A stretch of 64,000 bases of DNA. Origin: Alphaproteobacteria bacterium (lineage in GTDB: Bacteria; Pseudomonadota; Alphaproteobacteria; MPNO01). The position numbers and the translations under genes were made by a program. Where the stretch lies: assembly GCA_964291675.2 (NCBI GenBank), contig OZ219865.1, forward strand, positions 896,001 through 960,000. Reading direction: 5' to 3'. The notes under the pieces were generated by a model that did not search any database, was not told where the DNA came from, and was given only the letters and a program-made list of their open reading frames with translations. This document shows, piece by piece, positions 1 through 64,000 of the stretch; positions within the stretch are counted from its first letter, which is position 1; each line of letters starts with the position of its first letter.

Positions 1-27
1 AGTGTCCATTATCGGCTAATGGACACT
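1..27. repeat. 11-bp perfect palindrome in the IS66 left end
   Basis: AGTGTCCATTA-tcggc-TAATGGACACT. Confidence 0.8.
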
Positions 28-44
28 ATCGTTGGGGGGCTGCG

Positions 45-392
45 GTGGCGCGTCGTGTACGCCGGTTCTGGTCGGACGATGAGAAGCGCCGGATTGTTGC
101 GCAGAGCTACGCGCCCGGGGTTTCGGTGTCGGTTGTGGCGCGTCGCTACGACGTGAACTCCAACCTGATCTTCACTTGGCGGCGCGATCCCCGCTACAGG
201 CCGGCGGCGGATGGCGAGGGTGCGCCGTCCTTCCTGGCGGTGGAGGTGGTGCCCGATGCGCCGCCGTCAGAGCCGTCTGCGGCATCGGAGGGTCGGATCG
301 AGATTGCGTTGTCGAGCGGCCACCGGGTGAGCGCGATCGGGGCGTTCGACGTGGACGCGCTGTGTCGCGTGGTGCGGGCGCTGGGCGGATGA
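45..392 (+). CDS. tnpA: IS66 accessory protein TnpA (HTH)
   Basis: RRFWSDDEKRRIV...SVSVVARRYDVNSNLIFTWRR; stop overlaps the tnpB ATG (ATGA at 389-392). Confidence 0.9.
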   Translation: MARRVRRFWSDDEKRRIVAQSYAPGVSVSVVARRYDVNSNLIFTWRRDPRYRPAADGEGAPSFLAVEVVPDAPPSEPSAASEGRIEIALSSGHRVSAIGAFDVDALCRVVRALGG

Positions 393-544
393 TCCCGGTT
401 GAGCAGGCGCAGGCTTTCAGCGGGGATTGGGGGCTGATCCGCTTGGATTAATCGAGGTTTTGGGGAAGGTGCCCCCCGGCGATCTTGCAAGAAGGCCGCC
501 GGAGGGCTTGTCTCGGTGACAGCTACATCAACTGAGACGCCCCA

Positions 545-1159
545 ATGTCGCACAAGCTGTTCCGTCACTCCATCCTCTGCAACGCCCGGGTTTGGGACTT
601 TCTGAAGCAGGTCGACGCAGCCGAGGCGGAGGCCTGCCGTGCGGTGGGCTGTCCTCACTGCGGCGGGACGCTTCACAGCGCGGCCTACCCTCGCAAGCCG
701 TACGGTCTGGCGGCGGATCTTCGGGACGATGTGCGGCGCTTCAGCCTGTGCTGTTCGGTGTGCAGGCGCCGGGTGCGTCCTGCCTCGGTGCGTTTCTTCG
801 GTCGGAGGTTCTACGTCGGTGCGCTGTTCCTGCTGGTGAGCGCACTGGCGCTGACCGGCGGGGTGCGGTTGCAGACGATCGCGCGGCGCTGTGGGGTTCC
901 GGTCTCGACGCTGAAGCGCTGGCGTCGCTGGTGGCTGGACGCCTTCCCGGCGACCCCGGAGTGGGCGGCGAAGCGGGGCGAGCTGGCGACACCGGCCGGG
1001 GAAGCGCCTGTGCGCCGGCTGCTGCGCCTGATGCGGGGCCGGGGCCTGCGGGCGCGGCTGCTGCGGAGCCTGGTCTGGCTGATGCCGTGGACCGGTTCTT
1101 GCGCGCTCGGCGCCGGGCCGGCTTCGCCCGCAGAAAGCGTTTCTGTCATGAACGGATAG
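545..1159 (+). CDS. Zn-ribbon plus HTH protein (DUF6431-like), transposon-associated
   Basis: CPHCG and CCSVC cysteine pairs; C-terminal HTH IARRCGVPVSTLKRW. Confidence 0.7.
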   Translation: MSHKLFRHSILCNARVWDFLKQVDAAEAEACRAVGCPHCGGTLHSAAYPRKPYGLAADLRDDVRRFSLCCSVCRRRVRPASVRFFGRRFYVGALFLLVSALALTGGVRLQTIARRCGVPVSTLKRWRRWWLDAFPATPEWAAKRGELATPAGEAPVRRLLRLMRGRGLRARLLRSLVWLMPWTGSCALGAGPASPAESVSVMNG

Positions 1160-1208
1160 GGGCTCTTACACCGGCATCTCCCCAACAGGGCGAGGGAGGG
1201 ATGCCGGG

Positions 1209-2663
1209 ATGGACAGCAACGACGGGAGCGAGCGTCGCGACCGGTGGGCGCGGCTGCGCTTCGCGGTGGTCGGGCCGCTTCTGGCCTCGCCGCCGCCGAA
1301 GGGGAAGCTGCGGGCCGAGCTGGAGCGGCTGGCCGGACGCGAGTGGGAACATCCGTCCGGCAAGGGGCCGGTGCGCTTCTCGGCCTCCACGATCGAGCGC
1401 TGGTACTACCAGGCGCGGGCGCAGGAGCAGGACCCGGTCAAGGCGCTTCGCCGAAAGCCACGGGCCGACATCGGCCGCGAACGGGCGATATCGGCGGCAC
1501 TGATCGAGGTGTTGCGCGATCAGTACCGGGCGCATCCGTCGTGGTCGGCACAGCTGCACCATGAGAACCTGGCGGCGCTGGTCGCGGCCGATCCGGCGCT
1601 CGGCCCGATGCCGTCCTATGCGACGCTCACCCGGGCGATGCGGGCTCGCGGGCTGGTGCGCAAGCGCCGGCGCAAGTGGCACGAGAGCGAGGCGCGGCCG
1701 CCTGTCCAGGCCCGCGAGGTACTGAGCTACGAGGTCACGCGCAGCCACGCCCTGTGGCACAGCGATATGCATACCGCCAAGTGTCGTGTGCTGACGGCCT
1801 CGGGCGAGTGGAAGACGCCGATCCTTCTGGGCTTTCTCGACGACCACTCCCGGCTCGGCTGCCACCTTCAGTGGTATCTCGCCGAGACCGCAGAGGTCTT
1901 CGTCCATGGGCTGTGCCAGGCGTTGATGAAGCGGGGCCTGCCGCGGTCCCTGCTGACCGACAACGGCTCGGCGATGACCGCCGGCGAGGTCGAGGAAGGG
2001 TTGCTCCGGCTCGGCATCGCGGGGGTCACGACGCTCGCGTACAGCCCGCATCAAAATGGAAAGATCGAGACTTTCTGGGGCACGGTCGAATCACGCCTGA
2101 TGGCCCAGCTCGAAGGCGTCGACGCGCTCACCCTGAAGATGCTCAACGACGCCACCGTCGCCTGGCTGGAGCAGGACTATCACCGCCGCGAGCACCGCGA
2201 ACTCGGCATGTCGCCGCATCGGCGCCTCGCCGGGAGCGTCGACGCATCGCGGCCCTGCCCCGGCGCGGCCGAGCTCAAGGCGGCCTTCCGCATCACGAGG
2301 AAGCGCATGCTCCGGCGCTCGGACGGCACCGTCTCGGTCGAGAACATCCGCTACCAGATACCGCCGCCGTGGCGCCACCTGCGCGAGGCCTGGGTCCGCT
2401 ATGCGCGCTGGGACCTCAGCAGCGTCGATCTGGTCGACGGCCGGGGCGGCGAACGGCTGTGCACGCTCTATCCCCTCGACAAGCGCGGCAACGCCGATGG
2501 TGTGCGCCGTCCCATCGGCCCCGGCGACGACGATGGCAAGGGCGGCGAGGGGACAGGCGGACTGCCGCCGCTGCTCAAGAGCATGCTCGACGCGCAGGCT
2601 GCAACCGGCCTGCCGCCGGCATGGCTTGCCTTCGATGACACCCGCGATGATGGAGAACGCTGA
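1209..2663 (+). CDS. DDE transposase (rve core, Mu-transposase-like C-terminus)
   Basis: N-terminal HTH (SASTIERW); WHSD / FLDDHSR / TDNGS / NGKIE catalytic motifs; C-terminal RRSDGTVSVENIRY; GGAGG RBS. Confidence 0.9.
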   Translation: MDSNDGSERRDRWARLRFAVVGPLLASPPPKGKLRAELERLAGREWEHPSGKGPVRFSASTIERWYYQARAQEQDPVKALRRKPRADIGRERAISAALIEVLRDQYRAHPSWSAQLHHENLAALVAADPALGPMPSYATLTRAMRARGLVRKRRRKWHESEARPPVQAREVLSYEVTRSHALWHSDMHTAKCRVLTASGEWKTPILLGFLDDHSRLGCHLQWYLAETAEVFVHGLCQALMKRGLPRSLLTDNGSAMTAGEVEEGLLRLGIAGVTTLAYSPHQNGKIETFWGTVESRLMAQLEGVDALTLKMLNDATVAWLEQDYHRREHRELGMSPHRRLAGSVDASRPCPGAAELKAAFRITRKRMLRRSDGTVSVENIRYQIPPPWRHLREAWVRYARWDLSSVDLVDGRGGERLCTLYPLDKRGNADGVRRPIGPGDDDGKGGEGTGGLPPLLKSMLDAQAATGLPPAWLAFDDTRDDGER

Positions 2664-3496
2664 TGAACCGCGAACACCTCACCCTGTACGGGCTCAAGTG
2701 GAACCCGTTCGCCCCTGACCTCCCGGTCGACAGCCTGATGGCGACTGGCGCCGTCGACAGCTTCTGCCTCAGGATCGAACGCCATCTCGTGCGCCACGGC
2801 GGCTTCGCACTGATCGCCGGAGAGCCCGGAACCGGAAAGAGCGTTGCCCTGCGCCTGCTCGCCCACCGGCTCGGGCGATGCGACGGGCTCAGGGTCGCCG
2901 CCATCACCCACCCGTCCTCGAGACTGTCGGACTTCTACCGCGAGATCGGCGAGCTGTTTGGCGTCGACCTGCTGTACAACAATCGCTGGGCCAGCTTCAA
3001 AAACCTGCGCCAGCGCTGGCTCGCGCATCTCGATGACACCCGCATGCGCCCGGTGTTGCTCATCGACGAGGCCCAGGAACTGCTGCCCTCGGTGTTCTCC
3101 GAGATCCGCCTGCTCGCGTCGACCGACTTCGACTCGCGCGCCATCCTCTCCGTCGTCTTCGCCGGTGACAACCGCCTGCTCGACCGGCTCCGCCAGCCCG
3201 ACCTGCAGCCCATCGCCTCGCGTATCCGACAGCGTCTGCTGATGACCCGGACCGAGGACGCCGACCTGGCCGGCCTGCTCGACCATCTGCTCGAAGAGGC
3301 CGGCAATCCGGCGCTGATGACCGCCGGGCTCAGGGACACCCTCGTCACCCATGCCGCAGGAAACCCCAGGGCACTCACCGTCATGGCTGATGCCGTGCTC
3401 GCAGCCGGTGCCGAGAAGGATCGCGAGGTGCTCGACGAGAAGCTCTTCATCGAGACCCTCGGCGAGGCACCGCCAGCCAGGCGGGCCCGGCGATGA
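2663..3496 (+). CDS. ExeA/TnsC/MuB-like AAA+ ATPase
   Basis: YGLKWNPF N-terminus, Walker A GEPGTGKS, Walker B LLIDEAQ, SRI arginine finger, GNPR; coupled to the transposase. Confidence 0.9.
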   Translation: MNREHLTLYGLKWNPFAPDLPVDSLMATGAVDSFCLRIERHLVRHGGFALIAGEPGTGKSVALRLLAHRLGRCDGLRVAAITHPSSRLSDFYREIGELFGVDLLYNNRWASFKNLRQRWLAHLDDTRMRPVLLIDEAQELLPSVFSEIRLLASTDFDSRAILSVVFAGDNRLLDRLRQPDLQPIASRIRQRLLMTRTEDADLAGLLDHLLEEAGNPALMTAGLRDTLVTHAAGNPRALTVMADAVLAAGAEKDREVLDEKLFIETLGEAPPARRARR

Positions 3497-4482
3497 CCGG
3501 CTTCCCGACACGGCCACCGGCCGAACTCGAGGAGCGGCCGCGGGAGCGGCAGTGGCTGGTCGATGCCCTGTGGAGCGAACAGGGGGTCGGCATCGTCGGC
3601 GGCGAGCCCAAGTGCGGCAAGTCCTTCCTCGCGCTGGACCTCGCCGTCGCGGTGGCTGCAGGAGTGCCCTGCCTGCGCCACTTCCGCCCCGCGGCAAGCG
3701 GCACCGTGTTGCTCTTCGCCGCCGAGGACGCCGGTCACATCGTGCGCGACCGCCTCAAGGGCATCGCCCGGGCCGCCGGCGCCGACTTCGAGGCCCTCGA
3801 CATCGCCGTCATCGACGTGCCCACGCTCCGCCTCGATCATCGCCTCGACCGGCAGCGGCTGCTGGAGACCGTCGAACGGATCGGACCGCGCCTCCTCGTC
3901 CTCGATCCCCTGGTCCGCCTGCATGGCGTCGACGAGAACGCGGTTGCGGAAGTCGCTCCCATCCTCGGCTTCCTGCGCGACCTGCAGCGCCGCTTCGGGA
4001 CCGCTGTGCTGCTCGTCCACCACGCTCGCAAGAGTGGCGCCAGCCGCCCCGGCCAGGCGCTGCGCGGCAGCAGCGAGCTGCATGCCTGGGGCGACAGCAA
4101 TCTCTACCTGCGCCGGCGCGACGGGCAGATCGTCATGACCGCCGAGCATCGCGCCGCACCCGGCCTCAACAATATCGAGATCGAGCTTGCCGATGACGGC
4201 GAAGGACCAGCGCTGCAGCTCCGGCGGACAGGACCTCACCAGGCTCCGCCGCAGCCGGACAGCGCCGAACAGCGGATCGCCCAGGTGCTCGCGACAGCCG
4301 AATCCCCACTCGTGCAGTCCGAGATCCGAAAACGCGCCGGGGTACGCAACGCGACTGTCTCCGCGGCACTGCACGGGCTTGTGCGCGAGGGACGGGTCGA
4401 GCGCGGGACGGGAGGTCGCTACCGCTTCCTCGGAACCGCGGCGAACCAAGCCGACAACCCGACGGACAGCCACAACCCGTAG
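3493..4482 (+). CDS. RecA-family (AAA_25, RepA/DnaB-like) helicase with C-terminal winged HTH
   Basis: WLVDALW, Walker A GEPKCGKS, AAED, Walker B LLVLDP, LVHHARK, LRGSSEL; wHTH QSEIRKRAGVRNATVSAALHGL. Confidence 0.85.
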   Translation: MTGFPTRPPAELEERPRERQWLVDALWSEQGVGIVGGEPKCGKSFLALDLAVAVAAGVPCLRHFRPAASGTVLLFAAEDAGHIVRDRLKGIARAAGADFEALDIAVIDVPTLRLDHRLDRQRLLETVERIGPRLLVLDPLVRLHGVDENAVAEVAPILGFLRDLQRRFGTAVLLVHHARKSGASRPGQALRGSSELHAWGDSNLYLRRRDGQIVMTAEHRAAPGLNNIEIELADDGEGPALQLRRTGPHQAPPQPDSAEQRIAQVLATAESPLVQSEIRKRAGVRNATVSAALHGLVREGRVERGTGGRYRFLGTAANQADNPTDSHNP

Positions 4483-4497
4483 GCGAAGCAGCCCCTC

Positions 4498-4551
4498 TTC
4501 CCGTTCCCGTTCCGGCGAACCCTTAAGCGTTGCAGGGAACGGGAACGGGAA
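4498..4551. repeat. 16-bp perfect inverted repeat built from 6-bp iterons
   Basis: TTCCCGTTCCCGTTCC (4498-4513), 22-nt spacer, GGAACGGGAACGGGAA (4536-4551). Confidence 0.9.
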
Positions 4552-6571
4552 CACCAGCGCACAATGCCCCACGAAACTGCCTGAAGCGATCGGCCAATGG
4601 CCGAAAGCTCTGCTTACGGCCATGGCAGCCCTCTGGCGCGGGGACGGCGGCGGGTCACCCGAAGGGCCGTAGCGGAGCGAAGGAGCCGCGAAGCGGCTTG
4701 AAGCGCCGACGGCCTCGCGACACTCCCCGCCCGGCCTTCCTGCAAACGGCAGACGATCCCCATCGAATAACGCGAAATCCGCACCATCAAACAACGTGCG
4801 CGCGCTCACCGGTCCCGTCCTCGACCCGGGTATGGCTGGCCTGCGGGGTGACCGACATGCGCAAGGGGTTCCCGGGGCTTGCGGCGCAGGCGGAGCGGGT
4901 GTTGAAGGCGGATCCGCATTGCGGCCATCTCTTCATCTACCGGGGCCGTCGGGGCGACCTGATCAAGATGATCTGGTGGGACGGCCAGGGAGCGTGCCTG
5001 TTCTCGAAGCGTCTTGAGCGCGGCCGTTTCGTGTGGCCGTCGGCGTCGGAGGGCAAGGTTTCGGTGACGCCGGCGCAGCTGTCGATGCTGTTGGAGGGGA
5101 TCGACTGGCGGGCGCCGGTTCGCACCTGGCGGCCTTTGGCGGCGGGATGATTCATCGTTTATATACAATAGGTTGACTCCTATCCGGGCTTCCCTTTGGC
5201 GGCCTTTTCCTGTAGGCTGCGGTCATGCTCGAAGAGGCGCATTCCCTGCCTGACGACATCGCCGCACTGAAGGCGATGGTGCTGTCCTCGCGGGCCGAGG
5301 TGGCGGCGCGGGACGCCGAGTTGCGCAACCGTGACCTTCTGATCGAGAAGCTCAAGCACCAGCTTGCGGGTCTGCGCCGCCAGCGCTTCGGCGCCACTTC
5401 GGAGGCCCTCGATCAGCTTGAGCTCGGGCTGGAGGACGAGGAGATCGCGCGCTCGGCCGAGACGTTTGCCGAGCCAGCCCCGGCGGCAAAGAGACAGCCC
5501 AAGCGCCGTCCCTTGCCGGACCACCTGCCGCGCGAGGAGACGCATCTCGCGCCTTCAGGCGATCGCTGCGCGGACTGCGGCGGTCGCCTCAAGCGTCTCG
5601 GCGAGGATGTGACCGAGGAGCTGGAGTACATCCCCGGCCGCTTCGTGGTGAAGCGCATCGTGCGCCCGCGCCTGGCCTGCGGCGGCTGTGAGACGTTCCA
5701 CCAAGCGCCGCTGCCGTCGCGGCCGATCGAGCGCGGCCGTCCGGGCCCGGGCCTTCTGGCGCATGTGCTGGTCTCGAAGTACTGCGATCACCTGCCGCTC
5801 TACCGTCAGTCGCGTATCTTCGCCCGCGATGGCGTCGATCTCGACCGCTCGACGCTGGCCGGCTGGGTGGGCAAGGCGACGGCGCTGCTGGAGCCCCTGG
5901 CCGATGCCGTCGGGCGCCATGTTCTGGGCGGCCAAGCCCTGTTCGCCGACGACACCCCGGTCAAGTTGCTGGCGCCGGGGACCGGCAAGACGGCGACGGG
6001 TCGGGCCTGGACCTATGTCCGCGACGAGCGTCCGTGGAAGGGCGAGGCATCGCCGGCGGCGTGGTATCGCTTCTCGGCCGACCGCAAGGCGGCGCATCCG
6101 AAGAGCCATCTCGCGGGCTACGCCGGCTGGATGCACTCGGACGGCTATGCCGGCTTCGGCGCACTGGCGCGCGCGGGGCCGGTCCGCGAGGTCGCCTGCC
6201 TGGCCCATGTGCGGCGCAAGTTCTTCGACGTCCACGCCGCTCAGGGCTCGGCGGTCGCCGCCGAGGCGCTGGAACGGATCGCCGCGCTCTACGCCATCGA
6301 GAAGGAGGTCCGCGGGCAGCCCCCAGAGCGCCGCGTCGCGATCCGCCGCGCCAAGGCCGCGCCGCACCTCGATGAGTTCGAGCGCTGGCTGCAAACGCAA
6401 CTGCCGAAGCTCTCCGCCAAGACCCCGCTGGCGGCGGCGATCCGCCATGCGCTGACCCGGCTGAAGCGCCTGCGGCCCTATATCGAGCACGGCTTCCTCG
6501 AGATCGACAACAACCCGGCCGAGCGCGCGATGCGCCCGATCGCGACGATGGAGTCATTCTGCACCCCTTCT

Positions 6572-8644
6572 TCAAGTGTCTGAAAACATTGACATCTGAT
6601 CCCGACATGAAGCGCGACGCGGGTCTTTCCGCAGTGCCAGGGCGTTGGCGACCCGCTCGGAATGGAGGTCTTTGGCCCTGATTTGCCAGGGCGCTCCGGG
6701 AACGAGTTGCGTGGCAGGTAGCGTTCCATCCTCGATCAGGCGCCTGAGGGTATGGCTGGTCGTGCCCAACTCTTTCGCCGCCTCGGTCATGGTGCGCCAG
6801 TCGCCCTGCTTGTCCGCTGAGAGGTAGCCGTCGATCCCGTTCACACGCCGGATCGATCCGACCCGGTGAGCGGTCCAACTCTTGTGCTGCCCGGTCCGCA
6901 TACCCATCCGGTTGAGCGACGCGGCGATATGTTCGTCCGACCATCGCCCGGCCATGCTGCGTATCACTGCCAGAGCTTCCTCGGGCGTTCGGCAGCCATG
7001 TTCGCCGCTCTTGGGCTTGCGGACCCTGAGACGGGAATGACGGCCACCCATCCAGTGGATCGTCAGCAGGACGTCACGCGCCTCTTCGTCGACATCGACG
7101 ATTATGCCCATGATCAGGGTGCGCACGAGACGCTGGCGGGCGCGCATGCTCACCCCGGGCGCGTTCCAGGCGGCCTTCAGGTCGTCGGCAAGTCCGGCCA
7201 GGTCGGGGACAGTGGGCCGCGGCGACGGCATCGCGCCCAGCCTTGCTTCGCACGCCTGGACGCGTCGAAGCGCTGCCTCCCAACTCTTCTCCAGCTCGGC
7301 GGCGATCAGCCGGTTGTCCGGATCGCAGGCGGCGTAGCGCCGCTCGGCGAGCGCCGCCTCGTAGCGGGCTTGCTGCAGATCCAGCTCGGCCACCCGTTGC
7401 TGTTCGGAAAGACCCTCCGCGTTCATCCGCTCGGCTTCCAACGAGGCTTCCACCGCCATGGGCTCCACGACGCGGAGGATCTCATCGGCAACGGCCGCAT
7501 CCACACGCGCACCCCCGAACCCCAGACAGGGCTCTAGCTCGAGCTGGAGGTGTCGCCGATTGCAGCGGTAGACAGGATTGCCGGGCGTGCGACCGGAATA
7601 GGCAACGCTCATCGTGCGTCCGCAGCGTGCGCAACTGAGGAGGCCGCCAAGAAGCGCCCGCCCGCCGCGCCCCGACTTCGTGCCCCCCGCCTTGCCGAAG
7701 GCATTGGCGGCGAGCTGCGCCTGGTTGCGCTCGAACTCCGGCCAGTCGATGTAGCCCTCGTGATGGTCCTTCAGCACGACCTCCCATTCCGCCATCGGCT
7801 TGCGGTGTCCATAGCTCTTGCGCACGCGCCCGTCGACGATCTCGGTCCGCCGCTCGCTTTTGCCGTAAGCGTAGACCCCGGCGTAGAAAGGGTTCTTCAA
7901 CACCGAAATTACGTTGCGATAGCGGATCGGCGTCCAGTCGAAGGAGACCATTGTCCTGCCATCCGACGGGCGTGGGAAGCAAAGCTTCTGCCCGCTCAGC
8001 GCCAGCAACACCTGCCGCGCGCTGCCAAGCTCGCGAAACCGGGCGAATACCTGACGGATCGCTTCCTGAACCCGAATGTCGGGGTCCAGCCCCAGCCCGG
8101 CCTCGGGATGCCAGACGTAGCCGATCGGGACGCTGATGCGAAGCTCGCCGCGGGCGGCCTTGGAGCGGGCGGCCTCGAACATCCGAGCGCGCAGAACGCC
8201 GAGTTCGAACTCGCTGATCTGGCCCTTCATGCCGAGCAGCAGACGATCGTTGGGGTGGCGAGGATCGTAGATGCCATCCTGGTCGATGACGCGTGCCTCG
8301 ACGAGACCGCAGAGCTCGAGAAGATGGTGCCAGTCCCGGCCGTTGCGAGAGACCCGCGAAGCCTCGAAACAAAGCACGGCTCCAACGTCCCCGGCGCACA
8401 GCCAGGCGACGAGGCGCTCGAAACCGGGCCGCGCAACGGCACCGTCCGCCGACAGGCCCTGATCGTCGTCGATGACTTCGACCCGGGCAAAGCCGTGCCC
8501 GCGCGCCACATCGACGAGATCGTATTGGCGGCGCTGGCTCTCCAGATTGTTCCGCATCTGCTGGGGCGTGGACTGACGGACATAGACCACGGCCTTGCGC
8601 GTCAACACCGATCGCGGCAACGCTTCAGCGACGCCCATCGTCAT
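6572..8644 (-). CDS. Large serine recombinase with Zn ribbon, coiled coil and C-terminal excisionase-like HTH
   Basis: YVRQS catalytic motif, EASRVSRN, LKNPFYAG, CARCG; C-terminal TMTEAAKELGTTSHTLRRLIEDG. Confidence 0.92.
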   Translation of the reverse strand: MTMGVAEALPRSVLTRKAVVYVRQSTPQQMRNNLESQRRQYDLVDVARGHGFARVEVIDDDQGLSADGAVARPGFERLVAWLCAGDVGAVLCFEASRVSRNGRDWHHLLELCGLVEARVIDQDGIYDPRHPNDRLLLGMKGQISEFELGVLRARMFEAARSKAARGELRISVPIGYVWHPEAGLGLDPDIRVQEAIRQVFARFRELGSARQVLLALSGQKLCFPRPSDGRTMVSFDWTPIRYRNVISVLKNPFYAGVYAYGKSERRTEIVDGRVRKSYGHRKPMAEWEVVLKDHHEGYIDWPEFERNQAQLAANAFGKAGGTKSGRGGRALLGGLLSCARCGRTMSVAYSGRTPGNPVYRCNRRHLQLELEPCLGFGGARVDAAVADEILRVVEPMAVEASLEAERMNAEGLSEQQRVAELDLQQARYEAALAERRYAACDPDNRLIAAELEKSWEAALRRVQACEARLGAMPSPRPTVPDLAGLADDLKAAWNAPGVSMRARQRLVRTLIMGIIVDVDEEARDVLLTIHWMGGRHSRLRVRKPKSGEHGCRTPEEALAVIRSMAGRWSDEHIAASLNRMGMRTGQHKSWTAHRVGSIRRVNGIDGYLSADKQGDWRTMTEAAKELGTTSHTLRRLIEDGTLPATQLVPGAPWQIRAKDLHSERVANALALRKDPRRASCRDQMSMFSDT

Positions 8645-8810
8645 CCTCCTTCACCGGGGCGGTCGCCGCTTCCAGAAGCAACCCGGCCACTGCGCTCACC
8701 ACCGCGTCTCGTTCCTCCGAGCTCAGACCGCGCAGCGTCGGTGCGTCGAGCGGCATGCCGAGCTGTCGGGGTTCTCTCGGCGGTCGCGCTGTTACAGGCA
8801 AAGACTTCAT
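8625..8810 (-). CDS. Small (61 aa) hypothetical protein upstream of the recombinase
   Basis: GAGGAG RBS then ATG at 8810 (MKSLPV...VAGLLLEAA...EDDDGRR); overlaps the recombinase start. Confidence 0.6.
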   Translation of the reverse strand: MKSLPVTARPPREPRQLGMPLDAPTLRGLSSEERDAVVSAVAGLLLEAATAPVKEDDDGRR

Positions 8811-9120
8811 CGCGCTCCTCTCCGCTAACGGTTCCGTCATCGGGGGAGCTATGTCGAAAACCTTGGCCGACGAGAAGCTCGTGAAGTGCGGCGAGGGCGG
8901 CCGGGGAGGCACGCGGCGCGCCGATCTCCATGCCGGCGCATGACGCAGGATCAAGCATCCAGGCGGGTATCTTGATGATCAGCCCCGGCTCTACCTCGAC
9001 GGAGGCCATGAGGCCGTCTGCACGCTGTTCGATAACTTCAGGGCGTACTCGCCGACCGAACAGTGCGTGCCAGCGGTAGTGGATGACGCAATCCTGCCCG
9101 ATATGGGCAGAATGAATGCG
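8641..9120 (-). CDS. Element-end ORF (DUF5372/Y4bD-like), open to the att site and lacking its natural start when integrated
   Basis: Frame open from 9120: RIHSAHIGQDCVIHYRWHALFG...IPAWMLD; stop overlaps the recombinase ATG. Confidence 0.6.
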   Translation of the reverse strand, partial: RIHSAHIGQDCVIHYRWHALFGRRVRPEVIEQRADGLMASVEVEPGLIIKIPAWMLDPASCAGMEIGAPRASPAALAALHELLVGQGFRHSSPDDGTVSGEERDEVFACNSATAERTPTARHAARRTDAARSELGGTRRGGERSGRVASGSGDRPGEGG

Positions 9121-9434
9121 CGATCGCCTTGGGCCGGAAGAACTATCTCTTCATGGGCTCAGCCAGCGGCGGCCGGGCCGCCGCCATCGCCTACACCTTG
9201 ATCGAGACCGCAAGGCTCAACCACGTCGACCCGCAGGCTTGGCTTGCCCAGGTTCTCGAGCGCATCCCCGACTACAAGATCAACCGCGTCGAAGAACTGC
9301 TGCCCTGGAACTGAACGCCGACCGCAGATCAGGGCCAAATCGCCTGAACGCCCAGGGCGGCTCCGCCCAACGCTTACGTTTCGAACAACGCGGCGGCACC
9401 ACATCGCTGTTCGCCCCAATGGAGGAAGCAAGTC

Positions 9435-10313
9435 ATGAATCGATATTCCATGTCTGCTGCGATCGCCGGAGCTTCTCTTGTTCTCGCCGCATGCGGCGGC
9501 GGCGACGGAACAGACGGCGGCGGCCCTTCGCAGCCCCGGATACCGGCGAGCCATACCATCCAGCTACCGATGACAAGCGGACCCGCCGTATCCGGTGTGT
9601 ATGACGAAGACAGCGAGCTCACGGGGCTCATGGTCGGGGAAACCGCGGTCGGGTTGAACCAGCGGATAAGTGGGGTCAGCGGCGGCGGCGGGCGCGAGGT
9701 CGTGGGACCGGTGCTGCAAAGCGGGGAGGTCATCGTTCGCCATGTCACCGACCACTGGAACAGGCGGACCGATGCGGTCGCGGCTTTCGAATTCATGTCC
9801 TTCGGAGCCTGGGCGACGGGGACGACGGAATCGCTCCCGGGCGGCGGAGCGGAATTCAACTTCCAAAGCATCGGCAGCGCCTATCTGACGGCCCTTGACG
9901 ATGCGAGAACGCCAAACGCGGAAATGCCGGCGTCCGGAACGGCCAGCTATCTCGGGCAGTTTACCGGCTTCGTTCAAGCCCATGGGACCGATGTGGACAT
10001 CCGCCGCACCACCGGCGACGTCGAGATGACCGCCGATTTCGCGAACGCCGAGACGACCGTGGATATGCTGTCCACGAGAGGTAGCAGGTTGGTACTTAGC
10101 GGCGCCATCCAGGGCAGCGAGTTCTCGGGAACCGCCATCGATCAGATGTCGCCCAGCTCGTTGATCGAGTCCCAGGGCGCCACAGCGCGGTTCAGCGGCG
10201 GTTTCTACGGGACGGCGGCCGTCGAGGCGGGCGGCGTGTTCGAGGTCGTCGGAGGCCGCGCGCAGGATCCCGGCCGCCTGGTGGGCGCGTTCGGCGGACG
10301 CAAGGACCAGTGA
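9435..10313 (+). CDS. Surface lipoprotein with transferrin-binding-protein-like (TbpB) beta-barrel
   Basis: GGAGG RBS; lipobox LAA-C followed by GGG; MPASGTASYLG, ADFAN, GGFYGTAAVEAGGVF...GAFGG. Confidence 0.8.
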   Translation: MNRYSMSAAIAGASLVLAACGGGDGTDGGGPSQPRIPASHTIQLPMTSGPAVSGVYDEDSELTGLMVGETAVGLNQRISGVSGGGGREVVGPVLQSGEVIVRHVTDHWNRRTDAVAAFEFMSFGAWATGTTESLPGGGAEFNFQSIGSAYLTALDDARTPNAEMPASGTASYLGQFTGFVQAHGTDVDIRRTTGDVEMTADFANAETTVDMLSTRGSRLVLSGAIQGSEFSGTAIDQMSPSSLIESQGATARFSGGFYGTAAVEAGGVFEVVGGRAQDPGRLVGAFGGRKDQ

Positions 10314-10421
10314 TCATCCGCATGTGACTGTCGCGCGGCTCCAATCGAATCGGAGCCGCGCGACCTCCTCCCCACCCGTCATATCGACCGGAGCGGAGAA
10401 ATCCCTCGTCACCCCCACCCC

Positions 10422-10505
10422 GTCATGGCCGGACTTGTTCCGGCCATCCACGCCGCCCGCAAGGCAAGCCGGCCGCGAGAGATGCCCGGAACAAGCCGGA
10501 GTCGA
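10422..10505. repeat. Alphaproteobacterial REP/REPIN-like palindrome pair
   Basis: GTCATGGCCGGACTTGTTCCGGCCATCCAC followed by a degenerate inverted copy GATGCCCGGAACAAGCCGG. Confidence 0.65.
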
Positions 10506-10993
10506 TTCTCTGCCGATTCCATAGTGCACTGAAATATCGCAATAAATGGCGTATACCCGAAGACGGAAATCCAGAATGTGCCGTTTCAGTCATCAAACCG
10601 AATGCAACATTTTTCAAAATTGAGACGGCAATCGACAGTGTGTGGCAGCGGATTACCATTTTCGAGCATTGAGACCAAATCGTAATGCCGATGGGTGGCG
10701 ACTCGATGGACGGAAATTCAGGCGACAGGCGTTTGCGGCGAAGAAAAGCTTGGGCCTTCACGCTCGGTGATGGGCATTGCGGGTCAATTCGCATACGCGC
10801 TGAACGACGATTTGCGAGGTCTGGTCTCTAGCTTCTAGTCCGTAAGGCCACTACCCTCCGCGCCGCAGCCGATCTTGCGGCTTTGGCACCGCGACCTCAT
10901 GCCTGAATCAGGGTATCCGCCAACTCTCCGTGCCGCATCGCCACTTTGCTTTGCAACTCGGGACGTGCCGTCGGACCGGGTGGGAAAGGATCG

Positions 10994-11468
10994 ATGACCG
11001 TCAAGTTCATCCATACGTCGGACTGGCAGGTCGGGAAGGTCTTCCGCTTTGTCGACAATGCGACGATGGGGCTTCTCCAGGAAGCCCGACTGCGGGCCAT
11101 ATCGCGGCTGGGTGAACTGGCCGGGGAGCACGACGCGGACCATGTACTGGTGGCAGGCGACGTCTATGACATGGAGGCGCTGTCGCCGCGTTCGCTTAAC
11201 CAACCACTGGAGCGGATGCGTGGATTCCCCAGCGTCCGGTGGCATCTGTTGCCGGGCAATCATGATCCGCACCGCCCCAACGGGATCTGGGATCAGCTCC
11301 TCCGCATAGGTTTGCCCGAGAACGTCAGCGTTCATGTCGCGCCCGAGCCGGCGGTAGTTGAGAACGAGGACTTTGTCCTCTTGCCGGCACCGCTGCTTCA
11401 TCGCCGGACGCTCGACGATCTCACGGCCTACATGGACGACGTTGACTTGCCCGAAGGTCTAGTTCGGT
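10994..11468 (+). pseudogene. SbcD/Mre11-like metallophosphoesterase, 3'-truncated at IS1380
   Basis: FIHTSDWQ, LVAGDVYD, LPGNHD; stops before the expected AHG motif. Confidence 0.8.
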
Positions 11469-13076
11469 CTATTCGGCACGGGGCGATGAAGTAGCGGCGA
11501 ACGTGGCGTAAGTCGTTGTCATAGGGTAGAAATTCGTTGTCCAGCGACCTTCTGCCCCGGCAACGAAAGCGCCACGCCCGCCATCACCGAAGTTAGCCTT
11601 CTCCCGTTCGATCTTCCAGCCGTACAACGCAAGAAGGTGACCGCCGATTTCGCGGGCGGCCTGATCTCTTCCGACGGCGGTCTGGTGCTGCTGGGCGCGG
11701 CGGAGCGCCGGCTCGGGCTGGCCGATGCGCTGGCCGGCTGCATCCGGGAGTGGCGCGACCCGGCGCGGACGGTGCACACGCTGGCGGCGATGCTGCGCTT
11801 CCGGATGTTCGCGATCGCCTGTAGGTACGAAGACGCCGACGACTGCGATGCGCTGCGCGGCGATCCGCTGTTCAAGCTGGCGGTGGGCCGGGCGCCGGAG
11901 AGCGGGCGCGATCTGTGTTCCCAGCCCACCATGAGCCGTCTGGAGAATGGGCCCTCGCGGATCGCGGTGGCGCGCCTGACGGCGGCGCTGGTCGACATCT
12001 TCTGTCGCTCCTTCCCGATCCCGCCGGCGGCGATCACGCTGGACATCGACGACACCTGCGACCGGGTTCACGGCCACCAGCAGCTCTCGCTGTTCAACGC
12101 GCATTACGACACGCGCTGCTTTCTTCCGGTCCATGTCTACCATGTCGAGAGCGGCAGGCCGGTGGCGGTTCTCCTGCGCCCCGGCAAGACGCCGTCGGGC
12201 GTCGAGGTCCGCACCCTGCTCAAGCACCTGGTGCGCCGCATCCGCCGGCACTGGCCGCGCACCCGGCTGACCGTCCGGGGCGACAGCCATTACGGCCGCC
12301 GCGAGGCGATGGACTGGTGCGAGGCGAACGGCGTCGACTACATCTTCGGCCTGGCCGGCAACGCCGCCCTGCACGCCCTTGCCTACGCCGTCGGCGACGA
12401 CCTCAAGCTGCGCCGCGCCGAGGCCGGGGTCGACCGGATGCGCGGCTTCGCCGACTTCGCTTACGCCGCCGGATCGTGGAACCGCGAACGCCGCGTCGTC
12501 GCCCGGCTGGAGGCCACCGCGCGCGGCTTCGACGCGCGCTACATCGTCACCTCGCTCGAAGGCTCGCCGCGCCGTCTCTACGAAGCGGTGTACTGCGCGC
12601 GCGGCCAGGCCGAGAACCTCATCAAGCAGCACAAGGTCCAGCTCGCCTCCGACCGCACCTCCTGCCAGAGCCCGACCGCCAACCAGTTCCGCCTGGTGCT
12701 CCACACCGCCGCCTACTGGCTGATGCTCGCGCTCCGCGACGCCGTGCCGCGCAGGATGCCGCTCCACTGGGCCGAGTTCGCGACCCTCCGCAAGAGCCTG
12801 CTCAAGATCGGCGCCCGCGTCGTCGAGAAGGCCGCGCGCATCCGCATCCACTTCGCATCGGCCTGCCCCGACGCCGCCCTGTTCCGCATGCTGGCCGGGC
12901 GGCTCGCGGCCTCGGGACCCTGACCGCCGGGGCGACGTGCCCCAAGAGCCCGAGACCCTTCAACCCCCAACCCTGACAACGAAAACCGCGGACCCCGACG
13001 CCCCAAAGGCGCCGAACGGTGGCCCTTGCGCGCTCGACATTAACCGTTAAACGCGCCGTCTCGCGAATAAGTCGGG
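11463..13076 (+). mobile_element. IS1380-family insertion sequence (ends approximate)
   Basis: Imperfect ends TTCGGTCTATTC / GAATAAGTCGGG, each flanked by CTAG; single transposase. Confidence 0.75.
11583..12923 (+). CDS. IS1380-family DDE transposase (homologous start position is ATC at 11583; first GTG at 11637)
   Basis: LPFDLPAV..KKVTADFAGG..SSDGG, SQPTMSRLEN, TLDIDDT, RGDSHY, YCARGQAENLIK. Confidence 0.88.
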   Translation: MTEVSLLPFDLPAVQRKKVTADFAGGLISSDGGLVLLGAAERRLGLADALAGCIREWRDPARTVHTLAAMLRFRMFAIACRYEDADDCDALRGDPLFKLAVGRAPESGRDLCSQPTMSRLENGPSRIAVARLTAALVDIFCRSFPIPPAAITLDIDDTCDRVHGHQQLSLFNAHYDTRCFLPVHVYHVESGRPVAVLLRPGKTPSGVEVRTLLKHLVRRIRRHWPRTRLTVRGDSHYGRREAMDWCEANGVDYIFGLAGNAALHALAYAVGDDLKLRRAEAGVDRMRGFADFAYAAGSWNRERRVVARLEATARGFDARYIVTSLEGSPRRLYEAVYCARGQAENLIKQHKVQLASDRTSCQSPTANQFRLVLHTAAYWLMLALRDAVPRRMPLHWAEFATLRKSLLKIGARVVEKAARIRIHFASACPDAALFRMLAGRLAASGP

Positions 13077-13264
13077 CTAGAGCGCGCTAAGGTACGCAAA
13101 ATTTCGACTGACGGTGACGTCGGCGCCGAGGCGGCCGACCAGTTCCGCGTGGTTCTTTCCGAAGGCCATGACGATCTCGGGCTCGGCGTGATCACAATCC
13201 CGGTCGTGGTGCTCGCGGGCCTGCTCGGACCGCTCCCGATGGCGGGCGGGGCCGTGGTGCTCAG

Positions 13265-13339
13265 CCTGGGAACGCCGGAGAAGAACTGCGAAACGTCGTG
13301 GCTGGGCGAGAGCGGCTCGGGCGGGCCTAGCGGTCCCAC
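13265..13339 (-). pseudogene. GNAT (TacT/AtaT-like) toxin, N-terminal remnant only
   Basis: PLGPPEPLSPSHDVSQFFSGVP overlapping the DUF1778 stop, then similarity is lost. Confidence 0.6.
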
Positions 13340-13584
13340 TGGGGCTGGCGCGCGTAACGCGCCTTTACGGCCGGATCGATCACCACCGGCGCGTCGAGCG
13401 CGGCGACGAAATCGTCCCAGGTCTCGTCGTCGAGTGCGATGACGGGGCGCTTGTTGAGGATCTCGATCGCCGCCGCCTCGCTCGACCGGAGCACGAACTC
13501 GGTTCGGGTCAGCCCCCGGATTTCGGCGGCACGGTCGATGACGGCCAGGCGCTCGCTGGACGTGCGGAAGTTTACCTGGGGCAT
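13327..13584 (-). CDS. DUF1778 (TacA-like) RHH antitoxin
   Basis: VNFR...IDRAAEIRGLTRTEFVLRSSEAAA...LDDETWDDFVAALDAP; AGGAG RBS. Confidence 0.85.
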   Translation of the reverse strand: MPQVNFRTSSERLAVIDRAAEIRGLTRTEFVLRSSEAAAIEILNKRPVIALDDETWDDFVAALDAPVVIDPAVKARYARQPQWDR

Positions 13585-13696
13585 GGCGGTCTCCTTCCTG
13601 CGCAAGGCGCGGGGTGTTGCCTCGATTTCAACGTATCGGATTTGTGTAGATGGTCGACAATCGGCCGCCCGCGGGCCGGCTGCGCAGCAGGACGGT

Positions 13697-13755
13697 GAGC
13701 GTCGGGTGATCGCCCGGCTCGAGGCCACCGCGCGCGGCTCCGACGCCCGCTACAT
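13697..13755 (+). pseudogene. About 60-bp internal fragment of an IS1380 transposase
   Basis: ERRVIARLEATARGSDARYI versus ERRVVARLEATARGFDARYI at about 12486-12546. Confidence 0.75.
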
Positions 13756-13784
13756 TCGGTGATGTTTCGTGGTCGGAACGATGT

Positions 13785-14234
13785 TCATCCAGGCTCGGCA
13801 GCCCAAGGATCTACGGTCTCGAGTCCGGTGTTACGGAACTCGCCCGTGTTCCGGGTCACGATTGCAAGTCCGCGCGTCGCCGCCACCGCCGCGAGGAAAG
13901 CATCTGGCACATGGTCGTCGAGCGGTTCGCCGCGCCGGCGCTTGTCCTCCATGATCCGCGCACAGGCCTGCGCATCGGCCTGGGACCAGTCGATGATCCG
14001 GTCTTCGAACAGCTCGTCGAGAAGATCCTGGAACCGGTCGGCGAGGTCGCGCCGTCGCCGGCCTGGATTGATCCGACCGATTCCGTCCAGCACCTCCCAG
14101 ACGGTGACAGAAGAGAGCCCGAGGCCTTCGTCGGCGATCGAATCCAGAAAGGCGGCAACCTGAGGCTCGGGCTGCGGCCGCATCATTTCGGAGACGACGT
14201 TCGTGTCTATAAGCCACGCGAGCGGTGCGGTCAT
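13785..14234 (-). CDS. PIN-domain VapC/FitB-like toxin
   Basis: WLIDTNVVSEMMRPQP, DAFLAAVA, IVTRNTGEF...VDPW. Confidence 0.9.
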   Translation of the reverse strand: MTAPLAWLIDTNVVSEMMRPQPEPQVAAFLDSIADEGLGLSSVTVWEVLDGIGRINPGRRRRDLADRFQDLLDELFEDRIIDWSQADAQACARIMEDKRRRGEPLDDHVPDAFLAAVAATRGLAIVTRNTGEFRNTGLETVDPWAAEPG

Positions 14235-14488
14235 TCCTCCTCCTCAGGGGAGAATGACAGCGGCTTGTAGCCGCGACGCACCGTCGGTGGAAGCTCCACA
14301 CCGTGCTCTTCCCCGAAATGCCGCGCGAAGGCCTCGGACGGTTTCGGGCGGCGCTCGGTCTTTGTGCGCTTCTCATGGATCAGGCGGCGAACCAACTCTT
14401 CCATCGACACCCCAATTTGGCGGGCTTCGCGTCGGAGCCAGGACTTGTCGCCGGGATCGATATCGCGGACGGTAATGCTTGTGCTCAT
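14231..14488 (-). CDS. FitA-like RHH antitoxin
   Basis: SITVRDID...LRREA...SMEELVRRLI...GVELP; 4-nt overlap with the toxin. Confidence 0.85.
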   Translation of the reverse strand: MSTSITVRDIDPGDKSWLRREARQIGVSMEELVRRLIHEKRTKTERRPKPSEAFARHFGEEHGVELPPTVRRGYKPLSFSPEEEE

Positions 14489-14599
14489 TTCGGCGGCTCC
14501 GGCAGGGTCGAAAGTCTGTTCATAGGCTATCATGACAGCAAATTATGCTATCATGGCTTGCGGGTCAAAGTCTCGTGGCCGCCATTCTCGACCGAATAT

Positions 14600-14714
14600 G
14601 CAGGGTACTCAGACAATGCCAGCTACAGCGACATGACTTTCGAGCAGAAGGTTAGTCACTACGCCAAGCAGAACCTGTTAGCCCAATCGCTACACCCCAT
14701 CGCCTACGAGAAGA
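14600..14714 (+). pseudogene. Fragment resembling the C-terminus of a DUF262/DUF1524 (GmrSD-like) protein
   Basis: NASYSDMTFEQKVSHYAKQNLLAQSLHPIAYE, cut by an IS66 end; low GC. Confidence 0.45.
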
Positions 14715-14925
14715 GTAAGCGGTTCGAACGCCACACGTGGGTTTCAGCTTGACGAGCGGGCGAAGTTCCACGGGAGCAGTTCGTCGATGCGGTCGTTGGG
14801 ATGGCCAGCCGCGATGGCTTCGAGGGTGGCCTTGAGCCAGGCGTAGGGCTCGACGCCGTTCAACCTGGCCGTCTGGGTGAGCGAAGCGATCCGGCCCCAG
14901 GCGACCGCGCCTTCGTCATGACCGG
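14715..14925 (-). mobile_element. IS66 right-end remnant (IRR and tnpC C-terminus)
   Basis: GTAAGCGG at 14715; GHDEGAVAWGRIASL...NGVEPYAWLK...IDELLPWN, similar to 22533-22740. Confidence 0.85.
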
Positions 14926-14948
14926 CGATGCGGCGCGTCGATCAAGGG

Positions 14949-15160
14949 TTAGCCTCCGAGCGCGACGCCGACCGTCTCGGCGGCGTCGTGCATCATGGCG
15001 TCGGCGGTATGTGTGTATTTCAGCGTCGTTTCTGCCCTGCAGTGGCCGAGTAGCCTGCCGATGGCCAGCACGGTTTCGCCCCGCCTGGGCGCCAGGCTTG
15101 CCACCGAGTGCCGAAGGTCGTGGAGATGCACGTCCTCAAGCTCCGCCTCGGTGCGGACAT
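14949..15160 (-). pseudogene. Tyrosine integrase C-terminal fragment
   Basis: HLHDLRHSVAS...IGRLLGH...TTLKYTH. Confidence 0.8.
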
Positions 15161-15263
15161 GGTGTGTGCGGCATAGCGCTGATCCTGTCCCTGGTGACCA
15201 GTCACGAAGATCGTCCCGTTCGGGTGGCGGCGTCCTACGTTTCTGTGTGCGGCGGGCGAGCGC

Positions 15264-16190
15264 CTACGCGGTGCGCCCGAGCGCGGCGTCGCGCACGGAC
15301 TGTTCGAGCATCCTGAAGGGCTCCAGATCCTCGGCCGAGCGGCGGGCGATGAATCCGGCGCGGTAGCGGCGTCGGCCGAAGTCGAAAGGCAGGGCCTTCA
15401 GCGGCGTTCCGGGCAGCCGGTCGAGCAGGTCGAGCGGTAGCCAGGCGAGCCACGGGCCGGCCGCGAGCAGGGTCAGGCCGGCCGAGCCGGCGCGGAGGAC
15501 GGCGCGCACCGGCCCGCCGGTGAGTTCGCGCAGCTCGTCGAGGACGGCGGCCAGAGACGGACGGACGGCATCGGCGCCGGTCCCGGCCGGCCCGTCGAAG
15601 TCGATCCAGGGCCAGCCGGCGAGGTCACGGGGCTCCGGCCCGGCGGCGTGGAGCGGATGGCCGCTTGCGGCGCCGACGCCCCCGGTCACGTCGAGGAAGC
15701 ACTCGCGCCTGAGGTGCGCCGGCAGGGCCTCGCCGGTGTCGAGGCCGCCGCAATGGAGATCGCTGCGGCCGTCGTCGAGCAGCCGGACGGCCTCGCGCCA
15801 GGCGGCGGTGCGGAGCCCGAGCTCGACCTCGGGGAAGGCGGCGTGGAACGCCTGGACGGCGGGCGCGACCGCGGCCTGCATCCAGAGCGGCGCCGCGGTG
15901 ACGCGGAACCGGCCGGTGGGCCCGGCATGGGCGGCGGGCACCGCCTCCTCGCCGTCCCCGATCTCGCGCAGGATTCGGCGCGCGTGCCCGACCACCAGGG
16001 CGCCGAGCCGGGTCGGGCGCACGCCGGCGCGAATGCGCTCGAACAGGCTGCCGCCGAACTCCCGCTCCAGGTGGGCGAGAATGCGGCTCAGCGCCGGCTG
16101 GGTCATCGCGAGCCGGTCGGCGGCGGTGACGACCCTCTTCGCGTCGGCGACGGCGAGCAGCCGGGCCAAATCGCTGCGCCGTTCGAACAT
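15264..16190 (-). CDS. LysR-family transcriptional regulator
   Basis: AADRLAMTQPALSRILAHLEREFGGSLFER...GVRPT; divergent from the adhesin. Confidence 0.85.
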   Translation of the reverse strand: MFERRSDLARLLAVADAKRVVTAADRLAMTQPALSRILAHLEREFGGSLFERIRAGVRPTRLGALVVGHARRILREIGDGEEAVPAAHAGPTGRFRVTAAPLWMQAAVAPAVQAFHAAFPEVELGLRTAAWREAVRLLDDGRSDLHCGGLDTGEALPAHLRRECFLDVTGGVGAASGHPLHAAGPEPRDLAGWPWIDFDGPAGTGADAVRPSLAAVLDELRELTGGPVRAVLRAGSAGLTLLAAGPWLAWLPLDLLDRLPGTPLKALPFDFGRRRYRAGFIARRSAEDLEPFRMLEQSVRDAALGRTA

Positions 16191-16665
16191 GTCAGCGCGC
16201 CCCCGTGTCCGGACGGTCTGGCTGCTGACCAGACCGGCGGGCCGCATCGTGCCGTTTTCGTGTCCCGCGCCGTCCCATTGCGTATGCCGTCCGTGGGCTT
16301 CTCTCCGGTCGCAACCCTCGTGTGCGCGCCTTCCGCGAATACGGGGACGCGCGGCGGCGGCGTCCAGGAGCGTGTTCCTGTCGCGCGGATAGCTTCGCCC
16401 TATGGGACCGGGGGTTCCGGCGGGCGCGGGCGCCGGGACGCTTCCGAACGGGGCGCTGGAAGCGGCGGCCGGCCTCCCCGCCGCCATGCCCGGCCGGCAT
16501 GCAGATTCTCCGGATCGGCATTTCCAATTGCGCCCCCGAGCCCTTAATGGATCGGGTGCTGGACTCGGCAACGCGGCCGCCATGGCGGCCGGGCGGGACT
16601 CCGAAAAACCGCGACAAGAAGTTGCGCCCGACAGCGTCGGCTATCGGGCGCAAGGAAGGCGTGCG

Positions 16666-19600
16666 GTGAGCGTATTCCGGTCAGGTCTCCGCGAAGGCGG
16701 CGGCCGGCCGCGGGCATCCGCGGTCGCGGCGGCACTCAGGCCGTCTGGTTTCGGCCCCGTGCCCCCCGGCGCCGGCTTCGCGCGCACGCTACTCGCCGCC
16801 CTGGCCCTGCTGTTCGCGGCCCCCACCGCCGCAGAGGCGCAGACAGAAATCACCCTGGTTTCGAACACCGGGGAGACGGTCAACAACTCCCGCCTCGTAG
16901 GCCGCCACAGCTCGGGGGACAAGTATTCCCTGGCACAAAGGTTCACGACAGGAGGGCACACCTCGGGCTACGTGCTGACGAGCGTGGTGGCCAGACTCGG
17001 AACGGTAAGCTCGTCCGGCAATCCGCGCGTGAGCATCTATTCGTCCACGTCGGGCGGGCCCGGCACAAGCCTCTACGTGCTGACCAATCCGGGAACCATC
17101 AATAGGGGCTTGAGAACCTTCACTGCACCTGCGAATGCACAGCTCGACCCGGGCACCAACTACTTCGTCGTGTTCGAGCAAGCGGGGTCGGGGACATCGA
17201 TCAGCCACCGTTACCTCATGCGAGACACGAATTCGAACGGCGAGACGGCGGAGAGCGGCTGGAGCATCCGCGATACGCTTGTTTTTCGGAGTACGGACAA
17301 CGGCAGCTGGAGTACGGATACCGAGTCGCTCCATATCGCCGTCAAGGGCTTCCCCCGCCCGCCCAACAACGCGGCCACCGGCAAGCCCGGGATCGACGGC
17401 ACGCCGCAGGTGGGCCAGACCCTGACCGCGACCGCGGGCAACATGGCCGACGACGACAGCCTGCCGGCGACCACCTTCCCCGCGGGCTATTCCTTCCAGT
17501 GGGTGCAGGTGGACGGGACGACCGAAACCGGGATCGGCGGGGCGACGTCGCAGACCTACGACCCCGTGCCGGGCGACGTCGGCAAGACACTCAAGGTCAA
17601 GGTCACCTTTACCGACGGCGGCGGCTACGAGGAGACCCTCACAAGCGACGAGACCGATGCCGTGGCCGCCGCCCCGCCACCCCCTGTCATCCCGACGCTG
17701 GAATCCGCCGAAGCCTTGTTCGTCAATGGTGCCCTGCGATACCGGTTCGACCTCAGGCTGTCCGAAGGCGTGAGCATCCCGTTCCGGGAGATGCGCGATC
17801 ATGCCTTCAGCGTGACCAACGGGCGCATGGTCGAGGCCATCCGCGTTCACAAGGAGCGGAGAACCGAGAACGGCCGGCGGCGGACCTACAGCAATCACTG
17901 GCGCCTGTGGGTAGCGCCGGTCGACGAGACGAAGCCCGTTACCGTCACCCTGCGCGGAAACCGGCCTTGCAGCGAGAGGGGCGCTCTATGCGCCGGGAGC
18001 GGAGCCCGGCTCGACGGCTCGCCTGCGCTGACCCTGAGCACCGATGCGAACCCGCCCGACCTCGGCAGCCTGCCGAGCCTGTTGATCGCCGACACCAGCG
18101 GCACCGAGGATTCCGCCAACCTCGTCTTCGACGTCAGCCTGTCGAAGGCCGTGAGCGCGACCATCGCGGTCGACTTCCGCACCGTCTCGGGCGGCACCGC
18201 CACCGCGAACGCCGACTACCAGGAGGCGAGCTACCGGATCCTCTTTTCGGCAGGGGCAACAGTGCAACCGGGTTCAGTTGCACTGATTGAGGATACCGCC
18301 GCCGACGCCGGCGAGACGGTGAACGTCGAGATCACCAATGCGCGGGTGATCACGCCCCGGGGGACCGAGTTCGGACCACTGTCGATCACCAGGGGGCAGG
18401 CGACGGGGACGATCGACGCGCCCGCGAGCAGCACGACCCCGTTGTCGAACGTGAACATGCGGATCGAGAACACGGAGGGGAGTGAGGGAGGCCGCTGGCT
18501 GCGCTTCACCGTCAAGCTCTCACGGGCGCTGGACGAGCATGTCTGCTACGACTTCGAGACCCTCGACACCGGCACTGCGGCCGAGGGGGTCGACTTCGCG
18601 CAGCGTCCGAAGTCGACGCTGTGGCAGCCGCCCCGGGTCACCGAGTGGACTGAATTCGTCCACGTCTTCAACGACCCGATCGACGACGGCGGGGAGACGG
18701 TGAAGGTCAAGATCAGTGACGCGGAACTGTGCGACGACGCGTCGAAGACCATCACCGTCAGCCGGGGGGAGGCGATCGGCACCATCGTCAACTCGGACCC
18801 GATACCGGCTGCGTGGCTCGCACGCTTTGGGCGCACGGTTGCGGACCAGGTGATCGATGCGGTGGAGGGCCGGATGGGGGCGGCACGGGCTCCCGGCACG
18901 GAGGTGAACCTCGCCGGCCAACGGGTCGGCGCGTCCGGGGCGCCGGAGGACTTCGAGGCGCGCGTGGCGGAGGGCGGCCTTGACACCCTGGCGGACTGGC
19001 TGCGCGGCGCGGATGAGGAGACCGGGACCGCTGCATTGACGTCCCGCACGGCGAGCGGGCGCGAGCTGTTGAGCGGGTCCTCGTTCGCGCTGGCCGCGGG
19101 CTCGGCGGAGAGCGGGTTCGGCGCGCTGTGGGGCCGCGGTGCGCTGTCGCGCTTCGACGGGCGCGAGGGGGATCTCACGCTCGACGGCGAAGTTGCGAGC
19201 GCCCTGCTGGGCGCGGACTTCACGCGAGGCCGGGGCACCGCCGGCCTGGTGGTGGCGCACTCGCTCGGCGAGGGCGGCTACCGGAGCCCGAACGGCGGCG
19301 GCGAGGTGGAAACGACGCTGACGGGTCTTTACCCCTGGGGGCGCTACGCGGCGAGCGAGCGGCTGTCGCTGTGGGGGGTTGCGGGCTACGGCGCGGGGAC
19401 GCTGACGCTGACGCCGGAGGGCCAGGCGCCGATCGAGACCGACATGGACCTCATGATGGCGGCGCTGGGCGGGCGCGGGGTTGTTGCCGAGGCGCCGGCC
19501 GAGGGCGGTCTGGAGCTTAGCGTCACGTCGGATGCGCTGGTCGTGCGCACGACGTCGGAGGAGGTGCGCGGGAGCGGCGGCAGCCTTGGGGCGCCGGAGG

Positions 19601-20349
19601 CGGACGTGACGCGTCTGCATCTGGGCCTCGAGGGGACGTGGCGCGGCCTCGGGACGCTGGTGCCGACGCTGGAGGTGGGCGCGCGCCATGACGGGGGCGA
19701 CGCGGAGACCGGGTTCGGTGCGGATATTGGGGCAAGGCTCCTTTGGGCCGATCCCTCGCTCGGGATGCGGGCGGAGCTTGCCGCGCGGAGTCTGCTGACG
19801 CACGAGGACGGGAGCCTGAGCGAGCGGGGCTTTGCGGGCTCGCTGGCCTGGGACCCCTCGTCCGACACTGACCGGGGCCCGAAGCTGACGCTGCGCCAAG
19901 CGGTCGGGGCGGAGGCGACCGGCGGCATGGACGCGCTGCTGCGGCGGGACACGGCGCGCACGCTCGCCGCGGCGAACGACGACGGGCCGGATCGGCGCCG
20001 TCTGGAGGCGCGTCTGGGCTACGGCATCGCCCTGTTCGGCGGGGGCTGGACGGGGTTGCCGGAGGTCGGGTTCGGTCTCACGGAGGCGAGCCGCGAGTAT
20101 ATCCACGCCTGGCGTCTGCTGGAGGCGCGCGACGCGGGGCTGGTGTTCGGGCTCGACGTGGAAGGGGTGCGGAACGAGAAGCTGGACGGGGATGCGGCGC
20201 CCGAGCACCGGGTGGGGCTCGGTCTCGGCTGGGAGCTGGTTGGCGCGCGGCGCGAGGACCTCGAGCTGCGCCTCGAGGCCTCGCGGCTGCTGCCGGCCAA
20301 CGACAACCCCGAGAACCGCATCGGGGTCAGGCTCACCGCGCGATGGTGA
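16666..20349 (+). CDS. Large surface adhesin/autotransporter (signal peptide, beta-sandwich and Calx-beta domains, C-terminal beta-barrel)
   Basis: AAGGAAGG then GTG; LLAALALLFAAPTAAEA-Q; two Calx-beta-like units; AWLARFGRTVADQV linker; RHDGGDAETGFG; terminal W. Confidence 0.8.
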   Translation: MSVFRSGLREGGGRPRASAVAAALRPSGFGPVPPGAGFARTLLAALALLFAAPTAAEAQTEITLVSNTGETVNNSRLVGRHSSGDKYSLAQRFTTGGHTSGYVLTSVVARLGTVSSSGNPRVSIYSSTSGGPGTSLYVLTNPGTINRGLRTFTAPANAQLDPGTNYFVVFEQAGSGTSISHRYLMRDTNSNGETAESGWSIRDTLVFRSTDNGSWSTDTESLHIAVKGFPRPPNNAATGKPGIDGTPQVGQTLTATAGNMADDDSLPATTFPAGYSFQWVQVDGTTETGIGGATSQTYDPVPGDVGKTLKVKVTFTDGGGYEETLTSDETDAVAAAPPPPVIPTLESAEALFVNGALRYRFDLRLSEGVSIPFREMRDHAFSVTNGRMVEAIRVHKERRTENGRRRTYSNHWRLWVAPVDETKPVTVTLRGNRPCSERGALCAGSGARLDGSPALTLSTDANPPDLGSLPSLLIADTSGTEDSANLVFDVSLSKAVSATIAVDFRTVSGGTATANADYQEASYRILFSAGATVQPGSVALIEDTAADAGETVNVEITNARVITPRGTEFGPLSITRGQATGTIDAPASSTTPLSNVNMRIENTEGSEGGRWLRFTVKLSRALDEHVCYDFETLDTGTAAEGVDFAQRPKSTLWQPPRVTEWTEFVHVFNDPIDDGGETVKVKISDAELCDDASKTITVSRGEAIGTIVNSDPIPAAWLARFGRTVADQVIDAVEGRMGAARAPGTEVNLAGQRVGASGAPEDFEARVAEGGLDTLADWLRGADEETGTAALTSRTASGRELLSGSSFALAAGSAESGFGALWGRGALSRFDGREGDLTLDGEVASALLGADFTRGRGTAGLVVAHSLGEGGYRSPNGGGEVETTLTGLYPWGRYAASERLSLWGVAGYGAGTLTLTPEGQAPIETDMDLMMAALGGRGVVAEAPAEGGLELSVTSDALVVRTTSEEVRGSGGSLGAPEADVTRLHLGLEGTWRGLGTLVPTLEVGARHDGGDAETGFGADIGARLLWADPSLGMRAELAARSLLTHEDGSLSERGFAGSLAWDPSSDTDRGPKLTLRQAVGAEATGGMDALLRRDTARTLAAANDDGPDRRRLEARLGYGIALFGGGWTGLPEVGFGLTEASREYIHAWRLLEARDAGLVFGLDVEGVRNEKLDGDAAPEHRVGLGLGWELVGARREDLELRLEASRLLPANDNPENRIGVRLTARW

Positions 20350-20424
20350 ATGTCAGGCAGGACCCGGCGATGGACAGCCGGTGGTAGTCCGGCGGGAGGA
20401 AAGGCGTAAGGAACTGCCTTCGCC

Positions 20425-20486
20425 GCGAGCCTTCGAGCCGGCGATCGTTTCGAAGGGCGAGCGCCGCCTCGACGGCTTCGACGAGG
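20425..20486 (+). pseudogene. IS256-family transposase fragment (intron insertion site)
   Basis: SFEPAIVSKGERRLDGFDE. Confidence 0.6.
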
Positions 20487-22401
20487 GTCGCGGTAGGGAC
20501 GCCGGTTTCCCGGCGCCCCCCGCACAGATCCGGACGTGGCCGTTAAGCCATCCGGCTCCTACCTCGGGTATTTGACGTCGAACCGCTGCCCCGGCCACGG
20601 GTGTCGGATCCATGGCTTGGGCCAGTATCGGTCAACCAGGGCTTGCAGCCGTTGCCAGCTGAAGCGATCCCGTTGCGACCGTCGGCGCAGCGCCTTCAGC
20701 CATATCCGTTTCAGGATGTAGGTGAAGCTTCGCAGGAAGCGGGCACTCGTCGGGACGGCGTAGTAGTTCAGCCATCCGTTGACTACCCGCCCCAGCCACC
20801 GGGCGACCTCGTGGAGGTCGTGGTGCCTGCGCCGCCGCAGAACCTCCGCGATGCGCTTCAGGGTGCGGCTCATCCGCTTTGCAACGGGCTTGCGTCCGAG
20901 CCCGAACTGCCCGCTCCTGGTCGTCCTGCAATAGTGCGTGAAGCCCAGGAAGTCGAACGTCTCCGGGCGGCCCAGCCCCCGTGCCCGGCGGTCCACTTCC
21001 GCGAACCTGCCGAACTCGATGAGCCGGGTCTTGGCCGGATGCAGGGCCAGATCGAACTGGCCGAGCCGTTCCCCAAGCGCATGCAGGAAGCGTTCCGCGT
21101 CCCTCTTGCGCTGGAAGCCGACGACCACATCATCGGCGTAGCGTACGATGATGGCATCGCCATCTGCCCTTTCGGGCCGCCACTTGCGATGGAACCAGAG
21201 GTCGAGGACATAGTGCAGATACACGTTCGCCAGCGTGGCTGAGACGATCGCCCCTTGCGGCGTGCCCTGCTGCGTGTCCTCCCACCGGCCATCGACCATG
21301 ACGCCGGCTTTCAGCCACTTGGCGATCAGCCGGATCACCCGCCGATCCCCGATCCGGTGCTCAAGGAACCGGACGAGCCAGTCCCGCGAAACAGAATCGA
21401 AAAACCTTTGGATGTCGCAGTCGACCACCCAGTTGACCTTCCGCCGATTGATGGCGACAGCAAGCGCGTCGAGTGCGTCATGCGCCCCGCGCCCCGGTCG
21501 GAACCCGTAGCTGAAGCCGAGGAAGACCGGCTCGTAGATCGGCGTCAGGATGATCTCCGTCACCGCCTTCTGGACGATCTTGTCCTCCAGCGCGGCGACG
21601 CCGAGCGGTCGTGTCCCGCCATCCGGCTTGGGTATCTCTACCCGCCGGACCGGCGGCGCCCGATACGCCCCGGACTGTACGCGCCGGTGCAGGTCGAGCA
21701 GCCGCTCTTCCAGCCCGTTCGCGTACTCGGCCCATGTCATGCCGTCCACCCCCGCCGCGGCGTCCCGCTTCAGCGCGTGGAAGGCCCAGCGCAGCGCGTC
21801 CGGCGTGACATGATGCAGGAGCGCCGTCAGTTTCTCCTGCGGTTTCCTCGTTGCAGCTTGACGTATCCGCTCGGCGGCCTGGGTCACGCTTTCCCGGCTC
21901 TGCGTCCGGCGCGTGCTTTCGCTTCGCGGATTCCCCTTGGTCGAGGCCCTTTCCTCCACGGACTCCGCAGAGGCTCGCGCCCCGTTGTTCGCCCGCTTCG
22001 ACGGTACTATGGCCCCGTCCGACTTCTTCACTCCGTTCATCTCAGGCTTCGGATACCTCCTTCCCTTCGCGGCCCCGATACGACCATCGGGGCAGTGTGA
22101 AGACCTCCCAGGTCCCGGTGGTGGGCTTACATGCGTGCATGGGGTCCCCGACGCCGCGAAGCTCCCCCACACCTCGCCATATTGCGGTGTGGACGATGTT
22201 GCCTTCGACGAGCTTAAACGTCTCGGCACTTCGGACCATCTCGTTTTCGGCGCTCAATATCCCTGCCCGCATGCACCGCTACCGACGCTTCACCCCCGGC
22301 CTCACGGCCGACGATGCACGGCTCGCGGAGAAACGTGGTTGGCTACTCCTTTCGTTTCGCGGGACTTTCACCCGCTACCCTTCCACCAGTTAGCCTGGCA
22401 C
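20487..22401 (-). mobile_element. Group II intron (bacterial, probably class E-like)
   Basis: 5' GTGCCAGG at 22401, GGTGAAAGTCC; domain V GAGCCGGATGG...CGTCCGGATC at about 20557-20526; domain VI ending CCCTACCGCGAC. Confidence 0.85.
20559..22040 (-). CDS. ltrA: Group II intron reverse transcriptase/maturase lacking an endonuclease domain
   Basis: AAGVDG, IPKPDGGTRPLG, SYGFRPGR, GTPQG, RYADD, FDFLGF, GWLNYY. Confidence 0.92.
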   Translation of the reverse strand: MNGVKKSDGAIVPSKRANNGARASAESVEERASTKGNPRSESTRRTQSRESVTQAAERIRQAATRKPQEKLTALLHHVTPDALRWAFHALKRDAAAGVDGMTWAEYANGLEERLLDLHRRVQSGAYRAPPVRRVEIPKPDGGTRPLGVAALEDKIVQKAVTEIILTPIYEPVFLGFSYGFRPGRGAHDALDALAVAINRRKVNWVVDCDIQRFFDSVSRDWLVRFLEHRIGDRRVIRLIAKWLKAGVMVDGRWEDTQQGTPQGAIVSATLANVYLHYVLDLWFHRKWRPERADGDAIIVRYADDVVVGFQRKRDAERFLHALGERLGQFDLALHPAKTRLIEFGRFAEVDRRARGLGRPETFDFLGFTHYCRTTRSGQFGLGRKPVAKRMSRTLKRIAEVLRRRRHHDLHEVARWLGRVVNGWLNYYAVPTSARFLRSFTYILKRIWLKALRRRSQRDRFSWQRLQALVDRYWPKPWIRHPWPGQRFDVKYPR

Positions 22402-22477
22402 TCTAAGCCTCCGGCATAGGCCGCCCGTCGTCTTTGTCCTGGATCGGTGAGGGTTCTCGCTCTGGGATGGGCGCGCT

Positions 22478-22532
22478 GTAGGTGTCCATCAAGGATAAGT
22501 GGGCACTATGCTGTTGGTGGCACCCGTAAGTC
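22478..22532 (+). mobile_element. Orphan IS66 left end
   Basis: GTAGGTGTCCATCAAGGATAAGTGGGCACTAT resembles the window start AGTGTCCATTATCGGCTAATGGACACTAT. Confidence 0.55.
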
Positions 22533-23835
22533 GTAAGCGGTGCGGGAAGGGCACCCGGTTTTCAGCTTGACGGCGGGATGAAGTTCCAGGGGAGAAGTTC
22601 GTCGATGCGGCTGTTGGGGTGGCCGGAGGCGATTTTCCCCAGCGTGTCCTTGAGCCAGGCATAGGGCTCGACGCCGTTCATCTTGCAGGTCTCGATCAGG
22701 CTGGCGATGCGGCCCCATGCGCGCGCGCCCTCGTCGTGGCCGGCGAACAGCGCATTTTTCGCGGTGAGCTTGATCGGGCGGATTCGATTTTCGACGAAGT
22801 TGCTGCCCATCTCGACGCGCCCGTCGTGCAGGAAGACCAGCAACCCGTCCCACTGGTTGGCGATATAGGCGAGCTTCTCGCCGAGCCGGGACTTGGGCGA
22901 GACGAGCGAGCGCTGCACGGCGAACCACAGGCCGAAGGCGTTCACCAGCGGCGCGGTCTCGGTCCAGCGGACGAACTGGCGCGTCGCCGGCGGCTCGCCC
23001 CGGATCTTCTTCTCGATGGCATAGAGCTGCGCGATGCGGTCCAGTCCGGCCTTCGCGATCGGCGAGCCGTTGCTGTCGAACACCGTCTCCAGGCCCCGCC
23101 TGGCATGGACCCAGCATGCCGCCAGCGTCAGCGCTCCCCCCGGCCGCTCCGGCCGGCCGAGCCGGTTGTGGCCGGCATAGCCGTCGACCTGCACCGTTCC
23201 CCTGAAGCCCTGGAGAAGCCTCTCGCCATGCTTGCCGCTGCGCCCGGGCGCATATTCATACTCCACGCCCGGCGGGTCCGCCCCGGACCAGGCCCGCTCG
23301 TCGCGCGCCATCGTCCACAGGTAGCCGGTTTTGGTCTTGCCCCGGCCCGGGTCGAGAACCCGGACCGTGGTCTCGTCCAGATCCAGATTGTTCGACGTCT
23401 TCAGCGCCGCCTTCAGGCGGTCATACACGGGGCCGAGGTGGAACGCCGCCTTGCCGACCCAGCCGGCCAGCGTCGAGCGGTCCAGCTCCAGACCCGAGCG
23501 CGCATATATCCGGCTCTGGCGATAGAGCGGGGTATGGTCAGCGTATTTCGAGACCGGGACATGGGCGATGGCGCCCTCGGTCGGCAGCGCACCCTCGATC
23601 AGCCGGACCGGCGCCGGCGCCTGGGTGACGCCCTCTTCGCAGGTCCGGCAGGCGTATTTCGGGCGCACCGTGACGATCACCCGCAGCTGCGCCGGCACGA
23701 TGTCCAGACGCTCGCTGCGATCCTCGCCGATCCGCACCATCTCCCCGCAGCCGCAGGGGCAGAGCGTGCTCTCCGGCTCGATCACCTGCTCGATTCGGGG
23801 CAGGTGTTCCGGCAAATGGCCGAGATTGCGCGCCG
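22533..23835 (-). pseudogene. tnpC: 5'-truncated IS66 (IRR at 22533; tnpC 22562 to about 23835)
   Basis: GTAAGCGG end; LPEHLPRIE, CPCGCG, LDETT, QVDGY, NFVEN, LLPWN; no tnpA, tnpB or N-terminus. Confidence 0.85.
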
Positions 23836-26423
23836 GGCTCCTACACCACGTCTGGGGACACGACCGGCACATGGCGTCGAAACGTCATTCTGGTGCGTTG
23901 GGGGCAATGTTCACGCCGTCCTGGGTAGCAACTCGGTGAAGCGGTATCCGACCGACAGGAAATTGTCCCAAACCCATTGACCCACAACCATCCGGACGGG
24001 CGTGTCGAGACCGGTCCGACGGTGGCACCGGGGCGCCGCGTCGGAACCACCGCTCCCGGAGGAGCTAGCCCGCATTTTGGATTTCGACAACTTTGCTAAG
24101 TTCCATAGTGCGTTGTAATAATGCGGTAAATCACCTCCATTTCAGAGCCCTGGAACGCGTACTGCAGGACCGGTCATCAAACCGAATTCGATGTTTTTCA
24201 GTGTGCGGATGATCGCGGGCTCCAAGTGGCGGCGGATGACCATTCTTGCACATGCCGGGATTGTGTCCCCAGACGCGGTGGGCGATTTGCGGCATCCCCT
24301 GGGAGAGCGTCGGCGGCGCGATGGCGAGCCAAGCGCCGGCGGCCAGCGCCGCCCCCAGCGCCCGCCGGCCGCGCGTTTTTGCCCCTGGCCAAGCGACACG
24401 GCCCCCGGCTGGTTGAACGGACTCTCGATGCGACTTCAGGTGGCGTCCCTGTGATGCGCGGCGGATTGGCGCAGCGCCGCGGCGGGCCCGGCCGCTCAGA
24501 ACCGCACGTTCAGCCGTATGCCGAAGCTGTGCTCGGGCGGCTCGTCGTCGTTGGCGGGCTCTCGCCGCCTGCCCTCGATGCCGAGCTCGAAGGCGCCGCC
24601 GCTTCCGGTCGGGCCGCCGGTGAGCCGCCAGCCGAGGCTGTAGTCGCGGCCCGAGTCGGAGAACCCGGCGCCGGCCTCCGGCGTCAGGGTGAAGCGGTCG
24701 TCGAACACGGTGAGCCCGTAGCCGAGCTTGACCTCGAAGCGGCGGCTCCTGAGCTCGTCGCCCGGGTCGGCGGCGAGGCCGTCGAGCGTCGCCCGCGCGA
24801 GCAGCGCATCGGCGCCGCCGGCGGACGCGCCGCCGATGGTCTGGGTGAGCGACAGCGTCGCGCCGCGGTCCGAGCCCGGGCGCTGGTGCCAGGAGAGCGC
24901 GCCCGAGAAGCCGCGCTCGCGGAAGCCGCGCGATTCGTGGCTCAGCAGCCCGCGCCCCCGGATCTCGGCCTGCAGTCCGGCCTCCGGGGCGGACAGCGCG
25001 AGCCCGCCGCCGAGGTCGAGCCCGAACCCGGTCTCGGCGTCGCCGCCGTCGTGGCGCAGGCCGGTCTCCAGCGAGGGGGTGAACACCGCGCCGCCGCCGA
25101 GCATGAACGGCCGGCTCGCCTCGACCCCGAGGCGCAGCCGGGTGGTCGTCGCCCGGGCCGGTTCGAGGTTGCCGCCGTTCGCGCCCCGCCCGCGCCCGGA
25201 GGCGGTCTCGACCGCCAGCGCGTCGGTCTTGCCCGTCAGGGTGAGGTCCTCGCCCTCCAGCAGCGTGCCGCGCAGCCCGCCCGCCGCGATCTTCAGGTCA
25301 AGATCGGCGCGGATCGGCGCGCCTGCCCCGGACCCCGATTCGGGGCCTGCCTCGTCCGTGCTCGGGCGGCCCGGCGTGACCGTGAGCTTGCCCTGGCCGT
25401 AGCCGGCTGCGCCCCAGGCCTCCAGCCGCTCGGTGAGCGCGTGGCGCGCCCAGGGGAACGCGCCGGTCAGCTCGGCCTCCACCGTGCCGCCGGAGGCCGG
25501 CGCGTCGCCGTCCGATCCGGCATCCGCGGGCGCGCCGGACCAGCCACCCTCGGCGGTGCTGCGCGCGAGGATCAGCCCGGCGGTCCAGCGCCGGCGCATC
25601 CATTCCGCGCCCAGCATGCCGGTCACCAGCTCGCCGTCCAGCGTCAGCTCGCCCTCGCGCCCGTCGAAGCGCGACGACGCCGCCCGGCCCCACAGCGTGA
25701 CCAGGCCGCTTCCCGACGTGCCGCCGGTCAGCGCGAAGGACGAGCCGGTCAGCAGCTCGCGCAGCGCCACCGCGCGGCCCGATCCGGGGCCTGCCCCGGA
25801 CGCCGCTAGCGGATCGTCCGGATCGCCCGTCCCGGACCCCGATCCGGGGTCCTCGCCCTTGAACCAGGCGGCGAGGGCGGCGGCCTTCTGCCGTGCCTCT
25901 TCCTCGCGCATTGCCGCGTCGTTCAGTGCCTGGCCGCCGATCCGCTCGCCGGCGAGCGCCACCTCGGCGCCGGGGGCGGGGGTGGCGCGCAGCCGGCCCT
26001 GGATCGCCTCCAGCACCTGGTCGGCCACCGCGCGTCCGAAGCGCGCGAGCCACGCCCTGGGGATCGGGTCGCTGTTGAAGATCGTGCCAACGCCCTCGGC
26101 GTCGGAGATCGCCGCGCCGGCGGCGTTGGACAGCGCCAGCGCCATGGTCTCGCTGCCCTCGTCGTGGTCGTCGGGCAGCACGCGGACCAGGATCTCCTTG
26201 TAGCGCTCGCCGGGCTGGAAGGTGAGCGTGCCGGACGCCGCGACATAGTCGTCCCCGGCCACCGCCGTGATGTCGCGCGTCGCGTAGTCCACCGTCACGG
26301 CGCTCCCGGCGGCCTCGCTCAGCACCACGTTGTCCGACAGAGTGGAGCCGGGGATGTCATTCGGCGACGACAGTGCAGAGTATCCGTAAGCTCCGGGGCT
26401 GCCGCTAATTTGAATCGACGCAG

Positions 26424-28659
26424 CCCCAACCGTCACCAGCCCGGTCCACACCTGCTCGCGGCCCGCCAGGTCGGGCATGGCGCAGGCGGCGTCCGTGTTC
26501 CAGGCGATGGCGCCGAAATCGGGATACACCGCGCTCTCCAGCGTCTCGTCGTTGCCGATATGGTCCTCGAAGGCGACCTCGACCTTGACCGTCTTGCCGG
26601 CCTGGGCGGGCCTGAGCCGGTAGCTGCCGCGCGCGAGGTTGGTGGTCGAGCTGTGGATCGTGGTCTCCGTCCCGCCGTCGAGCGCGATCCAGGTGAAGGT
26701 ATAGCTGGGCGCCTCCGCGAGCCCGTCCCGGTCGGCGAGGTCGGAGAGTGCGGCGGTCAGGATCTGGCCGACCGTGGGCGTGCCCGAGATCGCGACCCTG
26801 CCGGAAGCGGGGTTGTTGTCCGCCGCCCCGGCGGTGACCGCGAGGTCGGCGAACGCCGCGGCGTCGTTGCCGGCGCGGTCGCGGAGCGCGGTCGCCGGCT
26901 GCGGCGCGTAGTCGAGCGTCACGTCGGCCGCGCCTTCGCGGATGGAGCGGGCCAGCGCCAGGCGGAGGATGCGCCGGTCGGCGGCGTCGATCTCCACCGA
27001 GCGCAAGGCGGGCTCCGCCGTCCCGCCGATTCTCACGGTGAACCCGCCCGAACCGGAAGGCGCCGAGGCGGCGTCGAGCGGCTCCGACCAGGTGAGTGTC
27101 AACACCGGCCCCGCGACCGAGGCGCTGCTCGCCGCCGGGCGCACCCCGTCGACGCGGCGCGCCGGGTCGCGCCGGGAGCGGTGGTCGAGCCGGACGTCCT
27201 CGCCGTCGTCGGAGGCGCGGATCGTGCCGCCGTCGAGCTCCAGGCTGTGCGCCACCACGGCGATGCCGTCGGCGTCCGCGTCGCCCTCGGCCACAACGTA
27301 CTCGAAGCGATGCATCGTCCCCGCGCTTTGGCCGGTCTTCCACGGCGCCAGCACGGTCTCCGCGCCGATGCGGAGTTGGAGCCGCGGCCGCCCGGTCACC
27401 GTCACGCTCTCGTCGAAGGTCAGGTCGACGCCGATGACGCCGCCGATGGCGTAGGTCGCCGCCGCGCCGGCGAAGGCCACCGCGTCCACATGCGGGCCCT
27501 CGGGGGTGAGGTTGCGGATGGGCACGGGCATGGCGTTGGCCAGGAACGTGGCGGCGTCGTTGCCGGCGAGGTCCTGGACCCTGCTCGCCGCCGTGGCGTT
27601 CGTGCCGTGAAACGACATCACGACCGTCTGCCCCGGCTCGGCCGGGGGATCGAGGGTCATGGCGACCTGGTTCCGGTTGGTCCCGACCCCGGCGCGGACG
27701 CCGGAGAGCGTGAACGTGTTGTCGCCCACAGCGACTCTAAACACCGGGTTCCCGCCACCCCCCACGGGGCTGGTCGCCTTGAGCGCCTCGTCATAGGTCA
27801 TGGTGAGGGTCGCGCCGTCGACCTCCATGGCGAGCAGCGTCGGCGCCGTCGTGTCGGCCTGCGACAGATAGACCCGCCGCGTCGCGTGCCCCGACCAGTC
27901 GAGGCCGGAAGAGGCCCAGGTGTAGTCGAAGTTCGGGCTGCCTGAGTAGGTCGCGTCGGAGAAGTCGAAGCTGTCGCCGCAGACATGCAGCCTGAGCGCG
28001 CTTGTCGCCGTCGCCGGCAGGTCCGTCGTGGTGCTGAAATCAAGGTCTCCGTCATTCCCTACGTTGAGGGCGCCGATCGCGTAGTCCGTCCCCCCGAGGT
28101 CGAACCTCGCGTCCGACAGGCCCGAGCCGGTGTGGTGGTTGCTGTAGCCGTACCCAACTATGTTTCCGCTTGCGACGAGCTCCCCAACCGTCACCCGCCC
28201 CGTCCACACCAGCTCGCGGCCGGCGAGGTCCGGCATGGCGCAGGCGGCGTCGGCGTTCCAGGCGATGGCGCCGAAATCGGGATACACCGCGCTCTCCAGC
28301 GTCTCGGCGTTGCCGATATGGTCCTCGAAGGCGACCTCGACCTTGACCGTCTTGCCGGCCTGGGTGGGCGTGAGCAGGGCGGTGGCGGTCGGCCCGGAGC
28401 CCGTCGAGGTGGCGAACCTCTGCTCCCTGTCGCCGTCGAGCGCGGTCCAGGTGAAGGTGTAGGACGGCGATGTTGCGAGCCCGTCCCGGTCGGCGAGGTC
28501 GGAGACCGTTGCGGTCAGCCGCTGGCCCACCGTGGGCGTGCCCGAGATCGCGACCCGCCCGGTCGCCGCGTTGTTGTCCGCCGCCCCGGCGGTGACCGCG
28601 AGGTCGGCGAACGCCGCGGCGTCGTTGCCGGCGCGGTCGCGGAGCGCGGTCGCCGGCTG
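26424..28659 (-). repeat. 478-bp internal duplication (26424-26901 and 28182-28659)
   Basis: Ungapped 1758-bp offset; 90 bp identical (26812-26901 = 28570-28659). Confidence 0.85.
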
Positions 28660-29636
28660 TCCGCCGCCGCCCGGATCGCCCCGCCGTCGAGCGCGATCGG
28701 GCTCTCGCCGGCCGCCGCCCTGGCGGCAAGCGGATTTTCGCCGCCGCCGGTGAAGTCGCCCGCTTGCACGACGTACTCGAAGCGCAGCCTCGCCGTCCCC
28801 GAGCCCGAGACGTAGCGCATCTCCCGCTCCCCGGCCCCCGGCGCCTCCGCGGTCCCGTCGAGCGTGAACGCCAGCCGCGGCACGCCGCGCACGTTGACCG
28901 GCTCGGAGAAGGTCGACGCGATGACGATCCTCTCGCCGGCGCGGTAGATGCCGCCGTCCTCGGGCGTCGAGACGAAGGCGAGCGAGACCAGGACCGGCGC
29001 CGTCCGCAGCACCGGCGACAGGCCGTAGAGCCGGGCCGTGCTGATCCTGTCGAGCGTCACGACGCTGTCGTCGAGCGTCCGGGCGATCAGCGGGGTGCCG
29101 AAACGATCGTTCAGCCGTCCCATGGTGACCGCGAAGCGGTTGAATGCGGTAGGACTTCCGCCCAGCGGGCCGACGGACGCGACCCCCGCATCCGTGCTGC
29201 CGGACCAGACCGTCACCAAGGTGTTCACGCCGCTGCCGCCCGCCTCGGTGGTCCAGCGCTCGCTGTCCCAGGAGCCGTCGAGCAGGTCGGCGTAGTCGTC
29301 GGCGACCTTGGCGCCGCCGAGCCAGTAGATCGGCACCCCGGTGCCGGTGAGCCCGGCATTGTCCCTGGCGTCCACCGTCTCGGTGCTGGCGACCACCCGG
29401 AAGCCGCCGCTGAAGGCCCGGATCGCGCCGTGCCCGGCCGCGGCGTCGGCGATGACGTGGTCGTTGTAGTCGTCGATGTCGGTCGAGTTCGCGCGGGTCA
29501 ACGTAGACGGGATGAAGAGCAGCCGGAACTCCTCGCCCGAGCCCACCTCGTCGGGCAGCAGCGCCCAGTTCGACGGCACCCGTATCTTGATCCTGTCGGG
29601 GTCGGGCATCGGCGGGGCGACGAAACCCGGCATGCC

Positions 29637-31180
29637 GTCGACCTTGTGGCCGGGCTGGTTGCCGAGCTCGGGCAGGTCGAGCGGCGCGACGGCGGAGTCG
29701 CCCGTGGCCAGGATCGACCCGCCGGCGAGCCGGATCCGCCCGCAGCCCGGGTCGAGCGCCCGGTTGGCGCAGAGCGAGACCCCGTCGGTGTCGATGTCGG
29801 CGGTGACGACGGTATACGCGAAGTCGAGGCGGCGCGACCCGGTCCCCGAGGCGTAGACCGCCCGGCGCGCGTTCCCGCCCACGTCGAGCACCACATAGGG
29901 CGCGCCGGTCGCCCTCACCGTCTCGACGAAGTCGAGCCGCAGCCGGATCGTCTCGCCCGCGCTGTAGCCCGCGCCGCGAACCAGCGGGGTCGAGGAGACC
30001 GACACGCGCTTCGCCCCCGCGGTCGCGTCGACCTTGTGCCGGGACTGGTTGCGGAGCGCCGGCAGGGCGAGCGCCGGGACCGCGGAATCGGCCTGGATGA
30101 GGATCGACCCGCCGTCGAGCGTGATCGACCCGCAGCCCGCGTCCAGCGCGGTGTCGGCGCACAGCGAGACGCCGTTGTCGTCGGTCTCGCCGCGCGTCAC
30201 CGTGTAGGCGAAGGTCAGGTAGCGCGTCCCGGACCCGGACTCGTAGACCGCCCGGCGCGCCGTCCCGCCGATGTCGAGCACCACATGGGGCGCGCCGGTC
30301 ACCGTCGCCGCCTCGCCGAAATCCAACCGCACCCGGATCGTCTCGCCCGCGCTGTAGCCCGCGCCGGAGTTCAGCGGGGTCGAGGAGACCGACACGCGCT
30401 TCGTACCCGCGACCGCGTCGACGTTGTGCCCGAACTGGTTGCCGAACGCCGGCAGGTCGCGCGCGATCGCGGCCGAATCGCCCTGGGCGACGATCGACCC
30501 GCCGTCGAGCGTGATCGACCCGCAGCCGGCGTCGAGCGCGGTGTTGGCGCAGAGCGACACGCCGTTGTCGTCGGCGTCGCCGCGCGCCACCGTGTAGGCG
30601 AACACCAGGTGGTGCGTCCCGGTGCCGGACTCGTAGACCGCCCGGCGCGCCGTCCCGCCCACGTCGAGCACCAGATAGGGCGAGCCGGTCACCGTCATGG
30701 GCTCGCCGAAATCGACCCGAACCCGAATGGTCTCGCCGGTGATGTAGCCCGCGCCGCGGTCGCGCGGGTCCGACGAGATCCCCACATCCTTCCCCCGCGA
30801 CCTGCCGTCGACCGGGAACGGGACCAGGACGCCCGTGTCGGGGAGGTCGAGATCGGCGGTCGCCGAATCGGCCGCGGCGGCGATGCTCCCGCCGTTCAGC
30901 TCGATCTGCCCGCAAGCGGCGTTCTCGGTGTCGAAACACAGCGCCGGGCCGTCGCTGTCGGTCTCGCCGCGCACCACCGTGTAGGCGAAGGTCAGGTAGC
31001 GCGTCCCGGACCCGGACACGTAATCCGCGCGGCGCGCCGTCCCGCCGATGTCGAGCATCAGATAGGGCGTGCCGGTGACCGTCATCGCCTCGCCGAAATC
31101 GATCCGCACCCGGATCGCATCGCGGAAGTCGAAACGCCTGTCCGGGGGGGCCGTGGAGATCGCTACGCTGGAGACCTCGA
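29637..31180 (-). repeat. Four tandem 390-bp (130-aa) Ig-like units
   Basis: GTCGAC anchors at 29637, 30027, 30417, 30807; GETIRVRxDFGExxTVTGxPxxxLDxGG..RRAxY.SG.GT motif. Confidence 0.9.
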
Positions 31181-32299
31181 CCGTGCTGGCGACCCGGAAT
31201 ACCGGCGACAGGGCGAACAGCGAGTAGGCGATCGAGCGGGACGCCCTGTCTGCGTTCAGCGTGCCGCTGTCCTGGAGCCGGACGAGGGTGGGCCGCGAGG
31301 TCCCGAGCGGGTGGCTCGAAGCGGTGCCGTCGTTGTCGCTGCCGGTCCAGACCCAGGCGTTGTCCGCATATCTGAGCCCGACCGTGGTCCGTCCCTTGCC
31401 GCGCTTGTTGTCCCAGGACCCGTCATAGAAGTCCTGGTAGTCGTCGGCGACCTTGTCGCCGTTGACCCACCAGATCGGCACCCCCTTCGCGTCGGCGGTG
31501 TAGGTGGTCGCGGTGTTGTCGCGGGCATCCGTCGCACTCGTGCTGGCGAGCGCCGTGAACTTCGACAGATGCGGCTGGAGCGCGGCATGGTATCCGCCGG
31601 GTGTGCCTCGCACGAAGCTGTTGTAGTCGGCGATGTCCGTCGCCCACGAGTTGCGACCGAACGGGGTGGCGCCGAGCAGCCGGAACGTGTCGCCGACGCT
31701 CAGCCCCGACGGCGTGAGCGCCCAGTTGCGCGGCACGTCGACGATGTCCTGCGCGGCGGCGGGCGGGGCCAGCGCCAGCGCCAGCGCGAGCGCCGCCAGG
31801 GCAAGGCCGCGGCGGGGACGGGGTTCGGGCGGTCTCTGCAAGCTGTCCAAGGCCGGCTCTCGCGACATCCTCCGACGCACCCCCGGACGGCACCGCCGGT
31901 TGTACGCGAGTCCATGATATGCAATCCCGGGTAACATATCCGAAACAAATATATGTCAGATCGCTTTTGCAACCCCTGATTTCACAGATCGCCGCCCGCA
32001 AGCCGCCGCGCCCCGCCGCGACACGGCGTCGCGCCCCCTTCCCGCCGCCACGCGATACACGTCTGGATAGCAAAAGAAAAATGCCGTTCGCGCCGCGATG
32101 CATGCCGCCGCGGCATGGCGCGGGGGCAGCCCCGGCTAGGTCATGGCCGGGCGTCGAGCCGGCGGGCGCCTGGGGCGCTTGACGATGCCGGCACGCCCTC
32201 CTCGGCGATGAGGATGCCGGCGAAGGCGGGCGGCGGCAGCGCGCACCGGCCCGCGGCCATGCGCCGGATGCGTTCGCCGTCGCGTCGGCAATGGACGAA

Positions 32300-32480
32300 G
32301 CAGCGCTACCGCCCCGCGGGCATCGCGCGGGGGCCGGTCCTGGAATCCGCGAGATGGAGCTCGCCGGCACCGGGATCGACCTCCGACCGGCGCAGGGTCG
32401 GGAGCTCGCTCTTGCGCCAGCCGGTCGGCATCGGCAGGCGGATCGCCGTCGCGGCGGTCGGCGGAACGGCGCCGCGCCGG
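32300..32480 (-). pseudogene. Degenerate tyrosine integrase fragment
   Basis: AIRLPMPTGWRKSELPTLRRSEVD...GELHLADSRTGPR. Confidence 0.65.
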
Positions 32481-32774
32481 GGCGCGGAATACCTGCCGGC
32501 GCGGGCCCGGGCCCGACCGACGTGACGGGTGCGGTACCGCTCCAGCACCCACTCGATCCGACCCACGGAGACCCGGCAGTCCCCGGGCGGAACGAAGAGC
32601 GGCCGATTGAACCCCTCGATTTTGCGGGGTTGGCAAGAACAATTCCCGGGATCCGGAGCCGTCCCGTCAGTTGTGGTGGTGCGGCACCGCGAGCGGCAGG
32701 GTGCCGTTCTTTGGCTAGCGTTCGTCGACCCGAAGGGCATGGGCTATCGGCTCGTCCCGCAGCGGGGGCCGCTG

Positions 32775-32851
32775 GTCTCTTCGAACGCAGGGGCGTCCCC
32801 GAAGATCATGGCCGTCGTATTGGCGTAGTTGTGTTCGAGGGCGCCGACCAT
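32775..32851 (-). pseudogene. Fragment resembling the AbiEii nucleotidyltransferase C-terminus
   Basis: ALEHNYANTTAMIFGDAPAFEE. Confidence 0.4.
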
Positions 32852-32880
32852 TAAGGCAGTGCCCTGATTGCAGGTGTGCA

Positions 32881-33420
32881 TTAGCAGCCGGATTCATCCG
32901 GCTGGAAATGTCGGATTCTGGGAAGAAGATCCGGGCCGGGACAACCGTCGACGGTCGCGGCCCAGCCGATGACGTCCGGGCGGCGGCCGAACAACGCGAA
33001 GACCTGCCCGTCCCGGCCGGGGCCGGGTCGGAGGCCGCCGTCGACGCGCCAGCCGTGGGCCGCGCCGGGTTGCAGCGCCGCCGAAGGCGCGGCGATGCCA
33101 TCGGCATGGTCCCGATGCCGCCGGGCGGCGTGCTGGCATGCCGGCCAGGTGTCCGGTCCGCCGGTCAGTGTTTCGCGAGGCAGGTCCGGTCGATGCGACG
33201 GGATTTCGCCGATGTCGACCGCCCATAGGGCGCGGCGGACGGTGGCGAGGTCCTGCGGGTCGCGGATCTCCTCGTGTCGAAGAAACTCGGCCCAGGCGCC
33301 GTCCGGCGTATCGCAGAAGTAGTGGGTCAGCTCGCCCGGCGCGTTCCAGCGGCCGGCGGATTGCGACGAATCCTCCCGCAGAAAGGGAAAGCGGGGATCG
33401 GCGTGGCGATAGGCGATCAC
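32881..33420 (-). CDS. RES-domain toxin (NAD+ phosphorylase-like)
   Basis: AYRH, GRWN, YFCDTPDGAWAE, GIAAPSAA; GTG overlaps the antitoxin stop. Confidence 0.85.
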   Translation of the reverse strand: MIAYRHADPRFPFLREDSSQSAGRWNAPGELTHYFCDTPDGAWAEFLRHEEIRDPQDLATVRRALWAVDIGEIPSHRPDLPRETLTGGPDTWPACQHAARRHRDHADGIAAPSAALQPGAAHGWRVDGGLRPGPGRDGQVFALFGRRPDVIGWAATVDGCPGPDLLPRIRHFQPDESGC

Positions 33421-34037
33421 GTCGCCGGCGACGACGCCAGGGCCCGGGCCAGATCGCGGACCCTTCGGGGGCCGTCGTCGCCCGGCGACCATTCGTCGCC
33501 AAGCGCCTGCGCGGGTGTGTTCCCGTCGAGCCGTTCGCGGGGCCGGTCGAACCAGCGCCGGACCCCGATGTCGTTGTACGCGCCGCCAAGGTCCCCGGCC
33601 ACGAAGGCGAGAAAGTGGAGTCGGGCGGCGATCGCGTCCGGGGTGGAACGGTTGCCGGAAATGTAGCGCCGCGCACTGGACCGGGAGATGCCGAGGAGGC
33701 GGGTCAGCAGTTCCACGCCCAGGACGCCCTGCAGGGTGCGCCATTCGTGCGCGGGGGCCGGGGACTGGTCGAGGGCCTCGTTGATCTTCTCCAGGAGCGT
33801 GGAGAGCCGGGCGGCATCGGAGCACGGCATCCGGTGAAGTTCCGCAAGGAAGCTGCGGCCGATACCGGCCTCGGCCATGCCCGTTTCGAGCCCCTGAATC
33901 GCGGAATCGTCCAGGCAGGTGACGGGGCTCGAGAGCAGGCCCATCGCATCGGCGCGCGTCAGCGCCCCGATGGCCGCGGAGGCAAGCCTCGGGTCGTCGA
34001 ACGGACTGCGAACGGACTGGATATGGAGATTCGTCAT
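33417..34037 (-). CDS. Xre/MbcA/ParS-like antitoxin with N-terminal extension
   Basis: HTH LLTRLLGISRSSARRYISG; GVRRWFDRPRERLDGNTP. Confidence 0.8.
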   Translation of the reverse strand: MTNLHIQSVRSPFDDPRLASAAIGALTRADAMGLLSSPVTCLDDSAIQGLETGMAEAGIGRSFLAELHRMPCSDAARLSTLLEKINEALDQSPAPAHEWRTLQGVLGVELLTRLLGISRSSARRYISGNRSTPDAIAARLHFLAFVAGDLGGAYNDIGVRRWFDRPRERLDGNTPAQALGDEWSPGDDGPRRVRDLARALASSPAT

Positions 34038-34299
34038 GGTCCGAATGTATGCCACGGCGGCGGCCGGGTCAATCCAGACTGGACCGGGCTGGCAGGGATT
34101 CCTTATGGCGCAGCGACGAGATCGTTGTCGATGCTGTCGCCGATGCGCGCCGCGGACGCCTTCACGATATCGCGCGCAAGTTTCTCCGCTCCGCCGCGCC
34201 CCGCGCGGCTCCGGCCGAAAAGACGGGCGGGCGCCCATTTGCCCCAACCCCCCCCTTGCGGCACATTCCGCGTCCTGCTTGCCGCGGGCGGAGGGGAAT

Positions 34300-35934
34300 A
34301 TGGGCGAAGCGCGCAACGTGTTGTGGATCATGGCCGACCAGCTGCGCTGGGACTACCTGTCGTGCTACGGCCACCCGCATCTCGACACCCCCCATCTCGA
34401 CCGGCTGGCGGCGCGCGGGGTGCGCTTTACCAACGCCTATGTGCAGTCGCCGTTCTGCGGCCCGTCGCGCATGTCGTCCTATACCGGGCGCTATTGCCGC
34501 TCGCACGGGGTGACCTGGAACGGCTTTCCGCTGCGCGTGGGCGAGCCGACGCTGGGCGACCATCTGCGCGACATCGGGGTGAGGCCCGCGCTGGTCGGCA
34601 AGACCCACATGATTCCCGACACGCGCGGCATGGAGTGGCTCGGCATCGACCCGGGGTCCGCCATCGGCGTCAACATCGCCGAATGCGGCTTCGAGCCCTT
34701 CGAGCGCGACGACGGGCTGCACCCCTACGGCCCGCTCGACCCCGACCCGGACTACAACGCCTGGCTGCGGGAGCGCGGCCTGAACGCGGCGAACCCGTGG
34801 GAGGAGCACGCCAATGCCGGCATCGACGAAGACGGCGAGACGCGCTCGGGCTGGCTGCTCAAATACGCCAACCTGGCGGCGAATATCGACGAGGAGCTGT
34901 CCGAGACGCCCTACATGACCGGGCGCGCCATCGATTTCATGGAGCAGGCGGGGGACGGGCCCTGGCTCTGCCACCTCTCCTACATCAAGCCGCACTGGCC
35001 CTATATCGTGCCGGCGCCCTATCACGACATGTACGGGGTCGAGCACGTGCTCCCCGCGGTGCGCTCGGCGGAAGAGCGCGCGACCGACCACCCGGTGTTC
35101 CGCGCCTATATCGAGTCGCGGGTCTGCCGGACGTTCTCGCGCGACGACGTGCGCGAGCGGGTGATCCCGGCCTATATGGGGCTGGTCAAGCAGATCGACG
35201 ACCAGATGGGCCGGCTGTTCGCCTGGATGGAGGAGCGCGGGCTGATGGAGAACACGATGATCGCGTTCACCTCGGACCACGGCGACTATCTGGGCGATCA
35301 CTGGATGGGCGAGAAGGATCTGTTCCACGACGCCTCGGTCAAGGTGCCGCTGATCGTCTACGACCCGCGCGAGGCGGCGGATGCGACGCGGGGCCGGGTG
35401 CGCGACGAGCTCGTCGAGTGCATCGACCTCGCGCCGACGTTCCTGCGCTATTTCGGCGGGCGCGACCTGCCGCACATCATCGAGGGCCGGGCGCTCGACC
35501 CCCTCCTCCATTCGGCCCGGACACCGGTCGCCTGGCGGCGCTACGCGATCTCGGAATACGACTACGCCACCCGGCCGGCACGCACGGCCATCGGCAACGC
35601 GCAGGAGGACGCCCGGCTCCTGATGATCCGCGACGAGCGGTGGAAATACATCCACGCCGAGGGGTTCCGCCCGATGCTGTTCGACCTGGAGGCCGACCCC
35701 GACGAGCTGTGCGATCTCGGCGCGAGCGCCGCACCGGAACACGAGGCGGTCCGCGCCCGGCTGCACGAGGCGCTGTTCGCCTGGGCGCGGCAACACCACT
35801 GCCGGATCACGCTGGAGCCCGAGACCATCGAGCGGATGACCGCCGCCGTGGAGCCGCCCGGCATCCTGATCGGTTACTGGGACGAGGCGGAGTACGAGGC
35901 CGAGTTCGGCAAGCCCTTCGCCGAGCGTCCCTGA
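34300..35934 (+). CDS. Sulfatase / phosphonate-monoester-hydrolase-like enzyme
   Basis: NVLWIMADQLR, CGPSRMSSYTGRY formylglycine motif, GKTH, KPHWP, TSDHG. Confidence 0.9.
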   Translation: MGEARNVLWIMADQLRWDYLSCYGHPHLDTPHLDRLAARGVRFTNAYVQSPFCGPSRMSSYTGRYCRSHGVTWNGFPLRVGEPTLGDHLRDIGVRPALVGKTHMIPDTRGMEWLGIDPGSAIGVNIAECGFEPFERDDGLHPYGPLDPDPDYNAWLRERGLNAANPWEEHANAGIDEDGETRSGWLLKYANLAANIDEELSETPYMTGRAIDFMEQAGDGPWLCHLSYIKPHWPYIVPAPYHDMYGVEHVLPAVRSAEERATDHPVFRAYIESRVCRTFSRDDVRERVIPAYMGLVKQIDDQMGRLFAWMEERGLMENTMIAFTSDHGDYLGDHWMGEKDLFHDASVKVPLIVYDPREAADATRGRVRDELVECIDLAPTFLRYFGGRDLPHIIEGRALDPLLHSARTPVAWRRYAISEYDYATRPARTAIGNAQEDARLLMIRDERWKYIHAEGFRPMLFDLEADPDELCDLGASAAPEHEAVRARLHEALFAWARQHHCRITLEPETIERMTAAVEPPGILIGYWDEAEYEAEFGKPFAERP

Positions 35935-35936
35935 CC

Positions 35937-37409
35937 GTGCCGGTCCGCACCGCCGCGCAGTTCCTCGACGCGCTCAAGGACGGGCGCGACATCTCGATCG
36001 AGGGCGAACGGGTCCGCGACATCGCGGGCGATCCCCGCTTCGCCGGCGCCGCCCGGGCGATGGCCCGGCTGATGGAGATGCAGCACGAGCCGGCGTTGCA
36101 CGAGATCATGACCTACGAATCGCCCGATACCGGGGACCGCGTGGGCATGACCCATATCCAGCCGCGCTCGCGCGGGGACGTCATCGCGCGCAACGACGCG
36201 ATCAAGGTCTGGATGGACGAGTCCTGCGGCATGCTGGGGCGCTCGCCCGACTTCAAGAACGTGATGATCTCGGCCTACGCGGCGGCCGGCGAGCGCTTCG
36301 ACCGGGACGCCTTCAAGGGCGGCGACAACATCCGCGCCTTCCACCGCCACGTGCGCGAGAACGACCTGATCACCACCCACGTGCTGGTCAACCCGCAGGT
36401 CGACCGCTCGCGCCCGGCCCATCTGGAGACCTCCGACGTGGTGGCGCGGATCGTGGGCGAGACCGATTCGGGGGTGGTGATCCGCGGCGCCCGCATGGTG
36501 GCGACGCTGTGCGCGCTGGCCGACGAGCTCCTGGTGATGCCGGCGGCATCGCGCTGGTCGGACGAGATGCGCGACACCACCGCGTTCTCCTTCGGCTTCG
36601 CCATCCCGGTGTCGACGCCGGGGCTGCGCTTCATCTGCCGCCCGCCGGTGGCGCAGACCAACGCGCCCTCGCTGCTCGACCACCCGCTGTCGCTGCAATA
36701 CGACGAATCGGACGGGCTGGTGATCTTCGAGGACGTGACCGTGCCCTGGGAGCGCGTGTTCATCCACCGCGACCCCGAGTTCGACCAGCTCGTCAACCCG
36801 CAATCCCACACCCTGCCGGCCACGCTGATGCAGTCGGTGGTGCGCGCCACGTCGAAGTCGGAGTTCATGATGGCGCTGACGCTCGCCGTCGCGCGGGCCT
36901 CGAGGATCGACGTCCACAACCCGGTGCAGGTGCAGCTCGCCGAGACCATCGCGATCGCCGAGTTCGCCCGCACCTGCCGCGTGGCGGCCGAGGCCGAGGC
37001 GCGCGAGACCGAGTTCGGCACCTGGGTCGCCGGCCACCGCCCGCTGCAGACCTGGCAGAGCCTGTACTGGAAGATGTACAACCGCCAGTGCGAGATCCTG
37101 AACACGCTGGGCGCCGGCGGGATGGTGGCCGTGCCGTCCTACGCCGAGGTGGCGGGTGAGCTCAGGGACAGCGTCGAGACCTATTTCCAGTCGGCCAATG
37201 CGAGCGCGCCCGAGCGCATCCGGCTGCTGCGCCTCGCCTTCGACGCCTCGCTGTCGAGCTTCGCCGGGCGCCAGCGACTTTATGAGCAGTTCTACACCGG
37301 CGACCCGATGCGCACCCAGGCGCTGCTCTACCGGATGTACGACACCGACACCCACATCGCCCGCATCCACGCCATGCTGGACGACCTGGAGGCGCGCGGC
37401 TCCGGCTAG
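35937..37409 (+). CDS. 4-hydroxyphenylacetate 3-hydroxylase-family flavin monooxygenase, oxygenase component
   Basis: FLDALKDGR, LGRSPDF, VNPQVDRS, IRGARMVAT, YDESDG, RQRLYEQFY.GDP. Confidence 0.88.
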   Translation: MPVRTAAQFLDALKDGRDISIEGERVRDIAGDPRFAGAARAMARLMEMQHEPALHEIMTYESPDTGDRVGMTHIQPRSRGDVIARNDAIKVWMDESCGMLGRSPDFKNVMISAYAAAGERFDRDAFKGGDNIRAFHRHVRENDLITTHVLVNPQVDRSRPAHLETSDVVARIVGETDSGVVIRGARMVATLCALADELLVMPAASRWSDEMRDTTAFSFGFAIPVSTPGLRFICRPPVAQTNAPSLLDHPLSLQYDESDGLVIFEDVTVPWERVFIHRDPEFDQLVNPQSHTLPATLMQSVVRATSKSEFMMALTLAVARASRIDVHNPVQVQLAETIAIAEFARTCRVAAEAEARETEFGTWVAGHRPLQTWQSLYWKMYNRQCEILNTLGAGGMVAVPSYAEVAGELRDSVETYFQSANASAPERIRLLRLAFDASLSSFAGRQRLYEQFYTGDPMRTQALLYRMYDTDTHIARIHAMLDDLEARGSG

Positions 37410-37688
37410 CTAATCCTGCCTGGAGGCGGCCGCCATGGTCTTGCCGTCGAAGGCGGGCATGCTCTGGAACGAGCCGAAGCCCTGGCTCGCATACCACACC
37501 GAGAAGTTGAGCATCGCCTCGGGCGACGGCGCGTCGACCACGTCGACGAAGTCGTACTGGCCCTGGGTGTAGAGCACCGAGACGATCTTGATCCCGAGCT
37601 CCTTCGCCCTGGCGCGCGCCAGGCGGTTACGCTGTTCGTGCTTGCCGAGCCATTCGGCGCTCTGCTTGCCGAGCAGGACGTATTTCAT
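37410..37688 (-). CDS. GYD-domain protein
   Basis: YTQGQYDFVDVVDAPS. Confidence 0.8.
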   Translation of the reverse strand: MKYVLLGKQSAEWLGKHEQRNRLARARAKELGIKIVSVLYTQGQYDFVDVVDAPSPEAMLNFSVWYASQGFGSFQSMPAFDGKTMAAASRQD

Positions 37689-37831
37689 GCGACCCTCCCC
37701 TGTCGACGGGCGCCCGGCGCCCGCCCGCCATTCCTAACCGCGCTCGCGCCCGGCCGCAACGCCGGCCCCGGGAGAACTTGACCGCCGCCGCGCTCTTGCC
37801 GGAGAGTGTGGGCAGGAGGACTCCCGGCCCC

Positions 37832-38665
<834 letters not shown>

Positions 38666-38682
38666 CCGGGCGAGGAGGCAGG

Positions 38683-39465
38683 ATGAGCTTGTGGAACCGC
38701 AAGTGGACCCGCGACGCGTTCTGGATGGTTGTGTCCTTCGCGGCGCTGATCGGGCTCTGGTGGGGCGTGGTCTGGCTGTTCGAGACGCCGAGCTACCTGC
38801 TCCCCGCCCCGGACGAGGTGCTCCGGTCGGGCGCCGACAACGGGCTCCAGATGATTCCCCATTCGGGCTGGACGATCCTGTCGGTGCTGGCCGGCTACGT
38901 GCTGGCGGTCGTCGTCGGCGTGCCGCTCGCCATCATCGTGGTCTCATCGGCGACGCTGGAGCGCATCCTGTATCCGCCGATGGTGGCTACCCAGAGCATC
39001 CCCAAGATCGCGCTCGCGCCGCTCTTCGTCGTCTGGTTCGGCTTCGGCATGTTCCCCAAGGTCGCGGTGGCGTTCCTGATCTGCTTCTTCCCGATCGTGG
39101 TCGACACCATCGTCGGCCTGCGCAGCATCGACCCCGCGCTGGTGCAGCTCGCCCGCTCGATGGGCGCGCCGCCTTCGCGCATCTTTCTCCGCCTCCGCCT
39201 GCCGGGCGCGCTGCCCAGCATGTTCGGCGGGCTCAAGGTGGGCTCGGCGCTCGCCGTGGTGGGGGCGCTGACCGGCGAGTTCATCGGCTCGGATAACGGG
39301 CTCGGCTATCTGCTGCTGAGCGCGGCGGGCGAGCTCGACACCGCGCTGCTGTTCGCCATCCTGTTCGTGCTTTCGCTGCTCGCGATGGCGTTCTTCTACG
39401 CCATCGAGCTGTTGGAGCGGCTGATGATCCCGTGGCACGTGTCGCAGCGCGCGCATGCGGGCTAA
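38683..39465 (+). CDS. ABC transporter permease (SsuC/TauC type)
   Basis: LPAP, QSIPKIALAPL, ARSMGA loop, GEFIGSDNGLG. Confidence 0.9.
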   Translation: MSLWNRKWTRDAFWMVVSFAALIGLWWGVVWLFETPSYLLPAPDEVLRSGADNGLQMIPHSGWTILSVLAGYVLAVVVGVPLAIIVVSSATLERILYPPMVATQSIPKIALAPLFVVWFGFGMFPKVAVAFLICFFPIVVDTIVGLRSIDPALVQLARSMGAPPSRIFLRLRLPGALPSMFGGLKVGSALAVVGALTGEFIGSDNGLGYLLLSAAGELDTALLFAILFVLSLLAMAFFYAIELLERLMIPWHVSQRAHAG

Positions 39466-39499
39466 AAGCGTAGTCGCACGAGAAACCGAGGAGGAAACC

Positions 39500-40471
39500 A
39501 TGAGAACCGCAATCGCCGGCGCGGTCGCAGCCGCGATCCTCGCCCTCGCAATCCCGGCCCAGGCGGCCGACAAGGTCTCGCTCCGGACCGACTGGATCAA
39601 GAGCGCCTATCACGCGGTCTGGTACCACGCCAAGGACAAGGGCGTGTTCGCCAGGAACGGCATCGACGTCGACATCCGCGACGGCCGCGGCTCGGTGATC
39701 ACCGCCCAGACCGTCGGCAACAAGACCGTCACCTTCGGCACCGCCGACGGCGGCGCGGTGATGGTGCTGGTCTCCAAGGGGCTGCCGGTCAAGATCGTCG
39801 CCTCTTACCTGCGCACCAACCCGGTCGCGATCATCTTCCCCAGGAAGAACGGCTGGAAGAGCTGGAAGGACCTCGCGGGGTCGCGCATCGGCTTCTCGGC
39901 GGGCGGCGCGACGGCGGCCTATTTCAAGGCGCTGGCCAAGAAGAACGGCATCAAGGGCAAGGTCAAGCTGGTGTTCATGGAGCCCGCCGCCAAGCTCGCC
40001 GCGCTGTTGACGACCAAGGTCGACGCCATCGATTCCTTCGGCTTCCTGCAGGCGCCCAAGGCGACCGCGGCCGGCATCCCGTCGACCTATTTCAGCTACG
40101 CCTCGGGCGGCATCGTGGTGCCCGGGCTCTCGCTGATCGCCCATAACGACACCATCGAGGACAACCCCGACCTGGTGGGCCGCATGGTGGCGAGCGTGCG
40201 CGAGGCGCTGGCGCTCGGCCAGAAGGAGCCGGAGGCGGCGATCGCCTCGCTCTTGAAGGTCGCGCCCAACCTCAAGCCGGACATCTCGCTCGACATCCTC
40301 AAGGCGTCGTTCGACCTGTTCGAGAACGAGGCCAGCAAGGGCAAGCCGTCGGGCTGGACGTCGCCCGACGACATCGCGAAGGCGCAGAAAACGCTGATCG
40401 AGTTCAAGCGGATCAAGAAGGAACAGCCGATCGACGCCTATTTCACCAACGCGTTCGTCCCCAAGTCATGA
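39500..40471 (+). CDS. ABC substrate-binding protein (NMT1/THI5/SsuA type)
   Basis: Signal peptide; LRTDW...HA, DKGVFARNGIDVDI, YFTNAF. Confidence 0.88.
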   Translation: MRTAIAGAVAAAILALAIPAQAADKVSLRTDWIKSAYHAVWYHAKDKGVFARNGIDVDIRDGRGSVITAQTVGNKTVTFGTADGGAVMVLVSKGLPVKIVASYLRTNPVAIIFPRKNGWKSWKDLAGSRIGFSAGGATAAYFKALAKKNGIKGKVKLVFMEPAAKLAALLTTKVDAIDSFGFLQAPKATAAGIPSTYFSYASGGIVVPGLSLIAHNDTIEDNPDLVGRMVASVREALALGQKEPEAAIASLLKVAPNLKPDISLDILKASFDLFENEASKGKPSGWTSPDDIAKAQKTLIEFKRIKKEQPIDAYFTNAFVPKS

Positions 40472-41004
40472 CCGCGAAGACCGCGCGCCATCCCCGCCCG
40501 CCCGAGGTCGAGGGTCTCGGGCTGGAGGAGATCGCGGAGCGCTACGTCGCCCGGTTCGGCGACCGCAAGCCGGACTGGGCGGCCTTCGCGGATGCGCTGG
40601 TCGACGGCTACCGGCGGGCGCAGCACCGCTTCATCGGCAACACCTCGGGCAAGCCGGACGACGGCGTCATCCCGGCCCGCGCCTTCACCCTCAGCGTCAT
40701 GTACGTCCCGCCGGGGGAAGGCAACGCGCCCCACACCCATGAGGTGGAAGAGGTGTTCTTCGTGCTGCAGGGCCATCTCACGGTGTTCTTCGAGGAGGAG
40801 GACGGCAGGCGGCTCGAGGTCGCGCTCGGCCCGTGGGACTGCGTCTCCTGCCCGGCCGGGGTGATCCACGGCTATGCCAACGAGACGGTCGAGCCGGTCT
40901 ACCTCCAGGTCATGGCCGGCAAGGCGAACCCCGAGTTCATGGGCTACGCCGACCAGGCGCTGTTCGAGGCGCGCGACCGGCATGTGAGAGAAGCAGGCGG
41001 TTAG
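40468..41004 (+). CDS. Cupin-domain protein
   Basis: NAPHTHEVEEVFFVLQG...PAGVIHGYAN. Confidence 0.85.
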   Translation: MTAKTARHPRPPEVEGLGLEEIAERYVARFGDRKPDWAAFADALVDGYRRAQHRFIGNTSGKPDDGVIPARAFTLSVMYVPPGEGNAPHTHEVEEVFFVLQGHLTVFFEEEDGRRLEVALGPWDCVSCPAGVIHGYANETVEPVYLQVMAGKANPEFMGYADQALFEARDRHVREAGG

Positions 41005-41013
41005 GAGGGCGCC

Positions 41014-41253
41014 ATGTCCACGATCACAATATCGCTTCCCGAATCCCTCAAGTCCTTCGTGGAGGATCAGGTCCGCGCGCACGGCCACGGCAGCGCGAGC
41101 GAATACGTCCGCGAGCTGATCCGCAGGGAACGGGACCGCCAGAATCTGCGCGAGCTGCTGCTCGAAGGCGCGGCTTCGCCGACGGCGGGCATGGCCGATG
41201 CCGCGTATTTCGACCGGCTCCGCCTCCAGGTGCGCGACGCCGGCAGTGGGTGA
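41014..41253 (+). CDS. ParD-like RHH antitoxin
   Basis: ITISLPESLKSFVEDQV...SASEYVRELIR...LRELLLEG. Confidence 0.88.
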   Translation: MSTITISLPESLKSFVEDQVRAHGHGSASEYVRELIRRERDRQNLRELLLEGAASPTAGMADAAYFDRLRLQVRDAGSG

Positions 41254-41295
41254 GCGCCAAGCCGGTCGTCCCGCGCGAGCGGGCGCGTTGCGTGC
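41250..41295 (+). pseudogene. ParE-like toxin, first about 13 codons only
   Basis: GTGA overlap then SAKPVVPRERAR, running into the convergent carbonic anhydrase end. Confidence 0.55.
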
Positions 41296-41301
41296 GCCGT
41301 G

Positions 41302-42000
41302 CTACCCGATCCGCAGCACCCGTTCGCCCAGCGGCTGGACCGGGCGGCGGTTGTTCGGGTAGAGGGCGGCGAAGGCGGCGATCTGGGCGGCGGAGATCGC
41401 GAGGGGCTGGGCGAGGACAGCCCAGGCGACCCCTTCGGTGCAGGGCGGGGTGGTGAGCGAGCCGCGGTAGCGCCATGCGGTCAGGCGGGCGGGCAGCAGC
41501 GTGGCGAGGTCGAGCTCGCCCGGAACCGGGCGCACCGCCCCGGGCTCGGCCGGGAGATGGGCCCAGAGCGGCGCCAGCGTGCCGTGCGCCGCGCCTTCCG
41601 CGAACAGGACGCCCACAACGGCGAGCGCGCCGTCCCCGGAAGCGTGCACCAGATGCAGCTCGAGCGCCAGGCGGGCACCGTCGAACAGATGCTCGCTGGG
41701 GTGGTGGAAGTGGAACTGGCGCAGCTCGTAGCGAATCCCGTCGAGCGCGACGAAGCTGCCGGGGTCAGGGTTGGCCTGCACGGTGTGGCCGGTGTTCTCG
41801 AGGACGATGCGGGTCCTCCGGTAGGCGAATTCGAGCGGCGGCAGGTCCGCGCCACGGCCGCCGGTCAGGTCGACCGGCGACTGCTCCGCACCCAGCGCGC
41901 AGGCGGCGAAGCCGGGGTCGAGCGAGGCCCAGAGCGCCGGGCCGTTATCGGCATCGTAGCCCCAGCGCGCCGGGCGGTGGCGCTCGGTGTCGGTTCCCAT
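41302..42000 (-). CDS. Alpha-class carbonic anhydrase
   Basis: WGY..GP..W, QSPVD, FHFHHPSEH, ELHLVH, YRGSLTTPPCTEGV, NNRRPVQPL. Confidence 0.92.
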   Translation of the reverse strand: MGTDTERHRPARWGYDADNGPALWASLDPGFAACALGAEQSPVDLTGGRGADLPPLEFAYRRTRIVLENTGHTVQANPDPGSFVALDGIRYELRQFHFHHPSEHLFDGARLALELHLVHASGDGALAVVGVLFAEGAAHGTLAPLWAHLPAEPGAVRPVPGELDLATLLPARLTAWRYRGSLTTPPCTEGVAWAVLAQPLAISAAQIAAFAALYPNNRRPVQPLGERVLRIG

Positions 42001-42079
42001 TCCCGGCATGATAGCGCACCCGCCGGGCTGGCGCGGCTCGTCGCAGGGTGTAATCTGCGCGCAACCGGAGGAAGGCGAC

Positions 42080-42958
42080 ATGGCGCTCGAAATCGTACCG
42101 ACCGAGGCGACGCTGGGCGCGGTGGTGCGCGGGGTCCGGCTCGCGGAGCTCGACGATGCGGACTTCGCCGAGATCGAGCGGGCGTGGCACGACCATGCCG
42201 TTCTGGCGTTTCCGGACCAGAATCTGTCCGGGGCCGAGCAGGTCGCGTTCAGCCGCCGCCTCGGCCCGCTGGAGCGCAGCCTGACGGCCAACAACGTCGG
42301 CGCCGACCCGGAGATCATCGTGCTCTCCAACATGCGCGATGACGGCAGCCTGTGGCCGGCGGGGAGCGCGCACGGGCTGTTCCTCCAGGGCAACAACTAC
42401 TGGCACACCGATTCGTCCTACAAGCGCGTCCCCTCGAAGGGCTCGGCTCTCGCCGCCCGCGCGGTGCCGGCGACCGGCGGCGAGACCGCCTTCGCCGACA
42501 TGCGCGCGGCCTGCGACGCGCTCGACCCCGGCATGCGGGACTACCTGGAGGGCAAGTCCGCGGTGCACAGCTACGCCTACAGCCAGGGCAAGGTCGGCGG
42601 CACCGAGACGCTGAGCGCCGACGAATGGGACGCGCTGCCGCCGGTCGAGCACCCGATCCTGCGCCGCCACCCGGCGACCGGGCGGCACGCGCTCTATATC
42701 GGCCGGCATGCCAGCCACATCGTCGGCGAGGATGAGGACGACAGCCGCGCGCTGCTGGAGCGGCTGTGCGCCGAGGCGTGCCGGGCGCCCCGGGTGTTCG
42801 TCCATCGCTGGCGGGTCGGCGACCTGGTGCTGTGGGACAACCGCTGCGTGCTGCATCGCGGCCTCGGCCACCCGCCCGACCAGGGGCGCTACATGACCCG
42901 CACGACGCTCGCCGGCGACGGCGCGTCCAACGAGTGGTCGCTGCAGGCGAGCGGCTAG
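42080..42958 (+). CDS. TauD/TfdA-family 2-oxoglutarate dioxygenase
   Basis: WHTDSSY, GGETAFADM, WDNRCVLHR. Confidence 0.9.
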   Translation: MALEIVPTEATLGAVVRGVRLAELDDADFAEIERAWHDHAVLAFPDQNLSGAEQVAFSRRLGPLERSLTANNVGADPEIIVLSNMRDDGSLWPAGSAHGLFLQGNNYWHTDSSYKRVPSKGSALAARAVPATGGETAFADMRAACDALDPGMRDYLEGKSAVHSYAYSQGKVGGTETLSADEWDALPPVEHPILRRHPATGRHALYIGRHASHIVGEDEDDSRALLERLCAEACRAPRVFVHRWRVGDLVLWDNRCVLHRGLGHPPDQGRYMTRTTLAGDGASNEWSLQASG

Positions 42959-44391
42959 CGCGCCCGGACGCGGCGGCTCAGCAGCCTCGACAGGCGCTGC
43001 GCCCGCACGATGTTGGCGGCGCGCAGGCGGCTGCCGACGGCGGCGCGCAGCCGCGCCGCCTCGTGGTTGCCCCGGTCGGCGGCCAGGTTGTACCAGGCAT
43101 AGGCGCGGACATCGTCTTCGGGCACCCCTCGCCCGGCGTCGTACATCGCCGCCAGGTTGAACTGCGCCTGCACGTCGCCCTGCTCGGCGGCGGCGCGGTA
43201 CCACCGGACGGCGCCGCGGTCGTCCTCGGGCAGGCCGCCCGCGCCGGTGGCGTACATGACGCCGAGCCCGTTCTGCGCGCCGCGATGGCCCTGAACGGCG
43301 GCCGCCCGGTACAGCCGCACCGCCTCGGCGTCGTTCTCCGCCACGCCCTCGCCGTTGTCGTACATGGAGCCGAGATTGAACTGGGCGTGGGGGTTGCCCT
43401 GTTCGGCGGCCAGCCGGTACCACTTGGCCGCCTCGGCGTCGTTCTCCGCCACGCCGATACCGCGGTCGTATCTGAGCCCCAGATTGACCTGGGCGGGCGC
43501 GTAGCCCTGGACGGCAGCCTTGCGGAGCCAGCTCACGGCTTCGGCCTCGTCGCGTGCCACGCCATCGCCGCGGCCGTACAGCGCCGCCAGGCGGAACTGC
43601 GCCCTCGCCGCCCCCTGCGCGGCCGCGAGCCGGTACCAGAAGGCGGCCTCGGCGCGATCCACCGGCACGGCGGTACCCCGGTCGTAGGCGGCGCCGAGGG
43701 CGAGCAGCGCCGGCACGAACCCCTGTCGGGCCGATGTGCGGAACCACTCGACCGCCTCGGCGTCGTCCTGCGACGTTCCGCGCCCGCCGCCATGAACGAC
43801 GCCGAGGTTGAACTGGGCGACCGGGTTCCCCCGTTCGGCCGCCCGGCGGAACCATTCCGCGGCCTCGGCGCGGTTGCGCTCGACGCCGGCGCCGGCGAAG
43901 TACATGACGCCCAGATTGACCTGCGCCGGCACGCTGCCGCCCCGCGCAGCCCTGTGAAACCACCGCACGGCTTCGGCGGTGTCCTCAAGCGGGCCTCCCG
44001 GCGTGCTGAGCAGGAGCGCGAGGTTGAGCTGCGCCTCGACCTTTCCCCGATCGGCCGCCAGGCGATACCACTTGGCGGCTTCGGCCGGGCTGCGCGGCAC
44101 GCCCTGGCCGGTGTCGTACATGTAGCCCACGTGGAACCGCGCCGCCGCATCTCCCTGACGCGCCGCCCGCAGCAGCCAATCGAACGCCTTGACGTAGTCC
44201 TTGACCACGCCGTGGCCGGTGTAGTGCCGAACGCCGATCAGACGCTGGGCCCGGGGATCGAGCGGCTCGCTCGGCAGGGCGGCGCGCTGGGGCGCGCATA
44301 GCGCCGCAAGCAGGACCGGCACGACGGCGGCCGCGCCGGCGCACCGCCTCGCATAGTCCAGACTCGCCCCAACCGCGCCCCCGCGCCGCAT
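42955..44391 (-). CDS. Sel1-repeat (TPR-like) secreted protein; start uncertain
   Basis: About 11 repeats of AQFNLG.MY..G.GV..D..EA..WYR.AA.QG. Confidence 0.9.
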   Translation of the reverse strand: MRRGGAVGASLDYARRCAGAAAVVPVLLAALCAPQRAALPSEPLDPRAQRLIGVRHYTGHGVVKDYVKAFDWLLRAARQGDAAARFHVGYMYDTGQGVPRSPAEAAKWYRLAADRGKVEAQLNLALLLSTPGGPLEDTAEAVRWFHRAARGGSVPAQVNLGVMYFAGAGVERNRAEAAEWFRRAAERGNPVAQFNLGVVHGGGRGTSQDDAEAVEWFRTSARQGFVPALLALGAAYDRGTAVPVDRAEAAFWYRLAAAQGAARAQFRLAALYGRGDGVARDEAEAVSWLRKAAVQGYAPAQVNLGLRYDRGIGVAENDAEAAKWYRLAAEQGNPHAQFNLGSMYDNGEGVAENDAEAVRLYRAAAVQGHRGAQNGLGVMYATGAGGLPEDDRGAVRWYRAAAEQGDVQAQFNLAAMYDAGRGVPEDDVRAYAWYNLAADRGNHEAARLRAAVGSRLRAANIVRAQRLSRLLSRRVRAR

Positions 44392-44422
44392 GCGGGCATT
44401 GTATTTCTCATCCTCCTACAAC

Positions 44423-46599
44423 TCAAGATTGTATTTGCCCGCTTCGGCCGCCGGCCGCCCGGGCGAGGGCGACGACGTTGCGGATCAGCGCCCGGCCGCG
44501 CCCCGCTTCCAGGCCCAGGATCGACTCCGGGTGGAACTGCACCGCCCAGACCGGCAGCGTCCGGTGCTGCAGCGCCATGGCTACCCCGTCCGCCGTCCGG
44601 GCGACGATCTCCAGCCCCTCGGGCGCCTCGTCCCGGGCAACATAGATCGAATGGTAGCGCCCCACCGAGTAGCGGGCGGGCAGGCCGCGGAAGAGCGGCA
44701 CGGGGTCGGCCTCGATCTCCGACGGCTTGCCGTGCACCGGACAGTCGAGAACCCGCAACCGCGCGCCGAAATACTCGGCGATCCCTTGCAGGCCGAGGCA
44801 GACGCCGAAGACCGGGATGGCGCGCGTCATGCAGGCGCCGACCGTCTCCGCCACGCCGAAATCGGCCGGCTCTCCCGGACCCGGCGACAGCACCGCCAAC
44901 CCGGGCCGGCGCTCGTCGAGCAGCCCGGGGTCGAAGCCGAATCGCAGCGTCTCCACCTTCGCCCCGGCCTGGCGGAAATAGTCGGCCAGCGTATGGACGA
45001 AGGAATCCTCGTGGTCCACCAGCAGCACGTCGAGCCCGGCGCCGATCGCCGCATCGCCGTCTTCGGCCGCCCGCGATGCCGCCGGCGGCTTCAGAACGTC
45101 GAGCAGGGCGGACGCCTTGACGCGGATCTCGTCCTCCTCCTCGGCCGGGTCGGACTCGAACAGCAGCGTCGCCCCCGCCCGGACCGAGGCGATGCCGTCG
45201 CGGATCTGGATCGTGCGCAGCGTGAGCCCGGTATTCATGTTGCCGTTGGCGAAAGCCGCCCCGACCGCGCCGCCGTACCAGCGCCGGGGCGAGCGCTCGC
45301 AATCCTCGACGAACTGCATCGCCCATTTCTTGGGCGCGCCGGTGACCGTCACCGCCCAGGTGTGGGAGAGAAAGCCGTCCAGCGCGTCGAAGCCCTCGCG
45401 AAGCACGCCCTCGACATGATCGACGGTGTGGATCAGCCTGGAATACATCTCGATCTGGCGCCGCCCGATCACCTTCACCGATCCCGGCTCGCAGATTCGC
45501 GACTTGTCGTTGCGGTCGACGTCGGTGCACATGGTGAGCTCGGACTCGTCCTTCTCCGAGTTCAGCAGGGCGCGGACCTGGCGGGCATCGGCGATCGGAT
45601 CGCCGCCGCGCCGGATGGTGCCGGAGATCGGGCAGGTCTCGATGCGCCGCCCCTCGACCCGCACGAACATCTCGGGCGAGGCGCCGATCAGGTACTCTCC
45701 CTCGCCGAGATTGATCAGGAACCCGTAGGGCGCGGGGTTGACCCGCATCAGCCGCCGGAAGATCGCCGACGGGGGCTCGGCGGCGGGCAGCCAGCTGGCG
45801 ATCCCGGGCACCGTCTCGAACAGGTCGCCCGCCCGGAACTTCTCCTTCGCCTGCCGCACGGTGGCGGCGTACTCGCCGGGCGCGTGGTCGCACCCGCCGG
45901 GGCCCGGCGGGGCGAGGCGGAAGGGCTCGTCCGCCCCGCCGCGCGCCATGCCCTCCGTGGTCTCGCCGTCGATCTCGAACTCGTAGGACCGCCACGTCGC
46001 CTCGCCGCGCTGGTGGTCGACGACGAGGATGCGGTCGGGCAAATAGAGAACGAGATCGCGGCTGCCGTCCTCGCGGTTGGTCTTGCGCGCCAGCGGCTCG
46101 AACTGGAAGGCGAGGTTGTAGCCGAACGCGCCGTAGAGGCCGAGGAAGCGCTCGCGCTCCGGCGCGCGGAAGAAGCGCAGGACTTCCCGCAGCAGCGAGA
46201 ACACCGACGGCTGGCGGCTCCGCTGCTCCTCTGGAAACCGCCCGGCGGGCTGGCGGATTTGGAGCCGGAAACCGTCCTCGCAAGCCTCATGCGACTCGAC
46301 GAAATCCCAGCCCGCGGCGCGCGCCCCGAGCGCGCGCGCGAGACCTCGCCCGCGCGGCGACAGCGCCCGCACCCGCGCCGCGCGCCCCGCCGCCGAGATT
46401 TCGAGCGGCGGGTCCACGAAGCCATGTCCCAGCGCGTGTAGCGCCCGGGATACTCGAAATCGGACGACAGCAGCGCGCCGCGCCGCCGGTCGAGCCGGTC
46501 CACCAGGATCATCCGGGCGTTCTCGTAGGTCTCCGGCGCGCTCTCGCTGACGACGCGCACCCCGCCCGGTGTGGCAAAAATCTCCCGTGCCTTCGACAT
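44423..46599 (-). pseudogene. trpE: Fused anthranilate synthase TrpE(G) with a 1-nt deletion at about 46422
   Basis: SSDFEYPGRYTRWDM|GFVDPPLE split across frames; GASPEMFV, TGAPK, VDHEDSFVH, GVCLGLQ, VQFHPES. Confidence 0.88.
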
Positions 46600-46645
46600 G
46601 ACCCCTCCGCTTTGCCGGGGTTTCCGGGAGCCATGCCGCCTTGGC

Positions 46646-46678
46646 AAAGGAAAATGGCTGCCCGGGTCCGGCAGCCAT
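46646..46678 (-). terminator. trp attenuator terminator hairpin
   Basis: ATGGCTGCC-7nt-GGCAGCCAT followed by TTTCCTTT on the minus strand. Confidence 0.8.
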
Positions 46679-46709
46679 CCATGTCACGCGCGAAATGCCG
46701 GCCGCCGAT

Positions 46710-46757
46710 TCAGGCGCGCCGCCACCAGTTCGTCGAGATCGAAACCGCATTCCGCAT
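46710..46757 (-). CDS. trpL: trp leader peptide MRNAVSISTNWWRRA
   Basis: 15-codon ORF with tandem Trp codons upstream of the terminator and trpE(G). Confidence 0.85.
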   Translation of the reverse strand: MRNAVSISTNWWRRA

Positions 46758-46805
46758 GACGGGGCAAGCATACGCGCCGGGCGCCCGGCGTCAACCGGCG
46801 CGACC

Positions 46806-48152
46806 CTATGGCTTGTCTTCAAGGGCGCGGCTCCGGTCGCCGACATGCACCAGCCGGGTCTTCATGGTGGACCGCGGGACGGTGCCCGGCGGCAAGAGCT
46901 CGACGCGGGCGGTGAAGATCAGCTTCTCGCGCAGCGCGGTCTCCAGCGCTTCCGCCAGGCGAGGGAGGTCTCCGGCGGCCTCGCCGTGCTCGACGAGGAT
47001 GTGCAGCGGCGGCTGCACCGCAGGGCCCGGCTTGGGCAACACGATCCGCATCGCCCCGGTGGTCTGGGGGCGGAAGCCGGTCACCACGTCCTGGATCGCC
47101 GACGGCCAGACATTGACGCCGCGCAGGATCAGCAGGTCGTCGGTCCGCCCGACCACCCGGATGCGCGGACCGGTCCGCCCGTTGGCGCACGGGCCGTTCC
47201 TGACGACGACCCGGTCGTGACTGCGGAAGCGCAGCAGCGGCGCCGCCTCGCGGTCGATATGGGTGAACACCATCTCGCCTTCGATCTCGCCGGAATCCAT
47301 CGACAGCACCTCTCCCGTGGCCGGGTCGACGATTTCCATGATCGCCATGTCGGGCGTCAGGAAATGCGCGCCGTCCCGCATGTCGCTCTCGGCGGCATAG
47401 ACCGGGACGACGTCGGCGTTGCCGACCGACTCGGTCACCCGGGCCTGCCAGGTTTCCTCGATATGGCGGCGGATCTCGGGAACGCCGCCGCCCGGCTCGG
47501 CGCCCACCGTCAGCCGCTCGACGCCGAGCCCGGCCACGTCGATGCCGCGCGAGGCGGCCGCCTCCGCCAGATGGAGCGCGTAGGACGGCGTGCAGGCGAG
47601 CGTGTCCGCCCCGATGCGGGCGATGGCGTCGAGCAGCCGGTCGGTCGCGCCCGCGCCGATCGGCAGGAAGGTCGCGCCGAGATCCTCGATCCCCTGGGCC
47701 AGCGGGATGCCGCCCACGAAGAACCCGATGCTGAAGCCCATGGCGACGGTCGACGTCGCGCGCACGCCCTGGCACCAGAACACGCGCCGGATCGCCTCCC
47801 GCCACAGCGCCGAGTCGTGCGCCGTCACCGGGACGTAGGACGGCGCGCCGGTGGTGCCGGACGATGCGTGGACCCGCACGATCCGTTCCCGGCCGGCCGC
47901 CGCGTGATTGCCGAACGGGGGGTGCGACTGCTGGCTCTCGCGCAGCTCCTGCTTGGTGGTGAACGGCAGGCCGGCGAGGTCGTCGACGCTGCGGATATCC
48001 TCGAACGAAGCGCCCGCCTGCGCCAGCTTCCGGGCGACGAACGGGGAGCGCGCCGCGAGGTAGGCCATCTGCGCGCGGAGCTTCGTGTCCTGAAGCGCGC
48101 GCACCTCGTCCGGGCTCGCGGTCTCGACCGGGCTCAAGGCGATGCCGCTCAT
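46806..48152 (-). CDS. Phenylacetate-CoA ligase-family (PaaK-like) enzyme
   Basis: LPFTTKQEL, HASSGTTG, CTPSYALH, GAEP, PLLRFRSHD, GRTDDLLILRGVNV. Confidence 0.85.
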   Translation of the reverse strand: MSGIALSPVETASPDEVRALQDTKLRAQMAYLAARSPFVARKLAQAGASFEDIRSVDDLAGLPFTTKQELRESQQSHPPFGNHAAAGRERIVRVHASSGTTGAPSYVPVTAHDSALWREAIRRVFWCQGVRATSTVAMGFSIGFFVGGIPLAQGIEDLGATFLPIGAGATDRLLDAIARIGADTLACTPSYALHLAEAAASRGIDVAGLGVERLTVGAEPGGGVPEIRRHIEETWQARVTESVGNADVVPVYAAESDMRDGAHFLTPDMAIMEIVDPATGEVLSMDSGEIEGEMVFTHIDREAAPLLRFRSHDRVVVRNGPCANGRTGPRIRVVGRTDDLLILRGVNVWPSAIQDVVTGFRPQTTGAMRIVLPKPGPAVQPPLHILVEHGEAAGDLPRLAEALETALREKLIFTARVELLPPGTVPRSTMKTRLVHVGDRSRALEDKP

Positions 48153-48415
48153 TCGACCGATGCTCCGTCAAGTCCGACCGCCTCGCACATGCATACGCAG
48201 CTTCTATGCTAAGTATCTGATTCTATGGTAACATATTCCCGCTTCTATCGCCACCGGGCGCCGCGCAACCACGCCGTGCCCGCTCACCTGGTGAGCTACG
48301 GGAAGGTCGTCGACCGAGAGCGGACAACCTCCCTAGCGGCCGACCAGGCGCGCCGTCAAGCGGCTCTACACGAATGGGTCGCCGGGCCGATGGGTCGAAG
48401 CCTTTGCGGTCATTG

Positions 48416-48685
48416 CTACTCTTCCACGACGGAGAGAATACTCTTCGGTTGGAAAAGCGCTGCCGTCGGCCCGCACTTGCCGTAAGCCTCGCTCGATCGA
48501 TTCATCTCGCAAGGCGTTCCCTTGACTTCCGTCAGCGGAGGCAAGCCGAGATGCCATCGTTCCCTGGTTTTCTCCACCACCGCGTCGGGATGAAAGCAGG
48601 TGATGTATGCGTCGCCAAAGTTCGGATCGGCCCCCGAATGCCTGCACTCCGCACAACGCGGAATGTCGGTTCGCTCATCCGTCAT
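48416..48685 (-). CDS. Small Cys-rich hypothetical protein
   Basis: CAECRH...C.HP...C...R...CGP...FQPK; lower GC than its neighbours. Confidence 0.55.
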   Translation of the reverse strand: MTDERTDIPRCAECRHSGADPNFGDAYITCFHPDAVVEKTRERWHLGLPPLTEVKGTPCEMNRSSEAYGKCGPTAALFQPKSILSVVEE

Positions 48686-48784
48686 GATCGAGTTCCAAAG
48701 AGTACGATCTTTTCGGCTCCACTTTTCATTTGACCCCCTTCCGGGCCTCGGTCAAGGCTCGCCCGATACCGAATCGGCGGTTTT

Positions 48785-49477
48785 CTACACATGCATGTGC
48801 GCCGCGAGCGTGTTTTCCGTCACCTCCGCCGCCGCGCCCGCGAGCACGACCTCGCCGCGGTCCATGACGATCACCCGGTCGGCGATCGCAAGCGCGAAGG
48901 CGAGATTCTGCTCGACGACCAGCAGCGCCCGCCCCGCGGCCTTCGCCTGGTGCAGGAGCCGCGCCATCCGCTCGACATTCTCCTGCTGCACGCCTTCCGA
49001 GGGCTCGTCGAGCAGCAGCAGCTTCCCGCTCTCGGCGACGCCGCGCACGAAGGAGAGGATCTTGCGTTCGCCGCCGCTCAGCGTCCCGGCCGACTGGTTC
49101 ATGCGCGCTTCGAGGATCGGGAAGGCCGCCAGCAGCGGGGCGTGGCGATGCGCGTCGAACGCCTCCATCAGGCCGAGATTCTCGCGCACCGAGAGGTTGT
49201 CGAACACCGGCCGTTCCTGCGGGCAGTAGACCAGGCCGAGCCGGTGCCGCCGGTCGGGGGCAAGCCCGTCGAGCGATCGCCCGGCGAACTCCACCCCGCC
49301 GGATTGCAGCGGCAGATGCCCGGTGAGCAGGCGCATCAGCGTCGTCTTGCCGACCCCGTTGCGGCCGAGCACGCAGCAGGCCTCACCCGCCGCGACCGCG
49401 CCGTCGACCCCGCGCACGACGGTGGTCGCGCCGTAGCCGCCGGTGACCCCGGCGAAGGAAAACAGCGGACCGTTCAT
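48785..49477 (-). CDS. Urea/amide/branched-chain ABC ATPase (UrtE/LivF-like)
   Basis: GRNGVGKTT, LSGGE, LLLDEPSEG. Confidence 0.88.
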   Translation of the reverse strand: MNGPLFSFAGVTGGYGATTVVRGVDGAVAAGEACCVLGRNGVGKTTLMRLLTGHLPLQSGGVEFAGRSLDGLAPDRRHRLGLVYCPQERPVFDNLSVRENLGLMEAFDAHRHAPLLAAFPILEARMNQSAGTLSGGERKILSFVRGVAESGKLLLLDEPSEGVQQENVERMARLLHQAKAAGRALLVVEQNLAFALAIADRVIVMDRGEVVLAGAAAEVTENTLAAHMHV

Positions 49478-51204
49478 GCCGAGGCTCCGACATAGACGGC
49501 GCGCACCCGCTCGTCCGCCTGGATTTCCGCGACCGTCCCCGAAGCCAGCAGCCGACCCTGATGCAGCACGAAGACGCGGTCGGCCAGCTCCCGCACGAAG
49601 GTCATGTCGTGCTCGACGATCACCGTGCAGGCGTCGAGCCGGGTGCCGACCCAGCGAATCGCCTCGATCACTTCGCGGGTCTCGGCCTGCGACAGGCCGG
49701 CGGACGGCTCGTCGAGCAGGATCAGCCGCGGCTCGGCGATCAGCACCATGACGAGCTCGAGGATCTGGCGCTGGCCGTGCGACAGATCGCCCGCCCTCCG
49801 GTCCTCGTCGGCGAGGAAGGAGAAGCGGGATTGCGCCTCGCGCAGGATCGCGCTCGACCAGGCGTGGCTCCGCATGCGCAGGAGATCCGCCAGGCGGGCG
49901 CGGCCGCCCCACAGGCCGATGTTGAAATTCTCCGCCACGGTGAACTCGGGGAACAGGCTGGGCGCCTGGAACTTGCGGCCGACGCCGATGCGGCTCAGCA
50001 GGTCGGCCGCGGCACCGGTGCGTTCCCGGCCGAAGATCCGCACCCGCCCGCCGCGCACCGGCAGCTCCCCGGTCATCGCGTTGAAGCAGGAGGTCTTGCC
50101 GGCGCCGTTGGGCCCGATCAGGCAGTAGATGCCGGGCCGGTCGATCGCCAGATCGAGCCCTTCGAGGATGCTCACCGAGCCCATGCGGACGCGGATGTCG
50201 TCCAGCGCGAAGCCGGTCCCGACCGGACCGGACGGCCGGTCCGGGCTGTCCAGGCCGCGTGCCTGCGGGCGGCGCCACAGACGCTCGAACCAGGGCTCGA
50301 CGAAGCCCATCAGCCCCTGCCGGAAATACAGCACGACGACGATGAAGATCGCCGCCAGGATGACCTCCCAGTAGGAGATCTCGTCCCGCAGATCGGCGGT
50401 CAGGATGCCGATCAGGACGGCGCCCGCGACCGGGCCGTACAGCGTCGCCCGCCCGCCGACCGCGGCCCAGATCACCAGATCGGCCGACAGGATGAAGCCG
50501 CAGAGCTGCGGCGTGACGAGGTTCTGCTGGGGCGCATAGAGCGCGCCGCCGATGCCGGCGAGCACGCCGCTGATCCCGAACACGGCGGCCTTCGCGTTCT
50601 GCACCGCGAAGCCGCAGAACCGCACCCGCTGCTCGTTCTGCGCGACCGCCCGCCACAATACGCCCGCCGGCGCGCGGCGCAGCCAGGCGATGCCGAGCAC
50701 GCAGACCGCGAGCGCCGCGGCGGAGACGTAGTAGAGATCGACGAAATCGCTCAGCCCGGGCAAGGCCGGGATGTTCTTGAGGCCGTTGAAGCCGCCGGTC
50801 ACGTCGTTCCAGGAGTTGGCGATCTGGAAGGCGAGCAGGGTCAGCGCGAGCGTGATCATGGCGAAGAACGGCCCGGTCAAAGTGCGCCCGCGAAACACCA
50901 GAAGGCCGATCGCCCAGGCCAGCAGGCCTGGCGCCAGCGCCGCCCCCGGCAGCAGGACGAGCAGCAGCCAGCTGTCCTCGAAATGGATCAGCGCAAGACC
51001 GGAGAGATAGGCCGCAAGCCCGAAGAACATCGCCTGTCCCAGCGGCAGCAGCCCCGCCTGGCCCCAGCACAGACCGACGCCGAGCGCGGCGATGGCGTAG
51101 AGGAAATAGAGCGCGAGCGTATAGGCCCAGAACTCGCCCACGAGCTGCGGCAGCACGGCGAGCGCCGCGATCAGGGCGGCGCTATGCGCGAGGAAAGAGG
51201 CCAT
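49474..51204 (-). CDS. Fused ABC permease-ATPase (UrtC-UrtD-like)
   Basis: WGQAGLLPLGQ, TGGFNGL, GGRATLYG; GPNGAGKT, LSHGQRQ, LDEP. Confidence 0.88.
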   Translation of the reverse strand: MASFLAHSAALIAALAVLPQLVGEFWAYTLALYFLYAIAALGVGLCWGQAGLLPLGQAMFFGLAAYLSGLALIHFEDSWLLLVLLPGAALAPGLLAWAIGLLVFRGRTLTGPFFAMITLALTLLAFQIANSWNDVTGGFNGLKNIPALPGLSDFVDLYYVSAAALAVCVLGIAWLRRAPAGVLWRAVAQNEQRVRFCGFAVQNAKAAVFGISGVLAGIGGALYAPQQNLVTPQLCGFILSADLVIWAAVGGRATLYGPVAGAVLIGILTADLRDEISYWEVILAAIFIVVVLYFRQGLMGFVEPWFERLWRRPQARGLDSPDRPSGPVGTGFALDDIRVRMGSVSILEGLDLAIDRPGIYCLIGPNGAGKTSCFNAMTGELPVRGGRVRIFGRERTGAAADLLSRIGVGRKFQAPSLFPEFTVAENFNIGLWGGRARLADLLRMRSHAWSSAILREAQSRFSFLADEDRRAGDLSHGQRQILELVMVLIAEPRLILLDEPSAGLSQAETREVIEAIRWVGTRLDACTVIVEHDMTFVRELADRVFVLHQGRLLASGTVAEIQADERVRAVYVGASA

Positions 51205-52036
51205 TGGGCCTGAGCCAGAGAAACAGGATCGCGATCACCAGCACGGTGGAGTAGCCCCAGGTCCGGTCGGAGACCGCGCTGACGACGCTCTCGACGCCGC
51301 CGATCACGCCCGAGCCCGAGATCAGCCCGACCAGGCTGCCGAGCCCGCCCACCACCAGGACGAAGAAGGACTTGAGGATGAAGTCGAGGCCGAGCGCCGG
51401 ATTGACCGGCAGCAGCGGCGCCAGCATCACCCCCGACAGCGCCGCCAGCCCGCAGCCGAAGACGAAGGTGTTGCGCGCCAGCGCGGTCACCGGAATGCCG
51501 ACCGAGGCGGCGAGCTCCGGGTTGTCGACCACGGCGCGGATGCGCCGCCCGGTGGCGCTGCGGACGAACCACCAGACCAGCCCGGCGACCAGCGCGATGG
51601 ACGCCGCCGTCAGCAGCAGCCGATAGGCCGGGTAGTCCGCGCCCAGCACCTCGACGCTGCCGCTGAGCGGCGTCGCCACGCTGCGAAACCCCCTGCCATA
51701 CACCGCCTCGACCGCCTCGCGCAGCAGCATGCTGAGCCCCCAGGTGGCGAGCAGCGTGTCGAACGGCCGGGCATAGAGCGGCCGCACCAGCACCCGCTCC
51801 ACCACGAGGCCGAGCAAGCCGCAGACCAGCAGCGCCAGCGGCACCGCGGCGAGAAAGGGCAGGTCCTGCGCCTGGACGAAGAAGGCGCAATAGGCGCCGA
51901 TCATGACGAACTCGCCATGCGCGATGTTCATCACGCCGAGCAGCCCGAACACGACGGCGAGGCCGAGCACCACGACGGCGAGCGTCGATACCTCATACAC
52001 CACGTTGAGGACGTTGGTGGTGAGGATCGGATCCAT
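51182..52036 (-). CDS. ABC permease (UrtB/LivH-like)
   Basis: GVMNIAHGEFVMIGAY, LLATWGLS, VVGGLGS. Confidence 0.88.
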   Translation of the reverse strand: MDPILTTNVLNVVYEVSTLAVVVLGLAVVFGLLGVMNIAHGEFVMIGAYCAFFVQAQDLPFLAAVPLALLVCGLLGLVVERVLVRPLYARPFDTLLATWGLSMLLREAVEAVYGRGFRSVATPLSGSVEVLGADYPAYRLLLTAASIALVAGLVWWFVRSATGRRIRAVVDNPELAASVGIPVTALARNTFVFGCGLAALSGVMLAPLLPVNPALGLDFILKSFFVLVVGGLGSLVGLISGSGVIGGVESVVSAVSDRTWGYSTVLVIAILFLWLRPNGLFPRA

Positions 52037-52096
52037 CGCGCCCGTCGTCTCAGGCGGCGGCCGGGGGCGCTGCCGGCCGCCGCCGCGCCGGCCGGG

Positions 52097-53281
52097 TCAG
52101 CTGCAGGTCTGGCCGTGCGCCACCGCCTTGAAGGTCTCGACGATGTCGAAGCTCGTGCCCTTGCATTCGGCAAGGAACATGTCCTTGACGACATGGCGGT
52201 TGGTCATCACGGCCGTACCGGTCGGCGTCTTGTACTCCAGCTTGTCGGCCGCCGCCATCAGCTTGCCGGCATCCGTCCCGCCGGCCTTCTCGATCAGCGC
52301 CTTGGCGCAGTAGACGCCGCCATAGGTGTCCACGCCGATCATGCCGAGCTGCGGCGCCTTGGCGCCGGCGGCTTTCCTGTAGCCCGCCTTGAACTTCGCG
52401 TTGGCCTCGCTCTGCTCGTTCTCGAAATAGGACATGGCGCTGTACAGGCCGTTCGAGCTCTCGTCGCCGATGCCGAGCAGGGTCTGCTCTTCCAGCAGGT
52501 AGGAGATCCGCCTGATCGACTTGTCGAGGCCGAACCCGGCGAAGGTGCGGTTGAAGTTGATGTTGTCGCCGCCCACCAGGGTGATCGCCACGAGATCGGG
52601 ATTCTTGGCCTTGATGCGGGTCACCGCGTCCTCGAACTTGTTGGGCGCGCCGAGCGGCACGTATTCCTCGCCGACCACGCTGCCGCCGGCGGCGGCGATG
52701 TATTTCTTCGCCTCCTCGTTGGTCTTGCGCGGCCAGACATAGTCGTTGCCGATGAGATAGCAGGACTTCGTGCCGAGCGTCCTCGCCAGCCAGGCGATCG
52801 AGGGCTGGACCTGCTGCTGCGGCGTATCGGCCGTCACGTAGACATTCGGGTTGCACTCGCCGCCCTCGTAGAGAGGCGTGTAGACATAGGGCACCCGGCC
52901 CTTCAGCGCGGCGACGATCGCTTCGCGCACCGCGCTGTCGTGCGACCCGATCACGCAGTCGACCTTGTCGCGCAGCATCAGGCGGATCGCCGCCTTGGCG
53001 GCCTCGGCCGGCGGCGCGCCGCCGTCGGACGGGATGACGGTCACCTTGCGGCCGCCGATGCCGCCGGCCGCGTTGATCTCGTCGACGGCGAGAGCGGTTA
53101 CCGCCGTTTGCGTCGGACCGAACAGCGAGCCCGGCCCGCTGAGCGCGTAGAAGGTGGCTATCTTCAACTCTTCGGCGGCCCGGGCGCCGGTGAGGACGGA
53201 CGGCGCGACGACCGCGGCCCCCGCACCCAGCGCGCCGGCAACGAAACGGCGGCGCGACACCTGTCCGGTGGAATTCGGCAT
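52097..53281 (-). CDS. Amide/urea-binding periplasmic protein (UrtA/AmiC-like), Tat signal
   Basis: SRRRFV, YTPLYEGGE, GNDYVWPR. Confidence 0.88.
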   Translation of the reverse strand: MPNSTGQVSRRRFVAGALGAGAAVVAPSVLTGARAAEELKIATFYALSGPGSLFGPTQTAVTALAVDEINAAGGIGGRKVTVIPSDGGAPPAEAAKAAIRLMLRDKVDCVIGSHDSAVREAIVAALKGRVPYVYTPLYEGGECNPNVYVTADTPQQQVQPSIAWLARTLGTKSCYLIGNDYVWPRKTNEEAKKYIAAAGGSVVGEEYVPLGAPNKFEDAVTRIKAKNPDLVAITLVGGDNINFNRTFAGFGLDKSIRRISYLLEEQTLLGIGDESSNGLYSAMSYFENEQSEANAKFKAGYRKAAGAKAPQLGMIGVDTYGGVYCAKALIEKAGGTDAGKLMAAADKLEYKTPTGTAVMTNRHVVKDMFLAECKGTSFDIVETFKAVAHGQTCS

Positions 53282-53332
53282 CGTGTTCTCTCCCTGTTTC
53301 TGTTCCTGTCGTCAGCCCCGTCGACGGTGGGG

Positions 53333-54745
53333 TCAATTCCCGGCTTCGGCGGAACGCGGGGCCGGGGTGGCCGGCAGCGCCGCTTCCACCGCCGCGCTCA
53401 AGGCCAGCAGGGCGCGGTCGCTCCCCGCCGGGCCGTCGAGCTCCATGCCGACCGGCAGACCGCCGCCGGAGAGCCCGGCCGGCAGGGTGACGCCGGGAAT
53501 GCCGGCGAGGCTGGACGGGCCGGTATTGCGGATGAAGGTGAGGAAGGTCGGCACCCGTTCGCCGTTCAGCTCGACCGTCTCGTCCTCGCCGATGGGCGCG
53601 GCGGGGAGCGGCGTAGTCGGAAAGATCGCCGCGATCACGTCGTTCGACGCGAAATACCCGGCATAGGCGGCCTGGAGCGCCGGACGGGTCTGCGTCAGCG
53701 CCTCGCGGTAGACCGCCTCGGGAATGGCGCCCTCGGGCGTCAATACGCCTTGCAGCAGCCCCGCCACGTCCGGGCTGGCCACGGCGGCGGCGAGGCCCGC
53801 CAGGTCGAGCGGCAGGCCGCTCTCCAACAAATAGCGGGTCAGCTCCACCACCGTCTCGTACAGCGCGACGGGGAACCCGGCGGCCGCGTCCAGCTTCGGA
53901 ACGTCCGGCATCTCCGCCTCGACCAGCACCGCGCCCGCCGCGGCGAGCGCGGCCAACGCCGCGTCCGCGACCCGGGCGGTCTCGGGATGCAGGTCGTCGT
54001 AGAAGTAACCGCGGGGCACGCCGATCCGCGCGCCCTTCAGGGCCATGCGGGGCAAGTCGTCGGGCGCCCCGGCGATGACACCGTCGAGCAGGGCGAGGTC
54101 CTCGACCGAGCGCGCGAGCGGTCCCGCGGTGTCCCGCGTGCTGGAGATCGGGACGATGCCGTCCCGGCTGTACCGCCCGGCGGTCGGGCGGAACCCGGCG
54201 ACGCCGCAGAGCGCGGCCGGGATGCGCACCGAGCCGCCGGTGTCCGTGCCCATCGCGACCGGTGCCATGCGCGCCGCGACCGCGGCACCGGAGCCGCCGC
54301 TGCTGCCGCCCGGGATGCGCGCGGGGTCGTGGGGGTTGCGCGCCGGCCCGAAGGCGGCGTTGTTCGACGTGATGCCGAAGGCAAGCTCGTGCATGTTGAG
54401 CTTGCCCATGACATAGGCGCCCTCGTCGACGAGGCGCCGCAGGACGGGCGCGGTCCGTGCCGGGCGGTGATCGCGCAAGCCAGGCGTGCCGCCGGTGGTC
54501 GGCATGTTCGCGGTATCGAAATTGTCCTTCACCGGCACCGGCAGCCCGGCAAGACGGCCGCCGCCGGGGACAGCGCGCGAGGCGGCGTCGAGCACCCGGT
54601 CAGGATCGAGATGGATGAAGGCATTCAGCCCGCCGCGGCGTTCGCACTCGGCCAGCAGCGCCTCGGCGTACTCGCGGGCGGAAATGCGCCCCTCGCCGAT
54701 CTGGCGAAGCGCCTCCGATGCCGTCCACTCGGCAATCTCGCCCAA
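53333..54745 (-). CDS. Amidase-signature enzyme (indoleacetamide/mandelamide hydrolase-like)
   Basis: VKDN, GGSSGGS, GTDTGGSVRIPAALCG. Confidence 0.88.
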   Translation of the reverse strand: MGEIAEWTASEALRQIGEGRISAREYAEALLAECERRGGLNAFIHLDPDRVLDAASRAVPGGGRLAGLPVPVKDNFDTANMPTTGGTPGLRDHRPARTAPVLRRLVDEGAYVMGKLNMHELAFGITSNNAAFGPARNPHDPARIPGGSSGGSGAAVAARMAPVAMGTDTGGSVRIPAALCGVAGFRPTAGRYSRDGIVPISSTRDTAGPLARSVEDLALLDGVIAGAPDDLPRMALKGARIGVPRGYFYDDLHPETARVADAALAALAAAGAVLVEAEMPDVPKLDAAAGFPVALYETVVELTRYLLESGLPLDLAGLAAAVASPDVAGLLQGVLTPEGAIPEAVYREALTQTRPALQAAYAGYFASNDVIAAIFPTTPLPAAPIGEDETVELNGERVPTFLTFIRNTGPSSLAGIPGVTLPAGLSGGGLPVGMELDGPAGSDRALLALSAAVEAALPATPAPRSAEAGN

Positions 54746-54853
54746 GATCGTTTCCTCGCGATGCGGCAGGTACGGCAGCCTCCCGGAATCCCGGCGTCAT
54801 CCCGGAGTGTGGCGCAGAACTCCGGGACGCGCCATCCTCGGAATTGAGGATTT

Positions 54854-55630
54854 TCAGCCGCAATCCTCCGCCGGAAAGGCAAACCGCGTGGCGAGCTGGG
54901 TCCGGTTCGAGACGCCGAGCTTGGCGAAGATGTGCTTGAGATGGGTCCTGACGGTGGCGACCGATATCCCGAGCGCCCGGGCGGCCTCCATGTCGGTCCT
55001 GCCGAGCGCGGCCGACATCGCGATCTCCTTCTCGCGCGCGGTCAGCCGGGCCTCGCCCGCGATGCGCTCCATCAGCCCGCCCGGCGAGGTACCCGCCCGG
55101 CCGCCGCCCTCGCGCGCCAGGGCGCGGCGCATCGCGTTGGTGAAGGACGGGCCGATCGCATCCACGATCTCGATCTCCCGGCGCGAGAAGTCCTCCTTGC
55201 CGCGGCCGCGCCAGATCCTCAGATCGCCGATATTCGCGCCGCCGGCATAGGCGTAGTAGTTGATGCCGTAGTAGAGCCCGTCGCGGGCGAGAAAGTCGTT
55301 GAAAAACTCGCTCCGCTCCAGCGCCGGGCGGGAAATGACCTCGTTCACCGAGGTGGTGCGCCGGCGGCGCTGCAGCGCCGGCGTGATCGGGTCGCGGAAC
55401 TGGTAGTAGGACTCGTAGGCCGACAGATTGTCGTCCGACATGTTGAGGGCCACGCGGTCCGCGAACCTGCCTTCCGCCTCGCTCCACACATAGGAGGCGA
55501 GGTACTCGGCGTTCAGCAGGTCGCGCAGCAGGGGGCACAGGCAGAGGCGCAGATCGCGGGACGAGTGGCCGGCCGACAACTCGCCCATGATGCGAAAGAC
55601 GACTTCCGACTCCCTGGAGGTCAGGTTCAT
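54854..55630 (-). CDS. LuxR-type HTH regulator with N-terminal sensor domain
   Basis: LTAREKEI...LGISVATVRTHLKHIFAKLGVSNR. Confidence 0.88.
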   Translation of the reverse strand: MNLTSRESEVVFRIMGELSAGHSSRDLRLCLCPLLRDLLNAEYLASYVWSEAEGRFADRVALNMSDDNLSAYESYYQFRDPITPALQRRRRTTSVNEVISRPALERSEFFNDFLARDGLYYGINYYAYAGGANIGDLRIWRGRGKEDFSRREIEIVDAIGPSFTNAMRRALAREGGGRAGTSPGGLMERIAGEARLTAREKEIAMSAALGRTDMEAARALGISVATVRTHLKHIFAKLGVSNRTQLATRFAFPAEDCG

Positions 55631-55828
55631 CCCGATGCTCCCCCGCGACAGAGGCTAGCCCATGTCCGTTTCGGATGGAACCGACGCGGATCGACGAGGG
55701 AACCGCCGCCGGTCATGGTCGACGTCCTACCTGCCCCATGTCGTCATGCGCGGACCGCGGGCCCGGGCGTTTCGCCGGCGCGGCGATTGTGGCACAAACC
55801 GCCCGGGCCGGCGGACAGGAAGGACGAC

Positions 55829-56137
55829 ATGTTTATCGCGATGAACCGGTTCCGAATCGCGCGCGGCCGCGAGGCGGAGTTCGAGCGGGTCTGGCGGGAG
55901 CGCGACTCCCATCTCGACGGCGTGCCCGGCTTCGTCGAGTTCCGCCTGCTGCGCGGGCCGGAGGCCGAGGACCACACGCTGTATGCCTCGCACGCGCTGT
56001 GGCGGGACCGCGAGTCGTTCGAGGCCTGGACCCGCTCGGAGGCGTTCCGCAAGGCCCATGCGGGCGCCGGCGCGAGGCGCGGGCTCTATCTCGGCCACCC
56101 GGATTTCGAGGGCTTCGAGTCGGTGCTGGAGCGGTGA
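55829..56137 (+). CDS. ABM-family monooxygenase (IsdG/HmuQ-like)
   Basis: MFIAMNRF...FEAWTRSEAFRKAH...GHP.FEGFE. Confidence 0.85.
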   Translation: MFIAMNRFRIARGREAEFERVWRERDSHLDGVPGFVEFRLLRGPEAEDHTLYASHALWRDRESFEAWTRSEAFRKAHAGAGARRGLYLGHPDFEGFESVLER

Positions 56138-56147
56138 AGCCCGGGCC

Positions 56148-57038
56148 GTGATCGCCGGCCTCGGGAACGCGTTCGCCCGCCTGCCGCCGTCCTGGCAGGG
56201 GGCGGCCTGGATGACCATGAGCGCGCTGCTCTTCGCCGGGCAGGCCGCCATCGTGCGCTATCTCTCCAAGGAGATGCATTTCCTCGAGATCTCGCTGTTC
56301 CGCGCGCTGTTCGGCGTGGTGGCGATGCTGCCCTGGCTGATGCGCACGGGCATCGGCGTCATGCGGACCCGGCACGCCGGGCTCTACGCCACGCGCGGCT
56401 TCCTCAGCACGATCGCCATGTATGGCTGGTTCGGCAGCCTCGCCCTGATCCCGATCGCCGACGCGACGGCGATCTCGTTCACCTTCCCCCTGTTCATCGC
56501 GCTGTTCGGGGTGATCTTCCTCCGCGAATCGGCGCATCCGATGCGCTGGGCGGCGCTGATCATCGGTTTCGCCGGCACGCTGGTCATCGTCCGTCCCGGC
56601 TTCCAGGAGGTCAATATCGGCATGGTCATGGTGATCGGCGCCGGGCTCTGCATCGCCACCTCGGCGATGATGCTCAAGGTGGCGATCCGCAGCGACCATC
56701 CGGACACGGCGGTGCTCTACCAGTCGGTCTTCATGCTGCCCTTCGCGGTGGCGGGCGCCGCCCTCGTCTGGCAATGGCCGAGCGCCGAGCAGTGGCTCTG
56801 GGGGCTGGCGCTGGGCGCGGCGTCGGCCACCGCGCAACGCTTCTACACCCGCGCCTTCGCGGTCGGCGAGACCGGTGCGGTGGCGCCGTTCGATTTCGCC
56901 CGGCTGCCTTTCGCGGTGGCGCTCGGCTTCGTCGCGTTCGCCGAGCTGCCGGATCTGTGGACCGTGCTGGGCGCCGCGATCATCTTCGCGGCCTGGATCG
57001 TCGCCGAGCGCAGCGAGGCGAGACGGACCCGCCTGTGA
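56148..57038 (+). CDS. DMT/EamA-family transporter
   Basis: About 10 TM segments, ADATAISFTFPLF, IVRPG, VAPFDF. Confidence 0.88.
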   Translation: MIAGLGNAFARLPPSWQGAAWMTMSALLFAGQAAIVRYLSKEMHFLEISLFRALFGVVAMLPWLMRTGIGVMRTRHAGLYATRGFLSTIAMYGWFGSLALIPIADATAISFTFPLFIALFGVIFLRESAHPMRWAALIIGFAGTLVIVRPGFQEVNIGMVMVIGAGLCIATSAMMLKVAIRSDHPDTAVLYQSVFMLPFAVAGAALVWQWPSAEQWLWGLALGAASATAQRFYTRAFAVGETGAVAPFDFARLPFAVALGFVAFAELPDLWTVLGAAIIFAAWIVAERSEARRTRL

Positions 57039-57057
57039 GGCGCCGCCCCGTACCGCC

Positions 57058-57483
57058 CTACCCCGCCGCCGGGCCCTTGGTCAGGGTGGTGACGTTGCGG
57101 CCGTCCTCGCGCCGGTATTCGACGCTGTCCATCATCGTGTTGACCAGGAGCAGGCCGAGCCCGCCGGGGTCGCGCTCGTGGAGCGGGGCGTCGGTATCGG
57201 TGTCCGGCACCTGCCTCGGGTCGAACTCGATGCTGTCGTCGACGATGGTGACGACGAGCGCGCCGTCTTCGCGGCGCAGCGCGAGATCGATACGGTGCGG
57301 GTCCTCGTCCCGGTAGCCGTAGGAGATGATGTTGGTGAGGAGCTCGTCGAGCGCGAGGTTGACCGCGTAGGCGACCGCCGGCTCGACCTCTCCCGCGGCG
57401 CAGAATTCGTCGATCCGCTCGGCGACGCAAGCGATCTCGGCCGCGTCGTTGGCGAGCGACATGTCCAACCGATCCTCGTCCAT
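57058..57483 (-). CDS. RsbW-like anti-sigma factor / HATPase
   Basis: LALDELLTNIISYG, FDP, GGLGLLLV. Confidence 0.88.
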   Translation of the reverse strand: MDEDRLDMSLANDAAEIACVAERIDEFCAAGEVEPAVAYAVNLALDELLTNIISYGYRDEDPHRIDLALRREDGALVVTIVDDSIEFDPRQVPDTDTDAPLHERDPGGLGLLLVNTMMDSVEYRREDGRNVTTLTKGPAAG

Positions 57484-57633
57484 GGTTCCACCCTTCGGCC
57501 CGGTTCCAAGGATAACATGGTGTGCCCCGGGCCGGAATCGAGGCTGCGCATTCCGTCACGGCGCGCCGGGGAACTTACCTTGCGCCGGGCGATGGGCTTA
57601 TCATGGCCGCCGGCAGTGCGGAGGAATGCCGGC

Positions 57634-58530
57634 ATGGATTCGACCCCCGTCGCCTTCTACTCCGAGGGGTGCAGGCTGGTCGGCGACTACTACCCGCCCG
57701 CGGACGGTGGCGGCGGGGTGCGGGCCGGCGTCGTGCTGTGCCACGGCTATACCGGGGTCAAGGACCTGTACCTGCCCGACAACGCGCTTGTGCTCGCCGA
57801 GGCGGGCTACGCCGTGCTCGCCTTCGACTACAAGGGCTGGGGGGAGAGCGAGGGGCCGCCCACAAGGCTCGCCCCGCACAGCCGGGTGGCGGACGTGCAG
57901 GCGGCGCTCACCTTCCTCGGCGCCCGGGAAGAGGTGGACCCGAACCGGCTCGGGCTCTACGGCACCAGCTATGGCGGGGCGACGGCGGTGTGGACCGCCG
58001 CCATAGACCGCCGGGCGCGCTGCACGGTGAGCGTGGTCGGGATCGGTCACGGCGAGCGCTGGATGCGCAGCGTCAGGCGGCCCGACGAATGGTTCGACCT
58101 GCTCGAACGCTCCGCCGCCGACCGGGTCCGCCGCGCGGCGGAGGGCCGGTCGGAGCTCGTCGCGCGCACCGAGGTGCTGCTGCCCGACCGCCAGTCGGCC
58201 GCGCTCGCCGCCGCCGCGCGGCGGGGCGTGAAGGGTGCGGTGGATGCGCTGCCGCTCGAATTCGTCGACGAGACCCTCGCCTTCCACCCCGAATGGGTGG
58301 TCGACAGGATCGCCCCCCGGCCGGTGCTGTTCATCGCCGCCGGCGACGACCGGCTGGTGCCGCCCGAGGAGTCGCGCGCGCTCTACGACCGGGCGGGCGA
58401 GCCGAAGAGGCTGGTGGTGCTCGACGGCTGCGGCCATTACGAGGTCTACGCCGAGCCCGCCTTCACCCGGGTGATGGACGAGTCCCTGGCCTGGTTCGGC
58501 CAACACCTGGCGGGGAGAGGAGAACCGTGA
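57634..58530 (+). CDS. Alpha/beta hydrolase
   Basis: CHGYTG, FDYKGWGESEG, GTSYGG, DRLVP, GHY. Confidence 0.88.
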   Translation: MDSTPVAFYSEGCRLVGDYYPPADGGGGVRAGVVLCHGYTGVKDLYLPDNALVLAEAGYAVLAFDYKGWGESEGPPTRLAPHSRVADVQAALTFLGAREEVDPNRLGLYGTSYGGATAVWTAAIDRRARCTVSVVGIGHGERWMRSVRRPDEWFDLLERSAADRVRRAAEGRSELVARTEVLLPDRQSAALAAAARRGVKGAVDALPLEFVDETLAFHPEWVVDRIAPRPVLFIAAGDDRLVPPEESRALYDRAGEPKRLVVLDGCGHYEVYAEPAFTRVMDESLAWFGQHLAGRGEP

Positions 58531-58865
58531 GACGCACCCTCATCGCCGGTTGCCTCGTCCTGCTGGCCGCCGCCGCGCTGGCCCATTCGAGGCTCGGCAC
58601 GACGGTTCCGGCGGATGGCGCCGTGCTCGCGGCGATGCCGAGCGAGATCGTGCTCACCTTCACCAAGCGGCTGCGCCTGACCCGGGTGCGGATGACCGGC
58701 GACGGCGAAGCCGTCGATCTCGACCTCGGCGGGGTAAAGGGCTTCGCCACAAGCTTCGCGATCCCGGTGCGGGGCCCGGGGCCGGGGTCCTACCGGGTCG
58801 AGTGGCGCGGGCTCGCCGCCGATGGGCACGCGATGCGGGGCGGCTTCTCCTTCCGGGTCGAGTGA
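58527..58865 (+). CDS. copC: Copper-binding protein CopC
   Basis: Signal ALA-H, TVPADG, WRGLAADGH. Confidence 0.85.
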   Translation: MRRTLIAGCLVLLAAAALAHSRLGTTVPADGAVLAAMPSEIVLTFTKRLRLTRVRMTGDGEAVDLDLGGVKGFATSFAIPVRGPGPGSYRVEWRGLAADGHAMRGGFSFRVE

Positions 58866-58868
58866 GCC

Positions 58869-59729
58869 TTGCCCGATAGCTGGCAGCTCGCCGCGGCGCT
58901 TGCCAGGTTCCTGCTCTATCTCGGCGTGCTGGGCAGCGCCGGGCTGGTCTTCGCGCGCATCGTGTTCCGCCGGGAGACCGGGCCGATCCGCGGCATGCTC
59001 GAACGGCGGGCCGCCGCGCTCGCCGTCCTCGCATTGGCCGCCGCCGGGCTCGGCTTTCTGCTTACCGGCGCGGCGATGACGGGCGATGTCTCGGGCATGG
59101 CGGATGCGGAAATGCTGGGCCTGCTCTGGCGGACTCCGGCCGGCACCGCGCTCGCCACCCAGGCCGCCGGCCTCGTCCTGCTGCTGGGCGGAACCCTGTT
59201 GCCGGGGCGCGGGGTGTGGGTCGCGGCGGCGGGCGGGCTGATCGCCCTCTGGTCGTTCTCCCGGGTCGGCCACCTGGCCGATGCCGGCGCGGCGTGGCTG
59301 CAGGCGGTGCTGCTGGTGCATCTCGCCGCCGCCGCCTTCTGGATCGGCATTCTTGCGCCGCTGCGCCGGCTGGCCGCCGACGACCTGCCGGGCGCCGCGG
59401 CGCTGGGAACCCGATTCGGCCGCATCGCCGTCTGCGCGGTGCCGCTGCTGATCGCCGCCGGGATCGTCATGGCCTGGCGCCTGCTCGGCGATCTTTCGGC
59501 CCTGCTGGCAACCGCCTACGGCTTCGTCCTGCTCGCCAAGATCGCCGGCGTCGGCGTGCTGCTCGCCGCGGGGGCGGCCAACAAGCTCCGCCTCGTGCCG
59601 GCGATGCGGCGCGGCGAGCGGGCGGCGGCGGCGGGTCTGCGCCGCTCGATCGCGCTCGAATGGCTGGCGGTCGCGGCCGTGCTGCTGCTCACCGCGGCGC
59701 TGACCGGGCTCGCCGGGCTGCCGGGCTGA
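58869..59729 (+). CDS. copD: Copper uptake membrane protein CopD
   Basis: GH, HLAAAAFWIG, YG..LLAK, AANKLRLVP. Confidence 0.85.
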   Translation: MPDSWQLAAALARFLLYLGVLGSAGLVFARIVFRRETGPIRGMLERRAAALAVLALAAAGLGFLLTGAAMTGDVSGMADAEMLGLLWRTPAGTALATQAAGLVLLLGGTLLPGRGVWVAAAGGLIALWSFSRVGHLADAGAAWLQAVLLVHLAAAAFWIGILAPLRRLAADDLPGAAALGTRFGRIAVCAVPLLIAAGIVMAWRLLGDLSALLATAYGFVLLAKIAGVGVLLAAGAANKLRLVPAMRRGERAAAAGLRRSIALEWLAVAAVLLLTAALTGLAGLPG

Positions 59730-59859
59730 TCGCCCCTCCCGCAGCAGCCAGCGGAACGCCAGCGTGGCGGGCTCGGCGAACATCGGATGGGCGACCTGCA
59801 CCGCGACACCGAGCGCCGCGCGGCCGGCGCCGATCTCGCGGCGCATCGGGAAGGCGAGC

Positions 59860-60013
59860 GCGTCAGGGTCGACCTGCCCCGCCGGCCCGCTGCCCGCGCT
59901 GGACGCCCTGAAACGGCCCCTCCCCTCGCGCCCAGGATCGCCTCCGCGACGATGCTCCGCGCCGGGCTCCCGGGGCACGGGAACAGCATGTTGCAAGTCT
60001 TCTCGTCCGCCAT
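59860..60013 (-). pseudogene. arsC: Degenerate ArsC (LMW-PTPase arsenate reductase) fragment
   Basis: NMLFPCPGSPARSIVAEAIL then, frameshifted, GRFRASSAGS.PAGQV.P. Confidence 0.65.
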
Positions 60014-60148
60014 GGCGGGACGGAAGGTTCGATTTTGTGACACGCGGCGTCGGGGCCGGGTGCGACGTTTTGTATCGTCGACATCCCACACCGGTCGTGC
60101 GAATCCGGACCCCGCCGGCGCCCGTCGCGCCGGAGACGGAGTGCGCCG

Positions 60149-61195
60149 ATGGAGGTATCGCGTCGCGAACCGCAACGCCCGGCAGCATGGCTGCGCGGCG
60201 CCGGATTCGACGGCGTTCTGATTCTGGGGGGATTTTCGCTGGCGCTGTTCTCCGGCGCGGCGATCCTCTACGAGCCCTCCTGGTTCTACCCGATCCTGGT
60301 GGTCGACCTGTGGGTACTCGGCTACCACCATGTGATCTCCACCTTCACCCGGCTCTGCTTCGACAGGGCGAGCTATCGCGAACGGCGCTGGATGATCGAG
60401 CGCCTCGTCCCGGCCATCGCCGCGGTCACCATCCTGCTGGCCTGGGCGGTCGGGATCTGGGCGATCGTGACGATCTATTTCTATTGGCAGTGGTGGCACT
60501 ACGCGCGGCAGAGCTGGGGCATCTCGCGGGCCTATCGCCGGGCGGACCCGGGCGCCTTCCACGAGGACGGGTGGCTCGACCGGGCGACGTTCTACGCCAT
60601 GCCGGTCTACGGGATCCTGCTTCGGTCGAGCCAGGACCACGCCCATTTCATCTTCATGGATCTGTGGACGTTTCCGGTTCCGGAGCCGGTTGCGGACGCC
60701 GCGGGCTATGCCATGGCGGCGCTGCTCGCGCTGTGGGCGGCGCGGCGGATCGCGGCCTTGCGGCGCGGGCGCCTCGCCCCGGCCCACACGCTCTACATGC
60801 TGACCCATTTCGCGATCTTCGGCGTCGGATATGTCTGGATTCCGGACATCACCCTCGGCTGGCTGATGATCAACATCTGGCACAACTTCCAGTACATCCT
60901 GTTCGTCTGGATGTTCAACAACCGGCGTTTCGCGCGAGGGCTCGATCCCGCCGCCCGGCTCCTGTCCTATATCAGCCAGACCGGGCGGATGTGGCTGTAC
61001 CTGCTGACCTGCATCGCGATCACCGGCGCGGTCTATTGGGGCGTGCTGCGGACCGTCGACTGGCTGTTCTTCGCCGGGCTCTCGGCGACGATCGTGCTCT
61101 ACCAGATCGTCAACTTCCATCACTACGTGGTGGACGCGCTGATCTGGACCAAGCGCGGGCGCGGCGCCTACGGCATGGCGCTCCGCCCGCGCTGA
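60149..61195 (+). CDS. His-motif integral membrane protein of unknown function
   Basis: Multiple TM segments; GYHHV, WWHYARQSWG, WHNFQY, NFHHYVVDALIW. Confidence 0.75.
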   Translation: MEVSRREPQRPAAWLRGAGFDGVLILGGFSLALFSGAAILYEPSWFYPILVVDLWVLGYHHVISTFTRLCFDRASYRERRWMIERLVPAIAAVTILLAWAVGIWAIVTIYFYWQWWHYARQSWGISRAYRRADPGAFHEDGWLDRATFYAMPVYGILLRSSQDHAHFIFMDLWTFPVPEPVADAAGYAMAALLALWAARRIAALRRGRLAPAHTLYMLTHFAIFGVGYVWIPDITLGWLMINIWHNFQYILFVWMFNNRRFARGLDPAARLLSYISQTGRMWLYLLTCIAITGAVYWGVLRTVDWLFFAGLSATIVLYQIVNFHHYVVDALIWTKRGRGAYGMALRPR

Positions 61196-61392
61196 ACCTC
61201 CGTACACTTCGGCGGTGTCTCCGAGCCGCCGGGATCTCGCGCGCGGCCCGATGGCGTCCGCGTCATGGCCGTACGCCGGCCGAACTCACCCCGCCGCAGC
61301 GCCGCCGGCGGCAGTCATGCCGCGAGTGTCGCCGTCATCGTCGCCTCTCCTGTAGGATGAGCTTCCCTCGTACCCTCGGGAGAGTAGCTCGC

Positions 61393-61725
61393 ATGACGCC
61401 CGCCGACGACGCGCTGATCGCCCGCATCCGCCCGCTGCTCGCGGGCCGGGAAGGCTATTCCGAGCGCCGGATGTTCGGCGGCGTCTGCTTCATGATCGGC
61501 GGCAATATGTGCCTCGGCACCTGGAAGGGCGCGCTGATCGTGCGCCTCGACCGCAAGGACCACGAGGCGACGCTCGCCGAACCGCACACCGCGCCCGCCG
61601 ACATGAACGGGCGGACGATGCGGGGATGGGCGCTGGTCGAGCCCGCCGGCATCGCGACCGGGGACGACCTCAAGAGCTGGGTCGAGCGCGCCGCCGCCTA
61701 CGCGGCGAGCCTGCCGGCGAAATGA
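61393..61725 (+). CDS. TfoX N-terminal-domain protein
   Basis: ERRMFGGVCFMIGGNM...MRGWALV. Confidence 0.85.
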   Translation: MTPADDALIARIRPLLAGREGYSERRMFGGVCFMIGGNMCLGTWKGALIVRLDRKDHEATLAEPHTAPADMNGRTMRGWALVEPAGIATGDDLKSWVERAAAYAASLPAK

Positions 61726-61837
61726 GGGGGCTCCGTCTCCCACCACGGTGAGGATCGGGGAAGTCGGCCATGACCATGGCGGCCGCGCCCAAGTGTGCCC
61801 GAGTGGATTCCCCGATATTCCTCCATCCTGCCATGCC

Positions 61838-62183
61838 TTACGGCTCCGTCTCCGGAGGCACCATCCGTTCGAGGTGGGAGATCAACCGGGGGATGTCTTG
61901 CCGTACGGTTTTCCAAACGCGTTCCAGGTTCACGTTGAAGTATCCGTGGACCAAGCGATTCCGCATCCCGACGATTTCGGTCCAGGGAATGTGAGGGTGC
62001 GCGCCGGCGGTCTCTGAGCCAACGCGGGACGCAGCTTCTCCAACGACTTCGACCGCCTTGAGGATCGCGAGCTGAGCCATACGGTTGCGCTGGAATTCCG
62101 CGAAGCTCAGCCCTTCGGCGAAGGCTTCCGCTTCCCGCGGTCGCCAAGAGCATGTCGAGGAGCCGCGCCCTATCGTCCCGCAT
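61838..62183 (-). pseudogene. HEPN (DUF86/HepT-like) toxin with a +1 frameshift at about 62140
   Basis: MRDDRARLLDMLLA|REA...VVGEAA...IPW...GMRNRLVHGY. Confidence 0.8.
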
Positions 62184-62484
62184 AGATCGTCTCGGCGGAT
62201 TGCAGGATCGCCCTGCGCCGGATGTAGTTGCGGCTCTGCTCCACCCCGGCGCGTTCGACCAGATCCACCTTGCGGTCGAAAACCTCCCCGAGCTCGCCTT
62301 CCATCCGGATCATGTCGAACAGGGTGTGACGCGTCCCGGGGTCGAAGCTGACCAGCACGTCGATATCGCTCCCGGGGCCGAAATCGGCCCGCAGCACCGA
62401 GCCGAACAGCGCCAGCTCGGCGACCTGCCAGCGCTCGCAGAAGGCGACGATGCGATCGACGGGAACATGGATGCGCGCGGTCAT
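62170..62484 (-). CDS. MNT (MntA-like) nucleotidyltransferase antitoxin
   Basis: LFGSVLRADFGPGSDIDVLV, RKVDLV. Confidence 0.9.
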   Translation of the reverse strand: MTARIHVPVDRIVAFCERWQVAELALFGSVLRADFGPGSDIDVLVSFDPGTRHTLFDMIRMEGELGEVFDRKVDLVERAGVEQSRNYIRRRAILQSAETIYAGR

Positions 62485-62490
62485 GCCCGC

Positions 62491-63876
62491 TCACAGCGAC
62501 TGGACGATTTCCTCGGTCATCTTCTTGGCGTCGTCGAACAGCATCATCGTGTTGTCGCGGTAGAACAGCTCGTTGTCGACGCCGGCATAGCCCGAGGCGA
62601 GCGAGCGCTTGACGAACAGCACCGTGCTCGCCTTCTCGACCTCGAGGATGGGCATGCCGAAGATCGGGCTCTCGGAATCGGTCTTGGCGGCCGGGTTGGT
62701 CACGTCGTTGGCGCCGATGACGTAGGCCACGTCGGCGGCGGCGAATTCGTTGTTGATGTCCTCCAGCTCGAACACCTCGTCATAGGGCACGCTGGCCTCG
62801 GCCAGCAGCACGTTCATGTGCCCCGGCATGCGCCCGGCGACCGGGTGGATGGCGTAGGCGATGTCGATCCCCTGCCCCTTCAGCGTGTCGCACATCTCGC
62901 GCAGCGCGTGCTGCGCCTGGGCGACCGCCATGCCGTAGCCCGGCACCACGATCACCCTAGAGGCGTTCTTCAGCACGAAGGCCGCGTCCTCGGCGCTGCC
63001 CGCCTTGACGTGGCGGTCGCCGTCGGCCGCGGCCGCCTGGCCGCCCTCGACCCCGAACCCGCCGAGGATGACGCTGAAGAACGACCGGTTCATGCCGCGG
63101 CACATGATGTAGCTGAGAATCGCGCCGGACGAGCCGACCAGCGCGCCGGTGATGATCAGCAGCGTGTTCGACAGCGTGAACCCGATGCCGCAGGCGGCCC
63201 AGCCGGAATAGGAGTTGAGCATCGAGATCACCACCGGCATGTCGGCGCCGCCGATCGGCACGATGATCAGGAAGCCGAGCGCCAGCGACAGGATCACGAT
63301 CAGCCAGTAGGCGGCCGGCGCCTCGGCGAGGCAGAGCCAGGCCACCAGCGCCACCAGCACCAGAGCGAGCCCGGCGTTGAGCGGGTGCTGGCCCCTGAAC
63401 ACCAGCGGCGCGCCGCTCACCAGGCCCTGCAGCTTGGCGAAGGCGACCACCGAGCCGGTGAAGGTCACCGCGCCGACCGCGGTGCCGATCGCCATCTCGA
63501 TCAGGCTCGCGGTCTTGATGTCGCCGACCACGCCGATGCCGTAGGCCTCGGGCGCGTAGAAGGCGGCTGTCGCCACCGCCACCGCGGCGAGCCCGACCAG
63601 GCTGTGGAAGGCGGCGACCAGCTGGGGCAGCGCCGTCATCTGGATGCGCAGCGCGATCAGCGTCCCGATCGCGCCGCCGATCACCACCCCGGCGGCGATC
63701 AGCTCGAACGACACCACGCCGGGATCGGCCAGCGTCGTCGCGATGGCGATCACCATGCCGGCAATGCCGATCGCGTTGCCGCGCCTGGCGGTCTCCGGCG
63801 AGGACAGCCCGCGCAGCGCCATGATGAAGCAGATCGCCGCGACCAGATAGGCGATTCCGGTGAAATCGGCGTGCAC
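62491..63876 (-). CDS. pntB: NAD(P) transhydrogenase beta subunit
   Basis: FHSLVGLAA, GGADMPVVISMLNSYSG, VPGYG, HPVAGRMPGHMNV, GANDVTNP. Confidence 0.95.
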   Translation of the reverse strand: MHADFTGIAYLVAAICFIMALRGLSSPETARRGNAIGIAGMVIAIATTLADPGVVSFELIAAGVVIGGAIGTLIALRIQMTALPQLVAAFHSLVGLAAVAVATAAFYAPEAYGIGVVGDIKTASLIEMAIGTAVGAVTFTGSVVAFAKLQGLVSGAPLVFRGQHPLNAGLALVLVALVAWLCLAEAPAAYWLIVILSLALGFLIIVPIGGADMPVVISMLNSYSGWAACGIGFTLSNTLLIITGALVGSSGAILSYIMCRGMNRSFFSVILGGFGVEGGQAAAADGDRHVKAGSAEDAAFVLKNASRVIVVPGYGMAVAQAQHALREMCDTLKGQGIDIAYAIHPVAGRMPGHMNVLLAEASVPYDEVFELEDINNEFAAADVAYVIGANDVTNPAAKTDSESPIFGMPILEVEKASTVLFVKRSLASGYAGVDNELFYRDNTMMLFDDAKKMTEEIVQSL

Positions 63877-63887
63877 GGCGCCCGCCC

Positions 63888-64000
63888 TCAGCGCCGCTTG
63901 CGGTACATGCGCAGCATGCGCTGCGAGACGATGAAGCCGCCGAAGATGTTGACCGAGGCGAGGGTCACGGCGACGAACCCCATCGTCTTGGAGAAGTCGA
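63888..64000 (-). CDS. pntA: NAD(P) transhydrogenase alpha (membrane part), 3' end only
   Basis: [20 protein letters not shown] directly upstream of pntB. Confidence 0.88.

Follow-up and report, generated by a model that had tools for sequence, protein, structure and literature searches.

Extent, copies and insertion site of the element

The window, a 64,000-nucleotide stretch of DNA analysed here, contains a 4409-bp transposon at positions 400..4808 on the + strand, whose first bases are TGAG and whose last are CTCA (TG..CA termini). Searching its own genome at the DNA level recovers four copies that agree at 100% over exactly query positions 1–4409 and are bordered by unrelated flanks. The transposon lies inside an IS66-family element (45..6583, +; HTH_Tnp_1, DDE_Tnp_IS66, zf-IS66 and LZ_Tnp_IS66), described here as context only, which comprises tnpA (45–392), tnpC (5225–6583) and a tnpB split into 389–399 and 4809–5150. 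Copies of the 5-bp target-site duplication CCGGT flank the transposon at 395..399 and 4809..4813. A second, uninterrupted IS66 copy elsewhere in the genome (locus L173) represents the empty site, in which ATG ATC CCG GTC CCG TCC is unbroken and CCGGT occurs once. Contigs of the public run X2 contain a joint from 400 to 4815 that skips 4414 bases, equal to 4409 plus 5, with a shorter side of 24 letters that makes it weak by itself. The preliminary description, which had proposed exact TG..CA boundaries, a CCGGT duplication and perfect rejoining of tnpB, is borne out by the four identical copies and the intact L173 copy. The same copies and the empty site support its further proposal of recent activity, and identify the element as an active and recently mobile family member.

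All 44 insertions examined, which belong to seven element variants, start with TGAG and end with CTCA. Their target duplications measure 5 bp in 26 cases, 4 bp in 12, and 3 bp and 6 bp in one each, with none in the remaining four; the 40 insertions flanked by 3–6 bp duplications are simple insertions. The transposase joins the TG..CA ends to target DNA cut with a stagger of mostly 5 bp. Neither the duplications nor the insertion sites of these 44 insertions display an obvious consensus. No recombinase or resolvase gene is present among the four ORFs of the element, which, together with the simple insertions, agrees poorly with a plain intramolecular mode of replicative transposition.

Gene organization and the transposition core

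The element encodes, in order, a Zn-ribbon/HTH protein, a DDE transposase, an AAA+ ATPase and a RepA(RSF1010)-like RecA-fold ATPase with a winged helix. The coupling of the last three genes, as originally described, is confirmed by a 1-nt overlap between the transposase stop and the ATPase start (TGATG) and a 4-nt overlap between the ATPase stop and the helicase start (ATGA).

Gene 1 (545..1159, +) specifies a 204-residue protein with a Zn-ribbon of two CxxC motifs and an HTH (HTH_23 at 2.5e-6), and its four Cys residues are invariant across 16 homologues. The product is probably a DNA-binding accessory protein or regulator. A TniQ match was found neither by Pfam nor by PDB profile or fold: the best PDB profile match was AlpA (E 0.07), and the fold search, conducted with a weak structure model (pLDDT 64), returned no match at E <= 0.001.

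Gene 2 (1209..2663, +; rve, HTH_32) encodes a DDE transposase of 484 residues, in which an HTH occupies the N-terminal part and the C-terminal tail is conserved. Its best curated match is the IS481 model NF033577, which it meets over profile positions 24–282 of 284 with 114 bits (cut-off 224); the transposase of a second lineage described below (lineage 2) scores 211 bits against the same cut-off. The PDB profile search matched retroviral integrase cores only. Mu-transpos_C (PF09299) was not reported by Pfam in gene 2 and is present in the lineage-2 transposase at 2.5e-7. Gene 3 (2663..3496, +) encodes a 277-residue MuB/ExeA-like AAA+ ATPase (AAA_22 at 2.4e-21), with weak matches to TniB (16.5 bits, cut-off 22.4), ShTnsC (E 0.13) and the PADLOC TnsC model (E 0.0039). 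Among the PHROG families, which have no curated cut-off, residues 56–431 of gene 2 match phrog_310 'transposase' at 2.3e-38, and residues 43–270 of gene 3 match phrog_296 'DNA transposition protein' at 2.6e-20. We take these two families to hold Mu-type A and B proteins. The core is an IS481-related transposase with a MuB/ExeA-like AAA+ partner, preceded by the Zn-ribbon/HTH protein. The initial designation of the element as Mu/Tn7-like holds in part: the PHROG matches agree with it, but the best curated match lies with IS481, and TnsA (no match among the four genes in Pfam or NCBIfam), TniQ and Mu-transpos_C were not found. Membership of the IS21 family was rejected, with NF033546 at 40 bits against a cut-off of 160 and no IstB_IS21 Pfam match for gene 3.

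A probable RepA-like helicase encoded by gene 4

Gene 4 (3493..4482, +; AAA_25) encodes a 329-residue protein composed of a RepA-like RecA-fold ATPase (residues ~1–245) and a winged helix (~255–312). It matches AAA_25 (PF13481) at 130 bits (cut-off 27; 1.1e-37) and RSF1010 RepA (1g8y) at 3.2e-11 by sequence, with a fold TM of 0.69 and an rmsd of 3.0. The feature set of AAA_25 and RSF1010 RepA, consisting of the RecA core, Walker A and B, HH..K and an arginine finger, is present in full. The Walker A, Walker B, HH..K and RGS columns are invariant over 18–19 homologues, and all NTPase motifs remain so down to 35–40% identity. In the fold search, KaiC, RAD51 and DnaB gave E-values similar to that of RepA; we call the protein a helicase because RepA is the sole sequence-level PDB match and the best-covered target. 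Sequence and structural modelling suggest that gene 4 encodes an enzymatically competent RepA-like hexameric helicase. In elements that have multiplied to 4–30 identical copies, the gene is still intact and its motifs are invariant.

Occupancy of the fourth position across the family

Retention of the helicase among close relatives, on which the preliminary description depended, is evident at transposase identities of 63% or more, where the gene occupies the same position in 77 of 78 loci. As a feature of the whole family it does not hold: of the 66 scorable distinct elements on the transposase tree, 28 carry the helicase and 38 lack it, a distribution that takes at least two changes. Lineage 2, which numbers 9 copies in one genome and 30 in another, carries the helicase in 12 of 12 loci examined, and a third transposase lineage carries it in all three further genomes matched. 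Its position and orientation are constant in all three lineages. Outside the own genome, every strong AAA_25-wHTH profile match (E <= 1e-40) adjoins a DDE and AAA_22 pair (3/3 genomes, 400 sampled).

Elements lacking the helicase mostly hold in slot 4 a protein of ~90 aa that terminates in D-x-P-F. The 51 loci matched by a profile of this small protein all lack the helicase, and all 48 complete copies end in F, mostly as D-x-P-F. The C-terminal tip of SSB is DDDIPF, as given in PMC5872125, and the small protein is likened to the SSB tail because D-x-P-F is the motif of this tip. It may therefore be an SSB-like acidic-tail adaptor, a reading that rests on a motif of 4–6 residues. In addition, a primase-like DUF3991-Toprim gene, whose product matches a DnaG-like model at its N-terminus, lies 3′ of the helicase in 8–9 of the 28 distinct helicase elements and in none of the 38 others.

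Non-coding parts and exchange of the helicase cassette

The left end (400..544, +), conserved among six element variants, begins with a terminal ~12-nt imperfect inverted repeat (TGAGC.GGCGCA), followed by a subterminal AATCGAGG-type motif near 446–456, recognized by eye, and a TTGCAA box that is conserved and lies within an inverted repeat 5′ of gene 1. No sigma-70 consensus was matched in 400..544, and as single-stranded DNA this end folds no better than shuffles (z -0.65). The right end (4760..4808, +) contains direct CCATC[GA]AA.AAC repeats at 4760–4771 and 4785–4796, which are conserved columns in an alignment of seven right ends, and then the terminal inverted repeat to CTCA.

Directly 3′ of the helicase stop lies a palindrome (4498..4551; inverted repeat I5) with three tandem GGGAAC-type hexamers per arm, located 258–311 bp inside the right end and away from its tip. 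Its single-stranded fold reaches -21.5 kcal/mol (z -4.24), a value that none of 200 shuffles equalled. Covariation is present as well: five of 16 pairs change on both sides, and paired cells amount to 83.9% compared with 29–63% when the arms are slid. Of 23 scorable elements, 19 have the tandem unit 3′ of the helicase; the 38 helicase-less elements yield two weak one-strand matches. The palindrome is a candidate iteron-like binding or loading site, or a hairpin. The presence of a repeat array near a protein with a winged helix suggests site-specific DNA binding, and gene 4 could then be a DNA-binding switch for targets, immunity or the AAA+ partner rather than a helicase, comparable to TnsC/TnsD/TniQ or MuB. 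In the fold search, RecA-fold rings such as KaiC and filaments such as RAD51 reach scores equal to those of helicases, and some selector could exist, given that no consensus is apparent at the targets. We nevertheless consider this role unlikely: the only solved relative at the sequence level is a replicative helicase, the Toprim primase and the SSB-tailed replacement point to replication, and the repeat array is inside the element and absent from the targets.

Further downstream is a conserved, hairpin-rich non-coding block (4585..4730; ssDNA fold z -3.17) without an Rfam family. It is conserved in primase-less variants and, by eye, nearly identical in lineage-2 elements. The lineage-2 helicase is 71–73% identical over its full length and 85% over the first ~230 residues, and the lineage-2 transposase is 27% identical. 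The helicase, the palindrome and the hairpin-rich block thus appear to form a portable cassette that has been swapped between transposon lineages, which would explain why the helicase phylogeny is discordant between them. Between lineages, this discordance runs counter to the expectation that helicase and transposase co-evolve. The ease of exchange, with partners 25–27% identical, argues against tight protein–protein coupling of the helicase to the transposase or ATPase.

Such mobility between unrelated transposase lineages, in which the gene and its non-coding DNA travel together, would also be expected of a selfish or cargo module that does not serve transposition, such as a replicon fragment of a plasmid or integrative element or an unrecognised defence gene, and the helicase is indeed missing from many family members. 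This possibility appears very unlikely, however, since the gene is translationally coupled to that of the ATPase, keeps its position and orientation across the three lineages, is kept intact in the multicopy elements, has no PADLOC defence match and, in its strong profile matches outside the own genome (all three matching genomes of 400 sampled), always accompanies the DDE and AAA_22 pair.

Slot 4 as a proposed replication-start module

The alternation of a helicase, a helicase with a primase and an SSB-tailed protein in one slot suggests that slot 4 serves the start of replication. The other occupants make it more likely that the helicase acts on a transposition intermediate or in replication of the copy. 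Since many family members lack it, the helicase is dispensable for the chemistry. We lean towards the joint explanation that the element belongs to an undescribed family of four-gene DDE transposons in which slot 4 is a replication-start module and that this element brings its own helicase, here a RepA(RSF1010)-like hexameric enzyme with a winged helix. Once strand transfer has taken place, or the first strand has been joined if the pathway is copy-out, the element would most likely load this helicase and open the DNA for the host polymerase. It would thereby replace the hiring of the host PriA/DnaB restart primosome, unlike phage Mu, for which PMC3325207 states that the PriA primosome is required after strand transfer in both pathways. 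PriA is encoded in the own genome and in five of five other host genomes, and therefore the helicase fills no host gap. In sister elements, the small D-x-P-F-tailed adaptor may recruit host SSB-binding replication proteins, and others may use the helicase with the Toprim primase for the same step. The broader proposal of a widespread family with an interchangeable slot, holding an SSB-mimic adaptor, a helicase with its loading site, or a helicase with a Toprim primase ('bring-your-own-primosome'), is put forward tentatively, as a reading with somewhat less than an even chance. If true, this strategy would be distinct from both the 'hiring' of Mu and the 'hijacking' of the Tn3 family.

In RSF1010, the RepA helicase is accompanied by a primase, by iterons and by hairpins that serve as priming sites. 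The parallel with this parts list, and the repeats on both arms of the palindrome, raise the idea of a mini-replicon, in which the helicase-wHTH protein and the palindrome, with the Toprim primase where present, would constitute an RSF1010-like origin, so that an excised or copied-out circle replicates autonomously for some time and raises the donor copy number, instead of the helicase acting at the strand-transfer fork. The transposase is IS481/IS3-like, and families of the IS3 type move via circles, as stated in a recent study (10.1101/2023.06.07.543989). On the other hand, no circle joints were seen in contigs, a survey of low power that cannot reveal rare forms, the fused winged helix would be the only initiator present, and the alternative slot-4 protein with an SSB-like tail does not have an origin-type function. 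We regard such a replicon as improbable.

Comparison with known systems

The distinctness of the family, proposed at the outset, is upheld: no curated IS or transposon model exceeded its cut-off for the element, and no description of the four-gene unit was found in the literature searched. An IS481 element consists of one gene and measures about 1 kb. The catalytic region has its best curated model in this family, whereas the present transposase misses the model cut-off, extends 145 aa further at its C-terminus and has an ATPase partner within a four-gene element. With the Tn7-like, Tn5053 and Tn552 families it shares an operon of transposase and NTPase partner, a 5-bp duplication and several subterminal end repeats, but it has no TnsA, TniQ/TnsD match or resolvase, and the TniB and TnsC models stay below threshold. 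To our knowledge, none of these three families carries a helicase, and no helicase-carrying member was found in the literature searched. Gene 4 resembles RSF1010 RepA in fold and motif set, in the adjoining repeat array and in the primase-like gene of some relatives; it differs in its fusion to a winged helix, its location in a transposon operon instead of a plasmid replicon, and the absence of a separate initiator. The primase of the relatives is of the DUF3991-Toprim type, and RSF1010 RepB′ is a primase of another type.

As in phage Mu A/B, a DDE transposase is combined with an AAA+ partner, both genes matching their PHROG counterparts, and TG..CA ends with a mostly 5-bp duplication are shared. 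The intermediate must likewise pass to replication proteins, as described for Mu (PMC3325207). In contrast to Mu, the element has no phage genes and no Mu-transpos_C reported by Pfam, possesses an extra Zn-ribbon/HTH gene, and encodes its own helicase where Mu hires host PriA, DnaB and DnaC. The IS excision enhancer (IEE) is likewise a primase/helicase-type protein acting on intermediates of IS families that move via circles (10.1101/2023.06.07.543989). However, IEE is encoded outside the IS, fuses an AEP primase-polymerase to a UvsW-like SF2 ATPase and promotes excision, whereas the genes described here lie within the element and are of RecA-fold and Toprim types. The Tn3 family shares the problem of replicating the strand-transfer product, framed as 'replication hijacking' versus 'replication hiring' in another report (10.64898/2026.05.30.728999). 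For Tn4430 the proposal is insertion into forks as they pass, while the present family appears to bring a helicase, with or without a primase, or an SSB-tailed adaptor.

Mu is the only case in which the handover of DDE intermediates to replication is known in detail; for the Tn3 family it is debated. Here a swappable slot, filled by a helicase, by helicase and primase together or by an SSB-tailed adaptor, appears to encode this step, and a compact four-gene element would make the step genetically separable and testable. The family is very successful, with 4 to 30 identical copies in single genomes, and therefore matters for host genome plasticity. Its homologues number thousands in metagenomes. 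Current annotations name the family genes only 'AAA family ATPase' or 'DDE-type integrase', and because of these generic names the family also matters for annotation.

Ends, copies and target sites of the element

The 4409-bp element (window 400–4808) starts with TGAG, finishes with CTCA and carries CCGGT on either side, and it splits tnpB in an IS66-family element. When its own genome was searched with the element DNA, four copies came back, each with 100% identity from query position 1 to exactly 4409; they occupy two contigs and have unrelated flanks. A second IS66 copy in the same genome (L173), which reads without interruption and contains a single CCGGT, represents the empty site. The four exact copies and this empty site confirm the exact TG...CA boundaries, the CCGGT target-site duplication and the rejoining of tnpB that the preliminary description had claimed. 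The contigs of one public run contain a joint that skips 4414 bases (4409 + 5), the shorter side of which spans just 24 letters. Joints running backwards, as circles or cointegrates would leave, were absent from the contigs of three public runs, in which rare forms would hardly show. Of 44 insertions representing seven element variants, 26 are flanked by a 5-bp duplication, 12 by one of 4 bp, and one each by 3 bp and 6 bp; four lack a duplication. An imperfect terminal inverted repeat of approximately 12 nt and subterminal repeats are both kept across variants, and many of the species-representative genomes contain the element in multiple identical copies. These observations establish an active transposon with defined ends. 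The missing duplications at L013, L021, L032 and L035 could reflect two copies recombining with each other, or replicative events that were intramolecular. A decayed fifth relative in the same genome (L005, G000:C1:13-2889; 77% DNA identity) lies at a contig end, which cuts the locus, and its transposase gene contains two in-frame TGA codons. No match to the element was found in a plasmid collection by megablast, and a scan for consensus promoters and terminators yielded 0 sites.

Three of the four copies in this genome lie in or next to IS66-family DNA: L001, L002 and L003 are located within, or at most about 135 bp from, three different IS66-family elements (in tnpB, in tnpC and upstream of tnpA). 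An IS66 match lies within 7 kb in only 7 of 78 loci of other genomes, and a general preference for IS66 as the target is thus unsupported. Downstream in the window, a gene for a 690-aa large serine recombinase (6572–8644, minus strand; Resolvase, Recombinase, Zn_ribbon_recom and HTH_17 domains) abuts and overlaps tnpC of the IS66 element at its 3′ end; the 452-aa tnpC product looks short. Accordingly, this IS66 copy may have been interrupted a second time.

Transposition genes and classification

The four genes are co-oriented, and the coupling of the last three noted in the preliminary description is borne out by a one-base overlap between genes 2 and 3 and an ATGA overlap between genes 3 and 4. 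Gene 1 (545–1159) encodes two CxxC pairs, both invariant among 16 homologues, and an HTH_23 domain. Searches for a TniQ identity gave no family match, and the PDB profile returned only AlpA (E 0.07); the predicted structure is weak (pLDDT 64), and a Foldseek search with this model returned nothing at E ≤ 0.001, the best hit being MqsA (E 0.7). Gene 2 (1209–2663) encodes an rve DDE transposase. Among curated models IS481 fits it best, with 114 bits where 224 are required; its PHROG match is the transposase family phrog_310 (2.3e-38), and a PDB profile search retrieved retroviral integrase cores only. For the AAA_22 ATPase encoded by gene 3 (2663–3496), the PHROG match is phrog_296 (2.6e-20), a phage family named "DNA transposition protein"; its matches to TniB and TnsC are weak. 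Together, these homologies identify genes 2 and 3 as a predicted A/B pair of the Mu kind, with a catalytic core resembling that of IS481.

Judged by sequence, the element falls outside the Tn7-like, IS481, IS21 and Tn552/Tn5053 groups. TnsA and the Mu-transpos_C domain of Tn7-like elements are both absent from it, gene 2 misses the IS481 cut-off, the element reaches 40 of the 160 bits needed for IS21, and it has no resolvase of the Tn552/Tn5053 kind. Of the earlier "Mu/Tn7-like" label, the Mu half therefore stands on the A/B pair, while the Tn7 half is not borne out. In its mode of working, the element is most like a Mu-type A/B system.

A RepA-like ATPase with a constant place in the operon

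Gene 4 (3493–4482) encodes an AAA_25 protein (130 bits) whose C-terminal part is a winged helix. Its sole solved relative by sequence is RepA of plasmid RSF1010, a hexameric replicative helicase (E 3.2e-11). RepA also gives the best target coverage against the AlphaFold model (pLDDT 74.6), with a TM score of 0.69 and an rmsd of 3.0 over 242 columns; the Foldseek E-values of KaiC, RAD51 and DnaB are similar, and the predicted fold by itself is no proof of a helicase. The Walker A motif (GGEPKC.KS), the acidic residue after strand 2, Walker B, HH..K and the RGS arginine-finger motif are all invariant across 18 close and 19 distant homologues, down to 35% identity, in a clade of 487 clusters at 50% identity (E ≤ 1e-30). 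A defence function was considered and rejected, as the protein has no PADLOC match.

Of 80 loci in species-representative genomes, 78 encode a transposase with 63% identity or more, and in 77 of these 78 the helicase gene occupies the same position. The single locus lacking it is truncated; in several others, later insertions interrupt the copy. Metagenomes scanned with a helicase-less transposase (52% identical) as the seed added 80 contigs, seven of them with the helicase, and a viral-contig scan with the transposase of a second lineage found two weak loci (32–34% identity). A transposase tree was built for 66 distinct elements with a scorable slot 4, 28 with the helicase and 38 without; it excludes a further 33 distinct transposases for which a contig end or a cut ATPase gene precedes the slot. 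All 21 members of the window's clade carry the helicase, and at least two changes are required to explain the overall distribution. Within the lineage, the trees of helicase and transposase agree in their main clades and are discordant in places. The expected association with close relatives is thus upheld, and co-evolution holds in part.

These data show a conserved, motif-intact, RepA-like predicted ATPase in a fixed operon slot, and we infer a replication role for slot 4. The winged helix gives room to a main rival, in which the protein acts as a DNA-binding regulator or target selector.

The helicase gene travels as a cassette

Directly after the helicase stop codon lies a palindrome (4498–4551) whose arms consist of three tandem GGGAAC-type units and which folds as ssDNA at −21.5 kcal/mol (z −4.24). 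Of 23 elements that could be scored, 19 have such tandem units 3′ of the helicase, and two more were recognized by eye; the scoring excludes four loci with a partial helicase and one whose downstream sequence is only 28 bp long. The 38 helicase-less elements gave only two weak one-strand matches. Across 13 variants, 5 of 16 arm pairs change on both sides, and pairing is kept in 83.9% of cells versus 29–63% in slid controls. This concerted change fits a hairpin and a symmetric protein-binding site alike. Primase-less variants further contain a non-coding block of approximately 150 nt (4585–4730) with several GC-rich hairpins (z −3.17). It has no Rfam family, the only hit being a chance miRNA match (E 0.77), and could be a priming signal, a loading signal or a small RNA. 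With a plasmid RepA as the nearest solved relative, the gene and its adjoining repeats could instead act as an origin of the plasmid type from which an excised circle replicates, another main rival to the replication role at transposition.

A second lineage has a helicase that is 71–73% identical over its full length and 85% identical over the first ~230 residues, together with a non-coding block that is nearly identical by eye. Its transposase and ATPase are only 27% and 25–28% identical to those of the window element, its ends are TGTTGT..ACAACA, and its first ORF is unrelated to gene 1 (hhalign probability 0.4%). The helicase is present in all 12 loci examined, and identical copies of the element number 9 in one genome and 30 in another, both of which also host the first lineage. 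Its transposase is IS481-like (211 bits, 224 needed) and has a Mu-transpos_C domain, and the target-site duplication is TCTGG. Examples are L033:2219-6593, nested in gene 1 of a first-lineage copy, and L057 (minus strand, ~11100–15000). Among 400 genomes sampled across the phylum, the sole other strong helicase match (43% identical) belongs to a third lineage, with the order DDE, AAA_22 and helicase in three of three genomes. Sequence comparison thus indicates that the helicase gene, palindrome and block travel as a cassette. That the cassette functions with such dissimilar partner proteins argues against the replication role, and a passenger cassette is a further main rival; the fixed position behind the ATPase gene counts against that rival.

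Other occupants of slot 4

In helicase-less elements, a small ORF of about 89–105 aa lies directly 3′ of the ATPase gene, to which it is coupled in translation, usually by the same ATGA overlap. The products are helical (loci L091–L170, e.g. L099:3250-3519, L150:4105-4395 and L159:3524-3841) and belong to no family in Pfam, NCBIfam or PADLOC. A profile built from 17 seeds chosen by their tail motif matched 51 loci, 34 of which were not so chosen; the helicase occurs in none of the 51, and the window has no match. All 48 proteins that reach a stop codon end in F, one of just three invariant columns, and most end in acidic-x-P-F (D-x-P-F). This tail resembles the conserved C-terminal hexapeptide of SSB, DDDIPF, described as the means by which SSB engages partner proteins (PMC5872125).

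Eight or nine of the 28 distinct helicase elements have a fifth gene right after the helicase, encoding a DUF3991-Toprim protein of 285–289 aa whose N-terminus matches a DnaG-like model. It is absent from the window element and from all 38 helicase-less elements. Examples are L029:10405-11274 and L073:10397-11254, with 20 other loci, and the element is then about 5.2 kb long. A defence role was rejected for this protein, its PADLOC match being limited to the DnaG-like part of a DRT model. Slot 4 is therefore occupied either by the helicase, in some elements followed by a primase-like gene, or by a small protein whose tail is SSB-like.

Proposed role and relation to known systems

Slot 4 would serve a step after strand joining, at which the element DNA is opened and copied. 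Mu, the precedent, is described as requiring ClpX, further factors and the PriA primosome to load DnaB once strands are transferred, in its replicative and non-replicative pathways alike (PMC3325207), and a preprint sets such "hiring" against the "hijacking" of passing forks by Tn4430 (10.64898/2026.05.30.728999). The present family may represent a third solution, in which the element supplies a helicase, in some members together with a primase, or else an adaptor that mimics the SSB tail. Two further observations count against the replication role. The hosts carry PriA, and the idea of a host without it was rejected, as priA scores above cut-off in the own genome and in five of five other host genomes; in addition, a resolvase is absent although almost all insertions are simple.

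The nearest functional analogue is IEE, a PrimPol-helicase described as acting on circle-forming IS; unlike gene 4, it is encoded off-element and has unrelated domains (10.1101/2023.06.07.543989). In keeping with the earlier proposal of a distinct family, no description of a unit of DDE, AAA_22 and AAA_25 genes was found in full-text literature, with ISfinder and TnCentral outside the scope of the search. The same literature contains an 18-kb cyanobacterial insertion without annotation, for which a DDE integrase and an ExeA protein are listed.

Follow-up and report, generated by a model that had tools for sequence, protein, structure and literature searches.

Can a gene be whole only while the mobile element that carries it is out of its target? 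The question is raised by one reading frame in the window, the 64,000-nucleotide stretch of an alphaproteobacterial genome analysed here. An earlier note on this DNA had read the locus as a gene that exists only after excision, with its ribosome binding site and ATG at one end of an element and its coding body at the other. The features involved are as follows (window coordinates).

5225 to 6543, plus strand: 5' part of an IS66-family tnpC (the target), ending ...AERAMRPIA at the GC core
6542 to 6543, no strand: attL crossover core GC, from the two-copy comparison
6544 to 6571, minus strand: outward-facing translation start in the P' att arm (11 nt, ATG, 6-nt spacer, SD)
6572 to 8644, minus strand: large serine recombinase (LSR), 690 aa, with a C-terminal HTH_17/excisionase-like domain
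8625 to 8810 (possibly from 8840), minus strand: orf2, about 61 aa, read in a different frame within the tail of orf1 and overlapping the start of the LSR
8641 to 9125, minus strand: orf1 body, headless when integrated; open frame with codon conservation
9094 to 9125, no strand: P att arm, with DNA-level conservation at all three codon positions of HSAHIG
9126 to 9127, no strand: attR crossover core GC, the same GC as attL
9128 to 9314, plus strand: 3' part of the IS66-family tnpC, LGRKNYLF... through the stop

Positions 6544-9125 plus one GC core make up a 2584-bp LSR element that carries orf1, the overlapping orf2 and the LSR on its minus strand. The insertion target is the IS66 tnpC, broken between RPIA and LGRK, in conserved codons, at a GC dinucleotide; its 5' part matches DDE_Tnp_IS66 (E 2.8e-89) as well as zf-IS66 and LZ_Tnp_IS66 in Pfam. 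The LSR matches Resolvase (PF00239, E 2e-20, residues 18-167), Recombinase (PF07508, 1e-17), Zn_ribbon_recom (PF13408, 2.5e-07) and HTH_17 (5.5e-06), and the serine nucleophile S25 (YVRQS) is invariant across an alignment of 38 LSR sequences with a mean column identity of 76%. We found 414 relatives in contigs of one genome per species and took 80 loci for comparison. An LSR was present in 50 of these, and both ends were readable in 44; the six loci left out have truncated or unmatched ends (L018, L021, L027, L080) or a different LSR end (L040, L073).

Three copies occur in this genome (G000), and the integrated copies are near-identical (100% and 98%). Comparison of the window copy with one in a different IS66 (G000 C2:3465939-3468712) narrows the common core to GC, replacing the CGATCGC core of the earlier note with the same joined result, and on the LSR side 35 of the 44 relatives have GC as their core. 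Around the 2-bp core lie short imperfect inverted arms: the arm GGGCA[CG]AATGA is mirrored at the other end, and the whole att site is a quasi-palindrome of ATG, 11 nt, GC, 11 nt and CAT. The P arm also contains the palindrome CTGCCC-GATAT-GGGCAG (9094-9110). Empty-site contigs from runs X1, X2 and X4 join 6536 to 9121, skipping 2584 bases, which is the size of the predicted circle. Judged from sequence, this is a site-specific element built around the LSR. Its recombination activity is predicted from the three G000 copies, the empty-site contigs and the junction-form sequences described below.

Is the headless frame a gene at all? As the earlier note had observed, no stop interrupts the minus-strand frame that ends at 8641 as far as the element edge. 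It stays open beyond the edge too, and an in-frame TGA lies 13 codons upstream in the flank. The conserved body starts 13 nt inside the edge, and HYRWH lies upstream of every in-element ATG, the first of which, at 9009, comes at codon 35 when the count starts with the His codon at 9114-9112. In 66 distinct sequences the amino acids of codons 6-33 are kept and third positions vary; Y12, R13, W14, H15, G19, R20 and R30 hardly vary, if at all, and each is written with two to four synonymous codons. All three positions are fixed in codons 0-5, the mark of the att arm. All 46 loci have an uninterrupted frame of 156-170 codons, whose stop overlaps the start of the LSR in 41 (ATG in 29, GTG in 12); in the window, the orf1 TGA and the LSR ATG share ATGA at 8644-8641. 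The predicted product begins with roughly 100 aa of DUF5372-like SH3-type barrel and helix and continues into an unconserved tail; residues 11-60 (pLDDT >90) make up the barrel. A profile search with orf1 gave 2130 protein clusters at E<=0.001.

The codon pattern indicates that orf1 is translated: selection acts at the protein level on a stretch that lacks its own start codon. That the integrated orf1 is a decaying, functionless remnant might be suggested by the missing start codon and by annotation, which lists it as hypothetical or not at all (the annotation table is incomplete). This is very improbable: the strong synonymous-versus-nonsynonymous pattern in 66 sequences and the frame open in every one of the 46 loci contradict it, and the number of protein clusters and the confident predicted fold also weigh against it. 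Nor does a start at 9009, which the earlier note had set against its own reading, fit the family. The first downstream start of the body varies from codon 6 to codon 48, the ATG at 9009 is not conserved, and a start there would delete the invariant YRWH and half of the predicted barrel, since residues 11-60 form that barrel.

The tail of orf1 contains a second frame, orf2, which is conserved as protein in 63/80 loci (E<1e-3), against 10/80 for the orf1 tail frame. It was present in 13/13 loci inspected, and a plasmid record of S. meliloti has a 59-aa hypothetical protein annotated in its place, between orf1 and the recombinase.

Where could a start come from? At the far end of the element, just after the LSR stop (6574-6572), the minus strand carries the purine-rich SD tract AGAAGGGG (6571-6564), an ATG (6557-6555) and the first four and two-thirds codons of orf1. 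Scripted joining of 6557..6544 to 9127..8641 gives a 501-nt ORF of 166 aa. Overall, the earlier observation is confirmed here: its coordinates, the 166-aa product it wrote out, the SD and ATG after the recombinase stop and the position of that ATG inside the att inverted repeat all agree with our analysis, and the pattern extends to relatives. The far-end ATG follows or overlaps the LSR stop in 43/44 relatives, the joined orf1 frame is open across the junction in 44/44, and a purine-rich SD-like tract is present in 44/44 by a loose rule (AAGGAGGT in several). In a subfamily the LSR stop and the far-end ATG overlap as ATGA (L044, L056, L062, L065, L066, L072, L074, L078 and L081); L083, where the ATG lies 2 nt after the stop, is a near-overlap counted among the 10 overlap-type loci. 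By this reconstruction the recombination site lies inside orf1 and integration splits it, making orf1 a gene split by attP. Because the orf1 stop overlaps the LSR start, the circle would be about 99.5% coding, almost wholly on one strand as the earlier note had stated; together with the LSR stop abutting or overlapping the orf1 start, this would make the joined form a closed loop of coupled frames, with 14 non-coding bases. A consensus scan for a promoter or terminator of the element found none.

The far-end ATG and the conserved frame could, however, be by-products of the att site, because the ATG lies within a recombinase-bound inverted-repeat arm (the mirrored GGGCA[CG]AATGA) and the site is symmetric. 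The spacing from ATG through the GC core to CAT fixes the joined frame, so frame agreement, which the earlier note had counted as a one-in-three chance, is no independent evidence. The open leader does not discriminate either, as control frame 2 likewise has stops in 0/44 relatives. If geometry were the whole explanation, Orf1 would be made in the integrated state from an ATG in the flank, an in-element GTG or TTG, or a non-canonical start, and such starts do occur. Among 64 distinct integrated junctions, 19 have an in-frame ATG supplied by the flank, which in 10 cases stands at codon -10 and is the antisense of IS66 K-S-W codons (the third G000 copy included), and an in-element GTG or TTG precedes codon 10 in 10/64. 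Among the matches listed, full-length gene calls most often start at the flank ATG, and His at residue 11, the offset that this ATG gives, is found in 17 of 150 gene calls.

Against this, 23/64 junctions have no ATG, GTG or TTG whatever, and nine of the 64 have an in-frame stop 5-6 codons upstream (listed for L018, L040, L050, L054, L059, L069, L080, L082, L087 and the L088 region), yet the motif is under purifying selection. The flank varies between insertions, and the opposite orientation is also used (L027, L028, L045). The purine-rich tract is not mirrored on the other att arm, unlike GGGCA[CG]AATGA, and in a subfamily the far-end ATG overlaps the stop of the LSR as ATGA. We regard geometrical coincidence as unlikely, and consider three features informative at the sequence level: a conserved SD tract that lies beyond the symmetric arm, the overlap as ATGA, and selection on a startless region. 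The wording 'only after excision' stands in part: within the element, no ATG precedes codon 10 and the invariant YRWH in any of the 64 integrated junctions, but the flank ATGs in 19 of them mean that the rule is not universal.

Does the joined form occur? One metagenome contig (L090) has the order LSR tail, SD, ATG, 11 nt, GC, 11 nt, orf1, and five database proteins (P0022, P0072, P0086, P0103 and P0163) have junction-type N-termini, with His at residue 10. The joined form (attP) exists as sequence. The contigs of four runs showed no circle junction, and none was found in the 80 genome loci or in either G000 contig. L090 itself has just about 143 nt of LSR before the junction, with an IS transposase upstream, and looks like stably replicated DNA, not a clean free circle. 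Complete orf1 might accordingly matter in stable joined forms, such as head-to-tail arrays or copies captured by a replicon, with the split copies being dead ends served in trans; the junction beside an IS-disrupted LSR and the lack of a circle joint in the contigs of the four runs point that way. We think this quite improbable. Neither the 80 genome loci nor the two G000 contigs hold such a junction, the contig of P0022 is 2712 nt long, about one unit length, and the near-identical multiple insertions in G000 argue that split copies are themselves mobile. The reading of the earlier note is upheld for the architecture, which is conserved in relatives, and weakened in its exclusiveness and by the circle junction missing from those contigs.

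What might a protein made from the joined form do? In a complex model of LSR residues 170-690 with Orf1, ipSAE was 0.75, against 0.01 for the best control (both are model confidence, with own alignments); the mark is reached by 58/80 solved complexes and 2/110 mismatched pairs. At least 72% of contacts agree between runs, with a partner pLDDT of at least 71. By Pfam and model, the LSR has a Recombinase domain (DBD1), a zinc-ribbon domain (DBD2) and an inserted coiled coil; its model (mean pLDDT 64.5) places zinc-ribbon strands at 336-377 and the coiled coil at 381-439/445-470, before later strands. Orf1 is modelled in contact with 337-343, 388-405 and 476-538. On the LSR model these residues belong to the zinc ribbon, to the part of coiled-coil helix 381-439 next to DBD2 and to the strands that follow the coiled coil; the tip (440-444) is left untouched. 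Directionality factors bind the DBD2-coiled-coil junction, according to the excerpt of PMC12286644, in which predicted binding at this place is also the criterion of a virtual pulldown. The model suggests that Orf1 is likely a partner of the LSR, placed where directionality factors bind. Like the recombination directionality factors of large serine integrases, Orf1 is small and encoded beside its LSR. It has no sequence relation to them, its SH3-like barrel being related to DUF5372, and its synthesis would be gated by the recombination state.

Kinship with DUF5372 (PF17342) would be distant. HMMER gave no match to the Pfam family at E<=0.1 for P0001 and none at E<=10 for 38 members. The 30 nearest Atlas clusters among the matches listed are nevertheless all DUF5372 (best 0.93, 220/256 features). 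Both share an H-x-x-x-H-P-L-x-G region (HYRWHPLYG in Orf1, THPFHPLHG in DUF5372), a similar size and a gene directly upstream of an LSR. Bona fide DUF5372 genes are found upstream of other LSRs (paralogues) in this genome and in relatives; unlike orf1, the canonical members seen have their own start and lie away from the element edge. A literature search for the term DUF5372 found no paper.

Taken together, we consider it probable that orf1 is split by integration, that its full-length product comes only or mainly from the joined form, and that this LSR-binding product resets the LSR reaction once the element is excised. Full-length Orf1 would then report the recombination state. As a distant DUF5372-like small barrel, it would bind the LSR at the zinc-ribbon (DBD2)/coiled-coil junction and reset the direction or efficiency of the reaction after the element leaves; integration would split orf1 and so switch the factor off. 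Re-integration, targeting or circle maintenance, the roles suggested in the earlier note, would be candidate functions; the complex model fits such a switch and does not indicate the direction of Orf1 action. A canonical directionality factor made after excision only would hinder re-integration. In the version that we prefer, orf2 and the LSR would drive rare excision, and Orf1 made from the circle, with coupled LSR translation, would favour quick re-insertion into another IS66. More tentatively, and with some doubt on our side, DUF5372-like barrels may be widespread, unrecognised LSR partners or directionality factors. Here the gene would be gated by the recombination state: the coupled orf1-LSR-orf1 loop of the circle would make both proteins and integration would silence the factor, giving a self-limiting switch in the att site.

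How does this compare with known systems? We found no published description of this arrangement in a literature search. Lyras and Rood are said to have described, in 2000, a joint promoter of Tn4451/Tn4453 tnpX across attP. The enzyme that moves Tn4451 is a large serine recombinase as well. State-dependent promoters across attP, Pcirc of ICEclc and P3'end of ICEKp1, are described in the excerpt of PMC13023037. In all these elements, as here, joining of the ends creates an expression signal that works in the circle only; theirs, as described, is transcriptional, a promoter before an intact int or tnpX, whereas here coding sequence and translation start would be assembled. Closer in layout are the SSV-type 'suicidal' tyrosine integrases of archaeal viruses and plasmids, whose recombination site lies within their own ORF, so that integration splits the gene and it is intact only in the excised or episomal form. 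According to the excerpt of PMC7253208, the gene broken in these archaeal systems encodes the tyrosine recombinase. In our element the serine recombinase (6572-8644) stays whole; what is split encodes a small accessory protein of a bacterial LSR, with only SD, ATG and about five codons detached from the body. The gin element of Bacillus cereus is likewise small, not a prophage, and mobilised by a serine recombinase; it breaks up a gene and leaves by precise excision. Its site is a host sporulation gene, which is restored on excision, and the excerpt of PMC5595907 reports no split element gene.

The locus is an example of nested mobile DNA, in which the landing pad is a conserved codon block of another mobile element, the IS66 tnpC. 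The family is common, with 167 plasmid records, including well-studied rhizobia, besides the 414 relatives, and orf1 is a gene that annotation misses. If our reading is true, this would be a very small case of DNA topology deciding whether a gene exists, and the recombination site would double as the first codons of a regulator of the same recombination. This would explain how an element of 2.6 kb, lacking space for regulatory sequence, keeps its integrated state apart from its excised one. Large serine recombinases serve as tools in genome engineering, and running their reaction in reverse requires a cognate factor. An easily recognised new family of candidate cofactors, encoded beside compact LSRs with defined 2-bp-core sites, would be of practical interest.

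The 2584-bp element lies within an IS66-family transposase gene (tnpC), and reading positions 6000-9600 on both strands places all genes of the insert on the minus strand. Upstream of its large serine recombinase (LSR), an open frame that forms the body of orf1 ends at 8641 and extends all the way to one end of the element. The host gene and the recombinase are as follows.

Up to 6543 and from 9128: IS66-family tnpC, interrupted between ...AERAMRPIA (end 6543) and LGRKNYLF... (from 9128); Pfam DDE_Tnp_IS66, E 2.8e-89
6572-8644, minus strand: LSR, 690 aa; Resolvase 2e-20, Recombinase 1e-17, Zn_ribbon_recom 2.5e-07, C-terminal HTH_17

The earlier note proposed that orf1 is complete only after excision, with its ribosome-binding site and ATG supplied by the far end of the element. 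Its positions are exact (AGAAGGGG at 6571-6564, the ATG at 6557-6555 and, within the body, the first in-frame ATG at 9009), and joining the ends in silico does give a 501-nt ORF of 166 aa and a 2584-bp circle. The proposed core CGATCGC is too long. Comparing the junctions in the window with those of a 98% identical copy in the same genome (C2:3465939-3468712), which interrupts another IS66 transposase gene at identical codons (between ...ERALRGIA and LGRKSWLF), reduces the shared core to GC. This dinucleotide is palindromic, which agrees with the opposite-orientation insertions in IS66 found in some relatives (L027, L028 and L045). In contigs of three sequencing runs, 6536 is connected directly to 9121 and exactly 2584 bases are missing; thus, uninterrupted target sites exist.

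The source genome also carries one identical element copy on its other contig. There, C2:1235256-1238332 matches 6301-9400 of the window, with element and IS66 flanks 100% identical over at least 3077 bases. The region is thus either truly duplicated or present twice through redundancy in the assembly, for which a contamination of 6.67% is listed. Partial, diverged copies at C2:2698-3381 and C2:3252668-3252849 (80% and 90% identity) comprise the orf1 region with an IS66 tail, and one of them has a stop within the orf1 frame. At three other loci (L022, L072 and L076) the LGRK-side half of tnpC stands on both flanks, inverted, the expected result of inversion between oppositely oriented copies. 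Five more (L025, L030, L041, L046 and L058) are possible secondary target sites; their orf1-side flank is unlike IS66 tnpC, and not all of them have GC as the core. LSR residues 618-661 (about 6662-6793, minus strand) form an excisionase-type HTH_17 domain (Pfam 5.5e-06; TIGR01764 4.5e-07), which is unusual at the C-terminus of an LSR and is kept in 38 of 38 aligned relatives.

At the orf1-side edge all loci read GC, 11 nt and then CAT TCT GCC CAT RTC GGG. Across 66 distinct sequences these first six codons are invariant at all three positions, a mark of constraint on the DNA itself, the att arm. Further into the same sequences, Y12, R13, W14, H15, G19, R20 and R30 show little or no variation while each uses two to four synonymous codons, and by this criterion orf1 from codon 6 onward has the pattern expected of a translated gene. 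We surveyed start codons at 64 distinct integrated junctions whose flank was long enough. An in-element ATG ahead of codon 10 is absent from all of them, 23 lack ATG, GTG and TTG altogether, and in several a stop lies 5-6 codons upstream. Ten offer only an in-element GTG or TTG, 12 only a flank GTG/TTG or a distant flank ATG, and in 19 the flank provides an ATG. The ATG at 9009, which the earlier note had weighed as a start in the integrated state, lacks conservation: downstream starts first occur anywhere between codons 6 and 48.

Ten of the 19 flank-supplied ATGs fall at codon -10, where the IS66 codons K-S-W (AAG TCA TGG) are read in antisense, and the third copy in the source genome has the same ATG. 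It is because of this codon that many database gene calls start M-T/I-F/C-G-P, and that His is commonest at residue 11 (17 of 150 among the profile matches listed). A perfect palindrome, CTGCCC-GATAT-GGGCAG, lies at 9094-9110, within the att arm and the first orf1 codons. It adds a third GGGCAG copy to the two mirrored arms, and might serve as a site for an accessory protein or, in the mRNA, as a hairpin where orf1 begins.

The LSR is present in 50 loci, and both ends were readable in 44; the six left out have truncated or unmatched ends (L018, L021, L027 and L080) or a different LSR end (L040 and L073). Past the LSR stop, a tract rich in purines (GAAGAGGGG, often AAGGAGGT) is separated by 4-6 nt from an ATG, and a further 11 nt lead to the core. 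Of the 44 loci, 43 have the ATG and L037 has ATA in its place; a Shine-Dalgarno-like tract occurs in all 44 under a loose rule, and the frame across the joined ends, whose loss in homologues would speak against the proposed gene, is open in 44/44. The ATG overlaps the LSR stop as ATGA, or nearly so, in ten loci. The att site is nearly palindromic (arms GGGCA[CG]AATGA; ATG, 11 nt, GC, 11 nt, CAT), and since this geometry fixes both the far-end ATG and the frame, their conservation carries little weight. We also dropped the open leader as evidence, as control frame 2 is equally stop-free (0/44 with stops) and frame 1 runs trivially into a stop at the ATGA. The purine tract has no mirror on the other arm. 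The case for a far-end start rests on this unmirrored tract, on the ATGA overlap in a subfamily and on a selected coding region that otherwise lacks a start.

The orf1 frame is open for 156-170 codons in all 46 loci compared, and its TGA overlaps the LSR start codon, as ATG in 29 and GTG in 12. Its tail was rejected as a conserved protein, with 10 of 80 loci matching at E<1e-3 versus 63 of 80 for an overlapping frame. This frame, orf2, encodes a conserved protein of about 60 aa and is present in 13 of 13 loci inspected; a Sinorhizobium meliloti plasmid record lists a 59-aa hypothetical protein at the equivalent place and no gene for orf1. In the joined form, which would be a closed loop of reading frames, 14 of the 2584 bases would be non-coding, and a scan of 6400-9300 found neither a consensus sigma-70 promoter nor an intrinsic terminator.

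No family in Pfam or NCBIfam covers orf1; weak matches to Raffinose_syn recur in 31 of 38 members, the best at 1.6e-05 and short of the cut-off, and we regard them as spurious. Relatives comprise 55 database proteins and 414 sequences among one-genome-per-species contigs, mostly from Alpha- and Betaproteobacteria, 80 of which were used for the locus comparisons. The gene is also found on 167 plasmid records, mainly rhizobial. A profile search retrieved 2130 protein clusters at E<=0.001. Many of the nucleotide matches are contigs of about 2.6 kb with both termini at the GC core.

Scanning metagenome contigs for the junction pattern gave 20 matches, of which 19 are due to chance and one (L090) is the predicted junction, reading LSR C-terminus, GAAGGGG, ATG, 11 nt, GC, 11 nt, orf1 and then the LSR start. 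It is not a clean circle junction. Only about 143 nt of LSR precede it, with an IS transposase upstream, and thus this junction is within stably replicated DNA. Five database proteins (P0022, P0072, P0086, P0103 and P0163), encoded on contigs of 660-2712 nt, have junction-type N-termini with His at residue 10 that closely resemble the joined leaders computed from the separate ends of related loci. The junction was not found in the 80 genome loci or in the source genome, and the two matches in viral contigs were due to chance. Assembled contigs of three DNA runs (X1, X2 and X4) and one RNA library (X19), a search whose reach excludes rare circles, contained empty-site joints and no circle joint. 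The X19 contigs, from a 95-99% identical relative, span one junction and portions of the LSR, and carry no strand or transcription information.

In a structure model based on a 29-sequence alignment, Orf1 residues 11-60 form an SH3-like barrel (pLDDT >90), followed by a helix at 76-88, and residues 100-150 are disordered. Foldseek found no match in the PDB at E<=0.001, and in a wide fold search with VIA (best Z 6.9) SH3-like barrels of the KOW, Tudor, PsaE and NdhS types were tied; the fold is of a common type, so that no function can be inferred from these matches. Modelled with LSR residues 170-690, Orf1 scored 0.75 against 0.01 for the best control; 58 of 80 solved complexes attain this mark, as do 2 of 110 mismatched pairs, counts that apply here approximately as the alignments used were our own. 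At least 72% of contacts agree between runs, with partner pLDDT at least 71. The contacts involve LSR 337-343, 388-405 and 476-538, and Orf1 15-18 (the YRWH motif) and 62-89. On the LSR model they map to the zinc ribbon, to the part of the coiled coil (helices 381-439 and 445-470) nearest DBD2 and to the strands after it, and leave the coiled-coil tip untouched. Known directionality factors bind at this DBD2-CC junction (PMC12286644). The complex model supports Orf1 as a putative partner of the recombinase and gives no indication of which direction of the reaction would be favored.

In the Atlas, Orf1 adjoins DUF5372 clusters (0.93), and HMMER found no DUF5372 match for it. Bona fide DUF5372 genes do stand upstream of other LSRs, in the source genome and in relatives. 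For instance, a second, distantly related LSR in the source genome (about 65% nucleotide identity over a stretch) follows a DUF5372 gene with its own ATG (67.5 bits) and a 162-aa open frame starting MARRPADAKTRSLKEH. This LSR lies outside the window at C1:1134483-1137900, with an identical copy at C2:3650978-3654259. In this element and in a 4.7-kb family from genome G250 a split gene was rejected, as DUF5372 lies away from the edge. Genome G005 has on C2 a 3263-bp element with DUF5372 and an LSR in five identical copies at unrelated places (L126:1975-5237 and L127-L130), three of them in codons resembling what we take to be an IS21 IstB motif (between ...VF and PD...). An ATG 4 nt past its LSR stop is in frame with the DUF5372 ORF across a TT core. 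Extending the split gene to this element was not upheld, as an in-element GTG immediately precedes Pfam position 1 and only three of the five copies fit the TT core; we note it as a lead only.

In Tn4451/Tn4453, as reportedly found by Lyras & Rood in 2000, a promoter is assembled across the circle joint. Promoters of this kind are likewise described for ICEclc and ICEKp1 (PMC13023037), and genes that span attP and are split by integration for the SSV-type tyrosine integrases of archaea (PMC7253208). Our searches of the literature, which covered neither supplements nor subscription journals, returned no account of the element, its preference for IS66 targets or DUF5372. Unlike the SSV-type case, the split gene here would encode an accessory factor of a bacterial serine recombinase, and in contrast to the circle-joint promoters, what would be assembled is a translation start and reading frame. 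The central claim of the earlier note, that orf1 is complete only in the joined form, is well supported by the comparative evidence, qualified by the ATGs that the flank supplies at some junctions. It is plausible that orf1 functions as a recombination-state switch.

Follow-up and report, generated by a model that had tools for sequence, protein, structure and literature searches.

We found that positions 6544-9127 of the window (the whole 64,000-nucleotide stretch of DNA that was analysed) hold a site-specific mobile element of 2.58 kb in its integrated form, which carries no cargo and encodes a 690-aa large serine recombinase. The element, 2584 bp in length, interrupts the tnpC gene of an IS66 insertion sequence within the Ala codon of RPI-A-LGRK. 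The first-pass annotation had described a minimal element without cargo or transfer genes; these are indeed absent, but the recombinase is not its sole gene, as there are three, in the order orf1 - orf2 - recombinase. Our explanation as a whole, a minimal element specific for this IS66 codon in which the state of the orf1 gene is tied to attP, is in our judgement highly probable. The features of the locus are as follows.

3-392, plus strand: 3' part of IS66 tnpA, an ORF matching the uninterrupted copy (C2:1233293-1233768) with 100% identity
4809-5150, plus strand: IS66 tnpB, its first codons (window 389-399) separated by a transposon
5225-6543, plus strand: N-terminal part of IS66 tnpC, ending with the GC that opens the split Ala codon (Pfam DDE_Tnp_IS66, zf-IS66, LZ_Tnp_IS66)
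6522-6541, plus strand: attL, B half-site (codons E-R-A-M-R-P-I; attB logo, 57 loci)
6542-6543: crossover dinucleotide GC at attL (the identity tract between two IS66 types starts here; co-varies at both junctions across relatives)
6544-6562: attL, P' half-site, 10 nt and inverted repeat TCATTCTGC at 6554-6562 (junction comparison, logo)
6555-6557, minus strand: orf1 start codon once the ends are joined, an ATG within the P' repeat (virtual circle junction, contig L115)
6572-8644, minus strand: large serine recombinase, 690 aa (Pfam, NCBIfam)
8625-8810, minus strand: orf2, 61 aa (conserved Met and ribosome site; alignment; AF2 pLDDT 77)
8641-9125, minus strand: orf1 body, DUF5372-like (alignment, predicted fold, DUF5372 link)
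9107-9125: attR, P half-site, inverted repeat GCAGAATGA at 9107-9115 and 10 nt (junction comparison, logo)
9126-9127: crossover dinucleotide GC at attR (copies in different IS66; junction pairs of relatives)
9126-9314, plus strand: C-terminal part of IS66 tnpC (Pfam DDE_Tnp_IS66_C, E 5.2e-19)
9128-9147, plus strand: attR, B' half-site (codons (A)-L-G-R-K-N-Y; logo, 59 loci)
9354-9377: IS66 right inverted repeat (...ACGCTTAC), then the 8-bp target duplication GTTTCGAA at 9378-9385

The host was assigned to the IS66 family by all its features: the order tnpA-tnpB-tnpC, the DDE_Tnp_IS66 domain (E 2.8e-89 for the N-terminal part of TnpC, profile positions 2-268 of 284), GTAAGCG... terminal repeats and an 8-bp target duplication. 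Its left end (GTAAGCG...) lies 76 nt ahead of the window start, where the left inverted repeat and the target duplication were identified, and its tnpB is split by an unrelated 4.4-kb transposon at 400-4808. The tnpC frame runs from 5225 to ...NNPAERAMRPI, loses sense past 6543 and resumes as (A)LGRKNYLF at 9126/9128. A nearly invariant Glu, which we take to be the E of the IS66 DDE triad, was present in 54/55 host genes. It precedes the split Ala codon by 7 codons; the first-pass annotation had placed the insertion beside the catalytic Glu.

The 9-bp inverted repeats and the GC found 10 nt away from each of them (6542-6543 and 9126-9127) were located at the positions first noted. A second copy, in a different IS66, matches the window only over 6542-9128, and this tract of identity between copies in two IS66 types pins the exchange to the GC and sets the element at 2584 bp. 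The same length was obtained from contigs of public sequencing runs that skip exactly 2584 bp. The span proposed earlier, 6537-9127, was a few bases early at its start, 'GATCGC' being common to both junctions of the window copy; the true start is 6544.

Pfam searches of the recombinase matched Resolvase (PF00239, E 2e-20, aa 18-167), Recombinase (PF07508, E 1e-17) and Zn_ribbon_recom (PF13408, E 2.5e-7), and a C-terminal excisionase-type HTH was also detected (HTH_17, E 5.5e-6, aa 618-661; NCBIfam 'excise' domain). Residues R23, Q24 and S25 were invariant among 18 relatives, as for a resolvase catalytic domain. The Recombinase and zinc-ribbon domains after the catalytic domain, together with short inverted half-sites and a 2-bp crossover, place the protein among the large serine recombinases. 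DUF4368 was not found in it by the Pfam search. The best NCBIfam match, to XisF (recomb_XisF), reached 74.8 bits against a cut-off of 375 and was rejected as an identity, as was the IS607 family (transpos_IS607, 19.2 bits, below its cut-off of 110).

The check proposed in the first-pass annotation was to map where homologous recombinases are flanked by IS66 tnpC, and it revealed recurrence at the same codon. A total of 7968/8000 scored recombinase candidates had E <= 1e-60, and 546 relatives were confirmed in species-representative genomes. Flanks were counted for the best 80 of these 546, which are the closest relatives only (recombinase 67-89% identical) and non-independent, some being duplicates within one genome. 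Among these 80, the N-terminal part of TnpC ended at the junction in 55/63 loci with a readable downstream flank (at least 130 nt), the C-terminal part began at the junction in 53/58 loci with a readable upstream flank (at least 600 nt), and both sides were canonical in 45 of the 53 loci where both could be read. The host TnpCs were 30-92% identical to that of the window. The attB logo had near-invariant positions in both arms, and the DNA of the motif (TnpC E-R-x-x-R-P-I-A-L-G-R-K) is naturally dyad-symmetric, CG.CC.A...GC...T.GG.CG. The att architecture of the window copy was repeated in the 71 loci with both junctions readable. The attP, attB and central GC predicted at first proved right.

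At these 71 junction pairs, 52 were GC/GC, 7 were matched non-GC and 12 were mismatched, giving the same dinucleotide at both junctions in 59/71; the non-GC cores fit the codon present at that place. In IS66-hosted loci the insertion was always antisense to tnpC: in the best 80 of the 546 relatives, we found no N-terminal part of TnpC running forward on the upstream side and no clean reversed insertion. The asymmetric central dinucleotide typical of serine integrases was not the rule here, with GC/GC at 52/71, yet orientation was constant. This weakens the label of a typical serine integrase, not the view that the enzyme works like one. A central GC had been regarded as what a serine integrase should have; being palindromic, it is unable to set polarity and should allow both orientations, so the constant orientation falls outside our best explanation.

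Three copies of the element were found in the source genome. Two lie in identical IS66 copies with different 8-bp target duplications, and the third, which differs by a single 1-nt deletion, lies in a distinct IS66 (TnpC 41.5% identical); the match of this copy to the window begins precisely at the first GC and stops one base past the second. These copies suggest that the element moved recently. In 5 other genomes, elements 99.8-100% identical were found in dissimilar IS66 hosts, whose DNA was only 67-74% alike, or gave no alignment, on at least one flank. Taken together, the recurrent flanks, the diverse hosts and the identical elements in different IS66 types support a site-specific serine-recombinase element specialised on the IS66 TnpC motif, and the pattern may reasonably be read as that of a 'hyperparasite' with a 'safe attB'. 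Contigs with an empty site joined 6536 to 9121 (7 ambiguous bases) in runs X17, X18 and X1, and 6544 to 9129 in runs X18 and X1, with 2584 nt skipped in each case. Three of the five run-level joints had sides of only 19-23 nt and all were matched at 90% likeness; other IS66 copies, or other organisms in the samples, may be their source. In run X17 the IS66 flanks were about ten times deeper than the element. No circle-junction joint was found in the contigs of four public runs, contigs being a form of data that drops rare forms.

The ends of the element also divide a gene. The conserved part of orf1 opens with H-S-A-H, encoded in the right-hand inverted repeat, and its stop overlaps the recombinase ATG (ATGA). 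In the window copy, the element offers no start codon for orf1 ahead of the conserved part (HSAHVGQ..HYRWHP); a stop occurs 11 codons before it, and the first internal ATG would cost 43 residues, including predicted strands. The ATG at 6555-6557 and a ribosome-site-like AAGGGG tract at 6565-6570, directly after the recombinase stop, lie at the opposite end, and full-length Orf1 would thus come only from joined ends (attP). Virtual circle junctions were open and in frame in 71/74 loci (L105 was left out as an artefact of a cut locus), giving an orf1 of 164-179 aa with a GGAGG/AGGGG tract before each. A relative that has a true DUF5372 gene, and whose recombinase is 34% identical, showed the same in-frame far-end ATG. 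One natural contig, L115, unites the recombinase 3' end and attP with orf1; its source is a 55%-identical relative in which an IS3-family insertion disrupts orf1, and the attP arrangement may reflect a fixed tandem instead of a circle. At the level of sequence, then, orf1 appears complete only across attP, in an excised circle or a tandem.

Orf1 matched PF17342 below the gathering cut-off (2/44 members, best E 0.033), and hhalign against DUF5372 gave a probability of 55% (E 1.2e-4, 47 columns) with an HPLxGR...W pattern in common. DUF5372 was found in 12-28% of the members of its atlas neighbours. A DUF5372 gene lay upstream of all the more distant recombinases (33-38% identical), among them a second recombinase of the source genome. 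The orf2 product, for which no Pfam family was matched, was predicted as one long helix with an acidic tail (AF2 pLDDT 77). The orf2 gene overlaps the unconserved orf1 tail in another frame, ends 20 nt inside the recombinase gene, and has its Met with a GGAGG-type ribosome site in 77/79 loci.

The modelled Orf1-recombinase complex scored 0.70, and the best of 3 controls scored 0.00; in calibration, 58/80 solved complexes and 2/110 mismatched pairs reached this mark, and the pass may reflect likeness to recombinase-factor complexes now in the PDB. The three runs had at least 72% of contacts in common, with a partner pLDDT of at least 68, and the modelled contacts involved recombinase residues 337-344, 388-405, 476-510 and 528-538. 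The model thus puts Orf1 on the zinc-ribbon domain, at the coiled-coil base where directionality factors act. According to PMC11722253, known factors have a common predicted site at this base and bind DBD2 and inter-hinge segments.

These data are consistent with a mechanism in which the recombinase would exchange strands at the 2-bp core formed by the first two bases of the TnpC Ala codon. Because the DNA of the TnpC motif is dyad-symmetric and kept by protein function, it would offer a ready-made, multicopy, non-essential attB in diverse IS66. Insertion would inactivate the IS66 copy, presumably reversibly in vivo, and recombination would assemble and dismantle the gene of its own cofactor. 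A three-gene element could in this way tell 'integrated' from 'excised' and bias the recombinase to suit, integration most likely being favoured on the circle. A classical directionality factor made only after excision would have the wrong logic, so Orf1 either acts the other way round or is also made when integrated. We tentatively propose a self-contained, state-sensing directionality switch, doubtful as a whole, in which the recombinase, with or without Orf2, would excise, and Orf1 made only from the circle (an 'anti-RDF', or integration factor) would flip it to integration at the coiled-coil hinge; the split-gene design would extend to the DUF5372-recombinase relatives, and polarity would be set by a determinant other than the central dinucleotide.

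The split of orf1 could instead be incidental, with Orf1 (or Orf2) an ordinary directionality factor that the integrated copy expresses from a flank, internal or non-canonical start and that switches the recombinase to excision as in phages. The predicted docking site of Orf1 is that of known factors, and orf2, with its own Met and ribosome site, could be produced in both states. An antisense IS66 flank does give orf1 an in-frame start in a minority of loci (an ATG, GTG or TTG in about 25/79, by our reading), yet its conserved N-terminal part has no start on that side of the element, the window has the stop 11 codons upstream, and the first internal ATG would remove the 43 residues with predicted strands. 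Since the far-end ATG and tract are moreover kept in 71/74 loci and in the 34%-identical relative, we regard an incidental split as unlikely.

We also considered that the unit is an IS66 regulatory cassette, an excisable 'switch' like skin or fdxN that spreads only by IS66 transposition. Both type-A IS66 copies of the source genome carry the element with separate 8-bp duplications, as if the composite had transposed whole, and the best NCBIfam match, though far under its cut-off, is the fdxN-element recombinase XisF. However, the element recurs with its 1-nt deletion in an IS66 with a 41.5%-identical TnpC and nearly unchanged in different IS66 of five more genomes, host TnpCs vary over 30-92% while the recombinases stay at 67-89%, and the flanks in run X17 exceed the element about tenfold in depth; the cassette is very improbable. 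Least credible, to the point of near dismissal, is a low-specificity serine 'transposase' (TnpX/TndX-like) whose IS66 link is a sampling effect of repeat-rich regions. The 34%-identical relative, of which one genome has 5 copies, does sit in unrelated genes (4 of the 5 looked at: 2 in IS21 istB and one each in genes for an acyl-CoA dehydrogenase and a thiamine-pyrophosphate enzyme), but the 67-89% clade lies at one IS66 tnpC codon in 55/63 and 53/58 readable flanks, with an attB logo near-invariant in both arms. A TnpX/TndX-type multi-targeting transposase was likewise rejected on these flanks and on the Pfam result, DUF4368 being the mark of the multi-targeting clade in PMC10083194.

The preferred reading, a minimal element specialised on one IS66 codon, can be compared with known systems. 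The large serine integrases of phages and ICEs (phiC31, Bxb1, SPbeta SprA/YokA) have the same Resolvase, Recombinase and Zn-ribbon domains, the same compact attP and attB sites whose 2-bp core recurs at both junctions, and likewise a small partner protein at the coiled-coil base, which is here predicted only. By sequence, just one relative of solved structure was found, the SPbeta integrase (E 1.7e-7). Unlike these systems, the IS66 element has no phage or conjugation genes, is 2.58 kb in whole, targets the transposase gene of another mobile element with a core that is palindromic GC in 52/71 pairs, and has a recombinase with a C-terminal excisionase-type HTH and a cofactor gene split by the element ends.

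The clostridial transposons Tn4451/Tn4453 (TnpX) and Tn5397 (TndX) are likewise small, with a large serine recombinase and a circular form. They carry resistance cargo, use many insertion sites and have a GA core. Lyras and Rood reportedly found in 2000 that the Tn4451 circle junction creates the tnpX promoter, making expression state-dependent. In contrast, the IS66 element has no cargo, uses one conserved codon, assembles a coding frame instead of a promoter and gave no DUF4368 match in Pfam. The fdxN element (XisF), skin (SpoIVCA) and SPbeta in spsM are likewise serine recombinase elements inside coding sequence, where precise excision would restore the gene; their hosts are single-copy, development-linked genes, whereas the gene occupied here encodes a transposase and is multicopy, and the element moves from one IS66 type to another. 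Joining or separation of ends alters the expression of recombination genes at the circle junctions of IS911, IS30 and similar elements and in lambda sib retroregulation. There a promoter is assembled or an RNA processing site removed, while here a ribosome site and start codon would be joined in frame to the cofactor body.

In the literature search no description of the element family was found in print, and no paper found mentioned DUF5372; the 2.6-kb element is widespread and apparently new to the literature. In the distant DUF5372-recombinase relatives, an extra HTH gene stands where orf2 would be, and target choice is looser. If the proposed switch is true, the split-gene DUF5372-recombinase relatives that insert into IS21 istB and other genes would form a large undescribed class of minimal elements hunting mobile elements, and the constant orientation with a palindromic GC would point to a polarity determinant other than the central dinucleotide.

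The recombinase gene lies between the two halves of an IS66 tnpC gene. The first-pass annotation had placed an inverted repeat 10 nt from a GC at each end of the element, and the sequence at 6554-6562 and 9107-9115 bears this out. In window coordinates, the features are:

400 to 4808: transposon of 4409 bp, separating tnpA from tnpB in the same IS66
5225 to ...NNPAERAMRPI: N part of IS66 tnpC, frame meaningless beyond; DDE_Tnp_IS66, E 2.8e-89, profile positions 2-268 of 284 (Pfam)
6554 to 6562: left inverted repeat TCATTCTGC, 10 nt from GC
Between the tnpC halves, minus strand: recombinase of 690 aa with four Pfam domains
8625 to 8810: orf2, 61 aa, overlapping the unconserved orf1 tail in a different frame
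9107 to 9115: right inverted repeat GCAGAATGA, 10 nt from GC
9128 onwards: C part of IS66 tnpC, frame restarting as LGRKNYLF...; DDE_Tnp_IS66_C, E 5.2e-19 (Pfam)

The N part additionally matched zf-IS66 and LZ_Tnp_IS66 (Pfam). The 690-aa protein is a large serine recombinase with Resolvase (E 2e-20), Recombinase (E 1e-17) and Zn_ribbon_recom (E 2.5e-7) domains and a C-terminal HTH_17 domain at aa 618-661 (E 5.5e-6; all Pfam), the last being the same domain as 'excise' in NCBIfam. A pattern scan found no sigma-70-type promoter or terminator within 6400-9400, and no sequence-related solved structure was found for TnpC. Elsewhere in the window (about 22583-23815, minus strand) there is an intact divergent IS66 tnpC, 42% identical, whose target codon is Lys (AA).

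The recombinase belongs to a very large family, with E <= 1e-60 in 7968 of the 8000 candidate proteins scored; the best 120 matches were 71-96% identical and about 690 aa long. Among species-representative genomes, 546 of 597 candidate stretches encoded a relative. We examined the loci of the best 80 of these 546 (L029-L108; recombinases 67-89% identical), which came from Alpha-, Beta- and Gammaproteobacteria, Acidobacteria and a few metagenome-assembled genomes labelled otherwise. Flanks were called with four TnpC queries from the genome of origin (G000), a flank being readable if it extended at least 130 nt downstream or at least 600 nt upstream; twelve loci were contigs of 2555-2746 bp, too short for such calls. 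Downstream of the element, the TnpC N part was found at the junction, antisense to the recombinase, in 55 of 63 readable loci. The exceptions had a forward C part (L041, L043, L047, L102) or neither TnpC part (L032, L057, L066, L096). Upstream, the C part began at the junction in 53 of 58 readable loci, and the other five had neither part (L042, L048, L054, L057, L078). Where both flanks were readable, 45 of 53 loci were canonical. The arrangement proposed by the first-pass annotation, a serine recombinase element parasitising the TnpC motif, recurs at the same junction in relatives whose host TnpCs are 30-92% identical to that of the window. L057 has long flanks without IS66, so exceptions to IS66 targeting exist. 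Recombinases only 33-43% identical, from related genomes, were not flanked by IS66. The flanks of the 67-89% identical relatives show an element specialised on one codon of IS66.

A single att architecture was common to the 71 junction pairs readable at both ends. In the orientation of the recombinase it reads B' flank, XX, N10, TCATTCTGC ... GCA(C/G/T)AATGA, N10, XX, B flank, where B and B' are the IS66-side arms and XX is the core. The core was GC at both junctions in 52 of the 71 pairs, matched and non-GC in seven (AC 2, GT 2, TT 1, CA 1, GA 1) and mismatched in 12. Read in the sense of tnpC, non-GC cores were the first two bases of the codon replacing Ala (Lys, Thr, Val, Ser, Cys). Because the core co-varies with the host codon, the crossover position is independently supported. 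The attB logo had near-invariant positions on both arms, and its dyad, CG.CC.A...GC...T.GG.CG, is the coding DNA of R-P-I-A-L-G-R. The host protein is conserved here too, with Glu seven codons upstream of the target in 54 of 55 cases, Arg at -3 in 53 and Asn at -10 in 50. We take this Glu to be the catalytic E of the DDE triad. The only paper found in a literature search on the IS66 DDE residues (PMC3971601) leaves them unnamed in the part available. We considered whether two uninterrupted IS66 tnpC genes in G000 argue against this specificity and rejected the argument, as one has an AA core (Lys codon) and the other differs from the attB consensus in the B arm, at positions -11 and -9.

The first-pass annotation had read the inverted repeats about a central GC as a serine integrase site. 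The att-site architecture agrees with this reading, but the core is not asymmetric: GC is palindromic. A passage of PMC11722253 gives an asymmetric central dinucleotide as the sole functional difference between attL and attR. Both insertion orientations would be expected here because the GC core is palindromic, yet no clean reversed insertion was found, a forward N part being present in 0 of 58 upstream flanks. At the downstream junction of five loci (L041, L043, L047, L067, L102), a forward C part adjoined the element exactly at the core, and four of these loci also had a C part upstream (L043, L047 and L102 by tblastn, L067 by junction sequence; the upstream flank of L041, probably of the same kind, is cut). 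The mirror form, with the N part on both sides, did not occur among the examined loci, and no IS66 ends or target duplications marking an IS66-ended composite were found around these five. The constant orientation possibly reflects selection against the sense orientation through IS66 read-through; a second polarity determinant is another possibility. A palindromic core and an invariable orientation together are at odds with the rule that polarity is determined by nothing but the central dinucleotide.

G000 (two contigs, C1 and C2; completeness 93.7%, contamination 6.7%) has three full copies of the element. Two of them sit in identical IS66 copies (type A) whose flanks differ and whose 8-bp target duplications are GTTTCGAA and TCTCAGCC, respectively; these differences rule out an assembly duplicate. 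The third copy interrupts an IS66 with a TnpC N part 41.5% identical and a C part 67% identical. Identity between the window and third copies spans 6542-9128, except for a 1-nt deletion at 8863, and divergence begins immediately outside. With ...I-A-L-G... required in both host genes, a 2-bp exchange fits only at the GC of the Ala codon, which makes the element 2584 bp with one GC counted. In the third copy (C2:3468xxx) the orf1 frame is shifted by this deletion, which lies before the start of orf2 (window 8810) and could be either a genuine inactivation or an error of sequencing.

Two remnants of related elements were also seen in G000: a right end with orf1 (73% identical) fused to an IS66 tnpC C part at C2:2698-3381, and a 90% right-end fragment at C2:3252668-3252849 adjoining a copy of the 4.4-kb transposon. 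This transposon has TGAGC...GCTCA ends and a 5-bp target duplication, CCGGT, and encodes a 204-aa Cys-rich protein, a 484-aa rve-type DDE transposase (nearest NCBIfam model IS481, below cut-off), a 277-aa AAA ATPase and a 329-aa protein. G000 holds four copies and a 78% relative, and three of the four abut IS66 pieces. In a genome of the same genus (G006; loci L010 and L019), an 89%-identical recombinase lies in an orthologous IS66 (92% TnpC), its gene split after aa 577 by about 16 kb ending in another IS66.

Recent movement between IS66 types was seen in five further genomes, where 99.8-100% identical elements occupied IS66 hosts that were 67-74% alike in DNA, or unalignable, on at least one flank. 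The flanks of L029 were chimeric (type-A N part, type-B C part), and L071 and L072 had a common N side and different C sides; copies therefore also recombine with each other. We searched for empty sites by comparing Logan contigs of four public sequencing runs with positions 6000-9600 at 90% likeness. A joint 6536>9121 (7 ambiguous bases), skipping 2584 nt, was found in X17 (depth 239, shorter side 23 nt), X18 (depth 28, 23 nt) and X1 (depth 8.6, 19 nt), and a joint 6544>9129, again skipping 2584 nt, in X18 (depth 2.9, 32 nt) and X1 (depth 10, 60 nt). The IS66 flanks were about ten times deeper than the element in X17, and loose contig ends attached the same element to other IS66 types. Empty sites thus exist in the sampled runs, on evidence limited by short sides and mixed samples, which does not imply excision in the strain of origin. 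No circle-junction joint was found in the contigs of the four runs. Identical copies in different IS66 elements make portable recombination sites that shuffle IS66 halves, and bear on genome rearrangement.

The 122-aa ORF upstream of the recombinase in a mechanical ORF list (8641-9009) proved to be the end portion of a longer, conserved frame. The Orf1 of relatives starts HSAHVGQ.V.VHYRWHP..., with H-S-A encoded by the right inverted repeat. In the window, where the element is integrated, this frame meets a stop 11 codons upstream, and no ATG, GTG or TTG occurs before 9009. The left inverted repeat holds an ATG, 14-16 nt past the recombinase stop and preceded by a GGAGG/AGGGG tract, and the fixed spacing ATG-A, N10, XX, N10, T-CAT puts this far-end ATG in frame with orf1. 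In 71 of 74 cases, the window among them, joining the ends in silico gave an open frame of 164-179 aa that runs to the recombinase start; it failed in L032 and L035, while L105 is an artefact of a cut locus and was not counted. The orf1 gene is cofactor-like, with its translation signals and its body at opposite ends of the element. Of 79 loci, 77 had a Met and a GGAGG-type site for the smaller orf2; its product has a conserved core and an acidic tail in the alignment, and was modelled as one long helix (pLDDT 77). Neither Orf1 nor Orf2 matched a Pfam or NCBIfam family.

We scanned for the attP pattern and found none in viral contigs, none in 401 genomes of the class and three matches in metagenome contigs. 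One of these, L115, is a natural joined form, in which a recombinase gene (3' end and stop) is followed by AAGGTGGAG, the repeat, N10-AC-N10, a second repeat and orf1. Its recombinase is 55% identical, and its orf1 is 41% identical and interrupted further on by an IS3-family element. Judged from its sequence, this single case is the joined form as DNA, either circle or tandem. The other two (L113, L114) lack recombinase and orf1; they are near-identical 1.3-kb contigs with repeat-N22-repeat and extra copies of the 9-nt motif.

In the AF2 model of Orf1, residues 17-95 form a confident core (three strands and helices, pLDDT 80-94), with a disordered tail. A Foldseek search of the PDB returned nothing at E <= 0.001, with weak Tudor/KOW/SH3-like rows. 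In the nearest Atlas clusters, 12-28% of members carried DUF5372, which was also found, below cut-off, in two of 44 Orf1 members (Pfam); profile comparison of Orf1 with DUF5372 proteins gave a probability of 55% and E 1.2e-4. A true DUF5372 gene lies upstream of all more distant recombinases inspected, including the second one in G000. This second recombinase (37% identical, DUF5372 gene about 1 kb upstream) was seen near contig ends at C1:1134607-1137780 and C2:3649536-3652714, which may be one locus assembled twice. Genome G005 has a related element of 3261 bp with DUF5372, HTH and serine recombinase (34% identical) genes and five matches in the genome, four of which we compared (L022, L024, L027, L028; element at about 1344-4605 of each). 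Two of the four lie in IS21 istB, at the same motif and with core TT/TT, and the others in genes for an acyl-CoA dehydrogenase and a thiamine-pyrophosphate enzyme. Here too, joining the ends gives the DUF5372 frame an in-frame far-end ATG.

We modelled the full recombinase (alignment of 18) in complex with Orf1 residues 1-105 (alignment of 44). The complex scored 0.70 (range over three runs 0.69-0.71), and the best of three controls scored 0.00; in the calibration of the modelling tool, 58 of 80 solved complexes and two of 110 mismatched pairs attained this mark, counts that are only rough with custom alignments. At least 72% of contacts were common to the runs, and partner pLDDT was at least 68. 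Modelled contacts involved recombinase residues 337-344, 388-405, 476-510, 515 and 528-538 and Orf1 residues 23-26, 55-57 and 70-97, so that in the model Orf1 sits on the zinc-ribbon domain and, at the base of the presumed coiled coil, on two segments of the chain. The SPbeta integrase is the only solved sequence relative of the recombinase, and the model may pass partly because of that likeness.

Directionality control in serine integrases is still under study. In the arrangement we propose, full-length Orf1 would not be translatable in the integrated state, and little recombinase would be made, its ATG overlapping the orf1 stop. Excision would complete orf1 by joining the ends; Orf1 would then be made, the recombinase too by coupling, and Orf1 would modulate the coiled coil. 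A factor that only the circle can produce is understandable if it promotes integration or prevents the reverse reaction, and Orf1 could act in either direction. Orf2 would then be the better candidate excision factor, because its own ribosome site allows production in either state. The split cofactor gene suggests a minimal device by which the state of the DNA could govern which way serine recombination runs.

By its domains and att sites the element works like a serine integrase element, the exception being its lack of an asymmetric core. NCBIfam cut-offs did not place the recombinase in XisF, CcrABC or IS607. It also differs from the multi-targeting clade of PMC10083194, which has DUF4368 in the part of that paper available; Pfam did not find this domain in the window recombinase. 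IS66 is unmentioned in the same part, and PMC3469429, as far as available, holds nothing relevant to such an element. Full-text literature searches gave no description of an IS66-targeting serine recombinase element, though the supplementary tables of PMC10083194 might list members, and no paper on DUF5372.

Elements of this kind are abundant among species-representative genomes and candidate proteins, yet no description was found in the searched literature. They offer an experimental system of compact recombinases with att sites naturally defined many times over, natural core variants and two candidate cofactors. Here one mobile element is specialised on another, and the transposase motif on which it lands, frozen by function and dyad-symmetric by nature, serves as a universal target in different phyla. 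It can reasonably be read as a clear instance of hyperparasitism between bacterial mobile elements, and the element is possibly a brake on IS66 or a hitch-hiker of it.
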